64,000 nt of DNA from an uncultured Bacilli bacterium (lineage in GTDB: Bacteria > Bacillota_I > Bacilli_A > RF39 > UBA660). A program made the position numbers and the translations under genes. Under the pieces are notes generated by a model. It saw nothing but the letters and a program-made list of their open reading frames with translations. It was not told where the DNA came from and ran no database searches. Positions within the stretch are counted from its first letter, which is position 1, and each line of letters begins with the position of its first letter. The stretch covers positions 301,919 through 365,918 of the forward strand of contig CAKOLO010000002.1 of NCBI GenBank assembly GCA_934096235.1. Direction: 5' to 3'. Below are positions 1 to 64,000 of the stretch, piece after piece.

Positions 1-1326
1 AGTACGATACCACTTACTGCATGTCCAGCTTCGTGATATGAAACTATTTTCTTTTCATAGTCTGTTACTTTTCTGCTTGTTTTAGCTGGTCCCATTAATA
101 CTCTATCACTAGCTTCATCTATTTCATCCATAGTGATTGCTTCTTTATTTCTTCTTACTGCTAGAAGTGCTGCTTCATTTAGTAAGTTTTCTAAGTCTGC
201 TCCTGAGTATCCTGGAGTTCTTTCAGCTATATGTTTTAATTTAACTTCTTTTGCAAGTATTTTATTTTTAGCATGTACTTTTAGTATTTCTTCTCTTTCT
301 TTTACATCTGGTCTTCCAACTGTAACTTGTCTATCAAATCTTCCTGGACGAAGTAATGCTGGGTCTAATACATCTGGTCTATTTGTTGCAGCTATGATTA
401 TGATTCCTTCGTTTTCACTGAAACCATCCATTTCTGAAAGTAATTGGTTAAGTGTTTGCTCTCTTTCATCATGTCCTCCACCTAAACCAGTTCCTCTTTC
501 ACGTCCTACTGCATCTATTTCATCTATAAATATTAAACATGGTGCTGTTTGTTTAGCTTGTTTGAACATATCTCTTACACGAGATGCTCCTACACCTACG
601 AATAATTCTACAAAGTCTGAACCACTTATGTAGAAGAATGGTACTTTTGCTTCTCCAGCTACTGCTTTAGCTAGTAATGTTTTACCTGTTCCTGGTGGAC
701 CTACTAATAATACACCTTTTGGAATTCTAGCTCCCATTTTAGTGAATTTTTTAGGATTTTTTAAGAAGTCTATTAACTCTTGAACTTCTTCTTTTTCTTC
801 TTTAAGACCAGCTACATCCTTAAATGTTTTAGTTCCACCATCTTCTGATAATTTAGCTCTACTCTTAGAGAAATCAAATGTTCCTTTACCATTATTACCC
901 ATCTTTATTAGCATCATATAGATGAATACTCCAAATATAATAATTGGTACAATATTAAATAATACTGATAGCCATACACTGTTTTCTGGGTTTGTATTTG
1001 TTTCAACTTTTAAGTTATATTTTTCAGCACTTTCATATATTGTAGAAATTACTGTATCTGTATATGGGACTTGAACAGTAAATGTTTCTCCTTTTTTGTA
1101 TCCTTCTAACTTACCTGTTAGTATATATACTCCTGAACTACTTTTTGGAGTAACGTTTAATTCTGTAACTTTTCCATTACTTAGTTCTGAAGTGAATTCA
1201 TTATAATCTAATTTATTTATTTTAGTTCCTGCTGTATTTATGAATATATATGTTCCAAACACTACTACTAATAGTATTAAATATGGCATAAAATTCATAT
1301 TTTTTTTACTCTTTTTTATATTCATT
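1..1326 (-). CDS. ftsH: ATP-dependent zinc metalloprotease FtsH (N-terminal ~440 aa; C-terminus lies beyond the window start)
   Basis: Manual minus-strand translation from ATG at 1326 gives MNIKKSKK.., a TM segment, Walker A GPPGTGKT, Walker [10 protein letters not shown], second region of homology ATNRPD, and the zinc motif HEAGHA running off the window edge. The plus-strand ORF 133..633 in the track is antisense to this gene. Confidence 0.9.
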
Positions 1327-1342
1327 TTTTTCTTCCTTTCTT

Positions 1343-2668
1343 CTAATAATATCTTAGTATTATATCATACTCTTCTGTATTTTTTTTGTCAAATTTTGAC
1401 TTTTTGATTCCTGGTAGCCATACTATGTTTTCTTCTGAGTCAAGTACTACTGGCCATGTGTTTCTTTCACTTATTTTAATTTTTTCATTGATGAATATAT
1501 CACTTATTTTCTTTCTACCATTCATTCCTTTTACTTCCATTTTATCTCCATCTCTTCTGTTTCTTACATATAATGGAAGTTTAACTTCACTACTATTTAT
1601 TCTTATTGTGTAATTTGATGTGTCGTTGCTGTCTTCAACTCTTTCTATTATTTTACCATTTGGTAGATTTACTATTCTTTCTATTTCTATTTCATAAGTA
1701 TCGTATTCATCTTCATCAAAACTAAAAGTAAGTTCATTGTATGATTTTATAACTATAACATTGTTTGGTAAGTGAACTACGCTATTTGATTTACTTGATT
1801 TAATTAAATCAAATATTAGTTCTACGTGAGCATCTCCTATAATTAGTAGATCATCACCATATATTCTTTCTAGTATATTGTAAATTATTTTGGTTTGAAT
1901 TACATGATCTAGTTGTATGAATTTATCTACTTCTAGCGCTCCATTTTGGAATACTTTATTAAATACTTTTCTTGCTTCTGTATCTATGTAATTACTATTC
2001 TCTAGTAATGTCTCACTAAACTTTAAGAATTTTTTATGTACATTAGGTTCTTCATTCTTTAAGAATGGTAGTACTGTATGTCTATATCTATTTCTTGTGT
2101 AGTGATCTTCATTATTGGATTCATCTATTGCATACTTAATATTATTTTTTTCATCAAATTTATTAATTTCATCTTTGGTAACAGTTATTAATGGTCTTAC
2201 TATTTTATAATTACCTTTATCAACTATTCTACTAAATCCACTATATCCTTTTAATGTTGAACCTCTTACGATACGCATTAAGATTGTTTCTATTAAGTCA
2301 TCACCTTGATGGGCTGTCATTAAGTATTTAGCTCCATAATTTTCAACTAATTCTTCAAAGAAGTTATATCTAACACTTCTTGCTTCATTATGAAAATTAT
2401 CGTCTCCCCATTTAGTAATCTTAATATATTCAAATATAATATCATTTTCTTTACAATAGTTTTCTAAATCTATTTTTTCTTGCTCACTTTCTATTCTTTT
2501 GTTATGGTTTACATGAGCACATACAATTTTAAAACCAATTTTATTTTTAAATTCGTTCATTATATATAAAAGAGCCATTGAGTCTGGACCACCAGAAACA
2601 CCAATGACAATTATATCGTCTGGTTTTAATTCTATATCTTTTTTTATAAAATTATAAACTTCTTCCAT
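1343..2668 (-). CDS. tilS: tRNA(Ile)-lysidine synthetase
   Basis: N-terminal PP-loop SGGPDS within [17 protein letters not shown]; length 441 aa; lies immediately upstream of ftsH as in Bacillus-type origin regions (no hpt between them). Confidence 0.85.
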
Positions 2669-2681
2669 TTTTGGCCTTTTC

Positions 2682-2972
2682 CTATTCTTCTATTTTAATT
2701 ATTATTTCATTGTTTTTAGAATACAAGTATTTTTCTCGAGCATATCTAGCCATATATTCAGGGTCTTGTAGTTTATTTATTTCATCTTTTAGTTCTTCTT
2801 CCTCAGCTAGTTTGTCTTGATACTCTTGCTCTAAACTTTGCATTTCCTTTTTATTATTGACTATTTGACGTCCATTTGTTAAAAAAGAAGTTGTACAAAG
2901 TACAATAGATATTATAAGGCCTATTGTGTAAAAAGTCACTCTAAATTTTGTTTTTTGACTCATCTTTTTCAT
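2682..2972 (-). CDS. septum formation initiator (FtsB/DivIC family) small bitopic protein
   Basis: 96 aa with one N-terminal TM and a coiled-coil heptad region (QSLEQEYQDKLAEEEELKDEINKLQD); sits downstream of yabP/yabQ as divIC does in Bacillus. Confidence 0.5.
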   Translation of the reverse strand: MKKMSQKTKFRVTFYTIGLIISIVLCTTSFLTNGRQIVNNKKEMQSLEQEYQDKLAEEEELKDEINKLQDPEYMARYAREKYLYSKNNEIIIKIEE

Positions 2973-3023
2973 ATTAACCCCATTTTCATCTACAATTATA
3001 ATATTCTATAGATGTAAATACAA

Positions 3024-3311
3024 TTAATTACACATATTTTTACATTTTTTTTGTAAATTTTTATTATTAAAGTATACGAACGTAGATATTGTTATTATAA
3101 TAAAGATTATATTTATTATTCCATTATTTATTAAATAAAATATTTTAAAATATATTAGTGTTATGTTTATCATAAATAATAAACTATTTAAGAAACTATA
3201 AATTTCTTTTTTAGTGTGTATGTAATTATATGTTGCTTGATATAGTTTCTGCACTATTATTCCATATAAAAAAGAAAATATAAAAGAAATTATTTGTTCA
3301 TTTAGGTCCAT
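3024..3311 (-). CDS. YabQ-like small membrane protein (spore cortex biogenesis)
   Basis: 95-aa hydrophobic protein whose stop overlaps the yabP start (3311); the yabP-yabQ arrangement is conserved. Confidence 0.4.
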   Translation of the reverse strand: MDLNEQIISFIFSFLYGIIVQKLYQATYNYIHTKKEIYSFLNSLLFMINITLIYFKIFYLINNGIINIIFIIITISTFVYFNNKNLQKKCKNMCN

Positions 3312-3598
3312 TATTTAAATAGCCTTGCCATTATATTTTCTGTTCTTATTTTTTTGTTATCATCTAAATAGTTTACTGAATTTATTTTTCCTTTTATAGA
3401 TAGTGTACCTTGAAATGTATCTAGTTTTAATAATTCTAAATTGTCTCCTTTAATAAGTATAGATCCCATAATACTATCTACGAAGAATTCCGAGTCATCA
3501 AAACTATTTAGTTTTTTTATTCCTGAAAGTACAATATTTTTTCTTTCATTTAATGTAATCATATGATTAAATGTTTCGTTTATATCTTTTTTATCCAT
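3311..3598 (-). CDS. yabP: sporulation protein YabP
   Basis: 95 aa; central block LSGIKKLNSFDDSEFFVDSIMGSILIKGDNLEL resembles the YabP family; gene context (yabP-yabQ-divIC) fits. Confidence 0.65.
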   Translation of the reverse strand: MDKKDINETFNHMITLNERKNIVLSGIKKLNSFDDSEFFVDSIMGSILIKGDNLELLKLDTFQGTLSIKGKINSVNYLDDNKKIRTENIMARLFK

Positions 3599-3644
3599 AT
3601 ATTTCCCCCGATACTAAATTTTATGTATAAAATTTAGATATATG

Positions 3645-3669
3645 AAAAAAAGCTACTTAATGTAGCTTT
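3645..3669 (-). terminator. Rho-independent terminator downstream of spoVG
   Basis: Hairpin aaagctac-ttaat-gtagcttt, followed on the minus strand by a T-run (A-run 3645-3651 on plus). Confidence 0.55.
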
Positions 3670-3680
3670 AAGATTACAAA

Positions 3681-3965
3681 TTATTCGTTATCTTCTGTTG
3701 TTTCTTCATCTTCTGCATTTTCATATGCATCAAGAATAGCTTTTTCAAACATTGTTCTTACTTCTTGGTTGATTGGATGAGCTATATCTTTATATTCACC
3801 AACTGGAGTCTTACGACTTGGCATAGCAATAAATAGTCCATTATCACCTTCTATAATTCTAATATCGTGAATAGCGATAGCATTGTCTACTACTACTGAT
3901 GCGATTCCTTTCATACGAGAATTTTCTCTTTCAACCTTACGAATTCTAACTGATGTAATTTCCAT
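3681..3965 (-). CDS. spoVG: septation protein SpoVG
   Basis: [11 protein letters not shown]...[47 protein letters not shown] is a near-canonical SpoVG sequence; acidic C-tail. Confidence 0.9.
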
Positions 3966-4028
3966 AAGTACCTCCTTAACATTTTGTTATTTTAATTATA
4001 TTACAAATATTTTTGAATATCAATATTT

Positions 4029-4244
4029 TTAAGTAAATTTGCTTAGTATTACCTGCTTTATAGCTACATCAGTATAAGTGTATGACTTCAATCCTTTATT
4101 AGTTTTTATCGTAAATAAATTATTATATGTTTTATCTATTGTTCCTTCATAATATTCATGTTTATTTCTTCCAATATTTACTTTTATTTTTAATTTTGTA
4201 CCTTTTAAAGCAATAACATCATTCTTAATTTTATTTATATTCAA
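4029..4244 (-). CDS. veg: Veg-family small protein (biofilm/sporulation-associated)
   Basis: 71 aa; pattern LKIKVNIGRNKHEYYEGTIDKTYNNLFTIKTNKG..SYTYTDVA matches the Veg family (GRrK..eg.i...Yp.vF.i......SY.Y.D). Confidence 0.7.
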   Translation of the reverse strand: MNINKIKNDVIALKGTKLKIKVNIGRNKHEYYEGTIDKTYNNLFTIKTNKGLKSYTYTDVAIKQVILSKFT

Positions 4245-5032
4245 TTTTTATCCTTTCTTGGATATCCAGTGTGCATCATACCATTAATGATGATTCCACC
4301 TATTCCATCACTTCCATATTTAGTTTTTGATAGTAGTTCTTCTATATCTATCTTTTCTGTTTTATCTGTTAAAGCGATAGTTGATGCAATGATTGCTGGA
4401 TCTAATGCATGTATGTTTATTGATTTTGGGCTTGATGCGAATGTTGATTTAGCTTTTATTATGTTTTCGTAATCACTTTGACAAGCACCTGCGATTATCA
4501 CTAAGTCTTCATGACTCTTTTTTACCTTTCTGGCTTCTAGTACTGTTTCTATAAAATATTTACTATTCTTATATGTTTCATTATTTTTTCTTTTTTGATA
4601 GTGTGCATCGTGTCCGGTTATAACTAAAATATCTGGATTATGTGTTATTAAAAGCTTCTTTATATTATTTTTAAACTCATTTTCTTTATATGTGTAGCCA
4701 TAACATTTTATTTTTTGTTCTTTATAAAAACTCATACATTTTTCTAAATATTCATTGTCTCCATCAAGATGTAATATGGTTCCAGGTATATAAAAATAGT
4801 CATCTGTTTTTAGTGTTCTTACTGGATTAATTATTTCTTTTTTTTTAGGAATTGTAGCAAGTATTAAATCATCTTCTTTAGTATCAGCGTATAGTCTTAC
4901 ATCTAATCCTTTTAAATAAATAACATTATTCTCTATTTTATCAATCTTAAATATTATGTCATTACCATACTTTTTTCTTGTAACTAAATCACCTATTTTA
5001 AACATAATTCCTCCATTAAATCTTATGGACAA
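4241..5032 (-). CDS. YabG-like sporulation-specific peptidase
   Basis: 263 aa; size and synteny (next to veg/ksgA as yabG is in B. subtilis); conserved DILVITGHDA-type block. The family assignment is from memory. Confidence 0.5.
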   Translation of the reverse strand: MSIRFNGGIMFKIGDLVTRKKYGNDIIFKIDKIENNVIYLKGLDVRLYADTKEDDLILATIPKKKEIINPVRTLKTDDYFYIPGTILHLDGDNEYLEKCMSFYKEQKIKCYGYTYKENEFKNNIKKLLITHNPDILVITGHDAHYQKRKNNETYKNSKYFIETVLEARKVKKSHEDLVIIAGACQSDYENIIKAKSTFASSPKSINIHALDPAIIASTIALTDKTEKIDIEELLSKTKYGSDGIGGIIINGMMHTGYPRKDKN

Positions 5033-5048
5033 ATTTTTAAATTATGCA

Positions 5049-5762
5049 TTAGTTTATTAATTTAGCATGTACTACTACTCTTTTATTATTTTTATAGCAA
5101 GTACTTAGTGTTAGGATTGAAGTGGTATTTTCTATATCCGGTTTAAAATCATAGATACTTCTTTCTCTTAAAATATTTAGGAAGGTTTTATATTCTTTCT
5201 TTGTTGTGAAGTCTGTTTGTAAGTAATAATTTTCTCTTTCAATGGTATAAACTGAGAATATTTTGTAATTATATTCTTTTAGTTCAGTTGTTATTTTGAT
5301 GATTAGATTATCTTTATTCTTATACCAATTTTTATTTAGAGTATATTTTAAAGTGCCAAACATTGATTTATCTTTCCTAGAGTGACCATATATTATATTG
5401 TTTTTATCGCTTAAATCTTTATTATTTCTTTTATCTAGGAATATCCATCCAGCTGATGTTTTCTTTTTATTATAGTTATGTGTTAAATAATATTTATTAT
5501 CTTTTGATTGTACGAATGGATAGTCTATATTAGTATTATTTACTTTTAGCCACCCAATAGTATCGTTGTTTTTACTCTTTAATTCATTTATATCTGATGT
5601 ATCATTTTGTATATCTTTTACTGTATTTAATTTTGTTATTAGTTCTTTTGTTTCAATATTTTCTTTGTTCCAAGTTACAATTTTTGCCGTACTAAAAGAA
5701 AGTAGTAGTATTAAAACTATTACTTCTAATATATTTACTATTCTTAAAATTTTATTTATCAT
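5049..5762 (-). CDS. sortase family transpeptidase (class B-like)
   Basis: N-terminal signal-anchor; catalytic TLxTC motif (LTLSTCY) near the C-terminus; conserved His region (IYGHS); 237 aa typical of SrtB. Confidence 0.75.
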   Translation of the reverse strand: MINKILRIVNILEVIVLILLLSFSTAKIVTWNKENIETKELITKLNTVKDIQNDTSDINELKSKNNDTIGWLKVNNTNIDYPFVQSKDNKYYLTHNYNKKKTSAGWIFLDKRNNKDLSDKNNIIYGHSRKDKSMFGTLKYTLNKNWYKNKDNLIIKITTELKEYNYKIFSVYTIERENYYLQTDFTTKKEYKTFLNILRERSIYDFKPDIENTTSILTLSTCYKNNKRVVVHAKLIN

Positions 5763-5768
5763 TTTTAT

Positions 5769-6542
5769 TTATATGTTATTTGATATATCTATAAATTCTT
5801 CTATAGATAGTTGTTCTGCTCTTGCTGTTAGGTCTTTATTGTGTTTTCTTAATATTGTTTCTATCTTATTTAGGTCGTATCCTTTAAGATTATTTCTTAA
5901 ATTTTTTCTTTTTTGAATAAATGAATCTTTGATAAGTTTATAAAACTGTTCTTCATTATTAGCTATTAATTTCTTATTTCTTCTAAATTTAATGACTGAA
6001 CTATCTACTTTTGGTACTGGTTCAAAACAAGTTTTACTTACGTTGCATACTCTTTCAATATCAAAATTATATTGTAAGAATACACTTATGGAACCGTAGT
6101 CTTTAGTTCCTGGTTTAGCACTGAATCTATCAGCTACTTCTTTTTGAACCATTATTGTAATTTCGTATGGATTAGATTCTTTTACTATTTTGTTTATAAT
6201 CGCAGTTGTTATATAATAAGGCAAATTGCCTACAAAGTAAAGATTTTTATATTTATTTTGATCAATATAATCATTTATATTAATAGATAGGAAGTCTTTG
6301 AATACTACTGTTAATTTTTTATCATCTATTTGTTCTAGTATTTCTTTAAGTCTTGTATCTATTTCAAAACAAATAATATTTGAATCTTTTTTAATAAGTT
6401 CTTTAGTAAGTGCTCCGGCACCTGGACCTATTTCAATTATTAGGTCGTCTTTTGTAGGATTTATTGACTTAGCTATTTTGTTAATAATATTTTTATCTTT
6501 TAAGAAGTTTTGTCCTAAAGATTTTTTATAGTCAAATTTCAT
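5769..6542 (-). CDS. rsmA: 16S rRNA (adenine1518/1519-N6)-dimethyltransferase RsmA/KsgA
   Basis: LGQNFL start, SAM motif EIGPGAGALT, NLPY catalytic motif (VGNLPYYITT). Confidence 0.9.
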   Translation of the reverse strand: MKFDYKKSLGQNFLKDKNIINKIAKSINPTKDDLIIEIGPGAGALTKELIKKDSNIICFEIDTRLKEILEQIDDKKLTVVFKDFLSININDYIDQNKYKNLYFVGNLPYYITTAIINKIVKESNPYEITIMVQKEVADRFSAKPGTKDYGSISVFLQYNFDIERVCNVSKTCFEPVPKVDSSVIKFRRNKKLIANNEEQFYKLIKDSFIQKRKNLRNNLKGYDLNKIETILRKHNKDLTARAEQLSIEEFIDISNNI

Positions 6543-6543
6543 A

Positions 6544-7095
6544 TTATTTCCATCCTTCTCTTAGTACTTCGAATTCTAAGTTTCTAACTCTACCTATCTT
6601 TTTAACGGCATAATCTTGACTATCAGTAAGTAAATCTATTACATTGCCACTTACGCCTCTATCAAGTACTATTGCTACCATTGGTTCGTTTGATAGTTTT
6701 CCTACATTAAATTTTAGTATTGTTCCACATTGATAGTTTTTACTGCTAGCAACTATTCTAACTTTTCCATATTTTTTATCATTAAAGTAAATTCCTTCTT
6801 TTATAACGTTTGTTCTAGGTGGACAAGCTAAGTATCCTGAACATAATGGACAGTCTCCTGTATAACCTGTAAGTTCTCCCACAAAAGTATAAAGTGGATT
6901 TTGTATTCCTTCTTGATAAAGTGTGTTTTGTGTTTTTTGGATTACATTTTTATCAACAGATTTATCTATCGTATCATTTAAAGCAATAGAAAGAGAACTC
7001 TTTTCATAAGAGCCTTTATTTAATAATAGTAACAAAGAACATATTATTATTGCTTCAAAAGTCATTAATATTCTACTTTTAATATACTCCTTCAT
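6544..7095 (-). CDS. 3D-domain (MltA-like) cell-wall protein, YabE/YocH-like
   Basis: Signal/TM N-terminus; C-terminal 3D domain signature (GDCPLCSGY...VAIVLDRGVSGNVIDLL). Confidence 0.55.
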   Translation of the reverse strand: MKEYIKSRILMTFEAIIICSLLLLLNKGSYEKSSLSIALNDTIDKSVDKNVIQKTQNTLYQEGIQNPLYTFVGELTGYTGDCPLCSGYLACPPRTNVIKEGIYFNDKKYGKVRIVASSKNYQCGTILKFNVGKLSNEPMVAIVLDRGVSGNVIDLLTDSQDYAVKKIGRVRNLEFEVLREGWK

Positions 7096-7134
7096 TAATT
7101 ACCTCTTCGTAATTAAATTATATAATATGTATAT

Positions 7135-7881
7135 TTAAATGTCAAAAATGTCTTTTACGTTAGCAGTAGTCATTTCCATTACATCTTTTAATGGTATATT
7201 TTTTAGTTCAGCTATTCTTTTAGCTACATAAAGTACGTTAGATGGTTTATTCTTTCTTCCTCTATATGGTTCTGGAGATAGGAATGGACTATCTGTTTCT
7301 AGAAGTATGTCTTTCATATCTAATTGTTCTACCACTTGATATAGTTTTGCATTTTTAAATGTTAATACTCCGCCTATACCAAGTTTATATCCTAGTTTTA
7401 TAAATTCTCTTGCCATTTTTATACTTCCACTATAACAGTGAATTACACCTTTTAGTTTTCTTTTCTTTAATATATCAAAGCAATCTTGAATTGAATCTCT
7501 TGTATGAACTATCACTGGTAAATTATATTTTTCAGCTAAATCTAATTGTTTATTAAATAGTTCTTTTTGTTCTTCTTTATTTTCATCATTAAAGTTGTAG
7601 TCAAGTCCTATTTCACCTATAGCTACTACTTTATTTTCCTTTAGTAGTTCTTCTAGTGCCTCAATAGTATTTTCTTTTAAATCTACATTTTCAGGATGGA
7701 TGCCTATAGCTGGCACTAAGTAACCATCATATTTTCTATATAAATCTAACACTTCTTTTGATGTAGCTATTGAGTCAGCACAGTTAATTACTTTTAATAT
7801 ATCTTTATCTTTTAACTTCTCTATAAATGAACCTATATCATCATAGTATTCACTTAATATATGAGCATGTGAGTCTATCAT
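7135..7881 (-). CDS. tatD: TatD-family metal-dependent DNase/hydrolase
   Basis: MIDSHAHI start, GEIGLDY and ETDSPFL motifs. Confidence 0.85.
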   Translation of the reverse strand: MIDSHAHILSEYYDDIGSFIEKLKDKDILKVINCADSIATSKEVLDLYRKYDGYLVPAIGIHPENVDLKENTIEALEELLKENKVVAIGEIGLDYNFNDENKEEQKELFNKQLDLAEKYNLPVIVHTRDSIQDCFDILKKRKLKGVIHCYSGSIKMAREFIKLGYKLGIGGVLTFKNAKLYQVVEQLDMKDILLETDSPFLSPEPYRGRKNKPSNVLYVAKRIAELKNIPLKDVMEMTTANVKDIFDI

Positions 7882-7987
7882 TTTTTATCACCAACATTCT
7901 ATAATTTTTTTAACTATACATATTTATATTATCACTTTTAATTTTTTGTTTTCAACTAGTTAGACATAATTATAGAATATTTGACAT

Positions 7988-8485
7988 TTATTCAAATTTA
8001 GATTTTATAATTTTTAGTAGTAACTTTGATGTCTTTTCTATATTGATTATGTTGTCTTTACTGACTACTATTAGTGATCCTAGTAAGTCACTATTTACCA
8101 CTATTGGAAGTATAATGTATCTTCCTTCTATAACTAAATTATCATTTAAGTGTAATTCTTCTATATTTTTACATTCAAAAATCTTTCTTTCTTGAATTAG
8201 TCTATCTAGTTTTTGATCTATTATTTCATTATTTTTATTGATTATTTTATTATTAATTACTAAGCTAATATCATAAGATGTTTCACTTATAAAGCAATTT
8301 ATAATACTTATTATTTCTTGTTCATAATTTTTTAAGTAAGAGTATTTTTCTAGTATTATTTTTTCATCTTCAAGTCTTATTTGAAAGTCATCTCCTGTGT
8401 TAATATTTAGACATTTTCTTAGTTCTTTAGGAAGTACTATTCTTCCTAGTTCATCTATTTTTCTTACTATACCAGTTGGTTTCAT
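7988..8485 (-). CDS. spoVT: stage V sporulation protein T (AbrB-N swapped-hairpin + GAF regulator)
   Basis: MKPTGIVRKIDELGRIVLPKELR is the AbrB/SpoVT N-domain; 165 aa with a C-terminal GAF-like region; located upstream of mfd as in Bacillus. Confidence 0.75.
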   Translation of the reverse strand: MKPTGIVRKIDELGRIVLPKELRKCLNINTGDDFQIRLEDEKIILEKYSYLKNYEQEIISIINCFISETSYDISLVINNKIINKNNEIIDQKLDRLIQERKIFECKNIEELHLNDNLVIEGRYIILPIVVNSDLLGSLIVVSKDNIINIEKTSKLLLKIIKSKFE

Positions 8486-8524
8486 GTAATCACCCTAGTA
8501 ATAGTTTGATTATAATTAGTTATT

Positions 8525-11500
8525 TTATACTTGGAATTTTAAGTTATATATTACTTCTAAAAGTTCTTCCAAATAATAGATATAATCTTTTTCTAAAGTT
8601 GCTTTTAGAAGTGTTACTAGTATTGAACCTGCTTTGTATGAGAAATTAAATTTTGTAGTTATTTTAGTTGATTCAATAAATAGTTTTTCTACACTAATTG
8701 ACTCGTAAATTTCTTTTTTAAGTTTTAGAACTACTTTTAAGTTATCATTTTCTAGTATTTTTACTCCTGTAATCATAAGTAATTTTTCTAAGTATTTTTC
8801 ATGAGCATAAAGTTCTAGTTCATGATTAGTCATACCAAATCTATCTCTAATTTCTGATAAGACTTCTTTTAATTCTTTTTTATTTGTTATTCCATTTATT
8901 TTTTTATGTAATTCTATTACTATTTCACTTTCATCTGTATATTCTTTTCCGATGTGAGTTGCAACATCTATCATAGTTGGTTCTTTTTCTTCGTTTTCAT
9001 CTACTTTGATACCATTAACTTCTTCATTAATTAAATCCAAGTACATGTTAACACCAACTGAATCTATAAATCCAGCTTGTTCTTTACCTAGTATGTCTCC
9101 AGCACCTCTTATAGCTAAGTCTCTCATTGATATTTTGTATCCACTACCAAGTTCAGTAAATTCTTTTATTGCTTCAAGTCTTTTTAATGCAGTTGGATTT
9201 AATACTTTTTCTTTTTTATACATAAGATATGCATATGCGATTTTGTCTCCTCTACCAACTCTTCCTCTTATTTGATACAGTTGGCTAAGACCGAATCTAT
9301 CACTATCAATAACAATTATTGTGTTAGCATTTGGTATGTCTATTCCATTTTCTATTATAGTTGTGCTTACTAAAACGTCATACTCTTTGTTAGTAAAATC
9401 ATAGATAATATCTTGCATTTCATTCTTAGTCATTTTTCCATGAGCATAACAAATCCTCGCTTCAGGAATAAGCTTTTTATATTTTGAAACAAGTGTTTCC
9501 ATATTAGTAATATTATTATAAAGAATAAATGCTTGTCCTTTTCTAGACATCTCCTTTAAAATTGCTTCTCTTATAAGCATTTCATTATATTCAATTACAT
9601 ATGTTTGTACTGGATATCTATTTTTAGGTGCACTTTCTATTAAACTTAAGTCTCTAATACCAACAAGTGACATTTGAAGTGATCTTGGGATTGGTGTTGC
9701 TGATACTGAAAGTACGTGTACGTTTGATTTTAACTTTTTAATCTTTTCTTTTTGTTCTACTCCAAATCTATGCTCTTCGTCTATTACTAGAAGACCTAAG
9801 TCTTTATATTCTACATCTGAACTAAGAAGTCTATGAGTACCAAATATTATATCTGTTTTTCCTTCTTTTAACCTTTTTAGTTTTTCTTGAACTTGCTTGT
9901 TAGTAAAATGTCTATTAATTAGATCAATATTAATTCCATGATTTTTAAATCTTTCTATAGCAGAATCATATTGTTGATGTGAAAGTAATGTTGTTGGGCA
10001 TAGGTATGCTACTTGTTTACCATTTTCAACAGTTTTAAACATTGCTCTAAAGATTACTTCTGTTTTACCATAACCAACATCTCCACAAAGAAGTCTTTCC
10101 ATTGGACGTGGTTTTTCTAAATCTCTTTTTATATCATTAGCTGCTTTTAGTTGGTCAACTGTCTCTTCATATTCAAATTCTGACTCGAATATTTCTTGTT
10201 CTTCATCATCTTTTTTGAATGGCTCAATTGTTGCCTTATTTCTTTCTTGATATATTTTAAGAAGTTCCCCAGTAATACTTTTTATTCTTTCTTTAATTCT
10301 AAGTTTTGTTTTTGTCCATTCAACGCTATTTAGTTTATTAATAGTTGGTTTAGCACCTTCTTTGGCAGAATATTTATATAGTTTTGATATGTCTTCTACA
10401 GGCATATATAGTTTATCATTGCCTTTGTATTGAATAAGAAGATAATCTTTTTTTAGGCCTTTCTTTTCAATAGTTGTAATACCCATATAAATACCAATTC
10501 CTGATTTTCTATGTACTACATAATCGCCTGGTTTTATAGTGTCAATTGACATTATTTTAGTTCCAAGTGACTTATCACGTGTCAATTCTTGTTTATTTTT
10601 ACGTCCATATAAATCGAATTCTGAAAAATAATAATTATTTTTATACACAAATCCATGATTTAATGTGTTATTCACTATTTTTATGTTTTTGTCTAATTTT
10701 TTAATTTCTTTTGTTAATAATTTATTAGTTGTATATAGTACACCATTATATTTTTCTATTGCTTCGGTGAATGCTTCTTTATTATTTTCATAGTTTGCGA
10801 TAGATTTTGCTTCAATATCTAAGTCACTATTCTTGTTATTTATTGTGTCTAAGAAAATATCTTCTTTTTTTGTTAAATCTTTTACTTTATATATGGAATC
10901 TTCTATTTCTAAATATTTAAGTTGTGGTTGTATCATTTTTTCTTGATTTAAAAGTTGATTATAGTTACTGAAGATTACTGTTCCATCTCCAATGTATTCT
11001 CTTATTGATGAAGAGTTGTCTCCAAAATCATCTTTAATAGATTGAATTTCGATAGAATCAATTTCATCTACTGATTTTTGTGTTATCACTTCAAAATGTT
11101 TAATCTTTTCTATCTCGTCATCAAAAAATTCTATTCTAATTGGATTTTCTTCATTGATTGGGTAAACGTCTACAACAAAACCTCTAACTGAGAAATCAGA
11201 TGTATCATATACCATGCTTTCTCTTTTATAACCTATTTCAGTTAGTTTCTTTATAAAGTCATCTCTATTAATTTTTTTGCCCTTTGATAATTTTATTTTA
11301 TTTTTGATAAATGTTTCTTTACTAGGCAATTTCTTTATAAAACTATTTAAGTGAACTATAACTATTTTTGCTTTGCTATCATTAAATTTATTTAGAATGT
11401 TTGCTCTCATAAATAGTAGTTCTGGAGAACTTGCAATAGCTGTTTTAGTCATTATATCATCTTCAGGGAATAGATATACTTCGTCTAAATAGTTTTTAAG

Positions 11501-11677
11501 TTCATTATATACTTCAGTTGCTTCATTTAAATTAGGAAGAACTAAAAGTAAATTTTTCTTTAACGTTAAAAAGATATATAACAATAATTGGTTATATATT
11601 TCATTCTTAGTAACTGATATCTTTTTGGTATTATCAATATTAAAATCAAATAATTCTTTATATAAATTATCACTCAT
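8525..11677 (-). CDS. mfd: transcription-repair coupling factor Mfd
   Basis: 1050 aa; RecG-like helicase motifs (GDVGYGKTEV, DEEHRFGV, SATPIPRS), TRCF C-domain. Confidence 0.95.
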   Translation of the reverse strand: MSDNLYKELFDFNIDNTKKISVTKNEIYNQLLLYIFLTLKKNLLLVLPNLNEATEVYNELKNYLDEVYLFPEDDIMTKTAIASSPELLFMRANILNKFNDSKAKIVIVHLNSFIKKLPSKETFIKNKIKLSKGKKINRDDFIKKLTEIGYKRESMVYDTSDFSVRGFVVDVYPINEENPIRIEFFDDEIEKIKHFEVITQKSVDEIDSIEIQSIKDDFGDNSSSIREYIGDGTVIFSNYNQLLNQEKMIQPQLKYLEIEDSIYKVKDLTKKEDIFLDTINNKNSDLDIEAKSIANYENNKEAFTEAIEKYNGVLYTTNKLLTKEIKKLDKNIKIVNNTLNHGFVYKNNYYFSEFDLYGRKNKQELTRDKSLGTKIMSIDTIKPGDYVVHRKSGIGIYMGITTIEKKGLKKDYLLIQYKGNDKLYMPVEDISKLYKYSAKEGAKPTINKLNSVEWTKTKLRIKERIKSITGELLKIYQERNKATIEPFKKDDEEQEIFESEFEYEETVDQLKAANDIKRDLEKPRPMERLLCGDVGYGKTEVIFRAMFKTVENGKQVAYLCPTTLLSHQQYDSAIERFKNHGINIDLINRHFTNKQVQEKLKRLKEGKTDIIFGTHRLLSSDVEYKDLGLLVIDEEHRFGVEQKEKIKKLKSNVHVLSVSATPIPRSLQMSLVGIRDLSLIESAPKNRYPVQTYVIEYNEMLIREAILKEMSRKGQAFILYNNITNMETLVSKYKKLIPEARICYAHGKMTKNEMQDIIYDFTNKEYDVLVSTTIIENGIDIPNANTIIVIDSDRFGLSQLYQIRGRVGRGDKIAYAYLMYKKEKVLNPTALKRLEAIKEFTELGSGYKISMRDLAIRGAGDILGKEQAGFIDSVGVNMYLDLINEEVNGIKVDENEEKEPTMIDVATHIGKEYTDESEIVIELHKKINGITNKKELKEVLSEIRDRFGMTNHELELYAHEKYLEKLLMITGVKILENDNLKVVLKLKKEIYESISVEKLFIESTKITTKFNFSYKAGSILVTLLKATLEKDYIYYLEELLEVIYNLKFQV

Positions 11678-12233
11678 TTTTATTCCTATTGTATTTTTCC
11701 ATTAGTTCATCAATATTATGATTTGAAAAGTCATTTATAATGTTAGCAACTTGTGGAAGAATAGATTCTATCTTTTTATCTTCTTCAGGAGTAAATTTAC
11801 CTAGAACATAATCCATTAGTGGTATTTCATTTTTAGATATACCTATTCTAACTCTTTGAATGTTCTCGGTTTTTAGATTATCTATTATATTTCTAATGCC
11901 ATTGTGTCCTCCGGCACTACCACCTCTTCTAATCTTAAGTGTTCCAACTTCAAAGTCAACATCATCATAAATAATTAGTATATCATTAATATCAATATTA
12001 TAGAATTTTACTATTTCACGGACTGATTCTCCTGATAAATTCATGTATGTTTGTGGTTTTAGAAGAATTAATTTTTTATTGTTAACAACTTGTTCACAAT
12101 ATAACCCCTTAAATTTAGATTTAAATGTAAGATTATTTTCTTTTGCATAATAATCTATTGCTCTAAATCCACAATTATGTCTTGTTTTTTCATATTTTTT
12201 TTCTGGGTTTCCGAGTCCTACGATTAATTTCAT
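11670..12233 (-). CDS. pth: peptidyl-tRNA hydrolase
   Basis: MKLIVGLGNPEKKYEKTRHNCGF, GGHNGIRN motifs. Confidence 0.9.
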   Translation of the reverse strand: MKLIVGLGNPEKKYEKTRHNCGFRAIDYYAKENNLTFKSKFKGLYCEQVVNNKKLILLKPQTYMNLSGESVREIVKFYNIDINDILIIYDDVDFEVGTLKIRRGGSAGGHNGIRNIIDNLKTENIQRVRIGISKNEIPLMDYVLGKFTPEEDKKIESILPQVANIINDFSNHNIDELMEKYNRNKNE

Positions 12234-13085
12234 TTAGTCCTCCTTATATTCGTTATAAAGTTTGTTCTTACTAACATTGTATCTATCTGATACTTCTTTA
12301 ATGGCATCTCTTTTTGAATATCCTTTTTTTAGTAGACTGTTGATAACTTCTTGATAATTAACTTCTTGTTCTACTTCGGTATACCCTTCAACTATTATTA
12401 CCATTTCACCTTTTATTCTATCACAAATTTTAATAATATTACTAATATTATCTCTTATTACTTCTTCATATAATTTTGATATTTCTCTTACGATTGCAAT
12501 TTTTCTATCGCCTAAAACATCCTTTAATAATTCTAGTGTGTTTTTTATTCTATGTGGTGCCTCATAAAAAATTAAAGTTTGTTTTACTTCTTTTAAATCA
12601 ATAAGTTCTTTTCTTGCTAGTGTTTGTTTGCTGTTTAAAAATCCATAGAAAAGAAACCTTTCATTACTTATTCCTGACATGTTAATTGCTGGTAAAAGTG
12701 CATTGGGTCCAGGTAGAGCTATTACTGTAATCCCTTCTTTTATAGCTTCATCAACTATAACATTTCCTGGATCACTTATAAGAGGAGTTCCTCTATCTGT
12801 TACATATCCAATGTTTTTTCCATCTTTTAAAATATTTACAATCTTATCTTTGTGCATCATTTCAGTATACTTATGACAAGATTCTACCTTCTTTTGAATA
12901 TTTAAATGTTTTAATAAATTTAAAGTTTCTCTTGTATCTTCTGCATAAACAATATCTACATCTTTTAAGGTATTTATTGCTCTTAAAGTTATATCTTCTA
13001 AATTACCAATTGGAGTTGGTATTAAATAAAGTTTTCCATATGGACTTTTATCATAACTTTTTTGTATCATTTTATCACTTCCCAA
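12234..13085 (-). CDS. rsmI: 16S rRNA (cytidine1402-2'-O)-methyltransferase RsmI
   Basis: GKLYLIPTPIGNLEDIT..AEDTR tetrapyrrole-methylase-like N-terminus typical of RsmI/YabC; the true start is likely at an internal Met. Confidence 0.8.
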   Translation of the reverse strand: MGSDKMIQKSYDKSPYGKLYLIPTPIGNLEDITLRAINTLKDVDIVYAEDTRETLNLLKHLNIQKKVESCHKYTEMMHKDKIVNILKDGKNIGYVTDRGTPLISDPGNVIVDEAIKEGITVIALPGPNALLPAINMSGISNERFLFYGFLNSKQTLARKELIDLKEVKQTLIFYEAPHRIKNTLELLKDVLGDRKIAIVREISKLYEEVIRDNISNIIKICDRIKGEMVIIVEGYTEVEQEVNYQEVINSLLKKGYSKRDAIKEVSDRYNVSKNKLYNEYKED

Positions 13086-13812
13086 ACATTTCTAATACCT
13101 CACTAGTATAGCTATTATCGTTGTTGTGAATATATAATGGAGGTAATATTTTTAATCCTTCTTTTCCATTTTTTCTTCCATCTATTAACACTAGATTAGA
13201 TTCAGTATTAACTTTAGGATATATTAATCTCATTCGTTTTGGTTCTATATTATGTTTTTTCATTAACTCTATAATTTCAATTAGTCTATCAGTTCTATGA
13301 ACTAGTACTAACGAACCTTCATTTTTTAATAATGCTTTACTTATAATCATTACATCTTCTAGTTCCATTTCTATTTCATGTCTTGCGATAGACTTAACTT
13401 TGTTTTCATTAATAATACTATCATGTTTTTTCTTAAAATATGGTGGGTTGCATGTAATTATATCAAAAGTTTCCGTATTAAAAATTTTCTTTAGATTTTT
13501 TATGTTTTCATTTACAAGTTCTATTTGATTATCAAGGCTATTTATTTTGATTGTTTTTTTTGCTAAATCATATATTTCCTTTTGAAGCTCAACTGCATAT
13601 ATTTTAGCATTTGTTTTAGTTGATAAAATTAGTGGAATTGGTGCATTACCAGTACACATATCTAATATTTTATTTGTCTTTTTTGGTATTTCTACAAAAT
13701 TTGGTAATAAAACCGAATCTAAACTAAAATTAAAATAGTCTTTATCTTGAACTATTTTAATATCTTTAAAATATACTAAATCATTTATTTCTACTTTTCC
13801 CACATTTACCAC
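13075..13812 (-). CDS. SAM-dependent tRNA (adenine-N6) methyltransferase, YabB/TrmN6-like
   Basis: NPPY motif (TCNPPYF) and a Gly-rich SAM loop (DMCTGNA). Confidence 0.6.
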   Translation of the reverse strand: MVNVGKVEINDLVYFKDIKIVQDKDYFNFSLDSVLLPNFVEIPKKTNKILDMCTGNAPIPLILSTKTNAKIYAVELQKEIYDLAKKTIKINSLDNQIELVNENIKNLKKIFNTETFDIITCNPPYFKKKHDSIINENKVKSIARHEIEMELEDVMIISKALLKNEGSLVLVHRTDRLIEIIELMKKHNIEPKRMRLIYPKVNTESNLVLIDGRKNGKEGLKILPPLYIHNNDNSYTSEVLEMFGK

Positions 13813-14590
13813 TACACTTTAATGGAACTACTATTTCTTCTTTTGTTCCTGATTCGGTTAATATTGTATACTTTCTATTTGGAATGTCAACACTTATTAC
13901 AGTCGCATCTTCTTTTTCGTGCTTGATTTTATCTCCTACTTCTGGTAAATCTTTTCTAAATTCACTATATAAATCATCTTCATATTTTAGGCAACATAAA
14001 AGTCTTCCGCATAATCCATTAATTTTACTTGGATTTAATGATAAATTTTGATTCTTTACTTGGGCTATTCCAACTGAATCAAGATCATTTAGAAAGCTTG
14101 AGCAGCATAATTTTCTTCCACATTGACCAATTCCAGAGATTTCTTTTGCTTTATCCCTTACGCCTACTTGTCTTAATTCAATACGGGTTTTATATATTGC
14201 TGCTAATGATTTTGCAAGTTCTCTAAAATCTACTCTATTATCTGCTAAAAATTGAAATACTAATTGTTTTCTATCAAATGTGAAATATGCATCTAAAAAT
14301 TTCATTTCAAGTGATAACTTTTCTGCTAATTCTTGTGCTTTTTCCAATGCTTTTTTTGCTTCTTTTATATTTGTTTCATTTTGTTTTATTTCTTTATTTT
14401 TGGCAATTTGTATAACTTTTGTATGTTCCTTACCATCATTTAATTCACCAAGAAGTACACACACTTTTCCAAATTGTTGTCCTCTTTCAGTTTCTACAAT
14501 TACATAATCTTCACAGTTTATTTCTATATCATTGTCAAAAAAAGTATATTGTTTTCCACCTGATTTAAATTCTACTCCTACACATTTCAT
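13781..14590 (-). CDS. ricT: PSP1-domain protein YaaT/RicT (stage 0 sporulation)
   Basis: PSP1 C-terminal domain with Cys cluster (CGRKLCC, CGRLLCC); conserved position between the methyltransferase and holB. Confidence 0.75.
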   Translation of the reverse strand: MKCVGVEFKSGGKQYTFFDNDIEINCEDYVIVETERGQQFGKVCVLLGELNDGKEHTKVIQIAKNKEIKQNETNIKEAKKALEKAQELAEKLSLEMKFLDAYFTFDRKQLVFQFLADNRVDFRELAKSLAAIYKTRIELRQVGVRDKAKEISGIGQCGRKLCCSSFLNDLDSVGIAQVKNQNLSLNPSKINGLCGRLLCCLKYEDDLYSEFRKDLPEVGDKIKHEKEDATVISVDIPNRKYTILTESGTKEEIVVPLKCSGKCGKSRNK

Positions 14591-15387
14591 ATATTACATC
14601 TCCACATTTCTATAATAAATCTATCTATACTAAGATTTTTATTTAAATAATTTTGCATTAAATTAATCGTATTATCAATTATTAACATCTTATTTAAAAT
14701 ATTAGTTAAATTGTTATTATCTAATATTTTTTTATTTAAATAATCATCATTTTTTTCTTCTATTATTGATTTTAATACTTTATGATATTCATCCATCATT
14801 GTTTTTAAAACTTTAATAAATTTATCTCGATCGCTTATTATATTATACATTTTATAATTTTTTGCAATAGTTTTTGGACCGTTTTCTTCTATAGAATTTA
14901 TTAAATCATTAGTAATTTCTTCAATTTCTTTATTTAATTCTAATTTATCCATAGATGATGTTAAAAATATTTTTTGACATCTACTAACAATTGTTGGTTT
15001 AACTGCGTCTATATTATTTGAAATTAAAATTGCATAGATTCCTTCCTTAGGTTCTTCTAATGTTTTTAATATTGCATTGAATACAGTGTCTGATAAATAT
15101 TCTGTTTTATCTATTATATAAACCTTTTTATTGTTAAATTGAGAAGTTGTTGATAATTTGTTTAGTAAATCCTTTATTACATTTTTAGTAATATTAACTT
15201 CATCTTGTTTTAAAATATATACATCTGGATTATCTTTTAAATTATCAATACTATTATTAAATATATATTTTTGTAAAACTTCATTGATTTCATTTTGAAC
15301 ATCATCAAAAAGAACATTTCCAATTAGAAATGCTTGACTTAGTTTGTCTTCTTCATTAAGTTTTTCAAAATACTCTACTATGTTCAA
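14587..15387 (-). CDS. holB: DNA polymerase III delta-prime subunit
   Basis: AAA-like fold without an intact P-loop; position directly upstream of yaaT as in Bacillus; 266 aa. Confidence 0.65.
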   Translation of the reverse strand: MNIVEYFEKLNEEDKLSQAFLIGNVLFDDVQNEINEVLQKYIFNNSIDNLKDNPDVYILKQDEVNITKNVIKDLLNKLSTTSQFNNKKVYIIDKTEYLSDTVFNAILKTLEEPKEGIYAILISNNIDAVKPTIVSRCQKIFLTSSMDKLELNKEIEEITNDLINSIEENGPKTIAKNYKMYNIISDRDKFIKVLKTMMDEYHKVLKSIIEEKNDDYLNKKILDNNNLTNILNKMLIIDNTINLMQNYLNKNLSIDRFIIEMWRCNI

Positions 15388-15594
15388 TTACTACTCCTCA
15401 ACAATAATATTTTAAGTATATTAATGATAATACCGCTAAAAAGTCAAAAAATGTTACTAGTATTATTGTATATATATTTATTGGTATTATTTTTCCAACT
15501 TTGCTTATAAAAATATTTACTGTGTATAAAAGACACAATGCATAAACAATTTTTTTAATTACAAATATAATCATGTCATCTATAAATATTATGA

Positions 15595-16203
15595 TTATTT
15601 TTCATTTGATATTACTTTTCTATCGTCCCACGCTTTAGATATCATTATCGGATCTAAATATTCTATATCAGATCCCATCGGTATACCATATGATAGTCTT
15701 GATACTTTAATATTATATTTTTCTAATACTTTTTGAATATATAAAGATGTTACTTCTCCTTCTATTGATGGGTTTAAAGCAATTATAACTTCTTTTATAT
15801 CTTTTGTTATTCTATTATTTAATAGACTATAGAGGTTTAAATCTTCAGGATTTTTTCCTTCAATAGGTGATATTACTCCATTTAGTACATGATATAAACC
15901 ATTGTATTTTTTTGTTTTTTCTATAAAAAATACATTTTTTGAATCTTCTACAATACAAATTGTACTTCTATCACGGTTTTTATCAGAACAAATATCACAT
16001 TCATCTGTATCAGTTAAGCATCCACAAACCTCACAATATCTTATATTTTTCTTAAAATCAATAAGTGCATTAGCTAAGTTTTCAACTTCTTCTAGTTCTT
16101 TATCACACAATGAATAAACATACCTTTCAGCAGTTTTTTCACCAACACCTGGAAATAATGTTAAATTATTAACTAAATCAGTGAAAATTCTTGGAAGTGC
16201 CAT
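15595..16203 (-). CDS. recR: recombination protein RecR
   Basis: C4 zinc finger CEVCGCLTDTDECDIC and Toprim domain; 202 aa. Confidence 0.9.
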   Translation of the reverse strand: MALPRIFTDLVNNLTLFPGVGEKTAERYVYSLCDKELEEVENLANALIDFKKNIRYCEVCGCLTDTDECDICSDKNRDRSTICIVEDSKNVFFIEKTKKYNGLYHVLNGVISPIEGKNPEDLNLYSLLNNRITKDIKEVIIALNPSIEGEVTSLYIQKVLEKYNIKVSRLSYGIPMGSDIEYLDPIMISKAWDDRKVISNEK

Positions 16204-16205
16204 TA

Positions 16206-16526
16206 TTAAAGTAATCCTCCAAGACCATTAGTGTATTTTCCTAATTTTTTTTCTTTTTCCTTTTTAACTTGATTTATAACGTCATTTACTGCAACGTAAA
16301 TAATATCTTCTAGCATTTCTTTATCTTCTAGTATGTTTTCATTTTTTATTTGAATTTTAGTAATTGCATATGTTCCTAGTGCCTCTACTAAAACATTTTC
16401 ATTTTCATATGTGAAAACTGTCTTTTCTATTTCTTTTGAAGTTCTTTCTATATCTCCTTGTAATTTTCTGGCTTGTGCCATTATACTTTGCATATTCATA
16501 TTAAATTTTTCCTTTCTAATCCTCAT
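16206..16526 (-). CDS. ybaB: nucleoid-associated protein YbaB/EbfC
   Basis: 106 aa; MQSIMAQARKLQ..G..GGLL terminus; in the dnaX-ybaB-recR operon. Confidence 0.85.
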   Translation of the reverse strand: MRIRKEKFNMNMQSIMAQARKLQGDIERTSKEIEKTVFTYENENVLVEALGTYAITKIQIKNENILEDKEMLEDIIYVAVNDVINQVKKEKEKKLGKYTNGLGGLL

Positions 16527-18120
16527 TATTTATAATACTATCACCAAATAAATTTTCAACAGTATTCTCTAAAATTGTTGTATTTTTTGATTTTTCTATT
16601 TTATCTATTTCTTCGATGTATTCATATTTTTTTCCATTTTTTATATTACTGATGTATTCTTTTTTTATCTCATTCCATTCATCTATATTTACTGCAACTA
16701 TAGAATATTTTTTATCAAAAATTTGTTTTAAAAGTTTTTGAATTTCTATAATATTTTTTTCAAATAATACAACTTCAAAATTATTCTTAAAACTAAATAA
16801 TACATTGTTTTCTGAGACAACTTCTGGTATTGCTTTTTGCATTAAATTAGCAACCGAATTATATTCTTTATTTGATAAAAATTCTTTAATATTTTCAAAG
16901 TTTTTCACAAAAGAATTTTTAAGTAATTTATCAGCACCACATAGGGCATTATTAATTTTAATTTCTTTTTCTTGATCATTTTTTGTTTCATTTTTAATTT
17001 CAATTTTTTGGCTTAATTTTGGTGTTTGTTCTACTTTTTTAATATTTTTTTTGTCAAAAATTAAAGATGATTTTAATAAATATATTTCTACTAATACTTT
17101 TTGATTAGTTGTCTTTTTTAACTCATTTGAAAGTTTAAATAAAATGCTTGATAAATCTAGAAATTTTTCTAGATCAATTCTCGCAAAATTGCTTAATTTT
17201 TGTTCATATTCTTTTGAAAAATAATTATCTGAATTATTGTATATAATTATATTTCTTATTACTGTTTGAAGTCTATTAGTTATGTTAATAAAATTTTTTC
17301 CTTCAGAAAATAATATATCAACACTTTCTAAAATATTTTTAATGTCATGTTCAGTTATTTCTTTTAATAATTCGATTATTTTATTTTCACTAACATCACC
17401 TATTAAATTATAAACATCATCAGTATCTATATCGGTTTTATCTAAAGATATTAATTGATCAAGCATATTAATGGCATCTCTCATTCCACCATCACTAAGC
17501 TGAGATATCAATTCAACTACTTCAGGTTTAATTTTTTTATTTTCCTTTTCTAGTATGTAATTTAATCTATTTTCTATTTGATTTATAGTTAGTTTTTTAA
17601 AATCAAATTTTTGACATCTAGAGATTACAGTCGCAGGTATTTTGTTAAATTCTGTAGTTGCAAGAATGAATATTACATTTGATGGTGGTTCTTCTAACGT
17701 TTTTAATAATGCATTAAATGCGCTTGTAGATAACATGTGAACCTCATCAATTATATATACTTTATATTTTAAATGGTTTGGAGCTAGTTTAACATTATTT
17801 CTTATTTCTCTTATTTCATCTACTCCATTGTTACTTGCAGCATCTATTTCTACGATGTCAATTTCATCATCGAAATCAGATAAGCATACACTGCATTTTC
17901 CACATAAATCGCCAGATTCATTTTCAAGGCAATTTACGGCTTTTGAGAAGATTTTTGCAATACTAGTCTTTCCTGTACCTCTAGGTCCACTAAAGATGTA
18001 AGCGTGGCCTATTTTGCCTGTTAAAATTGAATTTTCTAATATTTTAATAACAATTTCTTGCCCAACCACATCTGAAAATGTTTTTGGCCTATATTTTCTA
18101 TACAACGATATGTAAGACAT
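16516..18120 (-). CDS. dnaX: DNA polymerase III subunit tau/gamma
   Basis: Walker A GPRGTGKTS, zinc module CxxC..CxxC, DEVHML box. Confidence 0.9.
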   Translation of the reverse strand: MSYISLYRKYRPKTFSDVVGQEIVIKILENSILTGKIGHAYIFSGPRGTGKTSIAKIFSKAVNCLENESGDLCGKCSVCLSDFDDEIDIVEIDAASNNGVDEIREIRNNVKLAPNHLKYKVYIIDEVHMLSTSAFNALLKTLEEPPSNVIFILATTEFNKIPATVISRCQKFDFKKLTINQIENRLNYILEKENKKIKPEVVELISQLSDGGMRDAINMLDQLISLDKTDIDTDDVYNLIGDVSENKIIELLKEITEHDIKNILESVDILFSEGKNFINITNRLQTVIRNIIIYNNSDNYFSKEYEQKLSNFARIDLEKFLDLSSILFKLSNELKKTTNQKVLVEIYLLKSSLIFDKKNIKKVEQTPKLSQKIEIKNETKNDQEKEIKINNALCGADKLLKNSFVKNFENIKEFLSNKEYNSVANLMQKAIPEVVSENNVLFSFKNNFEVVLFEKNIIEIQKLLKQIFDKKYSIVAVNIDEWNEIKKEYISNIKNGKKYEYIEEIDKIEKSKNTTILENTVENLFGDSIINNED

Positions 18121-18164
18121 AATAAACCTCCTTTAGATATTATATCAAAATATTTATATATTAT

Positions 18165-18575
18165 CTATCTTTTATTTTTGAAGAAATTACTTAATATTTC
18201 ACTAAAAATGCTTTCATATTCACAATTTTTTATTTTTGTTATTATCATATTGTTATTAACATTTTTATTATTATCAACTATATAATATATTTTCTTAATT
18301 CTTGCTTCATTTATAACTGTTAAACACATGTTGCATGGTTTTAATGTTACATATAATTCACAGTCATTTAAATTCCATGATTTAATTTTTTTGCATGCTT
18401 TTTTTATAGCGAGTATTTCTGCATGTGCCATTGGATCCTTTTTTGTAATTTTTTGATTATATGCACTGGAAATAATTTGTTTGTTTTTTGTTATTACACA
18501 TCCAATAGGTACTTCATCTTTTTTAATAGCTTTAGTTGTTAATGATATAAGCTTTTTATAAATTTTTTCATTCAT
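18165..18575 (-). CDS. tadA: tRNA-specific adenosine deaminase TadA
   Basis: CDA zinc motifs HAEILAI and PCNMCLTVI; a start at MNEKIYKKL (18575) with RBS GAGGAAAAG is preferred over the longer track ORF, which would run through the SRP RNA. Confidence 0.8.
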   Translation of the reverse strand: MNEKIYKKLISLTTKAIKKDEVPIGCVITKNKQIISSAYNQKITKKDPMAHAEILAIKKACKKIKSWNLNDCELYVTLKPCNMCLTVINEARIKKIYYIVDNNKNVNNNMIITKIKNCEYESIFSEILSNFFKNKR

Positions 18576-18594
18576 ACTTTTCCTCACAAAAAAA

Positions 18595-18664
18595 GTGCAC
18601 ACAGAATAGTGTTTAAGGCTGCTATCTTCCGATTCTGACCTGATTCGCATTCTTTCTGTTGCAC
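18595..18664 (-). ncRNA. ffs: small (4.5S-like, ~70 nt) signal recognition particle RNA
   Basis: Minus strand reads GUGCAACAGAAAGAAUGCGAAUCAGGUCAGAAUCGGAAGAUAGCAGCCUUAAACACUAUUCUGUGUGCAC followed by a U-run. It contains the conserved domain-IV core CAGGUCAG...CGGAAG...AGCAGCC and a closing helix GUGCA../..UGUGCAC. It sits next to tadA and dnaX, as scr does in Bacillus. Ends are approximate. Confidence 0.55.
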
Positions 18665-18711
18665 AAATAAATTATATATTATTTTAAATATTAAATCAAG
18701 TATTTTTATTA

Positions 18712-18727
18712 TGTTCCACGTGGAACA
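18712..18727. promoter_or_regulatory. parS-like site 1 (perfect palindrome TGTTCCACGTGGAACA)
   Basis: Exact 16-bp palindrome matching the Firmicute parS consensus TGTTNCACGTGAAACA; followed by TAATGTTAATAAC. Confidence 0.7.
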
Positions 18728-18997
18728 TAATGTTAATAACTTATATTATCTGCACATTAATAAATTTAATATAATATTTCAATGTTAATTAATTTCAAAT
18801 TAATTTGTTTATAATTATAGTTTATTTATTAAAGTATAAATTATTTTTTTAGTAAAATATTTTATTTATACATTCTTTAATAGTCAAAAATTGTAATATT
18901 ATAAGTTATATGTTTATTATATAATTCTTAAATATAGTTTTAAAGATTTCATTATGCTGTCAATTGCATAATAATTTATATTCATTTACTTATTTTA

Positions 18998-19013
18998 TGT
19001 TCCACGTGGAACA
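18998..19013. promoter_or_regulatory. parS-like site 2
   Basis: Identical 16-mer; followed by TATTGTTAATTAC. Confidence 0.7.
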
Positions 19014-19177
19014 TATTGTTAATTACTTTGAATTATTGTTTATTAATATTCTGTTTTTTCGTTAGCAACTTTACTTTTTATTGAAACATTTTTGTTTAAT
19101 TTTATAATATTTTATTCTGATTATTAAATTTCAATATAAAACCTAATGATAATATATTATTTATTTTAATAAAAAAT

Positions 19178-19193
19178 TGTTCCACGTGGAACA
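19178..19193. promoter_or_regulatory. parS-like site 3
   Basis: Identical 16-mer; followed by TTGTTAATACAAC. Confidence 0.7.
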
Positions 19194-19399
19194 TTGTTAA
19201 TACAACATATTTTGGACTTCTAATAATAATTTTCTTTCTTTCGATTGTTAATATGTTATATACATGTTACTTTATAATTAATATTTTGGATTTATCATTT
19301 TTTCGTGATGCTTTGTTAATAAATTTATCTATTTTTTGACCTTATTATTTTAATATTTCTTCTTTATTTTTTTCTAATATTTTGTTAACTGATTTTTTA

Positions 19400-19415
19400 T
19401 GTTCCACGTGGAACA
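19400..19415. promoter_or_regulatory. parS-like site 4
   Basis: Identical 16-mer; followed by TTGTTAATAACT. Confidence 0.7.
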
Positions 19416-19433
19416 TTGTTAATAACTTTTTTT

Positions 19434-19447
19434 ATTTCCCGGGAAAT
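19434..19447. promoter_or_regulatory. Noc-binding-site (NBS) consensus palindrome ATTTCCCGGGAAAT
   Basis: Exact match to the 14-bp NBS consensus described for B. subtilis Noc. It lies inside a 16-bp perfect palindrome TATTTCCCGGGAAATA flanked by T-runs, 18 bp after parS-4 and 13 bp before parS-5. CCCGGG is otherwise very rare in this ~25% GC sequence. Confidence 0.6.
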
Positions 19448-19460
19448 ATTTTTTTCATTT

Positions 19461-19476
19461 TGTTCCACGTGGAACA
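19461..19476. promoter_or_regulatory. parS-like site 5
   Basis: Identical 16-mer; immediately precedes the A-run/hairpin of the gyrA terminator. Confidence 0.7.
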
Positions 19477-19478
19477 TT

Positions 19479-19504
19479 TAAAAAAAAGAGTAATAAATTA
19501 CTCT
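19479..19504 (-). terminator. Rho-independent terminator of gyrB-gyrA operon
   Basis: Hairpin agagtaa-taaa-ttactct overlapping the gyrA stop codon, followed on the minus strand by an 8-nt T-run. Confidence 0.6.
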
Positions 19505-21930
19505 TCTTCTATAGGATTCACTTCCTTTTCAATTACTGATATTGAAGCAACTTTATTTTTATCTTTTAAATTAATTAATCTTACGCCTTTTGTTACTCTT
19601 CCCATTTGTGAAATACTATTTATATCCATTCTAATAATTATTCCATCTGATGTGATAATCATTAAGTCCTTATCATTATCTGTGGATTTAAATCCTATAA
19701 CATTTCCATTTTTTTCTGTTATATTAATTGTTTTTACACCTTTACTTCCTCTTTTTGTTTCTCTATACTCTTCTATAGCGGTTTTTTTACCATATCCATT
19801 TTCAGTAACAACAAGTAATAATTTTCCAGGTTCTGATATTTCCATTCCTACACATTTATCATTTGATAAATTAATTCCTCTTACACCTGAAGCTGTTCTT
19901 CCCATGATTCTTATTTCTTCTTCACTAAATCTTGCCATTCTTCCGTTTGAAGAACACATTAGTACTTGATCATTACCTGTTGTTTTCTTTACAGATATTA
20001 ATTCATCATCATCTTTTAGTGTAATTGCTATTTTACCACTTTGTCTTATATTATCAAATTCTGATATTAATGTTCTTTTGACTAATCCTTCTTTTGTACT
20101 AAAAAGCAAACATTTGTACGTTTCATTTTCATTTATTCTAATTATTGTATTAATTTTTTCATCCTTTTCTAATGATAATAAGTTAACAATTGGTAGTCCT
20201 TTTGCAGTTCTTGAATATTCAGGAATTTTATATCCTTTTAATCTATATACTTTTCCTTTATTTGAGAAGAATAATATATAGTCATGAGTATTCATTGATA
20301 GTAATTGTTCTACATAATCTTCTTCAGTAGTTGTCATACCTTTTATTCCAACACCACCTCTATTTTGTACTTTATATGTATCTTTTGGTGTTCTCTTAAT
20401 GTAATTTTTATTGGTAATTGTAACAATTATTTCCTCTTGTGGAATCAATGATTCGTCTTCAATATATTCTATTGCACTATTATCAATTTTAGTTCTTCTT
20501 TCATCACCATATTTAGCTTTAATTTCAAGCATTTCTTGTTTGATTATTGCTAATACTTTTTCTTCACTTGCTAATATTGATTTATATTCCTCTATTAATT
20601 TCAAAATATTTGCTAATTCCTCTTCAATTTTTTCTCTTTCTAAGCCAGTTAATCTTCTTAATTTTAATTCTAGAATTGCATCTGCTTGAATTTCGCTAAA
20701 TCCATATTTTTCAATTAATCTTTCTTTAGCTATTGAGTCACTTTGACTTTCTTTTATTATTTTAATAATATCATCTATATGATCTAAAGCAATTTTATAG
20801 CCTTCTAAAATATGTGCTCTTGCTTCAGCTTTTGCTAAATCAAATTTTGTTCTTCTAATTATTATTTCTTTTTGGTAATCAATGTATTTTGAAATAATAT
20901 CTTTAATTCCTAGTGTTCTTGGTTGACCTTGGTCTAACATTAAGAATATAATTCCAAATGTTGATTGTAATTGTGTATGTTTATATAAGTTGTTCAATAC
21001 TACATTAGCATTTGCTTCTTTTTTTAGTGTTACGACTATTTTTATACCATTTTCAATATTTGTTTCTTCGTGATAATCAGCTATTCCTTCTAATACTTTA
21101 TCTCTAACTAGTTCTGCGATTCTATTTTTTAGATCTAATGTATTAACATTATAAGGTATTTCCGTTATTACTATTCTATTTCTATTATTTGTTTCTTCTA
21201 TTTCTGCTTTACATCTTATTGTAATTGTTCCACGACCTGTCTCATAGGCTTTTTTTATTCCACTACTTCCTAAAATAATGCCACCTGTTGGAAAATCAGG
21301 ACCCTTAATATAATTCATCATTTCCATGGTATCTATTTCAGGATTATCTATATAAGCAACACAACCATCTATCACTTCACCTAGATTATGTGGTGGAATA
21401 TTTGTTGCCATTCCGACTGCAATTCCCATTGTTCCATTTACTAAGATGTTTGGGAATCTACTTGGTAATACTACTGGTTCTTTTTCAGTTTCATCAAAAT
21501 TTGGCGTGAAATCAACTGTATCTTTGTTAATATCTCTTAATAATTCTAAACTTACTTTTGCAAGTCTAGCTTCTGTGTAACGCATTGCTGCTGCACCATC
21601 ACCATCCATGTTACCAAAGTTTCCATGTCCGTCAACTAACATATATCTATAACTGAAGTCTTGAGCCATTCTAACCATTGCTTCATATATTGATGAGTCT
21701 CCATGTGGGTGATATTTTCCCATTACATCTCCAACAATTCTTGCACATTTTCTGTGTTGTTTGTCTGGTGTATATCCTGATTCATACATTGAATAAAGTA
21801 TTCTTCTATGAACTGGTTTTAAGCCATCTCTTAAATCTGGAATTGCTCTTGAGACGATAACACTCATTGAATAATCTAAAAATGAATCTTTTACTTCTTT
21901 TATTATATTATTTTGTTCTATCTTATCCAT
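19498..21930 (-). CDS. gyrA: DNA gyrase subunit A
   Basis: 810 aa; AAMRYTE active-site Tyr region, QRF..G.GNFG, C-terminal beta-pinwheel repeats. Confidence 0.95.
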
Positions 21931-21939
21931 TTTAACCTC

Positions 21940-23850
21940 CTATATATCTAAATTGCTAACATATATAGCATTTTCTTCTATGAATTTTCTTCTTGGTTCT
22001 ACATCTTCACCCATTAATGTTGTAAATATTTCATCTGCTCCCATTGCATCGTCAACAGTTATTTTTCTAAGGATTCTAAATTCCTTTGACATTGTTGTAT
22101 CTCTTAATTCGTCAGCGTCCATTTCACCCAAACCTTTCATACGGGTAATTGTGTATTTTGCATTTTCTGGAAGTGTCTTTAAATATTCATCTCTTTCATT
22201 TTCATCTAAAACATATTTAATATTTTTTCCATACACTATCTTGAATAAAGGGGGCTGAGCCGCATATACATGTCCATTTTCTACTACAGGTTTGAAGAAT
22301 CTATAAAATAATGTTAATAGAAGAATTCTTATGTGTGACCCGTCAACATCGGCATCGGTCATTATTATAATTTTGTCATATCTAAGTTTTGATAAATCGA
22401 ATTCTTCTCCAATTCCTGTACCAAATGCTGTTACTATAGTTCTAATTTCTTCATTGCTTAATGCTCTATCAAGTCTTGCTTTTTCTACATTTAATATTTT
22501 TCCTCTTAATGGAAGAATAGCTTGTGTCATATAATCTCTACCTTTTTTAGCAGAACCACCGGCTGAATCTCCCTCGACTAGGAATATTTCTGATTCACTT
22601 GGGTCTTTACTTTTACAATCTGTTAGTTTTCCATAGAAATTTGTTATTTCTAGGTCACCTTTTCTTCTTGTTAATTCTCTTGCCTTCTTAGCAGCAACTC
22701 TAGCTCTTGATGCAAGTAATACTTTTTCCATTATTGCTTTAGCTTGATCAGGATTTTCTAGCAAGAATTTTTCAAATCCTGCTCCAAAAACATTGCTTGC
22801 AATTTTTCTCACTTCTACATTTCCAAGTTTTGTCTTTGTTTGACCTTCAAATTGTGGATTTGGATGTTTACAAGATATAACCATTGTTATTCCTTCTTTG
22901 ACATCATCTTGTGTTAATGAATCATCTTTATCTTTTAAAAATCCATTACTTCTCGCATAATTATTTATAACTCTTGATAATGCAAGTCTTACACCATCTT
23001 CATGTGTTCCACCTTCAACTGTATTAATGTTGTTAGTGAATGAGTAAACATTGCTTGTATATCCATCATTATATTGCATTGCTACTTCTATACTTATATC
23101 ATCTTCTGAACCTGATACATCAACAATATCATCATGTATTACTTTTTTATTTGCATTTAGTAGTTTTACGTATTCAACAAGTCCTCCGTTATATAGAAAT
23201 TCATCTTTTTGACCGCTTCTTAAATCACTAAGAATTATTCTAAGTCCCTTGTTTAGGAATGCAAGTTCTCTTGATCTTGTTTTAAGTGTCTCGTAGTCAA
23301 ATGTTGTTGTTTCTTCGAATATTGTTGGATCTGGTTTAAATGTAACAGTTGTTCCTGTTCTATTTTCATCACAATCTCCTATTACTTCTAAACTCTTTAC
23401 TGGATGACCACCATTTTCAAATCTTTGATGATAAATTTTTCCATCTCTATATACTTTAACTTCTAACCAGCTTGATAATGCATTAACAACCGATGCACCA
23501 ACACCATGTAGACCACCAGATACTTTATAACCTTTTCCACCAAATTTACCACCAGCATGTAATACTGTAAATATTGTTTCTACAGTAGAAATTCCTGTTT
23601 TTGGATGTATTCCTGTAGGCATTCCTCTACCGTCATCTTTAACTGTAACACTATTATCTTCGTTTACTATAATTTCAATATCATCACAATATCCCGCTAA
23701 AGATTCGTCCACAGAGTTATCCACAATTTCCCAAACTAGGTGATGTAATCCTCTTACACCTGTTGTTCCAATGTACATACCAGGTCTTTTTCTTACCGCT
23801 TCTAAGCCCTCTAATACTTGAATATCATTTACACCATATTCTTCTTTCAT
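21940..23850 (-). CDS. gyrB: DNA gyrase subunit B
   Basis: 636 aa; GHKL ATPase ([16 protein letters not shown]), Toprim [20 protein letters not shown]. Confidence 0.95.
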
Positions 23851-24932
23851 TTACTCACTCCCTCATCTAAATCAAATATTTTTGCTTTTTCTACTATTCT
23901 TTTATTAATATTCTTCAAATCAGTTGTTGTAATGAATACTTGAATGTTTTTATCTAATGATTTAAAGATATTATTTCTATTTTTTTCATCCAGTTCACTG
24001 AACAAATCATCAAGTAGTAATATAGGTTTTATATCATATTTTTCAATAAATATTTTGACTTCTGCTAACTTCATTGCTAGAATTATTAACTTTTGTATAC
24101 CTTGCGAACTAAATTCTTTAGCATCATTTCCATTTTGACAAAATTTATAATCGTCTCTATGAACTCCATATGAAGTCATTCCTATATTAATTTCCTTATT
24201 TCTATTTTTTTTCAGTTCTTTTAGCAATTTTTCTTTGTTATTTTCTTTATAATCTGATACATACTCAATACTTATTTTTTGACTTTTTATGTAGTTTTTA
24301 AATATTTCATTGATATATGAATTGATTAAATCAATATATTTTTTTCTATAGTTATAGATTTTTATGCCTTCATCCACTATTTTTTCATCTAATATATCTA
24401 AATATCTGGAATCTAAATTATTATTTAACATTAGTTTCTTTAAAAATTCATTTTTGTTCTTAATTAATGTATTGTAATTATTTAAATAATAAATATATTC
24501 TTTGTGTAGTTGAGATATTTGTATATTTAGATAATTTCTTCTAGTGTTTGGTGATGATTTAATTAGTTTTAATTCATCTGGAGAAAGCATTATTATCCTA
24601 TATTGAGATATAAAATCGCTAAGTTTTCTTTGAATCTTTGTGTTTATTTTTGTCTTTTTACCATTCTTATCAAGATATAATTCGAGATTCTTTTTAGGAC
24701 CGTAATCAAAATAGAAAACTTTTATTTTAAAAAAATCTTCTCCTTCTTTAATAATCGACATTTCATTACTTGTTTTAAAAGATTTTGCTAAACTACCTAA
24801 ATAGATAGATTCAATTATTGTTGTTTTACCAATTCCATTTTTACCAATTATGATGTTTAAATTTGAAAAATTATCAAAATTTTTTTTCTTGTAATTTCTA
24901 AAATTTAGTAGTTCTATTCTTGTAATATTCAT
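23847..24932 (-). CDS. recF: DNA replication/repair protein RecF
   Basis: Walker [13 protein letters not shown] signature region, D-loop LLLDD. Confidence 0.9.
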
Positions 24933-25020
24933 TTTTAAACCTCATTAACCCCTTTTTTTTGATTTTTCTATCATTTAGGTACACCTACACAACAATTAAA
25001 TTATACCATAAATTAGTACA

Positions 25021-25060
25021 TAAAAAAAGATAATTTTAATTTTAATTATCTTTTTTTGCT
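25021..25060. terminator. bidirectional hairpin terminator between comK-like and recF
   Basis: aaagataatt-ttaatttt-aattatcttt, a 10-bp stem flanked by an A-run and a T-run. Confidence 0.5.
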
Positions 25061-25497
25061 GTTCTTTCATCTAAAACAAATTTTAATCTTGTGGCTCTAA
25101 GAATTTGATTGGATAATGAGCCATATGATAAATCAAATTCCAAGATATCACCGTTCTTAAATAGAATTGCTGACCTATTATTTTCCAATTTGTAGTATTT
25201 TTCAATTTTTTCCAAATTAATCCATATGCAATCTTCTCTTTCTGGTGATGTTGTAGGAAAAAAAATCATTTTTCTACTTTCTTCTACTATTATTGGTGAT
25301 TTGTGAGTTATTCCGAGCATCTTACGAGTTCCATCTTTTCTTCCTTCAAATGAACTGCCAAAATATTCACAACTGTGTTCTAAAATTTCTTGAACTGAGT
25401 TATTAACTATGTATTCACTATCATGTTCTATTACTTTTGATTTGAACTCATCAATTGGAAGAACTAATTGTGTATCATAGTTTATTTCATAATTCAT
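25042..25497 (-). CDS. ComK-family competence transcription factor-like protein
   Basis: 151 aa; the blocks SCEYFGSSFEGRKDGTRKMLGITHKSPIIV and MIFFPTTSPEREDCIWI and FDLSYGSLSNQILRATRLK align with the conserved ComK core of B. subtilis ComK as I recall it (SCRFFGSSYAGRKAGT..ISHKPPIMV / IFLFPTLSSTRPQCGWI / ISYNSFENQVYRTAWLR). Good RBS AAAGGGGG. Confidence 0.7.
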   Translation of the reverse strand: MNYEINYDTQLVLPIDEFKSKVIEHDSEYIVNNSVQEILEHSCEYFGSSFEGRKDGTRKMLGITHKSPIIVEESRKMIFFPTTSPEREDCIWINLEKIEKYYKLENNRSAILFKNGDILEFDLSYGSLSNQILRATRLKFVLDERTAKKDN

Positions 25498-25546
25498 ATT
25501 TTTCCCCCTTTCTAAATATTGCTTACTATGTTAGCACATCACCTTT

Positions 25547-25573
25547 GTCGAAATTTGTCGAATTTTGTCGAAA
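25547..25573. promoter_or_regulatory. three tandem Spo0A boxes (TGTCGAA x3, 10-bp phasing) in the comK-like promoter region
   Basis: cTTTGTCGAAaTTTGTCGAAtTTTGTCGAAaa; exact 0A-box heptamers at 25547, 25557 and 25567. Confidence 0.55.
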
Positions 25574-25612
25574 AATGTAAAAAAAATAAAAAAAAACGAA
25601 TAATTTCGCTTT

Positions 25613-26731
25613 TTAGTAAGTTTTCATTGGTAAAATCAACTCAATTAATTCGTCATTTTCTGCTTCTTTTAAAATTATAGGACTTATTTCACCATTTAAT
25701 AAGATAAATATTTCTTCTTTATTAAATACTTTTAATGCTTCCATCATATATTTAACACTGAATGAAATTTTAATATCATTCTCTGTTTCATTTACAATTG
25801 TTATTTTATCTTTTCCTTTTCCTTCAGTACTTGCTGCTCTAATTATTAACTCTGTTCCTGAAACTTCCATATCTACTATATTTTTATCTTTAGATTGAGT
25901 TAATGATGATGCTGTATCAAGTAAACTGTATAAATCCTTTAAATTAGCTTTGATTTTATGTTTAAATTCTTTAGGAATTGAATTATCAGTGTTTGGATAA
26001 GTTCCATTTAATAATGAAGTTTGGAATATAATATTATTAAATTTAAATAGAGCTTTATTTGGAAATACATGAATTTCTAATTCAGATTCTTTATCGATTG
26101 TTTTAACTAATTCATTGATATTTCTTGCTGGTATTACCATATTAACATTTTCTGAATACATTTCATCCAACTTTATAGTTACTTTTGAAAGTCTATATGA
26201 ATCTGTGGCTACACATTCAAAGATATCTCCTAGTAATTTAATGTTAACACCTGTTAATAATGGTCTGCTCTCTTGAAGTGAACATGCAAAAGATGTTTTA
26301 TTAATTATTTCTTTGAATTTTTGACTATCTAATTTAATTGGATTTTTAACTTCTTCTAATTTAATATTAGGAAAGTCTTCTTGATTAAAGCATGGGAAGT
26401 CATATATTCCTCCACTTTCTGTTTTAAATGATACTTCATTATTTTCAAAGTTTTCTACTAAAATATTTGTGTTTTGTAGTTTGCTTACAGTACTTAATAA
26501 AGTTTTTCCATATATAATAGTACATCCAACTTCGTCAATACTTTTAATTTCTTTTTTATCAATAAATGTTTGTATTGTAATATCATTGTCAGTTGCTGTT
26601 AAATAAAGCCCTTCTTTTGTTAGTTCAAACTTGATACCATTAAGTACAGGAATTATATTTCTTGTAGATAATGCTTTACTTACACAATTTAATCCTTCCA
26701 TTAAAATATTTTTTTCTATTAACATTTTCAT
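25613..26731 (-). CDS. dnaN: DNA polymerase III beta sliding clamp
   Basis: 372 aa; three-domain clamp; directly downstream of dnaA. Confidence 0.9.
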   Translation of the reverse strand: MKMLIEKNILMEGLNCVSKALSTRNIIPVLNGIKFELTKEGLYLTATDNDITIQTFIDKKEIKSIDEVGCTIIYGKTLLSTVSKLQNTNILVENFENNEVSFKTESGGIYDFPCFNQEDFPNIKLEEVKNPIKLDSQKFKEIINKTSFACSLQESRPLLTGVNIKLLGDIFECVATDSYRLSKVTIKLDEMYSENVNMVIPARNINELVKTIDKESELEIHVFPNKALFKFNNIIFQTSLLNGTYPNTDNSIPKEFKHKIKANLKDLYSLLDTASSLTQSKDKNIVDMEVSGTELIIRAASTEGKGKDKITIVNETENDIKISFSVKYMMEALKVFNKEEIFILLNGEISPIILKEAENDELIELILPMKTY

Positions 26732-26876
26732 AATAATTTTTTCCTCCTTTTTCTTATTATATATATTATTTATTACTATTATAGAGTGTTAATAATGTTG
26801 ATAACTCATTTAATACTAGGTTTTATCTACGTATTATGTAAACTTATAATTGTTAAGATGTTTATAACTTGTGTGT

Positions 26877-28286
26877 TTATTCACAAATTTTTTCTTTTAG
26901 TATCTTAATTTCTTCTTGAAGTTTTGTATTTGTTTTTAGTTCATTTGAAATTTTTTCGTGTGAGTATATAACTGTTGAATGATCTCTACCTCCAAATTCT
27001 AAGCCTATTCTTTGTAAACTTTCTTCTGTCATTATTCTACTTAAATACATTGCTATCGCTCGAGCATCTGTAACATTTTTCTTTTTCATTTTTCCTTTTA
27101 GCATCGATGCCTCTAAATTGAAGTATTTGGCAACTATATCTATGATTTTAGCTACAGAATTTGTTCTATATACTGTCTTTGGTACAAATTCTTGTAGTGC
27201 ATCTTGTGCTATTTCTAGTGTTACTTCAGGAATATTAAATGCTGCTTTATATGCAACAATTCTTATAACAGCACCTTCTAAGTTTCTTATATCACTTCCA
27301 CAGTTACTTGCTATATAGTTAATAACATCTTCATTTATATCTAAATCATAGTCATTAATCATTATTTTATTCTTAATTATATTCTTTTTAAGCTCTAGTT
27401 CTGGTGGATTAATTGATTCTGTTAATCCCCATCTAAACCTTGTTTTAAGCCTATCTTCTAGGTATTTATAGTCATTTATTGATGTATCAGAAGCAATTAT
27501 TATTTGTTTTTCATTATCATATAATGTATTAAATGTGTTAGTAAATTCTATTTGTGATTTTGTTGCGTTTTCTAGAAATTGTATATCATCAATCATCAAT
27601 ACATCAACATTTCTATATTTTTCTCTAAAAGCTTCTAAATAACTAACATTGTTATCATATTTATTTTTAGCATTTATTATGGCTCTATAGTCATTTGTAA
27701 ATTGTTCTGCAGTAATGTAGAGAACTCTTTTGTCTGAGTGATTTACTATATAATTTCCTATTGCATGCATTAAATGTGTTTTACCTAATCCACTTTTTGC
27801 ATATATAAAATAAGGATTATATAATTTTCCTGGATTTTGTGCTACTGCTAATGCTGTTCCATATGCTAATTTATTGGAATCGCCAACGACAAATGTATCA
27901 AAAGTATATTTTGGGTTAAAATTGCTTATATATTTATAATTTGTTAAATCATTTGCTGTTGATTCTTCTATTTCTTCTTCAATTTCTTTTTTACTTTGTT
28001 TTTTCGGTTTTTCAGCCATTTTTTCAAGTTTTTTTATATCTTTTTCAAACATGTAAGATATTTCACATGTATCACTTGTTATATCGTTTAATATATCTTC
28101 TATTATTGAACTATAATTTTTAGTTATATTTTGTAATAAAAGCTCATTTGTAGGTACTATTATTATTATTTTACTATCTTCATAAGAATAAAGTTTTAGA
28201 TCCTTAAATATGTAGTTATAGGACATTAATGATACTTTATTTTTGATTTTCTCTAGAAATTTTTTCCAAATATCTTCAATATCCAT
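26877..28286 (-). CDS. dnaA: chromosomal replication initiator DnaA
   Basis: 469 aa; Walker A GKSGLGKTHL, sensor/box VII, C-terminal DNA-binding HTH (DHSTV). Confidence 0.95.
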   Translation of the reverse strand: MDIEDIWKKFLEKIKNKVSLMSYNYIFKDLKLYSYEDSKIIIIVPTNELLLQNITKNYSSIIEDILNDITSDTCEISYMFEKDIKKLEKMAEKPKKQSKKEIEEEIEESTANDLTNYKYISNFNPKYTFDTFVVGDSNKLAYGTALAVAQNPGKLYNPYFIYAKSGLGKTHLMHAIGNYIVNHSDKRVLYITAEQFTNDYRAIINAKNKYDNNVSYLEAFREKYRNVDVLMIDDIQFLENATKSQIEFTNTFNTLYDNEKQIIIASDTSINDYKYLEDRLKTRFRWGLTESINPPELELKKNIIKNKIMINDYDLDINEDVINYIASNCGSDIRNLEGAVIRIVAYKAAFNIPEVTLEIAQDALQEFVPKTVYRTNSVAKIIDIVAKYFNLEASMLKGKMKKKNVTDARAIAMYLSRIMTEESLQRIGLEFGGRDHSTVIYSHEKISNELKTNTKLQEEIKILKEKICE

Positions 28287-28438
28287 AACATATTCTCCTT
28301 TCTAATGTTGCTTTCTAACTAAAATTATAGTTCAACTTTTTTTAAAGTCAAATATAAAATTTATTTAACATTTATATTAACAACTTATTCACGATTTGTA
28401 AACAACTTTTTTTCTTTTATTTACTACTTTAATTTTAG

Positions 28439-28548
28439 TTATCCACAATATCAACAAATTTACAATTTAATTATTTTTTTAATTGTGGATAACTTGTTGA
28501 TAAGTTAACATAATATTGTGGATATAGTGTTGATAAGTTAACATAATA
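28439..28548. promoter_or_regulatory. oriC DnaA-box cluster
   Basis: Perfect DnaA boxes TTATCCACA (28439-28447) and TGTGGATAA (28484-28492); one-mismatch boxes at 28448, 28495, 28517 and 28528; a 20-bp direct repeat GTTGATAAGTTAACATAATA x2. A further one-mismatch box TGTTGATAA at 26796-26804 lies between dnaA and dnaN. Confidence 0.75.
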
Positions 28549-28612
28549 AATTTGAAAAATAAGTTTACATAATATTAAAAATAGTTTAAAATATATATGG
28601 AGATATGGGAAA

Positions 28613-30076
28613 ATGAATAAGAAAGAATTGTTAGAAAATTATTTAAAAAAATTATACAAAATATATATTGAAAAAGACTTTAATGAGTTTGTTAATACGA
28701 TACTAAGTTATAACATAAGGATTGGAGATTATAAGAAAGATATTTCATCAATTTCTAAAAAAATTTTTGACGAAATATTGGTTTTACTTCCTGAAAGTAA
28801 GGCGAAATTCTCATATAAAGAATTTACCAATTTTTATAAGATAAATATAATATATAAAGAATATAACGATCCAACGCCTAAAGTCATAATAGATGTTCCG
28901 GTGTTTATAGAAAACTATGAAAAAATAACAAATAATTTAATAAAATTTTTAATAGAAAATAAAATTAATTCTTATATTAAACTACAAAAAGTATCTCAAA
29001 ATGCTTTACTTGAAATTCGCGTTGATAATGAAGCAGAAGCTAAAAAGATAGTTAATCACTTTAAAACAAATAAAGAAATAGTTCAAGAAATAAAATCTAG
29101 GGTAGTTCCATTTTTACCTGAAGATAATCTACTAGGTTTTTCATATGAATATAAACCATATAATTTTAAAAATTTTTATTATGTTTGTTTATATGAATAT
29201 TTTTCAACACTTAAATCTATCGATAATTTAACTTTGGATGGTTTAGTTGCTTACATAGATAATAAATATAAAGTTGAAAGAAGACTAAATAAAAAGAGAA
29301 TGCTATTATCAATTTATAATAGTATTAGGGTTATAAATGAAGAAGATGATATTTATTCTATGTTTAGATATAATTCTGATATGAATATTGGCAGTATAAA
29401 TCCTAATGAGTTTGATTTAAAACTTGATGAAAATAAGATGATATTTTTTGTTAATAAATTGGATGAAAGAATAATTTCATATGGAAGTGAAGAATATTTG
29501 AATTTAGTTTATTCAAAATTTTATGATAATTTTATTAAAAGAGAAGAGAGTTCTACATATTATGGCTATTTTTATAATATTTTTAGTAAAATTTTATCAG
29601 ATGATTACAAAGATATTGATAAATTATTAGATTTTTCTAATATGCAAAAAGATTATATTTATACTTTAATGATGTTAATATCTAGTTTGTTCTTTGCATA
29701 TAAAAAAATGAATTTTTCATTAAATGATGTTTATTCTATATTAAAATATGTGCTATTTAAAAAATATAAACTAGAAATCAAAATAAAATCTTCAGAAGAA
29801 TATGAAGAAAAGAAAAATATATATATTTTTCCATTAAATATTGAATATGGAAATAAAGTCGTTGATTTAAAAGATAAATCTAAAATAACAGTTAAGGAAT
29901 ATTTTAGGCAAAATAAAATTGAGGATACCATTCCTTTAAATTCTCTTGTATATATGAAAGATGGAAAAATATTAAAGGGAGAAGATTTTTTAAGAGATTT
30001 ATATAAATATATTGGTTTATATGATTCATTTGAAGAATTGAGAAATTCACTAATAAGTTTAATAGAATTTAAATAA
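28613..30076 (+). CDS. hypothetical cytoplasmic protein (487 aa, K/Y/N-rich, no recognisable domain)
   Basis: Long uninterrupted ORF with an RBS-like GGAGATATGGG upstream; no TM segment or known motif. Confidence 0.5.
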   Translation: MNKKELLENYLKKLYKIYIEKDFNEFVNTILSYNIRIGDYKKDISSISKKIFDEILVLLPESKAKFSYKEFTNFYKINIIYKEYNDPTPKVIIDVPVFIENYEKITNNLIKFLIENKINSYIKLQKVSQNALLEIRVDNEAEAKKIVNHFKTNKEIVQEIKSRVVPFLPEDNLLGFSYEYKPYNFKNFYYVCLYEYFSTLKSIDNLTLDGLVAYIDNKYKVERRLNKKRMLLSIYNSIRVINEEDDIYSMFRYNSDMNIGSINPNEFDLKLDENKMIFFVNKLDERIISYGSEEYLNLVYSKFYDNFIKREESSTYYGYFYNIFSKILSDDYKDIDKLLDFSNMQKDYIYTLMMLISSLFFAYKKMNFSLNDVYSILKYVLFKKYKLEIKIKSSEEYEEKKNIYIFPLNIEYGNKVVDLKDKSKITVKEYFRQNKIEDTIPLNSLVYMKDGKILKGEDFLRDLYKYIGLYDSFEELRNSLISLIEFK

Positions 30077-30145
30077 ATAATTGACAATTTTAACTTGTTA
30101 GTATATAATCTAACTCAGTCGAGAGAAGAAATGGAGGTAAAATCA

Positions 30146-30268
30146 ATGAAAAGAACATTTCAACCTAATAATAGAAAGAAAGCAAAAACTTCAGGATTTT
30201 TAGCAAGAAAAGGTACTAATGTATTAAAATCTAGAAGAGCAAAAGGAAGAAAAGAATTATCAAAATAA
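30146..30268 (+). CDS. rpmH: 50S ribosomal protein L34
   Basis: Manual translation gives [40 protein letters not shown]; RBS GGAGGT; too short for the ORF track. Confidence 0.85.
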
Positions 30269-30323
30269 ATAAATTACTTTAAAATAAGTAATTTTTTTTA
30301 TATAATATTTTTTAGAGGCAGAT

Positions 30324-30644
30324 ATGAATAAAAAATTTATAGTAAGAAAAAATGAAGAAATTCAAAAAATAATAAAAAAATCTGACAAAAAATATAATAA
30401 ATTTTTTGTGATTTATTTTGCCAAAAATTCCTTAGGTTATAATAGATTTTGTATAAGTGTTGGTAAAAAGATTGGAAAAGCTCATACTAGAAACTTATAT
30501 AAAAGAAGAATTAAAGATATATTGATGAAAAATATTATTAATTCTTCAAATGATTATGTTATAATATTAAGGACTAGCATTTTAGGTAGTTCATATCAAG
30601 AAATAAGTGATGAATTACTTAGATTATTGAGAGGAGAAAAATAA
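30324..30644 (+). CDS. rnpA: RNase P protein component
   Basis: 106 aa basic protein directly after rpmH; RNR motif region KAHTRNLYKRRIK. Confidence 0.85.
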   Translation: MNKKFIVRKNEEIQKIIKKSDKKYNKFFVIYFAKNSLGYNRFCISVGKKIGKAHTRNLYKRRIKDILMKNIINSSNDYVIILRTSILGSSYQEISDELLRLLRGEK

Positions 30645-31561
30645 TGAAGAAAAAAATTGCTATTGTTCTTCTATTGATGTTAATACTTTGTGGATGCACT
30701 AAAAGATTTAACACTGAGGTAGATATTGATGGTAAGAAAGTAGAAAAAAGTTATGTTTCAAACATAATATGTAAGCCAGAAAGTACTGAACTAAAAGAAA
30801 CATATGAAAATAATAAAGATAATTTAATTGTTGATTATGATAGATTACCTGCATGTAAAGATTTAAAAATTAATTCTGGTGGTTATGAGGGGTTATGGAC
30901 ATCTTTGTTTGTTAAACCATTAGCTTGGGTTATCGTCAAAGTTGGATTAATTGTAAAAAATTATGGTGTAGCAATTATGATTGTTGGACTTATACTAAGA
31001 GCTATAATGTTCCCACTATCAAAAAAATCACTTAATATGAGTGAAAATATGCAAAAAGCTCAAAAAGATTTAAATAAGTTAGAAAAAAAATATAGAGGTA
31101 GAGAGGCTGATAGGGATGCTATGATGGCCAAGAGTCAAGAAATGCTACTTATATATAAAAAATATGATATTAGTCCATTATCAGGATGTTTATTCTCATT
31201 CTTACAATTACCAATATTCTTTGCATTCTTAGAAGCAGTTTATAGAGTACCAGCATTTTTTGAAAAGAATTTCTTAGTATTTAATTTAGGTACTACACCA
31301 CTTGAAGGATTTAAAGCAGGCAATTATTGGTATATAATTCTTGTGTTATTAATTATTGGTGCAACATATTTTTCATTTAAAAATATGAATGTAAGTGGTG
31401 ATGCTGAACAGGCTAAACAAATGAAAATGATGAGTACATTTATGATTGTATTTATATCAATTGTATCATTTAGTTTACCAACATCTATCGCATTATATTG
31501 GATAGTATCAAATGGATTTACAGTTGTTCAAAATTTGATATTAAAGAAAGGTAAGTTGTAG
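30644..31561 (+). CDS. yidC: membrane protein insertase YidC/Oxa1 family (lipoprotein type)
   Basis: Lipobox LILCGC, multi-TM, rnpA-yidC-jag order. Confidence 0.85.
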   Translation: MKKKIAIVLLLMLILCGCTKRFNTEVDIDGKKVEKSYVSNIICKPESTELKETYENNKDNLIVDYDRLPACKDLKINSGGYEGLWTSLFVKPLAWVIVKVGLIVKNYGVAIMIVGLILRAIMFPLSKKSLNMSENMQKAQKDLNKLEKKYRGREADRDAMMAKSQEMLLIYKKYDISPLSGCLFSFLQLPIFFAFLEAVYRVPAFFEKNFLVFNLGTTPLEGFKAGNYWYIILVLLIIGATYFSFKNMNVSGDAEQAKQMKMMSTFMIVFISIVSFSLPTSIALYWIVSNGFTVVQNLILKKGKL

Positions 31562-31565
31562 TATT

Positions 31566-32189
31566 ATGGAGAAGTATAAATTTCAAGCTAAAAGTGAAGA
31601 TGGTCTTTTAGATAAAGCATTAAACGAATTAAAATTAAAAGAAGAAGATGTAATTACTAGATCATATGAAGAAAAAGGTGGATTATTTAGTGGAAAAAAA
31701 TATACACTTGAGGTAATCAAAATTAGTGATGTAGCTGAAGTAGGAAAAGAAATAATTAAAGAATTATTATCTTCTATGGGAGTAAATGCTAATGTTGAAA
31801 CTAAAATTAGAGATGGACAAATTTATTATGGATTGCATTCTCAAAATAATTCATTATTAATTGGAAAGAATGGTCATATACTTGATTCAATTCAAACTTA
31901 TGTGAGACAAGCAGTATTAAATACTATCGATTTATATGTAAATATTACAATTGATGTAGAGGGTTATAAAGAAAAACAAAACTATTTCTTAGAAAAGAAA
32001 GTTAAGAAAATAGCTAGAGATGTAACTTTATCAAAGGTTGATGTTAAATTAGATCCGATGAATTCTTATGAAAGAAAAGTTGTTCATTCAGCACTTCAAG
32101 GATTTAAATATATAAAGACTGAAAGTGAAGGAGAAGAACCAAATAGATGTGTAGTTATTAAGTACACTGAGAATAAAGAAGATGAATAG
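31566..32189 (+). CDS. jag: Jag/KhpB RNA-binding protein (KH + R3H)
   Basis: Conserved position after yidC; R3H-like C-terminus (ERKVVHSAL). Confidence 0.75.
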   Translation: MEKYKFQAKSEDGLLDKALNELKLKEEDVITRSYEEKGGLFSGKKYTLEVIKISDVAEVGKEIIKELLSSMGVNANVETKIRDGQIYYGLHSQNNSLLIGKNGHILDSIQTYVRQAVLNTIDLYVNITIDVEGYKEKQNYFLEKKVKKIARDVTLSKVDVKLDPMNSYERKVVHSALQGFKYIKTESEGEEPNRCVVIKYTENKEDE

Positions 32190-32268
32190 TATGCTAAATG
32201 CATACTTTTATTTTACATATTATTCATAATGTGTTATAATCTAGCGTGAAGAAAAAGGAGACTAATAT

Positions 32269-33621
32269 ATGGAAGATACAATAGTAGCTATTGCTACAAC
32301 TATTGGTGAGAGTTCTATTAATGTTATTAGAATTAGTGGAAAAGATTCAATAAACATAGCAAATAAAATATTTTCAAAGGATATAAGTAATGTACCAAGT
32401 CATACAGTACATTATGGTTTTATAATGGAAAATAAAGAAAAGATAGATGAGGTATTTTTATCTGTATTTAGAGCTCCTAAAAGTTTTACTACTGAAGATA
32501 TAGTTGAAATTAGTGTACATGGTGGTAGTGCTTCTGTTAATAAAGTTATGGAATTAGTATTGTCTAATGGTGCTAGATTAGCTGAGCCAGGGGAATTTTT
32601 AAAAAGAGCATTTTTAAATGGAAGAATAGATTTAACTCAGGCAGAAGCAGTAGGTGATTTAATTAATGCTCAAACTGAAAGTTCAAGAAAAATGGCACTT
32701 AAGGGTGTTGATAAAACTATTTTTGGTGAAATAAATAAATTAAAAGAGAAAGTTCTTGCTTTAATTGCAAATATAGAAGTTAATATAGATTATCCTGAGT
32801 ATGAGGATGCTGTAGTTGTAACTAAGGAAATGATTAATGAAACAAATGAATTTATTAGAGAAAAAGTAGGTAAATTACTTAAAAATAGTAAAAAAGGATT
32901 ATTAATAAAAAATGGTCTTAAAATTGTTATTGTTGGTAAACCTAATGTTGGTAAAAGTAGTATTCTAAATTCATTACTAAAAGAAAATAAGGCTATAGTT
33001 ACTGATATAAAAGGAACTACTCGTGATATAGTAGAAGGTGTCTTAATGATTGATGGAGTTAAAATCGATATATTGGATACTGCTGGTATAAGAGAAACTA
33101 ATGATGTTGTTGAAGCTATAGGTGTTAAAAGAAGTGTTGATGCAATAGATGAAGCTGATTTAGTGCTTTTTGTTATAGATAGCGAAGATGGTTTTGATAA
33201 GGAAGATAAAGAGGTACTTGATAAAATTAAAGATAAAGAAATACTTGTAGTTTATAATAAAAATGATAAGAAAAAGGATTATAAAGTAGATGAATTAAGT
33301 AGTTATAATTCCATTAATATATCGACGTTTGATAATGATATGATAGAAAAACTTAAAGATATAATTTCTAGTATATTTGATTTAAAATCCATTGCTGAAT
33401 CAAATTATACATATATATCTAATGCTAGACAAATTGCATTATTGAATAAATCATTGACTATTATAGATGAGGTTGAAAATGCTGTTAATAATGATTTAGA
33501 AGTAGATATGATTGAAATAGATGTTAAAAGATTATGGGAAACTTTAAGTGAAATAACTGGTGAAGTTGGAAGTGAAGACTTGTTAAATGAAATATTTAGT
33601 AAGTTTTGTCTTGGAAAGTAG
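32269..33621 (+). CDS. mnmE: tRNA modification GTPase MnmE
   Basis: G1 GKPNVGKSS, G3 DTAGIR, C-terminal CxGK. Confidence 0.95.
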   Translation: MEDTIVAIATTIGESSINVIRISGKDSINIANKIFSKDISNVPSHTVHYGFIMENKEKIDEVFLSVFRAPKSFTTEDIVEISVHGGSASVNKVMELVLSNGARLAEPGEFLKRAFLNGRIDLTQAEAVGDLINAQTESSRKMALKGVDKTIFGEINKLKEKVLALIANIEVNIDYPEYEDAVVVTKEMINETNEFIREKVGKLLKNSKKGLLIKNGLKIVIVGKPNVGKSSILNSLLKENKAIVTDIKGTTRDIVEGVLMIDGVKIDILDTAGIRETNDVVEAIGVKRSVDAIDEADLVLFVIDSEDGFDKEDKEVLDKIKDKEILVVYNKNDKKKDYKVDELSSYNSINISTFDNDMIEKLKDIISSIFDLKSIAESNYTYISNARQIALLNKSLTIIDEVENAVNNDLEVDMIEIDVKRLWETLSEITGEVGSEDLLNEIFSKFCLGK

Positions 33622-33631
33622 ATGATAAATA

Positions 33632-35494
33632 ATGAAATATGATGTTATAGTTGTTGGTGGGGGTCACGCTGGATGTGAGGCTTCTTTAGCTTGTGCTAGA
33701 ATGGGTGAAAAAACTTTACTTATTACAATTAATATAAATAATATAGCAGATATGCCTTGTAATCCATCAATAGGTGGTTCTGCAAAGGGTATTGTTGTAC
33801 GTGAAATAGATGCATTAGGTGGAGAAATGGGTTATTGTGCTGATAAAACTCATCTCCAAATTAAGATGCTTAATGTAAAAAAAGGACCTGGTGTTAGATC
33901 ACTTAGATGTCAAGGATGTAAGGTTAATTATCCTAAAGAAATGCTAAAAACTTTAAGAGAAACTAAGAATTTAGATATTAAAGAAGCAATAGTTAAAGAA
34001 TTAATTGTTGAAGATAAAAAAGTATGTGGAATTATTACTGAAGATGGTGAAAGAATAGAAAGTAAAGCTGTTATTCTTACGACTGGAACATATTTAAACT
34101 CTGATATTATGTGTGGTCATGAAAAACATAAAGGTGGCCCTCATGGTGAAAAAAATTCTATGTATTTAAGTGATTCTCTTCAAAAAAATGGAATAAAAAT
34201 AATAAGATTAAAAACTGGTACTCCTCCTAGAATTTTAAAAAGTAGTATTAATTTTAATGAAGTACAAATAGAAGAAGGAGATAAAGAGCCTCTTACATTT
34301 AGTAATTTTTATGATGCAACTTATGATGTTAATAAACAAACACCATGTTATTTAACTTATACTAATAAAGAAACACATAAAATAATTATGGATAATTTAG
34401 ATAAATGTTCTTTATATAGTGGAATGATTAAAGGAGTTGGACCTCGTTATTGTCCATCTATTGAAGACAAAGTAGTAAAATTTAATGATAAAGATAGACA
34501 TCAAATATTCCTAGAACCTGAACGTAGTGATGATATAGAATATTATGTTGGTGGGTTTTCTACTACTATGCCTCATGAGATACAAGAAAAATTATTAAAG
34601 ACTATGGATGGTCTTCATAATGTAGTAATAACTAAATATGGTTATGCAATTGAGTATGATGCAATTGATCCATTACAATTAAAGATGTCATTAGAAAATA
34701 AGGTACTTGAAAACTTATTTACTGCTGGACAAATAAATGGAACTAGTGGTTATGAAGAGGCAGCTGCTCAAGGGCTTATGGCAGGTATTAATGCATCTTT
34801 AAAATTACAAGGAAAAGATCCATTTATATTAAAGAGAAATGAAGCATATATAGGTGTACTTATTGATGACTTGATTAATAAAGGAATAACTGAACCATAT
34901 AGATTATTAACTTCTCGTGCCGAATTTAGATTACTTCTAAGACATGATAATGCATCACTTAGATTGACTCCTTATGGTAGAAAACTTGGTCTTATAAATG
35001 ATGAAAAGTATGGAATATTTACTAAGATGATTAATGATATGAAAGAGTTAGAAGAATATTTAGAAAATAGTTATCTAACATCTACTGATGAAGTAAATAA
35101 GTTTTTAGAAAGCATTAATTCTTCTAAAATATATGGAAGGACATCACTTAAAGATTTAGTAAAAAGACCTGAAATTGATATATGTGTTTTACTTGACTAT
35201 ATGAATAGACCGTATGATAAAAAGATCGCTGATATGGTTCAAATAGAAATTAAATATAAAGGATATATAGATAAGACTAAAGCTGAAGTAGAAAAGATGT
35301 TAAAACTTGAAAATAAACAAATACCTGAAAATATAGATTATGAAAAAGTACCTAATATAGCTACTGAAGCAAGACAAAAATTCAGTAAGATTAGACCTCT
35401 AACTATAGGTCAAGCATCTAGAATAAGTGGCGTTAATCCATCTGATATAACCATGTTATTAGTTTATTTAAAAAAGGAATACAATAATGACTAA
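33632..35494 (+). CDS. mnmG: tRNA uridine 5-carboxymethylaminomethyl modification enzyme MnmG
   Basis: FAD fold VIVVGGGHAGCEA; 620 aa. Confidence 0.95.
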   Translation: MKYDVIVVGGGHAGCEASLACARMGEKTLLITININNIADMPCNPSIGGSAKGIVVREIDALGGEMGYCADKTHLQIKMLNVKKGPGVRSLRCQGCKVNYPKEMLKTLRETKNLDIKEAIVKELIVEDKKVCGIITEDGERIESKAVILTTGTYLNSDIMCGHEKHKGGPHGEKNSMYLSDSLQKNGIKIIRLKTGTPPRILKSSINFNEVQIEEGDKEPLTFSNFYDATYDVNKQTPCYLTYTNKETHKIIMDNLDKCSLYSGMIKGVGPRYCPSIEDKVVKFNDKDRHQIFLEPERSDDIEYYVGGFSTTMPHEIQEKLLKTMDGLHNVVITKYGYAIEYDAIDPLQLKMSLENKVLENLFTAGQINGTSGYEEAAAQGLMAGINASLKLQGKDPFILKRNEAYIGVLIDDLINKGITEPYRLLTSRAEFRLLLRHDNASLRLTPYGRKLGLINDEKYGIFTKMINDMKELEEYLENSYLTSTDEVNKFLESINSSKIYGRTSLKDLVKRPEIDICVLLDYMNRPYDKKIADMVQIEIKYKGYIDKTKAEVEKMLKLENKQIPENIDYEKVPNIATEARQKFSKIRPLTIGQASRISGVNPSDITMLLVYLKKEYNND

Positions 35495-36197
35495 AGAAGA
35501 ATTTATATTATATTGCAATAAATTAAATATTAAGATAAGTGAAGAATTGTATAGTAAGTTTTTTACTTATTTTGAAATGTTGGTAGAATGGAATAATAAG
35601 TTTAATATGACTACTATTCTTGAAGAAAAAGACGTATTTTTGTTACATTTTTATGATTCATTATGTTTATTTAAAGTAGTGGATTTAAATAAGGAAGTTA
35701 ATTTATGTGATTTTGGTACAGGTGCTGGATTTCCGGGACTTCCTATAGCTATAGTTTTTCCTAAGGTTAGTGTTACATTAGTTGAATCTAATGGAAAAAA
35801 ATGTATGTTCTTAAATGCAATAAAAGATTCTCTAAAGTTAGAAAATGTTACTGTAGTAAATGATAGAATTGAAAATTTTAGTACTAAAGAACGTGAAAAG
35901 TTTGATATTGTTACTTGTAGAGCTGTTACTTCAATACCTATGATACTAGAAATGGCTACATCTTTAGTAAAAGTAAATGGTGTGCTTGTTCCATTAAAAT
36001 CAAATTGTGAAGAAGAATTAGTTAAATATAGTTATTTAGAGAATGAACTTGGTATAAAACTAATTCAAAAAGAAGTATATAGTTTACCTATAAATGATGC
36101 TTATAGAGTAATACCTGTATATAAAAAGAAAAAAACAACTGATAAAAAGTATCCTAGAAGTTATAATTCTTTATTAAAAATGTATAAAAATAAATAG
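35487..36197 (+). CDS. rsmG: 16S rRNA m7G527 methyltransferase RsmG
   Basis: DFGTGAGFPGLP SAM motif; position after mnmG. Confidence 0.9.
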   Translation: MTKEEFILYCNKLNIKISEELYSKFFTYFEMLVEWNNKFNMTTILEEKDVFLLHFYDSLCLFKVVDLNKEVNLCDFGTGAGFPGLPIAIVFPKVSVTLVESNGKKCMFLNAIKDSLKLENVTVVNDRIENFSTKEREKFDIVTCRAVTSIPMILEMATSLVKVNGVLVPLKSNCEEELVKYSYLENELGIKLIQKEVYSLPINDAYRVIPVYKKKKTTDKKYPRSYNSLLKMYKNK

Positions 36198-36276
36198 TAA
36201 ATATCTTGTTATTAACTTGATAAAAACTTTAAAATGCTTTAAAATAAATATATAGTAGGAAAAAAGGATAGAGATT

Positions 36277-37509
36277 ATGGACGAGAACAAAGATAAAATT
36301 TATTACATACCAGTTGAAGATATTATACCTAATAGATTTCAACCAAGGCTTGCTTTTGATGAAAAAGAATTAAATGAACTTGCTAATTCTATTATTAAAT
36401 ATGGTGTTATTCAACCTATTGTACTTAGAAGTATTGGTGAAAAATATGAAATAATCGCAGGTGAAAGAAGATATAAAGCTTCATGCATTGCTGGTCTTAA
36501 AAAGATTCCTGCTATTATAAATAATACTGATGATAATACTAGTGCTGAGATAGCTTTACTTGAAAATCTTCAAAGAAAAAATTTATCTGTTATTGAAGAA
36601 GCACAATCATATAAAAAGTTAATGGATAGAGGTTTTACTCAAGAAGATATAGCTATAAAACTTGGTATTAGTCAATCAGCTGTAGCTAATAAAATGAGAC
36701 TTTTAAATTTGCCAAAAGAAGTACAAGATGCTCTTTTATATAATAGAATATCTGAAAGACATGCTAGAAGTTTATTGTCACTTAATAATGAAGATTTACA
36801 AAAAAGTTTGCTACATAGAATTACTAGTGAAAAGTTAACTGTTAGACAAACGGAAGAAGCAGTTAGTGAATTATTAAATAGAGATAAGATTGAAAAAGAA
36901 GAACTACCAAGTGATATTCAAAAATTTTTAAAACCAGAACCAGTGGTTGAAACTAAAGAACAAGTTATCGGTAATAATCCTGTTGAGGAATATTTAGATA
37001 TTAAAGTTCCTGATGTAGTTTCAATTGAACCTGAAACATCTGTTTTAACTGAATATACTGATGATACTCAAATAATAAATCCATTTCAAAATGTTAATTC
37101 AGCTAATGAGGTTCAAAATACTATTAATAGTAATATTGTGTCAAATAATGAAATATCAAGTAATATTGAGACACCATTTATAAGTGAAAATGTTAATAAT
37201 GCTTACAATGAAACTGAAAAAGAAACGGTTAATTTTGTAAAAAATGATGAACCAGCAAATAATACAAATAATACTTACTTCAATCCATATAAGTTTCCAG
37301 ATGAAAAGGAAGAAGTGAAAGAAGAAATAACTGATGAAGATTCTTTATTAAATGAATATGGTGAAGTTAATTTACCAAAAGTAATTAATAAAGTAAGAGA
37401 TTTTGTTAGTAGTTTAGATCAAGTAAGTAGTTTAATTGAAACTAGTGAAGTAGATTTAACTGATAAATACCAAATTATTATTGAAATTAATAAGAACACA
37501 CCTATGTAG
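36277..37509 (+). CDS. noc: ParB-family protein, Noc-like (nucleoid occlusion protein paralogue) with long low-complexity C-terminal extension
   Basis: ParB N-domain (IPNRFQPR, GERRYKA, ENLQRKNL) and HTH (TQEDIAIKLGISQSAVANKMRLLNLP). The ISERHARSLLSL and IPNRFQPR blocks resemble B. subtilis Noc (ITERHARAL, VPNRFQPR) more than Spo0J (GHGR, PNPYQPR), from my recollection of those sequences. Sits immediately after rsmG where noc lies in Bacillus. The ~200-aa N/E-rich C-terminus is unusual. Confidence 0.65.
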   Translation: MDENKDKIYYIPVEDIIPNRFQPRLAFDEKELNELANSIIKYGVIQPIVLRSIGEKYEIIAGERRYKASCIAGLKKIPAIINNTDDNTSAEIALLENLQRKNLSVIEEAQSYKKLMDRGFTQEDIAIKLGISQSAVANKMRLLNLPKEVQDALLYNRISERHARSLLSLNNEDLQKSLLHRITSEKLTVRQTEEAVSELLNRDKIEKEELPSDIQKFLKPEPVVETKEQVIGNNPVEEYLDIKVPDVVSIEPETSVLTEYTDDTQIINPFQNVNSANEVQNTINSNIVSNNEISSNIETPFISENVNNAYNETEKETVNFVKNDEPANNTNNTYFNPYKFPDEKEEVKEEITDEDSLLNEYGEVNLPKVINKVRDFVSSLDQVSSLIETSEVDLTDKYQIIIEINKNTPM

Positions 37510-37605
37510 TGTGTTTTTTACTTTACATTTGATTATAAAAAAACATTTACTAAGAAAATATAAATGTTATAATTAATTTAGAATTATAGGAAAGAGGTAA
37601 TTGTT

Positions 37606-38763
37606 ATGGGATTAATAAAAGCATTGTCTGGAGCTACTACTACAGCTTTAGGAGATCAATTTAAAGAGTTTGTGACTTGCCCTACTATTTCAAGAAACGT
37701 TTTAATTCAAAGAGGTATTGTTATTCATGGTAATGGTAATAGTAATCCAAGTGATGGAATTATTACTAATGGAAGTACTATTGTGGTACCTCAAGGTATG
37801 GCGATGATGCTTATTGAGAATGGTGAAATAAAAGAATTTACTGCTGATGCTGGTACTTTCTACTTTGATACTAGTAGTGAACCTAGTATATTTACTGGTG
37901 GTCTTGGAAAGGGAATTATAGATACATTTAAGACTATTGGAAAACGTTTTACTTATGGAGGACAAACTGCTAAAGATCAAAGAGTTTACTATGTAAATTT
38001 ATTAACTATTGCAGGTAATAAATTTGGTTCACCACAACCAAGAAAAATTACTGATGAGAAATATGGTATGTTAGAAGTTACTTTCTTTGGAGAATATGCT
38101 TTTAAAGTAGCTGATCCAATTATGTTAGTAAATAGTGTTATAGGAGCTAATGCAGCTGATACTGTTTATTATGAAGATGTTATTGGTAGTCAATTACAAT
38201 CTAAATTTATTGAAAAATTAACTCAAGCAATTACAGTTGTTATGAGAAAACATAAAGTTTCTTTTGGAGATATTGGTTTATATAATGGAGATATTTCTGA
38301 AGAAATGAATGTATGTTTAGATGATTCTTGGAGAAAAAATTTTGGTTTAGAAGTTGTAGATGTAGCTATTGGAGATATTAACCTCACTGATGAATCTATG
38401 ATTAAAGTTAATAAGATTGATGAAGCTACTATATTTTCAAATAAAAATTTACAATCTGGTTTAATGGCTAGTGCTTCGGCTGATGCTTTAAGAAATGCAT
38501 CTTCTAATGAAAATGGTGCAATGATGGGATTTATGGGTATGAATATGGCTACTGGTGCTGTTAATAATATGATGGGAACAATAAATAATGGTACTGATGT
38601 AAATGGTTATAAACCTGAAACTAATCAACCTGAAATGGGAACAATATTCAATAATGAAGAAGTTAAAGTTGAAGATGTACCTGAAGTAAAAAAATGTCCA
38701 AATTGTGGAGAAATAGCTGTTGGTAAGTTCTGTAGTAATTGTGGAACTAAAATGGAAGAATAA
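37606..38763 (+). CDS. SPFH/band-7-like domain protein with C-terminal zinc-ribbon
   Basis: 385 aa; C-terminal CPNCGEIAVGKFCSNCG zinc ribbon; N-terminal ~250 aa resembles SPFH-type proteins (assignment tentative). Confidence 0.4.
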   Translation: MGLIKALSGATTTALGDQFKEFVTCPTISRNVLIQRGIVIHGNGNSNPSDGIITNGSTIVVPQGMAMMLIENGEIKEFTADAGTFYFDTSSEPSIFTGGLGKGIIDTFKTIGKRFTYGGQTAKDQRVYYVNLLTIAGNKFGSPQPRKITDEKYGMLEVTFFGEYAFKVADPIMLVNSVIGANAADTVYYEDVIGSQLQSKFIEKLTQAITVVMRKHKVSFGDIGLYNGDISEEMNVCLDDSWRKNFGLEVVDVAIGDINLTDESMIKVNKIDEATIFSNKNLQSGLMASASADALRNASSNENGAMMGFMGMNMATGAVNNMMGTINNGTDVNGYKPETNQPEMGTIFNNEEVKVEDVPEVKKCPNCGEIAVGKFCSNCGTKMEE

Positions 38764-38793
38764 AAAAATGACTCTTAATTTAAAGAGTCTTTT
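38764..38793. terminator. bidirectional terminator between the SPFH-like gene and the PBP gene
   Basis: gactctt-aattta-aagagtc hairpin with an A-run upstream and a T-run downstream. Confidence 0.5.
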
Positions 38794-40709
38794 ATATTGG
38801 AAAAATTTATATCGTATGTAGGTTCTGATCCTTTTTCATAGTAGCATATAAAACCATTACTATTGGGTTCTCCACTAATTGAATTTATTGAAGCTGCGGT
38901 TATTCCTTTAGGTATGTCATACCATTCATTTTTGTTATCTTTAATAGAAGCTATTGTTTTAGACCATATCTTTTTAGTTATTTTAGAGTCTTTTGACTTT
39001 ACATCGGTATTATCATCGTTTCCGGCCCAAACAAGCATTAAATAGTCTTTATTATATCCTACAGTCCAATAATCTGTTGATGTACTACCGCTTTTAGCTG
39101 CATATTTTCCTTTTAATTCATTCCCAATGCTAACTAATGTAGGAGAAGTATAATTAATAAGACTATAGTTGTATGTTGATGTTAATAAGTTGTTTAAAAT
39201 ATATACATATTTTTTGTTTAATACATAATCTTCACTATATTTATACTCATAAAGTATTTTACCTGTATTGTCTGTTACCTTTTCTATTAGATGTGGGCTT
39301 TCATGTTTACCTTCATTAGCAAGTGTTATGAAACCATTGCTAAAGTCAATCATATTTATTTCGGATGTTCCTAAGGCAGAAGATGCATTTTCTTTTACTT
39401 CTGTTTTGATACCAACACGTTTTATTGTTTTAGATAACATGTCTGTTCCTAAAAATAAATGTGTTTTCATGGCATAAATGTTATCTGAATATGCGATAGC
39501 TGATAACATAGAGATATTTTTATTAGCATAGATATTTCCTGCATTTCTTGGTGAATATGTTGTGTCTCCTAAATTAAATGTTGTTCTTTCACTTAAAAAC
39601 GTACTTGAAGGAGTAAAACCATTTTCAAGGGCACTATAATAAAGAAAAGGTTTTATTGTTGAACCAACTTGTCTTTTTGATGAGTATGCTCTATTGTACT
39701 CTGATAATGAATAATCTTTTCCTCCAATAAGTGCAACTATTTTACCATTTGTTGGTGTTATTACTATAGAAGCTACTTGTAAAGTTGTGTCTTTCATTTC
39801 ATTATCTATATTATTTTCTAAGTTTTTTTGTACATCTTTATCAAGATTAGTGTATATTTTAAGTCCTTCCATATCTAATAGTGATGATGGTATTTCTTTT
39901 ATACTAGAAAGTTCTTTTAAAACAGCATCTTTGTAATAATAAATACTAGAGAGTTCAACTTTATCATTTTTACCATAAAGTTTTAATTCTTCGTTATATG
40001 CTTTATTCATTTCATCAGTAGAAATTAATTTGTTTTTTACCATACTATAGAGTACATCTTTTTGTCTTTCTTTAGCATTCTCATAGTGAGCAACTGGATT
40101 ATAATAACTTGGATTTTTAGGTATACCAACTATTATAGATGATTCAGCGAGTGTTAGGTCTTTGGGTTCTTTATTAAAATAATATTTACTTGCTTCTTTT
40201 ATTCCATAGTTTCCCGCCCCAAAATCAATAGTATTTAAATATCCTTCAAGTATTTCATTTTTTGAATAATGTGTTTCTAGTTCTAAAGTAAGAAGTGCTT
40301 CTTGTATTTTTCTTTCCCATGTTTTATCAAAAGTTAAATATAAATTTTTAATATATTGTTGTGAAATTGTAGAAGCACCTTCTTTAATCTTTTTACTTTT
40401 TAAATTTACAAACATAGCTTTAGCAATTCTTAAATAATCAAATCCTTTATGATTATAAAAGTTTTTATCTTCAATTGAAACAATTGCTGTTTTAACATAA
40501 TCACTAATGTTAGAAAGTTCTACAAAATCATTTTTTTCTCTTTCTTTGAATAAATCATTACCATATTTATCATAATAAGTTATGCTTTTACTTGTATTAA
40601 TATTAAACTTAGGTGTGATAAACGCATAAGCATAAAGACTTAAAATTATTATAATAATAGAGAAAAATGTGAATATAAATATTTTAGTTAATAATAGTAA
40701 TTTTTTCAT
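38775..40709 (-). CDS. class A penicillin-binding protein (bifunctional transglycosylase/transpeptidase)
   Basis: GT51 motifs (EDKNFYNHKGFD, GASTISQQ), transpeptidase SxxK (STIKP), SxN and KSG(S/T) (KSGST). Confidence 0.85.
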   Translation of the reverse strand: MKKLLLLTKIFIFTFFSIIIIILSLYAYAFITPKFNINTSKSITYYDKYGNDLFKEREKNDFVELSNISDYVKTAIVSIEDKNFYNHKGFDYLRIAKAMFVNLKSKKIKEGASTISQQYIKNLYLTFDKTWERKIQEALLTLELETHYSKNEILEGYLNTIDFGAGNYGIKEASKYYFNKEPKDLTLAESSIIVGIPKNPSYYNPVAHYENAKERQKDVLYSMVKNKLISTDEMNKAYNEELKLYGKNDKVELSSIYYYKDAVLKELSSIKEIPSSLLDMEGLKIYTNLDKDVQKNLENNIDNEMKDTTLQVASIVITPTNGKIVALIGGKDYSLSEYNRAYSSKRQVGSTIKPFLYYSALENGFTPSSTFLSERTTFNLGDTTYSPRNAGNIYANKNISMLSAIAYSDNIYAMKTHLFLGTDMLSKTIKRVGIKTEVKENASSALGTSEINMIDFSNGFITLANEGKHESPHLIEKVTDNTGKILYEYKYSEDYVLNKKYVYILNNLLTSTYNYSLINYTSPTLVSIGNELKGKYAAKSGSTSTDYWTVGYNKDYLMLVWAGNDDNTDVKSKDSKITKKIWSKTIASIKDNKNEWYDIPKGITAASINSISGEPNSNGFICYYEKGSEPTYDINFSNIKDSLN

Positions 40710-40828
40710 ATCATTTACACCATTAATTATTATGTATTGTAAATCTAGAAAAAATACTTGATTTATATAAAAAAATATGTATAATTTTAAGGGAAAGAAA
40801 AAATAGTCTTAAGGAGGCTTAATTAATA

Positions 40829-41275
40829 ATGAAATTTAAAACTGTAAGTAAAGAAGAGTTAGAAACAATGCCATTTGATGACATTGCATATATAATATTA
40901 AAAGAAAAAGGAAAAAAGATGAAGATTAATGACATATTTAAAATAATATGTGATGAACTTAATCTTGGAGAGGATGCATTTGAAAATCAAATAGCTGATT
41001 TCTTTGCATTACTTGCGACTGAAAAGAGATTTATTCAACTTGAAAAAGGATATTGGGATTTAAGAGAGAATCATACTGCTGAAATCAATATTAAGGAACT
41101 TGAAGAAGAACTTGAAGATGATGAAGATACTCTTGAAGAAAAAGAAGAAGATATGGAAGAACACGAAAGTGACTTCTACGATGATATTGATGAAACTGAA
41201 GATGATGATACTGATGATGATTTAAGAGATTTAGTTATTGTTGATGAAGGATATGAAGACGAATCTGACTTGTAG
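40829..41275 (+). CDS. rpoE: DNA-directed RNA polymerase delta subunit
   Basis: N-terminal HARE-HTH-like domain (MPFDDIAYIILKEKGKKMKINDIFKII) plus a strongly acidic D/E C-terminal tail. Confidence 0.7.
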   Translation: MKFKTVSKEELETMPFDDIAYIILKEKGKKMKINDIFKIICDELNLGEDAFENQIADFFALLATEKRFIQLEKGYWDLRENHTAEINIKELEEELEDDEDTLEEKEEDMEEHESDFYDDIDETEDDDTDDDLRDLVIVDEGYEDESDL

Positions 41276-41311
41276 CGGTACTTTCTTAAATATTTAATAA
41301 AGGGAGGAAAT

Positions 41312-42373
41312 ATGAAAGAAAGATTAGAAATAATACAAGAAAGATATAATAATTTATGTGAAGAATTATTAAAACCAGAAGTTTATAATGATTATAAAAA
41401 GATGCAAACTATATCTAAAGAGAAGAATTCTATTGAACCTGTGGTAGAAGCTTATAAAAAGTATAATACTGTTTTAGATGATATAGAAGCAGCTAAAGAG
41501 ATGAGTAAAGATTCCGAAATGAAGGAATTTGCTTTAGAAGAAATAGATAATTTACATAAAGAGAAAGAAACATTAGAAAGTAAATTAAAGATTATGCTTT
41601 TACCTAAGGATCCTAATGATGAAAAGAATGTTATTATTGAGATTCGTGGTGCTGCTGGAGGAGATGAGGCTAATATTTTTGCTGGAGACTTATTTAGAAT
41701 GTATACTAAATATGCTGAAAAGCAAGGATGGAAGCTTGAAGTAACTCATGAAGTACCTGGTGAAAGTGGAGGATATTCTCAAATAGAATTTATGCTTAGT
41801 GGAGAAAGTGTTTATTCAAAACTTAAGTATGAAAGTGGTGCTCATAGAGTTCAAAGAGTACCTGAAACTGAATCTGCTGGAAGAGTACATACAAGTACAG
41901 CGACAGTATTAGTTATGCCAGAAGCAGAAGAAATAGATGTAGAAATTAAAGATAGTGATATTAGAATAGATATAACTCGTAGTAGTGGAGCTGGAGGCCA
42001 ATGTGTTAATACAACTGACTCTGCTGTTAGAGTTACACATATACCAACTGGTATAATAGTTTATTGCCAAGTAGAAAGAAGTCAAATAAAGAATAAAGAA
42101 AGAGCACTTCAAATATTAAAAACAAGACTTTATGATTTAAAACAAAGAGAGCAAGATGAAAAACTTGGTAATGAAAGAAGAAGTAAGATAGGTACAGGAG
42201 ATAGAGCTGAAAAGATAAGAACATATAATTATCCACAAAATAGACTTACTGATCATAGAATTAATTATACTGTAATGCATTTAGATAAGATTATGGAAGG
42301 TGACCTAGAAGACTTAATTAATGCATTAATTGCTGAAGATGAAAGAATGAGACTTGAAGAACATAATGATTAA
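41312..42373 (+). CDS. prfA: peptide chain release factor 1
   Basis: PxT-equivalent region and GGQ motif (SGAGGQCVNTTDSAVR). Confidence 0.95.
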   Translation: MKERLEIIQERYNNLCEELLKPEVYNDYKKMQTISKEKNSIEPVVEAYKKYNTVLDDIEAAKEMSKDSEMKEFALEEIDNLHKEKETLESKLKIMLLPKDPNDEKNVIIEIRGAAGGDEANIFAGDLFRMYTKYAEKQGWKLEVTHEVPGESGGYSQIEFMLSGESVYSKLKYESGAHRVQRVPETESAGRVHTSTATVLVMPEAEEIDVEIKDSDIRIDITRSSGAGGQCVNTTDSAVRVTHIPTGIIVYCQVERSQIKNKERALQILKTRLYDLKQREQDEKLGNERRSKIGTGDRAEKIRTYNYPQNRLTDHRINYTVMHLDKIMEGDLEDLINALIAEDERMRLEEHND

Positions 42374-43106
42374 TAAGTTAATGTCTTTAGGATTTAGTCG
42401 TCCCGAATGTGAAGAATTAATTAAAGTAAGTAAAGATATAGATGAAGATTATCAAAGATTACTAGAAGGCTATCCAATACAATATTTGATAGGGTATGTT
42501 AACTTTTATGGATATAAGATAAATGTTAATGAGAATGTATTAATACCTAGATATGAGACTGAATATTTAGTAGAGAAGACTATAAATTATTCAAAGAAAC
42601 TATTCAATAAAAAAGTTAATATTCTTGATTTAGGTACTGGCAGTGGAGCTATAAGTATTGCTTTAGGTAAAGAATTGGATTCTAATGTTACTGCTATTGA
42701 TATATCTAATAATGCTTTAGAAATGGCTAAGTTAAATGCTAAAGAAAATAACTTAGATATTAAGTTTATTCTAAGTGATATGTTAGATGATGTAATAGGT
42801 AAATATGATATAGTTATAAGTAATCCACCATATATAGATAATGAAGAGAAAATAATGGATTCAGTTAAGAAGTATGAGCCAAACATAGCATTATTTGCTA
42901 GTGATAATGGACTATACTTTTATAAAAAAATAATATCTAATATTAAACCATTTCTTAATGAAAAGTTTATTATTGCTTTTGAGATAGGATGGTGGCAAGG
43001 AAACCTTATAAAAGAAATAGCAAAAGAATATTTTAAAGATTCTAAAATAATAATAGAAAAAGATTTAACTAATAGGGATAGATATATCTTTATAATTAAT
43101 GAATAA
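42354..43106 (+). CDS. prmC: release factor glutamine N5-methyltransferase PrmC/HemK
   Basis: DLGTGSGAI SAM motif and NPPY; overlaps the prfA stop. Confidence 0.85.
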   Translation: MKNIMINKLMSLGFSRPECEELIKVSKDIDEDYQRLLEGYPIQYLIGYVNFYGYKINVNENVLIPRYETEYLVEKTINYSKKLFNKKVNILDLGTGSGAISIALGKELDSNVTAIDISNNALEMAKLNAKENNLDIKFILSDMLDDVIGKYDIVISNPPYIDNEEKIMDSVKKYEPNIALFASDNGLYFYKKIISNIKPFLNEKFIIAFEIGWWQGNLIKEIAKEYFKDSKIIIEKDLTNRDRYIFIINE

Positions 43107-43152
43107 AAATATATAAAACCAGCCAACATTAAATTGAAAGGTTGGTTTTTAA

Positions 43153-43656
43153 ATGAAAAAAATAATATGTGGTATACTTTTTGTAATAGTGATTATACTT
43201 GTGTCCAAGCCAAGGTATAATTTAAGTGGTGATATGGTTAGATTTAGAGTAATCGCTAATAGTAACTCATCTATCGATATATTAATAAAAGAAAAAGTTG
43301 TTAACGAGTTATCAACATTGTTATTTAAGGATTCAAACGATATTAACGAGACACGCAATAATGTAGTTAATAATTTAGATCAGGTAAATTCTAGTATAGA
43401 TAAAGTATTTAGTGAAAATAATTATAATTTAAAATATAAAGTTAGGTATGGCATGAACTATTTTCCTAGTAAAGAATATAATAATATTAAGTTTGAGGCA
43501 GGAGAATATGAGAGTTTAGTTATTGAAATAGGTGAGGCTAAAGGTAATAATTATTGGTGTATTTTATATCCACCTCTTTGTATGGTTGATTATGAAAATG
43601 ATGAAAAGATAGAATATAAATCTAAAATATATGAAGTATTATCTAAATGGTTCTAA
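43153..43656 (+). CDS. spoIIR: stage II sporulation protein R-like
   Basis: Signal peptide; VRFRVIANSNSSIDILIKEKV resembles the conserved SpoIIR block (RFHVIANSDS..Q.LKL.VRD). Confidence 0.5.
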   Translation: MKKIICGILFVIVIILVSKPRYNLSGDMVRFRVIANSNSSIDILIKEKVVNELSTLLFKDSNDINETRNNVVNNLDQVNSSIDKVFSENNYNLKYKVRYGMNYFPSKEYNNIKFEAGEYESLVIEIGEAKGNNYWCILYPPLCMVDYENDEKIEYKSKIYEVLSKWF

Positions 43657-43741
43657 ATGTAAACACTGCCTAAAAACTGTCTAATTCGTTGATAAAATCT
43701 ATTTTTAATAGTATATTATAAGTAGAAAGGCATTGGTGTTT

Positions 43742-44995
43742 ATGTCAAAGATAACTATAGAAGGTAACCATAGGTTATCAGGTGAAATTAAAATTAGCGG
43801 AGCAAAGAATAGTGCAGTTGCACTTATTCCTACTGCAATACTTGCTAAAACAAAGAGTGTTATATATAATGTACCAACTATAAGTGATATTGAATATTTA
43901 ATTAATATTTTGGAATTGCTTAATTGTAAAGTTGAACATAAAGATGATGCATTATATATAGATTCAACTAATCTTGTTAATAAACCTATACCTGAAGAAT
44001 TAAGTGTTCAAATGAGAGCATCATATTATTTTATGGGTGTATTGCTTGCTAAATTTGGTAGAGTTGAAATGTCTTTTCCTGGTGGATGTAATATAGGAGC
44101 AAGGCCAATTGATATTCATATAAAAGGATTTGAACAATTGGGTGCTAAAGTTGAAATAATTAAGAATAGATATATTATAACTGCTGATAAGTTGATAGGC
44201 AAAAGAATATATTTCGATTTTCCAAGTGTTGGGGCTACTATTAATGTTATGCTTGCGGCAGTAGGTGCTGAAGGAACTACTATAATAGATAATGCTGCGA
44301 TGGAACCGGAGATTGTAAATGTTGCATCTTTCTTAATAAATATGGGTGTTAAGATAAGAGGTGCAGGAACTAAACGTATTGAAATAGAGGGTACTAAGAA
44401 TTTAGACAATGGTGTTATAGAAGTTTTCCCTGATAGAATAGAAAGTGGCACTTATATAATTATAGGTGCATTGCTTGGAGATAATCTTAGAATTAAAGGT
44501 ATTATTAAAGAGCATATAGAAGCTCTTCTTATGAAACTTAAAGAAATAGGAGTAGAGTATTCAATAGATGCTGATGTTCTTACAATATCTAAATGTGAAC
44601 ATTTAAAACCAACATATATTAAAACATTAGTATTCCCTGGATTTCCTACTGATCTACAACAACCTATGACAACATTATTAACACAGGCTGAAGGAAAATC
44701 TATTGTAGAAGAAACACTATATGAAAATAGATTTAAAAATACATATGATCTTAATAGAATGGGTGCGATTACTAATATATTGAGTTTAAATAAAATAGAA
44801 ATTAAAGGTCCTCGTAAGCTTAAAGGTACTAAAGTAATAGCTACTGATTTAAGAGGTGGTGCATCATTATTGATAGCTGGTCTTATTGCAGATGGCGTCA
44901 CTGAAATAGAAAGTAGTGAGTATATTTTAAGAGGATATGGAGATGTAGAAAAGAAACTTTCAAATGTAGGTGCTAAAATAAAAGTAACTGAGTAA
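43742..44995 (+). CDS. murA: UDP-N-acetylglucosamine 1-carboxyvinyltransferase
   Basis: MSKITIEGN start; active-site Cys loop (PGGCNIGARPID); 418 aa. Confidence 0.9.
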   Translation: MSKITIEGNHRLSGEIKISGAKNSAVALIPTAILAKTKSVIYNVPTISDIEYLINILELLNCKVEHKDDALYIDSTNLVNKPIPEELSVQMRASYYFMGVLLAKFGRVEMSFPGGCNIGARPIDIHIKGFEQLGAKVEIIKNRYIITADKLIGKRIYFDFPSVGATINVMLAAVGAEGTTIIDNAAMEPEIVNVASFLINMGVKIRGAGTKRIEIEGTKNLDNGVIEVFPDRIESGTYIIIGALLGDNLRIKGIIKEHIEALLMKLKEIGVEYSIDADVLTISKCEHLKPTYIKTLVFPGFPTDLQQPMTTLLTQAEGKSIVEETLYENRFKNTYDLNRMGAITNILSLNKIEIKGPRKLKGTKVIATDLRGGASLLIAGLIADGVTEIESSEYILRGYGDVEKKLSNVGAKIKVTE

Positions 44996-45016
44996 TATTT
45001 ATTAGGTGATTAATTC

Positions 45017-45628
45017 ATGAAAAAAAATAAATTACTAGTTATTTTTTTCTTGTCTTGTATTTTCTCATATATAATTTATAACTATACTATGGAAAATAGA
45101 ATTAATATTTTAATACTCGGAGATAATTATTTAATTAATAGTAATTATAAAACTTATGATAAATATTTACTTGATAAATATTATAATCTTAATAATTTAA
45201 ACAAGTTATTCACATCTGAAAATATTACTTATAAAGATATTATAAAAAATATTAAAGATAATTATTATGTGTATTCAAAAGATAAAAAAGTATATTTAAA
45301 TCCATTAATAGCTAGTGCTGATATAATAATAGTGAATGCTAATAATGAAAAATATTTCGAAAAATGTAATAAGAGTGAAAGTATTATAAAAACATATTAT
45401 GAAGATATATCTAATGATATAAATGATTTAAAAAATATTATTAAGAAGATAAGTCCTGCTATGGTTATAGTTATTTCTAACTATTGTTATAATCAAAATT
45501 ATAAATTAAATGATGGTGATATTAATTTAAATCAAATATATTATAAATATCAAAATTCTAAAAGTAAAAGATTAAATGATAAAGTTAATTATCAAATATA
45601 TAATAAAATAGTTGAATTTGTAAGTTAA
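45017..45628 (+). CDS. hypothetical membrane-anchored protein
   Basis: N-terminal TM; N/Y/K-rich; no recognised domain. Confidence 0.35.
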   Translation: MKKNKLLVIFFLSCIFSYIIYNYTMENRINILILGDNYLINSNYKTYDKYLLDKYYNLNNLNKLFTSENITYKDIIKNIKDNYYVYSKDKKVYLNPLIASADIIIVNANNEKYFEKCNKSESIIKTYYEDISNDINDLKNIIKKISPAMVIVISNYCYNQNYKLNDGDINLNQIYYKYQNSKSKRLNDKVNYQIYNKIVEFVS

Positions 45629-45738
45629 GTACTTGTTAATTTTATAATTTTTACTTGATTTTGTAAAAAAAACAATGTATAATACTCACTGAAGTTATTT
45701 CTATAACTGTTAATTAGTTATGGCGAGGAGGATAAAAT

Positions 45739-45939
45739 ATGAAAAAGGGAATACATCCAGTACAAAAAGTATGTAAAGTTAAATGTGCTTGTGGAAATGA
45801 ATTTGAAGTTAAATCAACTAAAGATGAAATTCAATTAGAATCTTGTAATAAATGTCATTCATTCTATACAGGTAAATTTAAAACTGTTAAGACTGGAAAT
45901 GTACAAAAATTCAAAGATAAATATGGAATCACTGATTAA
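45739..45939 (+). CDS. rpmE: 50S ribosomal protein L31
   Basis: MKKGIHP start; CxC...CxxCH zinc motif. Confidence 0.9.
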   Translation: MKKGIHPVQKVCKVKCACGNEFEVKSTKDEIQLESCNKCHSFYTGKFKTVKTGNVQKFKDKYGITD

Positions 45940-45956
45940 TAGTGATTTTTTATTAG

Positions 45957-46232
45957 GTGAAAAGTATGAATATAAATGGACAAGAAGTAAATATAAATGA
46001 CTTATATGATAAGAAATATATGCATAAAGAAATAAAAAAAGGTATATACTTATCTGAATATCAAATAGAAGTACTTAATAGATATGGAATAGATCCTATG
46101 AAGTGTGGTTCTATAAATGATATTATGTTTCTCATAGATGAAGTACTTGAAGATGATGCGGATGCTGATGATCTAGATAATATATCTAGAGAAATAAGTG
46201 AGTTTAATTATTATGCGAATACTAACAAGTAA
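45957..46232 (+). CDS. hypothetical small acidic protein
   Basis: ORF only. Confidence 0.3.
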   Translation: MKSMNINGQEVNINDLYDKKYMHKEIKKGIYLSEYQIEVLNRYGIDPMKCGSINDIMFLIDEVLEDDADADDLDNISREISEFNYYANTNK

Positions 46233-46267
46233 TTGAAAAATTACTTGTTTTTTGATATCATATTACT

Positions 46268-47059
46268 ATGAATAATAAGAATATAATATATATAATTGGT
46301 GTCTTTATAATAGGTATAATATTAACTTTATTATATATTTTTAAATATGATAAAATTAGTGATAATATACTAGATAAAAATTGGTATAGATATAATTATA
46401 TAAATGGATATTATGATGTGTTTAATATAAATGAATATAAAATATCATATTATAGGCCTAGTAGTGAAAACTTTACTAATCAATATGATAAATGCAGTAA
46501 TTATAGATATAATAAAAAAAATAAAACTATAATACTAGATTGCAATAAGGAAATAGTAATAAAAAGTAGTGTTAATAATAAATTAACATTATTAATAGAT
46601 AATGAAGAAAATGTATTTTTTAATAATATAGATGATTCTTTAAATTATGAATTTAATAAGTTTTATGGAAAAAGTATGTCAGAATATAAGAAATCAGAGA
46701 GTCAAGTTGTTGATTCTATAAAATTACCTATTAGTAGTTTGATGAATATTATAAAAGAAAAAGAAGATGCTAAAATAATATTTATGGGTAATAAATGTAG
46801 TAGTGTTGACTGTTTAACTTCTTATGATGTTATTGAAAAATGGTTAAGTGTATCTACCAATACATATTTTATTAATAGTGATGAACTAAGCAATAATGTA
46901 ACTTTATTATTAAATAAAATAAATAAAAATTTTTCAAAAGATTTGAACTTTTATAATGATGCTTATCCTAGAGTAATGATAACTAATGGAGGGAATATAA
47001 TTGATTCATACTTAATTAAATGTCATGGTTTTAACTGTAGTTCTTTCTATAATAAATAA
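46268..47059 (+). CDS. hypothetical membrane-anchored, Cys-containing protein
   Basis: N-terminal TM; no recognised domain. Confidence 0.35.
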   Translation: MNNKNIIYIIGVFIIGIILTLLYIFKYDKISDNILDKNWYRYNYINGYYDVFNINEYKISYYRPSSENFTNQYDKCSNYRYNKKNKTIILDCNKEIVIKSSVNNKLTLLIDNEENVFFNNIDDSLNYEFNKFYGKSMSEYKKSESQVVDSIKLPISSLMNIIKEKEDAKIIFMGNKCSSVDCLTSYDVIEKWLSVSTNTYFINSDELSNNVTLLLNKINKNFSKDLNFYNDAYPRVMITNGGNIIDSYLIKCHGFNCSSFYNK

Positions 47060-47134
47060 TTTTAATAATATACATAAAGTTTTCACAAATATTTCATAAT
47101 ATGATATTATATTAAATACCAGAGGTGAAGAGTA

Positions 47135-47791
47135 GTGAAAGTACTAATTGTAGATGATGAAAAACTTATAAGAGATGTTATTAAAGAATATTGTATTGGT
47201 AATAAATATGATGTATTAGAAGCTGAAAATGGTGTAGAAGCAATTGATAAAGCTAAGGATGCGGATATTATTATTTTAGATATTATGATGCCTAAGATGG
47301 ATGGATTTAGTGCATATAAAGTAATTAAAGAAAGATATAATACACCTACTATTATGTTATCAGCTAGAGGTGAAGAGTATGATAAATTAGCAGGTTTTGA
47401 TTTAGGAATAGATGATTATATGACTAAACCATTTAGTCCTAAGGAATTAATGGCTAGAATAAATGCAGTAATTAAAAGATATAAGGGTGAAGATGATTTC
47501 TATGTATATAAGAATCTCAAAGTAGATTTTTTAGGTCATGCAGCATATATAAATGGAAAAGAATTATTGTTAACACCTAAAGAGTATGATTTGCTTGTAT
47601 ATTTTATAAATAATAAAGGTATTGCTTTATCTCGTGAACAATTACTTAATAATATATGGAATTATGATTATTTAGGAAATGATAGAACGATAGATACACA
47701 TATTAAGATGCTTAGAAATAATTTAGGAGAATATAGAGATTTAATTACCACTGTAAGAGGAATGGGGTATAAATTTGATGATAAAGAATAG
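47135..47791 (+). CDS. OmpR-family response regulator
   Basis: Receiver domain (VLIVDDE, D at ILDIMMPKMDG) plus winged-helix trans_reg_C (GMGYKF). Confidence 0.85.
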   Translation: MKVLIVDDEKLIRDVIKEYCIGNKYDVLEAENGVEAIDKAKDADIIILDIMMPKMDGFSAYKVIKERYNTPTIMLSARGEEYDKLAGFDLGIDDYMTKPFSPKELMARINAVIKRYKGEDDFYVYKNLKVDFLGHAAYINGKELLLTPKEYDLLVYFINNKGIALSREQLLNNIWNYDYLGNDRTIDTHIKMLRNNLGEYRDLITTVRGMGYKFDDKE

Positions 47792-49169
47792 TAAGATTAA
47801 ACATATAGTACTTGGGTGCTTAGTAGCATTTTCATGTTTCATATTACTATTTCTTTTTTTGATGCAGATAGTATTTTTAAATAAGTATTATGAAGTATAT
47901 AAAAAGAATCAATTAAATGATATAGTTAATTCTATTAAGTCTAATGACTCTATGGATGTACATACTCTTGAAGATATAGCATATAATTATGGAATTTGTG
48001 TATCAATATATTCAAATGGGATAATACAAACAATATCAAATACATATAATAAAGGCTGTTTATTTAGTGATAAAACTAGTAGTGATAATTATATAACTTC
48101 TTTTGTAGAAAGTGGGAATACTGAAGATACAAGACTTCTTTATAATAAAAGATTTGGTAATAAAACTATAATTAAAGCATTAAAATATAATGATGAAGTA
48201 TATATATTTTTAAATACTTCTATTCAACCATTGGATTCTTCTATAATTCTTTTAAAGAGCCAATATGGATATATAGCGCTTATAATATTTGGTATATCTT
48301 TAATAATAAGTTATGTTATATCTAGTCAAATATCTAGACCTATTGTTAAAATAAGTGATTCTGCTAAAAAACTTGCAAATGGAGATTTCAATGTATCCTT
48401 CTCAACTGATAGTAAAGTACAAGAAATTAAAGAATTATCAACTACGTTAGACTTAGCTAAAAATGAGCTTTCTAAAACAGATGAATTAAGAAGAGATTTA
48501 ATGGCAAATGTTGGTCATGATCTTAGAACACCGCTTACTATGATAAAAGCATATGCTGAAATGACGAGAGATTTAGAAAGTCAAACTCCTGAAAAAAGAT
48601 CAGAAAATATGAATATTATAATAGAAGAAACTGATAGATTAAATGTTTTAGTAAGTGATATTCTTGATTTATCTAAGTTACAATCTAGTACTTATGAACT
48701 TAAAATAGAAGAGTTTGATCTTAATGAATTAATTAGAAATATTATTAAGAGATTTTATATTCTTATTGATAGTGATGGTTATGAGTTTATATATAATAAT
48801 GATAAAGAAATAATGGTTAAGGCTGATAAGAAGAGAATTGAACAAGTTATATATAATTTACTTAATAATGCGGTTAATTATACTGGTGAAGATAAAAAAA
48901 TATATATAAATGTTATTGATGAAAAGAAGAAAGTTTTAGTTGAAATTAGAGATACTGGTAAAGGTATAGATAAGGATGAAATTAAGTATATATGGAACAA
49001 ATATTATCATAATGAAAGGAAACATAAGAGAAATGCTTTTGGTACTGGTTTAGGGCTTTCTATAGTGAAAACTATACTTGAGAGTCATAATTATAAGTAT
49101 GGTGTTAAAAGCGTTAAAAATAAGGGTACTACATTCTATTTTGAAATTGATAAGAAAAATATGTTATAA
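47775..49169 (+). CDS. sensor histidine kinase
   Basis: Two TM segments, HAMP, H-box (VGHDLRTPLT), N/G1/G2 boxes (LLNNAVNYT, DTGKGI, GTGLGLSIV). Confidence 0.85.
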   Translation: MMIKNSKIKHIVLGCLVAFSCFILLFLFLMQIVFLNKYYEVYKKNQLNDIVNSIKSNDSMDVHTLEDIAYNYGICVSIYSNGIIQTISNTYNKGCLFSDKTSSDNYITSFVESGNTEDTRLLYNKRFGNKTIIKALKYNDEVYIFLNTSIQPLDSSIILLKSQYGYIALIIFGISLIISYVISSQISRPIVKISDSAKKLANGDFNVSFSTDSKVQEIKELSTTLDLAKNELSKTDELRRDLMANVGHDLRTPLTMIKAYAEMTRDLESQTPEKRSENMNIIIEETDRLNVLVSDILDLSKLQSSTYELKIEEFDLNELIRNIIKRFYILIDSDGYEFIYNNDKEIMVKADKKRIEQVIYNLLNNAVNYTGEDKKIYINVIDEKKKVLVEIRDTGKGIDKDEIKYIWNKYYHNERKHKRNAFGTGLGLSIVKTILESHNYKYGVKSVKNKGTTFYFEIDKKNML

Positions 49170-49199
49170 TGTTTTTGAAAAAGATGTAAAGGAGATAAT

Positions 49200-50720
49200 A
49201 TGGCAAAATATATATGTGCTAAATGTGGTTATATAGTTGAGACTGAAAAGTTGTCTAATGACTATACTTGCCCAATGTGTGGGGGTTTTAAAGATGACTT
49301 CAAGTTAGTAACTAATGATATATTTGATCAAGATGATTTAGATTCTGTTATAGATTCTGTAGTTGAAGAAGCATTAGAACTTAAAATAAGTAAAATTGTT
49401 AATGATACAGTTGAAGATAAGAAAGTTAGAATAAGTCAATATAATCCTGCAATTGTTAGAATACCGGAGAAATGTATTAATTGTGGTCAATGTAAAAAAA
49501 CTTGTGAAAAGGTAGTAAATCTTTCTTATGATTTAAATGTATGTAAAAATCCTATATGTTTAGGATGTGGTCAATGTATATTGAATTGTCCTACTGGTGC
49601 CATTGTACCAAAATATTGTTATAAAGAGGTTAAAGAAATAATTAATACTAATGAGAAGGTTGTTGTTGCTATGATAGCTCCTGCAGTGAGAGTTTCAATG
49701 GGTGAAAATTTTGGTATGGCTCCTGGTGATAATGTTGAAGGAAAACTTGTTACGGCTCTTAAAAAAGTAGGATTTGATTATGTTTTTGATACTGCATTTG
49801 GTGCTGATTTAACTATTATGGAGGAGGTTGCTGAATTTGCTGCTAGACTTACTAATAAGGGACCAATGCCTCAATTTACTAGTTGCTGTCCTGCTTGGGT
49901 TAAATATGCTGAAGTGTATCATCCAGAATTATTAGATAATCTATCTACTTGTAAGAGTCCAATTGGTATGCAATGTGCAATTATAAAAGAGTTTTTTTCT
50001 AAAGAAAAGAATATTGACCCATCAAAAATAATTACCGTGGCTATTACACCTTGTACTTCTAAAAAGATGGAAGCAAGGGAATATACAATAAATATAGATT
50101 ATGTTATGACTGCAAGTGAATTATCTATTTTACTTAAAGAAGAGGATTTAAATTTAAATAGTTTGAATGATAGTGAATATGATAAACTTTTAGGAGAAGG
50201 TAGTGGTGCAGGAGTAATATTTGGTAATTCTGGTGGAGTTACTGAATCTGTTATTCGTACTCTTTATAGAATAATGACTAAAACTAATTTAAAGAAGGAT
50301 CAATTAGTTTTTAATGATTTAAGAGGCTTTGATGGAATAAAAGAAGCAACTATAGAAATACACAATTATAAGCTTAAAGTGGCGGTTGTACAACAACTTG
50401 AAAATCTTGAAGAGTTATTAAAAGATGATAGATATAAAAAGTATCACTTTATAGAAGTAATGAATTGTAAAGGTGGATGTATTGGTGGTGGTGGACAACC
50501 TTTATGCCAAATAACTCAATTAGATAAAATAAGGGAGCAAAGATCTAAAGGATTATATAATATAGACTCTAAAAGAGCAGTAAGATTTGCTCATGATAAT
50601 AAAGAATTAAAATTATTATATAAAAACTATTTAAAAAAACCACTTAGTGAAGAGAGTTTTAAACTATTACATACTTCGTATAGTGATAAGAGCTATTTAT
50701 TAAGGGGTGAAGAAAAATAA
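49200..50720 (+). CDS. [FeFe]-hydrogenase catalytic subunit with N-terminal rubredoxin-like domain
   Basis: H-cluster motifs L1 FTSCCPAW, L2 ITPCTSKKME, L3 EVMNCKGGCIGGGGQP; two 4Fe-4S ferredoxin CxxCxxCxxxC motifs; N-terminal CAKCGY...CPMCGG rubredoxin-type knuckles. Confidence 0.8.
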   Translation: MAKYICAKCGYIVETEKLSNDYTCPMCGGFKDDFKLVTNDIFDQDDLDSVIDSVVEEALELKISKIVNDTVEDKKVRISQYNPAIVRIPEKCINCGQCKKTCEKVVNLSYDLNVCKNPICLGCGQCILNCPTGAIVPKYCYKEVKEIINTNEKVVVAMIAPAVRVSMGENFGMAPGDNVEGKLVTALKKVGFDYVFDTAFGADLTIMEEVAEFAARLTNKGPMPQFTSCCPAWVKYAEVYHPELLDNLSTCKSPIGMQCAIIKEFFSKEKNIDPSKIITVAITPCTSKKMEAREYTINIDYVMTASELSILLKEEDLNLNSLNDSEYDKLLGEGSGAGVIFGNSGGVTESVIRTLYRIMTKTNLKKDQLVFNDLRGFDGIKEATIEIHNYKLKVAVVQQLENLEELLKDDRYKKYHFIEVMNCKGGCIGGGGQPLCQITQLDKIREQRSKGLYNIDSKRAVRFAHDNKELKLLYKNYLKKPLSEESFKLLHTSYSDKSYLLRGEEK

Positions 50721-51306
50721 TTGTTTAATTACAATTATTTTTATTTTTTTAATAAAATATATTGACACATTATAAATTATTTGATAATATATATTTGTCC
50801 AATAGATAATTAAATGTTATATCTATTATATAATGATTTATTTAAGTTTAATTATTTTTATAAACTTATATAATAATATAAATGGTTTAATTATATTAGT
50901 GAAAAAGTCTATAAATTTTTTACTTATTTATATTGGATATAATAATATTATTTTTCAATTATATGTTCTTAATTAGTATTAATTTACTAACTTAATTATG
51001 TATCTATCTTATTAATAATATCTTATATCAAAATAATATAAATAATAAAAATATCTTATTAATTTAAGAAATAGATGTCTTATCTACTAAGGACAAATGT
51101 TATAACGTTGAGAAAGTAAAACTCAAAATGATAAGAAATTATGCTAAATACTGATAATATTTAGAAGTATTTATATTAATTTAAATATTAATATAAATGA
51201 TTCATAATTTATTTTCGGAAACTCGAAACAATCTTGTTTTATCAGAACGGGTTGTTTTTTGTTTGTTTAAGAATGTGAAAAGTGATATTATAATTATGGT
51301 GAATAT

Positions 51307-51693
51307 ATGAAGCATATTAAGAAGTATTTAAGATTTTATATAATGTTTGGTGTTACTGCTTTAATTTCAATTTATTTAGTATTTTGGGGACCTAGTTCTA
51401 AGTATTTAGCAGTATATAAAGATAATATGACTATAGAGTATGATATGAATTCTAAAGAAGGGTATTCTTGGAGTTATGAGTCTAGTAATGATAATATTAA
51501 ACTTTCTAGTAATGAAGATGATAAATGGGTCTTTGAACCTAATAAAAATGGTAATACAACCTTAACTTTTTATTATAAGAATGGTGAAAATACATTATAC
51601 AAGATAATATATGGTATTAAAGTTTTAGGTAATAAAATCATTTGGACTAAAGGAGAAGGTATTGGCCTTACTAGCTATCCTAATCCTTATTAA
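51307..51693 (+). CDS. small membrane-anchored/secreted protein, possibly chagasin-like (I42) protease inhibitor
   Basis: N-terminal TM/signal; EGYSWSY and GNTTLTFYYKNG resemble the NPTTGYxW / G..L.F.Y pattern of the I42 family (tentative). Confidence 0.35.
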   Translation: MKHIKKYLRFYIMFGVTALISIYLVFWGPSSKYLAVYKDNMTIEYDMNSKEGYSWSYESSNDNIKLSSNEDDKWVFEPNKNGNTTLTFYYKNGENTLYKIIYGIKVLGNKIIWTKGEGIGLTSYPNPY

Positions 51694-51768
51694 AATATAC
51701 ATATTAATTTAAATATATGTATATTTTTTATTGATTTTGTGATAAGATATATTTAAGGAGTGTAAAGT

Positions 51769-52854
51769 ATGGAACCATATAAAGCTAAAAAATTACCTTT
51801 TAATTATGAACTTGATAACTCTATTATAAAACTTTTATGTGATGCGAAAGAAGCATATGGAGAATATAAAGGTTTTCTTAAGAGTATGACATTTGATTAT
51901 AAATCCTTTTTAGAATCTGCTTTTATAATTGATACATATTATTCTTTTAAAATTGATAATGCTAAGATTACAAAAAATGATATGTTTTTAATGCCTTATA
52001 AGAATAAAAATAATACTGTTATACAATTTAATAATATTAAGATGGCTTTATTGTCAGGTATTTCTTATGCTAGTAAGAGTGGATTTTCTATTGATGTATT
52101 TAATAAAATAAATAAAGCTCTTTTGACTAATTGTAAGAAGGATAATTCTACTAAAGGTAGTGGACATTTAAGAAAGACTCAAACATATATATTAAAGCCT
52201 GGTTTAGCTGGATCTAGTGTTTCATTTGTACCACCTTTGTATAATGAATTAAATGGTTATATGAAGAATTTATGTGATTATATGAATGAACCTGGTGAAC
52301 CTGATTTTATTGCTTTAGCTATAACACATTATCAGTATGAAAAACTACATCCATATTTAGCTGGTAATGGTAAAATTGGTAGACTTACTATACCTGTACA
52401 ATTATCTTTTTATAAAAAAGAACCCCCAATACTATTTATATCAGAAGCAATAGATAATTTAAAAAATACGTATTTCACTTTGTTAAGTGATGAAAATGAT
52501 GAGAAGTTTCCAAAATTTATAAAATTCATTTTAGAATGTATTATTAGTCAATGCAATATAAATATTAAAAGAATTAAAAAACTTAATAAAATATATACTA
52601 AAGATTTAGAAGATTTTAAAATTACTATAGGTGGAAGTACAATTTATAAAGCATATCCTGTTATAGCTAAGAGAATAGTATTTACTACTAATGATATAGT
52701 AGAAGAATGTAAATTACATATTAATTCTGTTAATAAAGTTCTAAACAAATTAGTAGAACAGGGATACTTAGTTAAAGAAAAAAAGAAAGGTACTAATAGA
52801 GTAACTTTCACTTATACTAATATGTATGATATATTAACTAATACTTCTAATTAA
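51769..52854 (+). CDS. Fic/Doc-family protein
   Basis: Fic motif HPYLAGNGKIGR (consensus HPFx[DE]GNGR) at roughly residue 190. Confidence 0.75.
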   Translation: MEPYKAKKLPFNYELDNSIIKLLCDAKEAYGEYKGFLKSMTFDYKSFLESAFIIDTYYSFKIDNAKITKNDMFLMPYKNKNNTVIQFNNIKMALLSGISYASKSGFSIDVFNKINKALLTNCKKDNSTKGSGHLRKTQTYILKPGLAGSSVSFVPPLYNELNGYMKNLCDYMNEPGEPDFIALAITHYQYEKLHPYLAGNGKIGRLTIPVQLSFYKKEPPILFISEAIDNLKNTYFTLLSDENDEKFPKFIKFILECIISQCNINIKRIKKLNKIYTKDLEDFKITIGGSTIYKAYPVIAKRIVFTTNDIVEECKLHINSVNKVLNKLVEQGYLVKEKKKGTNRVTFTYTNMYDILTNTSN

Positions 52855-53364
52855 ATTTATATAATAATGCACATTATTACTTGTTATATCTTCAAAGTAA
52901 ATATGTGCTTTTTTGTTTTCATTAATTAGGGTACAAATATTATTAAAGTCTAGTTTATTTAACTTAATATATTTATTTAAAAAATCTATATTTTTAGAGT
53001 ATTTATACATAAACATATTAATGAATTCTCTATGATAAAATTCTATATTACTATAATAGTATTTATCTGATAACAATATTTTATTATATTTATTATTTAG
53101 TGTTTCACTTAGAATATATCTTATTTTTAATTCACTAATATTTAATTTTTCTTTTATGAATGAAATATAGTTATCTAAATTAAATATAAATTGTTCTTGA
53201 AGAGAAATAAGTTTTTCTTTATGGATAAGATGAGAAGTAACTATTATACTAGAATCTTTTATTTTACTCATTATATCATCTAGTAGTTTATCATTTATAA
53301 AACTTATTATATCAGAACTATTGTTAATATATTTTTTTAATAAATAATCATTATAGTTCATCAT
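52834..53364 (-). CDS. hypothetical protein, translationally coupled to the upstream XRE regulator
   Basis: Strong GGAGG RBS inside the 3' end of the XRE gene; 14-bp overlap; no recognisable domain. Confidence 0.4.
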   Translation of the reverse strand: MMNYNDYLLKKYINNSSDIISFINDKLLDDIMSKIKDSSIIVTSHLIHKEKLISLQEQFIFNLDNYISFIKEKLNISELKIRYILSETLNNKYNKILLSDKYYYSNIEFYHREFINMFMYKYSKNIDFLNKYIKLNKLDFNNICTLINENKKAHIYFEDITSNNVHYYINLIRSIS

Positions 53365-53599
53365 TATCCTCCATAAATTTACTTATAGGTGTATTTAAAA
53401 CTATAGATATTTTATATAAATTAGTTATACTTATACCAGTTTTACATTTATTACTTTCTAAATTACTTATTAAAGAAACTGAGACATTGATTAATTCAGC
53501 AAGTTTTTCTTGTGTTATTTTTTTACCATTTAATATAGTTTTATTTCTATATTTCTTTATATTTTTACCAATTATCTTATTTAATTTATCTTGATTCAT
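53351..53599 (-). CDS. XRE-family HTH transcriptional regulator (paralogue 1)
   Basis: HTH_3-like QEKLAELINVSVSLISNLE; shares the C-terminal motif NLYKISIVLNTPISKF with paralogues 2 and 3. Confidence 0.6.
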   Translation of the reverse strand: MNQDKLNKIIGKNIKKYRNKTILNGKKITQEKLAELINVSVSLISNLESNKCKTGISITNLYKISIVLNTPISKFMEDNDEL

Positions 53600-53700
53600 A
53601 GTTCACCTAAAACAATTATAGAATAAATATCATTAAATGTATAGTACTACATTACATAATTAAATGTTAAAACAATGTAAAATATTACTTAGGTGAAAAG

Positions 53701-53961
53701 ATGACTAAGTTTAAGAGAGATTTTAATTTTGATGAAAATATAATTAAGACAATAGCATATAATGTTATTAAATATAGAAAGTTAAGTGGTATAACTCAAG
53801 AACAGCTTGCGATAGATATAGGTGTATCTCCTGAATTTATTAGAAAGTTTGAGAGTACTAGAGGAAGTGAAGGATTATCACTTATGTCTTTATATAAAAT
53901 ATCAGTTGTTCTTAATGTATCTATTGATAAATTTTTTGAATCAATAGAAGTTAACGATTAA
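53701..53961 (+). CDS. XRE-family HTH transcriptional regulator (paralogue 2)
   Basis: QEQLAIDIGVSPEFIRKFE HTH and SLYKISVVLNVSIDKF; divergent from paralogue 1 with a 100-bp spacer containing inverted repeats (TTACAT...ATGTAA). Confidence 0.6.
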   Translation: MTKFKRDFNFDENIIKTIAYNVIKYRKLSGITQEQLAIDIGVSPEFIRKFESTRGSEGLSLMSLYKISVVLNVSIDKFFESIEVND

Positions 53962-54214
53962 TAAAAAACTTTTCTATTGGGACATTTAATATTAGACTTA
54001 TCTTGTATAAATTATATATACTTATACCTTGGTAAGTCTTTTTACTTTCAAGATTACCTATTAATGACGTAGATACATTTGCTAGTTCTGCTAAATGTTC
54101 TTGTGTTAAATCTTTTACATTTAAGCTATATAGTTTTCTATAATATTTAATGTTTTTTCCTATAATAGTATAAATTTCTTTTTCATCTTTAAAATTGAAT
54201 GTATCTTTCATCAT
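53951..54214 (-). CDS. XRE-family HTH transcriptional regulator (paralogue 3)
   Basis: QEHLAELANVSTSLIGNLE and NLYKISLILNVPIEKF; convergent with paralogue 2. Confidence 0.6.
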   Translation of the reverse strand: MMKDTFNFKDEKEIYTIIGKNIKYYRKLYSLNVKDLTQEHLAELANVSTSLIGNLESKKTYQGISIYNLYKISLILNVPIEKFFINR

Positions 54215-54376
54215 TAAACACCTAGTAATATTTTCCCATTATTTGGAAATTTTGGCCATTTACTAAGAATGATAAAAATACACTTGTAGTGATAATTTAT
54301 AAAAAAATACGATTTTTCTTGAAAAATGCTTTAAAATAGTGTATTATTAAGTGCGTATCTAAGAGGGGATGAGATT

Positions 54377-56179
54377 ATGGAAAAAATTATTAACTTTGCT
54401 GTTGTTGCTCATGTAGATGCTGGTAAGAGTACTTTAGTAGATGCATTATTAAAACAAAATGGTGTTTTTAGAGAAAATGAGCAAGTTGTTGACTGTGTAA
54501 TGGATAGTGGAGATTTAGAACGTGAACGTGGTATTACTATTACTGCTAAAAACTGTTCTATAAAATATAAAGGCATTAAAATGAATATAGTTGATACTCC
54601 AGGACATGCTGATTTTTCTAGTGAAATAGAGAGAATAATTAAAACAGTAGATACTGTAGTATTATTAGTAGATTCAGCTGAAGGACCAATGCCTCAAACT
54701 AGATTTGTATTAAAAGAAGCATTAAAATTTGGACTTAGACCAATACTATTTATTAATAAAATAGATAAAAAAGATGCTCGTGCTGAAGAAGTAGTTAATA
54801 TGACTTTTGATTTATTTTGTGAATTAGGTGCAACTAATGAACAATTAGATTTTAAGATTATATATGGTATTGCTAAAGAAGGAATTGCTAAGTATGAAGA
54901 AAATGATGATAGTAAAGATATTACACCACTTCTTGATACAATTATAGAAACTACTAAACCATTTGAAGGAAATGAAAATGATCCTTTACAATTACAAATA
55001 TCATCACTTGATTATGATGATTATATTGGTAGACTAGGTATTGGTAGAATTAATAAAGGTAAAATTAAAGTTGGTGAAACAGTAGCAATATCTAAAAATA
55101 ATGGAGAACTTACAAAAGAAAGAATTACTAAGATATTTGTTAATGAAGGAATTAAGAGAAGAGAAGTAACTGAAGCTTACTATGGTGATATAGTTATAGT
55201 TGCTGGTTGTCCTGAAATATCTATAGGAGATACAATTTGTGATGTTAATCATGTAGACCCTCTACCAAAAATTGAAATAGAAAAACCTACACTATCAATG
55301 AATTTTATGGTTAATAATAGTCCATTTGCAGGTAAAGTTGGTAAGTTTGTTACATCTAGACATTTAAGAGATAGATTAATGGCTGAACTTGAACGTAATG
55401 TTGGACTTGAAGTTGAAGAGTTACCAAGTAGTGATGGATTTAAAGTATCTGGTCGTGGTGAATTACACTTATCAATATTAATTGAAAATATGAGAAGAGA
55501 AGGTTACGAATTAGGCGTTTCTAAACCTGAAGTTATTTTCCATGAAATAGATGGTGTTAAGTGTGAACCATATGAAAGAGTAGTAATTACTGTACCTAAT
55601 GATTATTCTGGAAATGTAATTAGTGATTTGAGTGAGAGAAAAGGTACTATGGAAATAATGGAACCTGCTGAAGATAATTATGTTAGACTTGAGTTTGTTG
55701 TTCCTACAAGAGGTTTAATAGGATATAGAAGTAACTTTATTACTAATACTAAGGGTGAAGGTATTATGGTTCGTAGTTTTGAAGATTATAGACCATATGC
55801 AGGAGAAATATCTGGACGTAAGAATGGCGTACTTGTATCTATGGAAAGTGGTAAGGCATTTGGATATGCATTATATAACTTATTAGATAGAGGTACTATG
55901 ATAATAGAACCATCTACTGAAGTATATTCTGGTATGATAGTTGGTATTAATAATAGAGAAAATGATTTAAATGTTAATCCATGTAAGAATAAAGAATTCT
56001 CTAATACACGTTCATCTGGTAGTGATGAAGCTATAGTACTTCCAAGACCTAGAACATTTACATTAGAAGAAGCATTAGAATTTATAGAGAAAGATGAACT
56101 TGTTGAAGTTACACCTGATGCGATAAGATTACGTAAGAAAATACTTGATGAAAAAGAAAGATTTAGAAATAATAGATAA
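54377..56179 (+). CDS. typA: translational GTPase TypA/BipA
   Basis: G1 AHVDAGKST, G3 DTPGHADF, NKID; 600 aa. Confidence 0.95.
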   Translation: MEKIINFAVVAHVDAGKSTLVDALLKQNGVFRENEQVVDCVMDSGDLERERGITITAKNCSIKYKGIKMNIVDTPGHADFSSEIERIIKTVDTVVLLVDSAEGPMPQTRFVLKEALKFGLRPILFINKIDKKDARAEEVVNMTFDLFCELGATNEQLDFKIIYGIAKEGIAKYEENDDSKDITPLLDTIIETTKPFEGNENDPLQLQISSLDYDDYIGRLGIGRINKGKIKVGETVAISKNNGELTKERITKIFVNEGIKRREVTEAYYGDIVIVAGCPEISIGDTICDVNHVDPLPKIEIEKPTLSMNFMVNNSPFAGKVGKFVTSRHLRDRLMAELERNVGLEVEELPSSDGFKVSGRGELHLSILIENMRREGYELGVSKPEVIFHEIDGVKCEPYERVVITVPNDYSGNVISDLSERKGTMEIMEPAEDNYVRLEFVVPTRGLIGYRSNFITNTKGEGIMVRSFEDYRPYAGEISGRKNGVLVSMESGKAFGYALYNLLDRGTMIIEPSTEVYSGMIVGINNRENDLNVNPCKNKEFSNTRSSGSDEAIVLPRPRTFTLEEALEFIEKDELVEVTPDAIRLRKKILDEKERFRNNR

Positions 56180-56222
56180 AATAAAAGACTTAAGAATTTC
56201 TTAAGTCTTTTTGTATTGGAAA

Positions 56223-56750
56223 CTATTTAGTTTTAAATTTACTTAATACTTTTGCGGCTACGAATATTATTGAGTCGCTATTTTTAATTGCTTGTTTTTT
56301 TCCTATAGCTTTGCCACCTACTGTTAGTGATGAGATAATTGAACTTACTAATAGAGTAACAATTACTGTAGATACATTTAACTTGGTAGATATATTTATT
56401 GCAAGCATTGCTCCTATAGAACCACTTACTATACCACATATATCTCCGATAACATCATTACATATACTTGCGATTGTACTTGAGTTTTTAACTAGATAAA
56501 CTCCTTCTTTTGAACCTTTTATTTTTTTAGCACTTTTCGCATGAAATGATGCTTCGTTAGCTGTTAAGACAGCTGTACCTATAATATCAAATAAAATACC
56601 TATACCAATAAATATTACACATAGCACCATTAAAAGTATTGTATTATTGAATTTTGATATTAGATAGTTAGATGCACTACTAAAAATTAAAGCTATAAAA
56701 AAAGTCATTAAAAATGCCTTTAGAATCCAATTATCTTTTTTCATTTTCAA
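56223..56750 (-). CDS. hypothetical integral membrane protein
   Basis: Four predicted TM segments; RBS AAAGGGAG. Confidence 0.45.
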   Translation of the reverse strand: MKMKKDNWILKAFLMTFFIALIFSSASNYLISKFNNTILLMVLCVIFIGIGILFDIIGTAVLTANEASFHAKSAKKIKGSKEGVYLVKNSSTIASICNDVIGDICGIVSGSIGAMLAINISTKLNVSTVIVTLLVSSIISSLTVGGKAIGKKQAIKNSDSIIFVAAKVLSKFKTK

Positions 56751-57265
56751 TAAACTCCCTTTAAATATGTAAAATAGTATGGAATATTATAAATTAATTT
56801 TACGGCTTTGGTCGAGTTGAATTTCTCTAATTCCTACCATTAGTTACCTGCAGGCGATTTCTCTTTAAAAGAATTAATCACTTGTTACCATTAATGATCA
56901 CTCGATCACCACTTAGTCCGCACTTCAATCTTTATAATATAGGCATACTAGAGGTTTTCCCAAGCAAACATGTATCACCTTTATTCGCTTTTGCAATTTA
57001 TTTTTCAATCACTATCCCAATAAATCACTCACGACATGTGTTTTCATATTTTCCGATGTGAATTAAGGAATTCAGATATATGCCATTACATCTTATCCTT
57101 AAAACTAAAATTATATATCCACCCCAAACTGGGCGTAAGAAGCGTAATATATAAAGTATCATTTTACACAATTGATGGATTTTTAGCCCCATCTTCTAGT
57201 GGTATGTTTGACTAGTATAATGCTCCATACATCTAGAATTATAGCATATTTTAATGAAAATGTCA

Positions 57266-57298
57266 AAAGACACACTATATTATATGAAGTGTGTCTTT
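57266..57298 (-). terminator. hairpin terminator at the 3' end of the 57280-57879 gene
   Basis: aaagacacac-(13 nt loop)-gtgtgtcttt, followed on the minus strand by TTTTGACATTTTC. Confidence 0.4.
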
Positions 57299-57879
57299 AA
57301 ATTATTAATGTTTTTTGTTACTTTTTTCTTTCTTTTCTTTCTTTTTATTTCTCTTATGAGAGCTACTGCAGTTGATGTGATTTCCATTATATTTCCAATT
57401 ACACATACATATGCTTGAAATTTTAAATTATAAAATAGCCATGCTATTGCGCATGTTCCAAATACTAACTTATAAACTTTTGGATCTTTAAATGATGCTC
57501 CAATTGTATATATTATTGCTACTATTACTGGAAGAAGTGATAAAGGATTAGTATAGGTAAGTGTACCTACGAATGCAGTTATTAATATAATTATTACTGG
57601 CAATATAAGTGGTATTTTCTTTTTACCTTTATCATATTTATAAAATATTGATATTCTTAATACTGAGATTATATCCATGAATGCAGCTGAAAAAGCTCCC
57701 AATAGTGCATATTGGAATGAGTATAACATATGAGCTGCTGATTGAACTAACATCATGTGTTTTTTCTTTCTACATTGAACAGAAAGAGTCATAGTAAGCA
57801 TTGCAGCTGCACCAATTAATTGAGCGTATAATATATTCATATAATCTCCTAGTATATATATTATAATATTTTTTTTCAT
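57280..57879 (-). CDS. hypothetical integral membrane protein with basic C-terminal tail
   Basis: Five to six TM segments; C-terminus KRKKRKKKV. Confidence 0.45.
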   Translation of the reverse strand: MKKNIIIYILGDYMNILYAQLIGAAAMLTMTLSVQCRKKKHMMLVQSAAHMLYSFQYALLGAFSAAFMDIISVLRISIFYKYDKGKKKIPLILPVIIILITAFVGTLTYTNPLSLLPVIVAIIYTIGASFKDPKVYKLVFGTCAIAWLFYNLKFQAYVCVIGNIMEITSTAVALIREIKRKKRKKKVTKNINNLKTHFI

Positions 57880-57948
57880 AAAAATAAATAAGTTATTCTC
57901 AAATAGATGTTAATATGCTATAATCTAAGTCAAGAAGGAGAGGATATT

Positions 57949-59670
57949 ATGAGTTTTATTAAAGAAACTGAGAAGTATATTACAGATGTAATAAAAAAAT
58001 GTGGCTATGAAGTCGATAACGTTATTTTGGAGTCCTCTTCAAGACGCGATTTAGGAGAATTTCAAATTAATGTATGCATGGGTCTTGCTAAAAAGTATGG
58101 TAAGAATCCAAGAGAGATTGCAGAAACTATAATTGGTAGTTTTGATGATAGGTTTTATAATGTTAATATAGCAGGACCTGGTTTTATAAATGTTAGTATT
58201 AGTGATAAATATTTACTTGATTACATTAATAATAATATTAAAGATACTAAAGGTTTTGTTGATAAGGGTGAAGGAAAAACTATTATTGTTGATTATGGTG
58301 GAGCTAATGCAGCTAAAACACTTCATGTAGGACATATGAGACCTGCTAATATTGGAGAATCACTAAAGAGACTTGCTACACTACTTGGGGATAAAACTAT
58401 TGGAGATGTTCATTTAGGGGATATAGGTAGACAATCAGGAATGTTAATAACTGAGATTAAGAAAAGAAAACCGGATTTATGTTATTTCGATCCAAATTAT
58501 ACAGGAGAATATCCAAAGTTAGAAATTACTACTGAAGAATTAGGTGAATATTATCCAGCGGCAAGTATTGATGCTAAAGAGAATCCAGAAAGAATGGAAG
58601 AAGTTAGAAAAATAACTGCTTTAGTTGATGAAGGAAAAGAGCCATACTTTGGTATGTGGAAAGACATAGTAGAAGTATCTAAAGAAGCAATAAAGAAGAG
58701 TTATGATTATTTAAATTGTAATTTTGACTTATGGGAAGGTGAACTTAGTTCATTAGAATATGTGTCAGATACATTAAAAGTATTAGAACCATATATGTAT
58801 ACATCTGAAGGTGCTAAGGTAATAGATGTTAAGAAAGATGATGATAAGATAGAGATACCACCACTAATTGTTATTAAGAATGATGGATCTACTATATATG
58901 CTACTCGTGATTTAGCAACTATTTATTCAAGGGTTAAAAAATATAATCCTGATGAGATATGGTATATAGTAGATGCTAGACAATCTATGTATTTTGAACA
59001 AGTATTTAGAGCATCTTATAAATCTCACTTAGTTCGTGATGATGTTAAACTTGCTCACTATTGGTTTGGTACTATGAATGGGGCTGATGGAAAACCATTT
59101 AAGACTCGTGATGGTGGAGTAATGTCTTTAGATATGCTAATTAGTCAAGTTAAAGAAAAATTGCTTACTAAATTAGATAAATATACTGAAGAAGAAAAGA
59201 AAAATATTGCTGATGTTCTTACAGTAGCTACAATTAAATATGCAGATTTATCTCCATATCGTACTACTGACTTTATATTTGATATAGATAAAATAACTTC
59301 ATTTGAAGGAAAAACTGGTCCATATGTCTTATATACTATGGTAAGAATTAAATCTATACTAGATAAAGTAGATGTTAAAGATGCTAAGATTAAGTCTATA
59401 TATAGTGATACAGAAAGAAATATATATATTAAATTATTAGAACTTTCTAAGATACTTACTAAGGCATATAATGAGAAGACATTAAGTTATATATGTGAAT
59501 ATCTATTTGACTTATGTAGTTTATTTAATAAGTTCTATGGTGAATGTAATATAGTGAATGAAAAAGATATAGATAAGAAAGAGTCTTATGTGGCTTTGTT
59601 AAATGTTTTATATAATACTGGTAAAATGCTACTTGATATATTAGCAATTGAAGTACCAGATAAGATGTAA
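57949..59670 (+). CDS. argS: arginine--tRNA ligase
   Basis: HIGH-type motif (ANAAKTLHVGHMRPANIG); 574 aa from MSFIKETEKY; C-terminal DALR domain. Confidence 0.9.
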   Translation: MSFIKETEKYITDVIKKCGYEVDNVILESSSRRDLGEFQINVCMGLAKKYGKNPREIAETIIGSFDDRFYNVNIAGPGFINVSISDKYLLDYINNNIKDTKGFVDKGEGKTIIVDYGGANAAKTLHVGHMRPANIGESLKRLATLLGDKTIGDVHLGDIGRQSGMLITEIKKRKPDLCYFDPNYTGEYPKLEITTEELGEYYPAASIDAKENPERMEEVRKITALVDEGKEPYFGMWKDIVEVSKEAIKKSYDYLNCNFDLWEGELSSLEYVSDTLKVLEPYMYTSEGAKVIDVKKDDDKIEIPPLIVIKNDGSTIYATRDLATIYSRVKKYNPDEIWYIVDARQSMYFEQVFRASYKSHLVRDDVKLAHYWFGTMNGADGKPFKTRDGGVMSLDMLISQVKEKLLTKLDKYTEEEKKNIADVLTVATIKYADLSPYRTTDFIFDIDKITSFEGKTGPYVLYTMVRIKSILDKVDVKDAKIKSIYSDTERNIYIKLLELSKILTKAYNEKTLSYICEYLFDLCSLFNKFYGECNIVNEKDIDKKESYVALLNVLYNTGKMLLDILAIEVPDKM

Positions 59671-59685
59671 TAAGAAGGAATTATT

Positions 59686-60309
59686 ATGATAAATAGAGTT
59701 GAATTAAAAAAGAAAGCTAAAGAATTTGCTTTTTCTCATAAAATGGATATATGGAGACCAATGCTAGTAATATTTTGTATTAATTTTGTAATCTCATTTA
59801 TAGTTTCAGCATCGGGTATAAAGACTGAAAATATTTTGTATTCTATGATTACATCATTAACTACTTTGTTATTAATACCTTTACAAATAGGAAGTATATC
59901 TTATATTATGGGAATTATTGATGGAAAAAATGTTGATTTAAAAGAATGTATGTTATCTAAATTCAAAGACGGTTCTTGGTGGAAAATATTAATTGTTTCA
60001 TTTTGTTTTGGATTTATAGTTGGATTTGGTATGATGTTATTCATTGTTCCTGGAATATATTTTGCATTAAAATATGGTATGGTACAAATGATACTTGCTG
60101 ATGAAAAGTTTGGAAATAAAGATATACTTTATGCTTTAGGCAAAAGTTCTAAGATGATGGAAGGACATAAATGGGAATATTTTGTGTTTATACTTAGTTT
60201 CTTTGGTTGGTTTATTCTTTGTCCATTTACATTAGGAATTTTATATATTTGGGTTTATCCATACTTTGTGGTAGCAAATTATTATTATTTTAAAGAATTA
60301 AAGAAATAG
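59686..60309 (+). CDS. hypothetical integral membrane protein
   Basis: Four to five TM segments; no motif recognised. Confidence 0.45.
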   Translation: MINRVELKKKAKEFAFSHKMDIWRPMLVIFCINFVISFIVSASGIKTENILYSMITSLTTLLLIPLQIGSISYIMGIIDGKNVDLKECMLSKFKDGSWWKILIVSFCFGFIVGFGMMLFIVPGIYFALKYGMVQMILADEKFGNKDILYALGKSSKMMEGHKWEYFVFILSFFGWFILCPFTLGILYIWVYPYFVVANYYYFKELKK

Positions 60310-60457
60310 CACTTATGTGCTTTTTTCTTGCATAAAAACTTAGTAAAACTAGTAAATTTATGTTGTAAGTTAAAAATAAGTATGCTATAATACATTCGAA
60401 CGAAAAGTTCCTTGCTTCATTTAGTGAAGCCGTTAAGACCAAAAGGAGGTGTAAGTA

Positions 60458-60745
60458 ATGAATAAATATGAAATAATGTTTATTGTTAAAACTGACATTG
60501 ATGAAAAAGCTCAAAAAGACACAGTAAAGACTTTCGAAAAAGTATTAACTGATATGAAATCAAAAATCGTTAATACTAAAGATATGGGTCAAAAAAAGCT
60601 TGCTTATCCTATTAAGAATCAAGTTAGAGGAAACTATTATGTATTCAATGTAGAAGCTACTGCTGCTGCTGTTAAAGAATTCGATAGAAAAGCTAAGATT
60701 GATGAAAATATCTTAAGACATATTGTCATAAGAGAAGAGGAGTAG
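60458..60745 (+). CDS. rpsF: 30S ribosomal protein S6
   Basis: MNKYEIMFIV...start; rpsF-ssb-rpsR operon. Confidence 0.9.
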   Translation: MNKYEIMFIVKTDIDEKAQKDTVKTFEKVLTDMKSKIVNTKDMGQKKLAYPIKNQVRGNYYVFNVEATAAAVKEFDRKAKIDENILRHIVIREEE

Positions 60746-60748
60746 TTA

Positions 60749-61225
60749 ATGAACAAAATAATGTTAGTCGGAAGACTAGTTAGAGATCCTGAAGTTAGAA
60801 GTACTAGTACTGGTAGTTCAACTGCTAACTTTACTGTAGCTGTAAGTAGAAATTTTAAGAATAAAGATGGAAACTATGATGCTGACTTTTTACCTTGTGT
60901 AGCATTTAGAAATTCTGCTGATTTTGTTTCAAGATACTTCAAAAAAGGAAGTTTAATTGGAATAGAAGGTAGAGTTCAAACTAGAAATTATGATGCTCAA
61001 GATGGTACTAAGAGATATGTAACAGAAGTAGTAGTTGAAAATATAGAGTTTGTTGGTGGAAGAAATGAAGGTGGCTCTAATCAAATAAGTAATAATAATG
61101 CTTATATGGATGCACCTAGTGAAGCACCAATGGATGTAATGCCAGAATACGATATTCCTAAATCAGATCCATATGAAAATTATGATAAAGAAGTATCACT
61201 AAGTGATAATGATTTACCATTCTAA
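60749..61225 (+). CDS. ssb: single-stranded DNA-binding protein
   Basis: OB-fold N-terminus; C-terminal acidic tip DNDLPF. Confidence 0.9.
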   Translation: MNKIMLVGRLVRDPEVRSTSTGSSTANFTVAVSRNFKNKDGNYDADFLPCVAFRNSADFVSRYFKKGSLIGIEGRVQTRNYDAQDGTKRYVTEVVVENIEFVGGRNEGGSNQISNNNAYMDAPSEAPMDVMPEYDIPKSDPYENYDKEVSLSDNDLPF

Positions 61226-61237
61226 GGGAGGAAAATA

Positions 61238-61450
61238 ATGGCAGAATTTTATAGAAGAAAAAAAATATGTCAAATGTGTGCTGGTAAGAGTGTAGATTAT
61301 AAAGATGTTATGATCGTTTCTAAATACATTAATGAAAAAGGTAAGATTTTACCTAGAAGAATGACTGGAGCATGTGCTAAACATCAAAGACATATTGCTA
61401 ATCAAATTAAAATTGCAAGATATATGGCTTTATTACCATATACAAAGTAA
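61238..61450 (+). CDS. rpsR: 30S ribosomal protein S18
   Basis: 70 aa; conserved YKDV..L..Y(I/V)..GKI.PRR.TG.C.K.QR. Confidence 0.9.
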
Positions 61451-61525
61451 TTATTAAATATTAAGTAGTAGAAATACTACTTTTTTAATGTAAAATTATT
61501 TTTTGAGACTTGAATATTAATAATT

Positions 61526-61726
61526 GTGATGTTAAATTATATGTGGGTGAGTATTATGGAAAAGTTTTTATCTAAAAAGATTATTGTTTTAACTATAGTT
61601 GGTGATGCATACGGAATGTCTAAATCTTATAAAGGAATTGTTACATCCTTTGATGATGAATTTATTTGTTTAGATGAAAAAATATATATTGCTAGAAAGT
61701 ATGTAGCATCTATAACTATTAAATAA
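61526..61726 (+). CDS. hypothetical small protein
   Basis: ORF only. Confidence 0.3.
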   Translation: MMLNYMWVSIMEKFLSKKIIVLTIVGDAYGMSKSYKGIVTSFDDEFICLDEKIYIARKYVASITIK

Positions 61727-61830
61727 ATGAAATAAAATATTAAATGAAAACGTTGTGTTTTCTTTTTTTTTATTAAATTTTCAAGTGTTGTACTTGTTAT
61801 TATAAATTATCATTCAATAAAAAAGAGACT

Positions 61831-62496
61831 TTAGTCTCTATCTCTACTTATAAGTATTAATCTAAGTATTTGTAATGCTTCTCCTAAGAAACCTGCTACG
61901 TATGTGAATGCTGCTGCATTTAATACACTGTTTGTACCATCTATATTCTTTTTACTATAAAGTCCTATATCCTTTAATTGTTTTTTTGCTCTAGATGATG
62001 CATTAAATTCAACTGGAAGAGTTATTAATTGAAAGAATAATCCTACTAATAGAAGTATAATACCAATATCAATGATGTTTAATGCTTCAGATGCAAAACC
62101 TATAATTATAAATAAGCTTGATATATGAGATGTGAAGTTTACTATAGGTACTAAGAAACTTCTAAATCTTAAGAAAAAATATCCTTCTTTATCTTGTATA
62201 GCATGTCCTACTTCATGAGCTGCAACAGCTGCAGAACTAATGCTTGTTCCATTATAAATGTTAGTAGATAATACGACTCTTTTTTTTCTTGGGTCATAGT
62301 AGTCTGTAAGTTCTCCTCCTGTTTCATATATTTCTACGTTATTAAGACCGTTTTTATCAAGAATCATTCTTGCAACTTCTTTACCAGTTAATTCTTTATC
62401 ATTTTTAATTCTTGAATATTTTGAATAAGAACCTTTAATACCTATTTGAGCAATTAAAGGTATTAGAATAATTAATAATATTAATAATAAATCCAT
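61831..62496 (-). CDS. YugP-family putative zinc metallopeptidase (membrane)
   Basis: HEVGHAIQ zinc motif, N-terminal TM plus internal hydrophobic segments; 221 aa. Confidence 0.7.
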   Translation of the reverse strand: MDLLLILLIILIPLIAQIGIKGSYSKYSRIKNDKELTGKEVARMILDKNGLNNVEIYETGGELTDYYDPRKKRVVLSTNIYNGTSISSAAVAAHEVGHAIQDKEGYFFLRFRSFLVPIVNFTSHISSLFIIIGFASEALNIIDIGIILLLVGLFFQLITLPVEFNASSRAKKQLKDIGLYSKKNIDGTNSVLNAAAFTYVAGFLGEALQILRLILISRDRD

Positions 62497-62545
62497 TTAA
62501 ATCACCAATATAATATTAACATATTATTGTGAAATATACGAGAAA

Positions 62546-63886
62546 TTATACTCTAAATCCTATAGTTTGGGTATAATTTTTAATATTTATAGATTCTTTT
62601 ATACTTGTTTTGTCTAATTTTATTTTATTAATTTTTAAATTATTAATTTTTTTATCTATAGATTTTGCTTCTTTAAATTTTTTATTTTTTAAAAGTTCTA
62701 TTTTTGTTGTTAGTAATTTGTTAGTTTCTTTTTTTATAGTTGTATCATTTATTTTTGTTTTAGTACATAGTAAGTCTAGTAGTTCTAAACTTTTATCTGG
62801 ATTTTTCTTTGTTTTGTCTTTGTCTGTTATTTCTATTATAAATTTTAAATCTTTGTTATTTATTTTTACATTATGATATTTTTCATAATATTTTTTTGTG
62901 TTTTTAAGTATATTTAGTGTTTCTTCTTTTGTTGGTTCATTTACTTTTATTATTTGGAATCTTCTATTTAATGCTTTGTCTTTTGATATTGTTTTGTTGT
63001 ATTCATTTACTGTTGTTGCTCCTATACATTTTATTTTGTTTCTAGCTAGGTATGGTTTTAGTATGTTTGAGGCATCTATTGCGCCTTCTGCGCCTCCTGC
63101 ACCTACCATTGTGTGTATTTCATCTATGAATAGAATTAGGTCTTCGTTGCTTTCAAATTCACTTATAATCTTTTCTATTTTTTCTTCAAATTCTCCTCTA
63201 TATCTAGTACCGCTTACTATAGATGACATTGTTAATTCTATAATCTGTTTGTTTTTTAAATATTCAGGGACATCATTATTATTTATTTTTTTTGCTAATG
63301 CTTCTACTATTGCTGTTTTACCGACACCTGCTTCTCCAATAAGTATTGCATTACTTTTATCTTTTTTACATAATGCTTCTATTAATTCATTTAATTCTTT
63401 TTCTCTACCTGTTATGTTATAAGTTTGATTTTTAACTTTGTTATTTAGATTAATTCCATATTTTAAGTTAGTTTCATTTAATAGTTTTTTATATATTTTA
63501 TTTATATCGATGTTTTGATTATTTAGTATTGTTATAGCTATACCATCATTATTCTTTATTATATTTAATAATACATTTTTAAGTGTTATTTTGTTGTCTT
63601 TTACTGATTCAAGTATAATTTTTTTTAATAGTGGAGTGTATGATGGGATAGTTATTTTACTATCTTTTTTAATGTATTTATTTATTTCTTTTATATATTC
63701 TTTTTTATTTATTTCTTTTTTTAAAATGTTTGATATTTCATTATTTATAGAGAGTACTCCTATTATTAGATGTTCTGTACCTATAAAGTTATGTTTAAGT
63801 TTTATTGCTTCTTTTTCACTTTGTTTTAATGCTTTAATTAAATTTTCATCATATTCTATCATATTAATAGTATGTTTTGAATGCAA
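62546..63886 (-). CDS. Clp-family AAA+ ATPase, truncated (Clp-N + single nucleotide-binding domain)
   Basis: Clp N-repeat (AIKLKHNFIGTEHLIIGVL), GREKELNELIEAL, Walker A GEAGVGKTAIVEALA, Walker B LILFIDEIH; only 446 aa with no second AAA module. Confidence 0.6.
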   Translation of the reverse strand: MHSKHTINMIEYDENLIKALKQSEKEAIKLKHNFIGTEHLIIGVLSINNEISNILKKEINKKEYIKEINKYIKKDSKITIPSYTPLLKKIILESVKDNKITLKNVLLNIIKNNDGIAITILNNQNIDINKIYKKLLNETNLKYGINLNNKVKNQTYNITGREKELNELIEALCKKDKSNAILIGEAGVGKTAIVEALAKKINNNDVPEYLKNKQIIELTMSSIVSGTRYRGEFEEKIEKIISEFESNEDLILFIDEIHTMVGAGGAEGAIDASNILKPYLARNKIKCIGATTVNEYNKTISKDKALNRRFQIIKVNEPTKEETLNILKNTKKYYEKYHNVKINNKDLKFIIEITDKDKTKKNPDKSLELLDLLCTKTKINDTTIKKETNKLLTTKIELLKNKKFKEAKSIDKKINNLKINKIKLDKTSIKESINIKNYTQTIGFRV

Positions 63887-63918
63887 AAAAAAATACAGAT
63901 TTTACTCTGTATTTTTTT
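63885..63918. terminator. bidirectional hairpin terminator
   Basis: A-run, then tacaga-ttttac-tctgta, then a T-run. Confidence 0.45.
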
Positions 63919-64000
63919 ATATTAGCATTGCGGCTACTGTAGTTAAGATTACAATTCCGAATAATACTAATGCTAGTTTCCAAGTCTTTTTAATCCACTC
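63917..64000 (-). CDS. 3' end of an upstream membrane-protein gene (partial)
   Basis: Minus-strand translation ...EWIKKTWKLALVLFGIVILTTVAAMLI* ends at 63917. Confidence 0.3.
   Translation of the reverse strand, partial: EWIKKTWKLALVLFGIVILTTVAAMLI

What the first reader, a model, noticed from the sequence alone, without database searches (positions are those of the whole stretch)
56760..57280. GC-enriched ~450-bp noncoding segment with internal direct repeats and no ORF
Between two same-strand membrane-protein genes lies a 530-bp ORF-free region whose central 400 bp (about 56790-57200) is visibly GC-richer than its surroundings, with features such as gcctgcaggcg, gtgatcgagtgatc and ccaccccaaactgggcg. 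In a ~25% GC genome this normally marks a structured RNA or foreign or decayed DNA. It contains the direct repeats ATTTCTCT...TACCATTA(G/A)T twice and GATCAC-TC-GATCAC. I checked by eye for tmRNA (no GGGG..UUCGAC 5' end, no ALAA tag-stop, no CCA 3' end), RNase P RNA (no GGAAAGUCC) and tRNA (no T-loop GTTCGAATC), and found none. A TATAAT box and AAAGGGAG RBS for the downstream gene lie at its promoter-proximal end. So it could be a long 5' leader/riboswitch, a 6S-like RNA, or a pseudogene remnant.
Basis: seen in the sequence. Interest (0 to 1): 0.5.

Follow-up and report, generated by a model that had tools for sequence, protein, structure and literature searches.

The report
Shortened OLE RNA gene with oapA
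The "GC-rich gene-free segment" is the gene for OLE RNA, a known large structured non-coding RNA of Gram-positive bacteria. It is read from the minus strand just ahead of the gene for its membrane-protein partner OapA, and it is the already described shortened form found in small-genome gut bacteria.

Summary
Window 56751-57279 has no ORF of 60 aa or more, lies between two minus-strand membrane-protein genes, is modestly GC-enriched (0.33 vs 0.257), and contains the quoted repeats. A perfect TTGACA-17-TGnTATAAT promoter, conserved in relatives, sits 7-8 nt before helix P1. The 173-aa gene 33 nt downstream is oapA: four TM helices, a DxxxD motif, a CNNM-like fold, and homologs directly downstream of OLE in 76 of 78 reference loci. 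Across 35 short copies, 129 base pairs are 90% paired (36-42% in slid controls) and 66 show compensatory changes. The RNA is about 455 nt instead of about 600. It lacks P7, P8 and a small hairpin, and its distal P9 arm is replaced by a GUGA tetraloop. This matches the published "variant 2" OLE of RF39-type gut bacteria (Fernando and Breaker 2024). Verdict: a real, functional-looking structured RNA that is already known. The riboswitch, 6S and pseudogene readings are rejected. The one mildly new point is the loss of the P9 dimerisation loop in this sub-clade.

The parts
57238..57266 (-). Sigma-70-type promoter of the ole-oapA unit. -35 TTGACA at 57266..57261, 17-nt spacer, extended -10 TGcTATAAT with TATAAT at 57243..57238. 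The predicted start is about 57232-57230.
   Evidence: It matches 12 of 12 consensus positions and has the TG extension. The same TTGACA / TGnTATAAT pair sits at a fixed 7-8 nt before the first P1 nucleotide in most of the 34 relatives. The start site is inferred, not measured.
56763..57244 (-). Rfam OLE RNA match (RF01071), model positions 1-616, 482 nt.
   Evidence: 207.3 bits against a gathering score of 50, E 7.6e-57, not truncated.
56777..57230 (-). Structured core of the OLE RNA, about 454 nt, from the P1 5' strand (57230..57224) to the P1 3' strand (56783..56777).
   Evidence: P1 GUAUGGA/UCCAUAC shows an A-U to U-A swap (16 vs 16 sequences) and a G-C to U-A swap (helix 1). The single-sequence MFE fold recovers P1, P4, P5, P6.1 and the domain-2 outer helix, with z = -2.9.
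57201..57223 (-). 5' strands of long-range helices P2 (57223..57212, containing an invariant CUAG) and P3/P3.1 (57210..57201). Their partners are at 56951..56943 (P2) and 56979..56965 (P3).
   Evidence: These helices are not in the Rfam consensus structure. I found them by complementarity and tested them on alignment A2. P2 is 99-100% paired, with one pair showing 4 Watson-Crick types. P3 is 88% paired with 5 of 7 pairs covarying. P3.1 is weaker at 69% (helices 2-5). The helix names follow the text of PMC12265935.
57174..57193 (-). P4 hairpin with the A-rich loop CUAAAAAU. In full-length OLE this loop forms dimer bridge B1.
   Evidence: The loop is invariant in 35 of 35 sequences. The stem is 100% paired with 2 covarying pairs (helix 6). 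The role comes from cryo-EM of clostridial OLE and is inferred here.
57060..57156 (-). P5/P5.1 (57156..57105, loop GCCCAG at 57134..57129) and P6/P6.1 (57104..57060, loop GUAAUGGCAU at 57089..57080). In full-length OLE these loops kiss between the two monomers.
   Evidence: The loop cores (CCCA of GCCCAG; GGCAU of AAUGGCAU) are invariant in all 35 sequences; the other loop positions vary slightly. In the window both loops match the family consensus. P5 has 11 covarying pairs and P6/P6.1 has 8 (helices 7-9).
57036..57059 (-). 24-nt linker that stands where full-length OLE has hairpins P7 and P8.
   Evidence: Model positions 198-277 (two hairpins in the full-length Aeribacillus copy) are replaced by 19 unaligned nt. 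Among the short copies where the sequence anchors were unambiguous, the distance from the P6.1 loop to P9 is 46-59 nt, against about 85-150 nt in longer forms.
56985..57035 (-). Truncated P9. Basal stems and the conserved GGGAU / UGAAA internal-loop motifs are kept. The distal arm is replaced by A-[GUGA]-U, a GNRA tetraloop at 57012..57009.
   Evidence: 50 model positions, including the GGCC palindromic end loop seen in L049, are replaced by 4 nt. Relatives carry GCAA, GUAA or GAAA at the same place. The P9 stem has 7 covarying pairs and is 97% paired (helix 11).
56784..56941 (-). 3' domain ('domain 2'). It contains the outer helix (56941..56932 with 56793..56784), P12.2 (56905..56900 with 56817..56812), P13 with a GUAA loop (56899..56876), P14, and P14.1 with a GUAA loop (56855..56836). 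Two conserved AGAGAAAU motifs lie at 56864..56857 and 56828..56821.
   Evidence: Paired fractions are: outer helix 98%, the helix between the outer helix and P12.2 100%, P12.2 100%, P13 88%, P14 98%, and P14.1 70%. P14 covaries at all 8 pairs and P13 at 7 of 8 (helices 14-19). The P13 loop is GNRA in 35 of 35 sequences and the P14.1 loop is GUAA in 35 of 35. Names follow PMC7936274.
56755..56762 (-). Ribosome-binding site AAAGGGAG of oapA.
   Evidence: Read directly from the sequence. An equivalent GGAG/GGGAG lies before the ATG in relatives.
56223..56744 (-). oapA, encoding the OLE-associated membrane protein A (173 aa; ATG at 56744, TAG at 56225..56223).
   Evidence: - Four hydrophobic helices, at about residues 7-27, 36-60, 98-118 and 124-144.
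- Lys-rich loop at residues 68-86 and a Lys-rich C-terminal tail.
- D97-x3-D101 is invariant in alignment A1. DxxxD is the published OapA hallmark.
- AF2 model pLDDT is 82. The top five PDB fold matches are CNNM/CorB/CorC TM domains 7M1T, 7M1U and 7CFF.
- Homologs lie just downstream of OLE in reference genomes.
56183..56211 (-). Intrinsic terminator that closes the ole-oapA unit.
   Evidence: 13-bp stem followed by a T-rich tail (ATTTTAT). typA (54377..56179, +) converges on it.
57266..57298 (-). Hairpin AAAGACACAC-13 nt-GTGTGTCTTT at the end of the upstream ygjV-like gene. It is probably that gene's terminator and would insulate ole from read-through.
   Evidence: Read from the sequence. It is conserved in L001-L005. 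The terminator scan did not call it because its loop is longer than 8 nt, so the function is inferred.

Best explanation
The segment is the ole gene for OLE (ornate, large, extremophilic) RNA, on the minus strand. It is the shortened 'variant 2' form typical of small-genome gut Bacilli.

Shown here:
- A consensus sigma-70 promoter lies directly upstream, and no terminator separates the RNA from the next gene. The ole-oapA pair therefore looks like one transcription unit, closed by a terminator after oapA.
- The RNA folds into the OLE architecture: P1-P3 long-range helices, P4, P5/5.1, P6/6.1, a short P9, and the P12-P15 four-way region. This fold is conserved with many compensatory changes in 35 related genomes.
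- The downstream gene has every sequence and fold hallmark of OapA.

Inferred from published work on Halalkalibacterium halodurans and clostridial OLE:
- The RNA is made abundantly and released from, or terminated before, the oapA message.
- It dimerises through the P4 A-rich loops and P5.1-P6.1 kissing loops.
- It is bound and held at the cell membrane by dimers of OapA, a CNNM/MpfA-like putative divalent-cation transporter.
- The particle helps the cell cope with stresses such as Mg2+ excess, alcohols, cold and poor carbon sources.

Its exact biochemical activity is unknown in any organism. This copy dispenses with P7, P8, a small hairpin and the distal P9 arm, so it represents a near-minimal working core.
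For: - Rfam: OLE at 207.3 bits against a threshold of 50, E 7.6e-57, end to end, and the only family hit in the region.
- Covariation on 35 short copies: 129 pairs, 90.1% of cells paired against 36-42% with partners slid by 1-3 columns, 66 pairs changed on both sides, and 0 of 500 shuffles as high on all five measures.
- Promoter: a perfect 12/12 match with TG extension, conserved in position in relatives.
- Synteny: an OLE match lies upstream of the OapA homolog on the same strand in 20 of 20 loci by Rfam. With nhmmer and a further Rfam search this becomes 76 of the 78 loci that have enough flank. The OLE is directly upstream in nearly all; in L045 it is 1.8 kb upstream. These loci include cultivated Aeribacillus pallidus and Thermovenabulum with full-length OLE at 505-533 bits.
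- OapA hallmarks: four TM helices, a basic loop, DxxxD, and a CNNM-like fold.
- Missing parts: the deleted model regions are hairpins P7 and P8 and the distal P9 arm. Loss of P7 and P8 matches the published variant 2: 'entirely lack P7 and P8', common in RF39, largely without OapB and OapC (PMC11332333).
- Nearest relatives: human and animal gut MAGs labelled uncultured Bacilli, Clostridium sp., Erysipelotrichaceae or Tenericutes. The longest contigs holding the protein are about 1.4 Mb.
Against: - There are no expression data, so the transcript ends and abundance are inferred.
- The bit score is less than half that of full-length OLE (207 vs 400-533), and about 130 model positions are absent.
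- The P9 end loop that forms one of the dimer bridges in the cryo-EM structures is missing. Dimerisation of this form is therefore an assumption.
- Helices P3.1 and P14.1 are only 69-70% paired in the MAFFT alignment.
- Assignment of the host to RF39 rests on record titles and the literature, not on a phylogeny done here.
- The molecular function of OLE RNA is unknown in every organism.
Confidence: 0.95

Rival explanations
1. The structured element is a cis-acting 5' leader or riboswitch that controls translation or termination of the downstream membrane-protein gene, rather than a free-standing RNA.
For: - It lies in the same transcription unit, 33 nt upstream of oapA, with no terminator in between in the window.
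- In several relatives a U-run or a hairpin terminator follows the P1 3' strand, which could act as an attenuator.
Against: - It matches OLE, which in H. halodurans accumulates as a discrete, very abundant RNA of about 630 nt and binds the OapA, OapB and OapC proteins in trans (PMC9723947).
- At 450 nt with about 19 helices, it is far beyond any known riboswitch.
- In L045 the OLE lies 1.8 kb away from oapA.
- No riboswitch family was hit.
Confidence: 0.03
2. It is a decaying, non-functional remnant of a full-length OLE gene in a genome undergoing reduction.
For: - It has lost P7, P8, a small hairpin and most of P9, and it scores only 207 bits.
- The host lineage has a reduced genome.
- The literature mentions rare defective OLE genes.
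Against: - The same shortened architecture is kept in 35 distinct genomes, with 75% mean column identity, more than 180 invariant positions, and 66 pairs showing compensatory changes.
- The deletions are clean excisions of whole hairpins, and one of them is capped by a GNRA tetraloop.
- A perfect promoter is retained.
- oapA is intact and highly conserved. The defective copies reported in the literature occur in genomes that lack OapA.
Confidence: 0.015
3. It is a 6S-like RNA, a protein-gene remnant, a mobile-element end, or just a chance compositional fluctuation.
For: - The GC excess alone is modest, within the top 4% of windows.
- Short ORFs of 24-59 aa exist in the region.
Against: - There is no 6S, tmRNA or RNase P hit, and the only family hit in the region is OLE at E 8e-57.
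- Conservation follows RNA pairing, not codons.
- The element is found at the same place relative to oapA in distant Bacillota.
Confidence: 0.005

Closest known systems
OLE RNA 'variant 2' (Fernando and Breaker 2024, mSphere, PMC11332333)
   Same: - It lacks P7 and P8 entirely while keeping the highly conserved nucleotides of OLE.
- It is found in uncultured, small-genome gut bacteria.
- It is paired with oapA.
   Different: - The text of that paper does not mention the further reduction seen here: the distal P9 arm replaced by a GNRA tetraloop, and loss of the small hairpin at model positions 424-435. I could not see its Figure 1.
- Their bit-score classes used a different model, so the scores are not comparable.
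Full-length OLE RNA (Rfam RF01071; Halalkalibacterium halodurans, Clostridium acetobutylicum)
   Same: - The order and pairing of P1-P6, basal P9 and P10-P15 are the same.
- The signature loops are the same: CUAAAAAU, GCCCA, AAUGGCAU, GGACUAAGUGG, and GNRA on P13 and P14.1.
- It has its own promoter, and oapA lies directly downstream.
   Different: - It is about 455 nt instead of about 577-630 nt.
- It has no P7 or P8.
- It has no distal P9 with the palindromic L9.3 loop (dimer bridge B3 in PMC12286853).
- It is not embedded in a large operon. Here it sits between a ygjV-like gene and the convergent typA.
OLE RNA 'variant 1' (TANB77 clade)
   Same: It is a shortened OLE from reduced-genome gut bacteria.
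   Different: Variant 1 keeps shortened P7, P8 and P9 and often lacks the OapB site at the end of P13. The window copy has no P7 or P8 but keeps a GNRA-capped P13.
MpfA / CorB / CorC (CNNM-domain Mg2+ transporters), compared with the protein partner OapA
   Same: The transmembrane fold is the same: the top five PDB matches are 7M1T, 7M1U and 7CFF, with TM-scores of 0.51-0.60. This is the same result published for H. halodurans OapA.
   Different: - OapA has no CBS or CorC domains.
- It carries DxxxD, which CNNM domains lack.
- There is no significant Pfam PF01595 hit for this sequence.
- It works with an RNA partner.

Membership tests
OLE RNA (Rfam RF01071) | Covariance-model score above the curated gathering threshold over the full model | tested here: met
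   207.3 bits against 50, E 7.6e-57, model positions 1-616, not truncated.
OLE RNA (Rfam RF01071) | Conserved multi-helix secondary structure supported by covariation | tested here: met
   129 pairs in 19 helices, 90.1% paired against 36-42% in slid controls, 66 pairs with changes on both sides, 0 of 500 shuffles as high.
OLE RNA (Rfam RF01071) | Signature conserved loop and joining sequences (P4 CUAAAAAU, P5.1 GCCCA, P6.1 AAUGGCAU, GGACUAAGUGG, GNRA on P13 and P14.1) | tested here: met
   All are present in the window, and their core positions are invariant across the 35 short copies.
OLE RNA (Rfam RF01071) | Gene immediately upstream of oapA on the same strand | tested here: met
   The P1 3' strand ends at 56777 and the oapA ATG is at 56744. 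The same arrangement occurs in nearly all related loci: OLE lies upstream of oapA in 76 of 78, with L045 separated by 1.8 kb.
OLE RNA (Rfam RF01071) | Host in Bacillota | tested here: met
   The nearest loci (97-99% OapA identity) are MAGs titled uncultured Bacilli or Clostridium sp.. Candidatus Coprovivens, a genus among the relatives, is placed in Bacilli incertae sedis.
OLE RNA (Rfam RF01071) | Stable, abundant RNA that OapA localises to the membrane | not testable with these tools
   This needs RNA-seq or Northern data plus localisation or binding assays. It is known only for H. halodurans.
Full-length OLE RNA | Hairpins P7 and P8 present | tested here: not met
   Model positions 198-277 are replaced by 19 nt. 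They form two hairpins in L049.
Full-length OLE RNA | Long P9 with a palindromic end loop (L9.3; GGCC, GAUC or AGCU) that forms the symmetric kissing loop | tested here: not met
   50 model positions are replaced by the GUGA tetraloop. The GGCC loop is visible in L049. The feature is described in PMC12286853.
OLE variant 2 (PMC11332333) | Entire absence of P7 and P8 with the conserved core retained | tested here: met
OLE variant 2 (PMC11332333) | Host in RF39-type reduced-genome gut lineages | tested here: inconclusive
   Record titles and contigs of about 1.4 Mb fit this, but no GTDB placement was available.
OLE variant 2 (PMC11332333) | OapB and OapC usually absent from the genome | not tested
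   Only 64 kb of the genome is in hand, so absence cannot be judged. The P13 GNRA loop that OapB binds is nevertheless kept.
OapA | Small protein of about 20 kDa with four transmembrane helices and a conserved cluster of basic residues | tested here: met
   173 aa. Hydrophobic segments at residues 7-27, 36-60, 98-118 and 124-144. K/R at residues 70, 73, 74, 76, 79 and 86, and in the tail at 145-173. The AF2 model is helical with pLDDT 82.
OapA | DxxxD motif | tested here: met
   D97-VIG-D101, both invariant in alignment A1. The motif is named as distinctive of OapA in PMC11332333.
OapA | Distant CNNM(DUF21)-like fold | tested here: met
   The Foldseek top five are 7M1T, 7M1U and 7CFF, with probability 1.00 and TM 0.51-0.60, although E-values are only 7e-3 to 0.4. 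There is no direct Pfam hit. Close homologs carry precomputed PF01595 hits.
OapA | Binds OLE RNA | not testable with these tools
   This needs a biochemical assay.

The most novel reading that the evidence does not exclude
This sub-clade carries a more extreme minimal OLE than the published text describes.

- Besides P7 and P8, the whole distal P9 arm is replaced by a GNRA tetraloop. That arm includes the palindromic loop that forms one of the RNA-RNA dimer bridges and the 'arch' seen in the cryo-EM structures.
- A small hairpin after P2 is also gone.
- If this RNA is functional with OapA as its only dedicated partner, the P9 arch and bridge B3 are dispensable. The working core of OLE would then be about 455 nt.
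- That would make it a convenient minimal construct for structural and functional work on an RNA whose biochemical role is still unknown.
Probability: 0.3. Interest if true: 0.35.

Novelty: already known. Interest (0 to 1): 0.2.

Why it matters
[quoted passage not shown] Recent work proposes that it dimerises and may even span the membrane. Finding it here adds nothing new in kind: Rfam detects it, and the shortened gut-bacterial form was published in 2024.

The practical value is correct annotation of a 'gene-free' gap and of the unnamed 173-aa protein as OapA.

A smaller point is that this lineage shows how far OLE can be trimmed by nature. It has no P7, no P8 and no distal P9 with its kissing loop, yet the remaining helices and loops stay under strong selection. 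That could guide the design of minimal constructs.

Tried and rejected
1. Self-complementary P9 loop. I first read the short P9 tip (UGAUUG here, CAAUUG or UAAUUG in relatives) as a self-complementary loop that might replace the lost kissing loop. I rejected this because the variable 4 nt are GUGA, GCAA, GUAA or GAAA closed by A-U. That is a GNRA tetraloop cap, and AAUU-type palindromes are expected by chance in AT-rich RNA.

2. Pfam and NCBIfam on the 173-aa protein. These gave no family, and PF01595 did not appear even at E up to 10. The CNNM link came only from the fold search.

3. Regex anchors to measure segment lengths. These were clean for the short class but noisy for full-length copies. 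I used them only qualitatively and replaced them with the Rfam alignment of L049.

4. Published list of variant-2 accessions. I looked for one to see whether this exact lineage was listed. The only supplement held has no such list.

5. A covariance model of the whole short form. This could not be built because of the 400-column limit, so covariation was counted on a MAFFT alignment. That is conservative for the structure.

6. It lies in a 98%-paired conserved helix. It cannot be excluded as an internal oapA promoter, but it is explained without one.
Full report
OBSERVATION

I read 56400-57600.

- Between 56751 and 57279 there is no ORF of 60 aa or more. Only nine ORFs of 24-59 aa overlap the gap.
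- Both flanking genes are on the minus strand and encode membrane proteins. Upstream is a 199-aa YgjV-family protein (PF10688, E 2e-29; 57879..57280). Downstream is a 173-aa protein with four hydrophobic helices (56744..56223).
- GC is 0.328 for 56790-57200, against 0.257 for the whole window. Only 3.9% of windows of that size reach this value. The excess is real but modest, because nearby coding DNA also reaches 0.31-0.33.
- The quoted strings and repeats are present, except that 'gcctgcaggcg' is really acctgcaggcg.

IDENTITY

A scan of the whole window against all 4227 Rfam families gave three hits. One covers the finding: OLE RNA (RF01071) on the minus strand, 57244..56763, at 207.3 bits against a gathering score of 50, E 7.6e-57, model positions 1-616, not truncated. 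No riboswitch, 6S, tmRNA or RNase P model matched there.

TRANSCRIPTION UNIT

- Promoter. The promoter scan found a 12-of-12 match on the minus strand: TTGACA, 17 nt, TATAAT, with a TG extension, at 57266..57238.
- Conservation of the promoter. In most of the 34 related genomes the same TTGACA and TGnTATAAT boxes lie at a fixed 7-8 nt before the first nucleotide of helix P1. I therefore infer a start at about 57232-57230.
- Upstream insulation. Just upstream, a 10-bp hairpin (57298..57266) overlaps the stop codon of the ygjV-like gene and probably terminates it.
- Downstream. Only 33 nt separate the P1 3' strand (ending at 56777) from the ATG at 56744, and they contain the RBS AAAGGGAG. No terminator lies in between. 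A 13-bp terminator follows the protein gene at 56211..56183, facing the convergent typA (TIGR01394, 876 bits).
- Published context. In H. halodurans, ole likewise has its own promoter and accumulates as a discrete, very abundant RNA (PMC9723947).

THE PARTNER GENE

The 173-aa protein has no Pfam or NCBIfam family, but it meets every published hallmark of OapA.

- It has four TM helices and a lysine-rich loop and tail (description in PMC12265935).
- It has a DxxxD motif, D97...D101, invariant in 14 homologs (named as distinctive of OapA in PMC11332333).
- The decisive test is synteny. A genome-collection scan with the protein alignment returned 80 loci.
  - Rfam found OLE upstream of the homolog, on the same strand, in 20 of 20 sampled loci. 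It was directly upstream in nearly all.
  - nhmmer with the window RNA, plus a further Rfam search, raised this to 76 of the 78 loci with enough upstream flank.
  - These include cultivated Aeribacillus pallidus (533 bits) and Thermovenabulum (505 bits).
  - The exceptions are L052 and L066, which have no OLE within 2.5 kb, and L045, where OLE is 1.8 kb upstream.

STRUCTURE

I projected the Rfam consensus pairs onto the window RNA (103 pairs, 92 canonical). I then added three long-range helices that Rfam does not annotate but that newer OLE models describe in text:

- P1: GUAUGGA / UCCAUAC.
- P2: GCAU...ACUAG / CUAGUAUGC.
- P3 and P3.1: CAAACAU-ACC / GGU...AUGUUUG.

On a MAFFT alignment of the window and 34 short relatives (75% mean column identity), the results were as follows.

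- The 129 pairs are 90.1% paired, against 36-42% when the 3' partners are slid by 1-3 columns.
- 66 pairs change on both sides.
- None of 500 column shuffles reaches the observed values.
- P1 shows a clean A-U to U-A swap (16 vs 16 sequences). P2 has one pair with four Watson-Crick types. P3 covaries at 5 of 7 pairs.
- P3.1 and P14.1 are weaker, at 69-70% paired.

The single-sequence MFE fold of 57231..56776 independently recovers P1, P4, P5, P6.1 and the outer helix of the 3' domain, with z = -2.9.

WHAT IS MISSING

The RNA core is about 454 nt, against 577-630 nt for characterised OLE RNAs. The Rfam alignment skips three model regions.

- Positions 198-277 are replaced by 19 nt. In the full-length Aeribacillus copy these positions form two hairpins, P7 and P8.
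- About 50 positions inside P9 are replaced by 4 nt. In Aeribacillus these form the distal P9 arm ending in a UUGGCCA loop. That is the palindromic L9.3 loop which Kretsch et al. show forming a symmetric kissing loop between the two monomers (PMC12286853).
- Hairpin 424-435 is replaced by 1 nt.

In the window the distal P9 arm is replaced by A-[GUGA]-U. Relatives have GCAA, GUAA or GAAA there, so this is a GNRA cap. Ten of the 35 short copies keep a longer P9 tip, and L039 has a GAUC loop.

WHAT IS KEPT

- The A-rich P4 loop, which forms bridge B1.
- The P5.1 and P6.1 loops, which form the kissing bridges.
- The CUAG palindrome of P2.
- The P12.2-P15 four-way region, with GNRA loops on P13 (35 of 35) and P14.1 (35 of 35) (roles).

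- ATTTCTCT twice corresponds to two AGAGAAAU motifs in the RNA (family consensus GGGAAA).
- TACCATTA twice corresponds to UAAUGGUA. One copy runs into the P13 GUAA loop and the other lies in the P14.1 3' strand.
- GATCACTCGATCAC is the P12.2 5' strand plus the start of P13.
- CCACCCCAAACTGGGCG is the P5.1 loop and its 3' strand.

COMPARISON WITH THE LITERATURE

Fernando and Breaker (mSphere 2024, PMC11332333) searched all GTDB genomes and defined full-length, variant 1 (TANB77) and variant 2 OLE RNAs.

- Variant 2 RNAs 'entirely lack P7 and P8' and are common in RF39. RF39 is an uncultured gut lineage with highly reduced genomes that largely lacks OapB and OapC.
- The window's nearest relatives are gut MAGs titled uncultured Bacilli, Clostridium sp., Erysipelotrichaceae or Tenericutes. 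The protein occurs on contigs of up to about 1.4 Mb. This fits RF39, although I could not obtain a GTDB placement.
- Lyon and Breaker (RNA 2025, PMC12265935) note that P7 and P8 are not dimer contacts, which may explain why they can be lost. They list the P9 loop as the fourth dimerisation centre. The window's sub-clade has lost that too. The texts I could read do not say so, and I could not see the figures.

MECHANISM

Shown here:
- Promoter, RNA fold, conservation, adjacency to oapA, and the OapA hallmarks.

Inferred from published work on other species:
- The RNA accumulates and dimerises through P4 and P5.1-P6.1.
- It is tethered at the membrane by OapA dimers binding near P2 and P4a.
- The particle contributes to tolerance of Mg2+, alcohol, cold and carbon-source stress, perhaps by doing for OapA what the CBS and CorC domains do for MpfA-type Mg2+ transporters.

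The biochemical activity of OLE is unknown everywhere.

RIVALS

- A cis-acting leader is unlikely given the family identity and the trans-acting RNP biology. In addition, L045 separates ole from oapA by 1.8 kb.
- A decaying pseudogene is contradicted by the conserved shortened architecture with 66 compensatory pairs, clean hairpin excisions, a perfect promoter and an intact oapA.
- 6S, a protein remnant, a mobile-element end, and chance composition are excluded.

VERDICT

It is OLE RNA in its published short form, together with oapA. Novelty: already known. Interest is low (0.2). A modest residual point is that this sub-clade also lacks the P9 kissing loop, which makes it a natural near-minimal OLE.

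Noticed in passing
window 51072-51164 (+): PGK RNA motif (RF03040) at 82 bits against a threshold of 50.8. It is followed by a 128-aa ORF with an N-terminal hydrophobic segment (51307-51693) and a 361-aa ORF with a Fic-like HPYLAGNGKIGR motif (51769-52854). This motif has no established function.
   Followed up: no
window 18589-18668 (-): Bacterial small SRP RNA (RF00169) at 48.1 bits against a threshold of 40. This is an ordinary housekeeping RNA.
   Followed up: no
window 53351-54214: Three small paralogous ORFs of 82-87 aa lie in alternating orientation at 53351-53599 (-), 53701-53961 (+) and 53951-54214 (-). They share an HTH-like '...NLYKIS..LN..I.KF' C-terminus and sit next to the Fic-like gene. 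They may be a regulator or toxin-antitoxin-like cluster.
   Followed up: no
L012, L013, L038, L078, L025, L048, L050, L032, L024 (between the OLE 3' end and oapA): In these relatives a run of 7-10 U follows the P1 3' strand, or in L024 a clear hairpin terminator does, before the oapA RBS. This suggests partial termination that would set the OLE:oapA ratio. The window copy has only UAUUUU.
   Followed up: partly
L052, L066, L045: L052 and L066 have an OapA homolog with no OLE match within 2.5 kb upstream. In L045 the OLE lies 1.8 kb upstream rather than adjacent. These are exceptions to the otherwise strict ole-oapA adjacency.
   Followed up: partly
L025, L027, L032, L045, L055, L066: These contigs carry ole-oapA but are titled Muribaculaceae or Bacteroidaceae MAGs. 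They are probably mis-binned Bacillota contigs. The OLE literature also attributes non-Bacillota hits to possible horizontal gene transfer or genome-assembly errors.
   Followed up: no
L039:1968-2482 and nine other short variants (L028, L023, L017, L018, L024, L019, L036, L050, L032): Ten of the 35 P7/P8-less OLE copies keep a longer P9 tip of 15-39 nt. L039 has a GAUC palindrome in its end loop, like the L9.3 kissing loop of full-length OLE. Loss of the P9 arm is therefore a separate, later step from loss of P7 and P8.
   Followed up: partly
window 56876-56899 and 56836-56855 (-): The GNRA tetraloop of P13, which is the OapB docking site in H. halodurans, is kept in 35 of 35 short variants. 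The GUAA loop of P14.1 is also kept in 35 of 35. This holds although RF39-type genomes are reported to lack OapB. The loop's RNA-RNA contact with P12.2 may be what is under selection.
   Followed up: partly
window 57266-57298 (-): The stop codon of the ygjV-like gene lies in the loop of a 10-bp hairpin. The 3' arm of that hairpin overlaps the first T of the -35 box of the ole promoter. This is a very compact terminator-promoter junction, conserved in L001-L005.
   Followed up: partly
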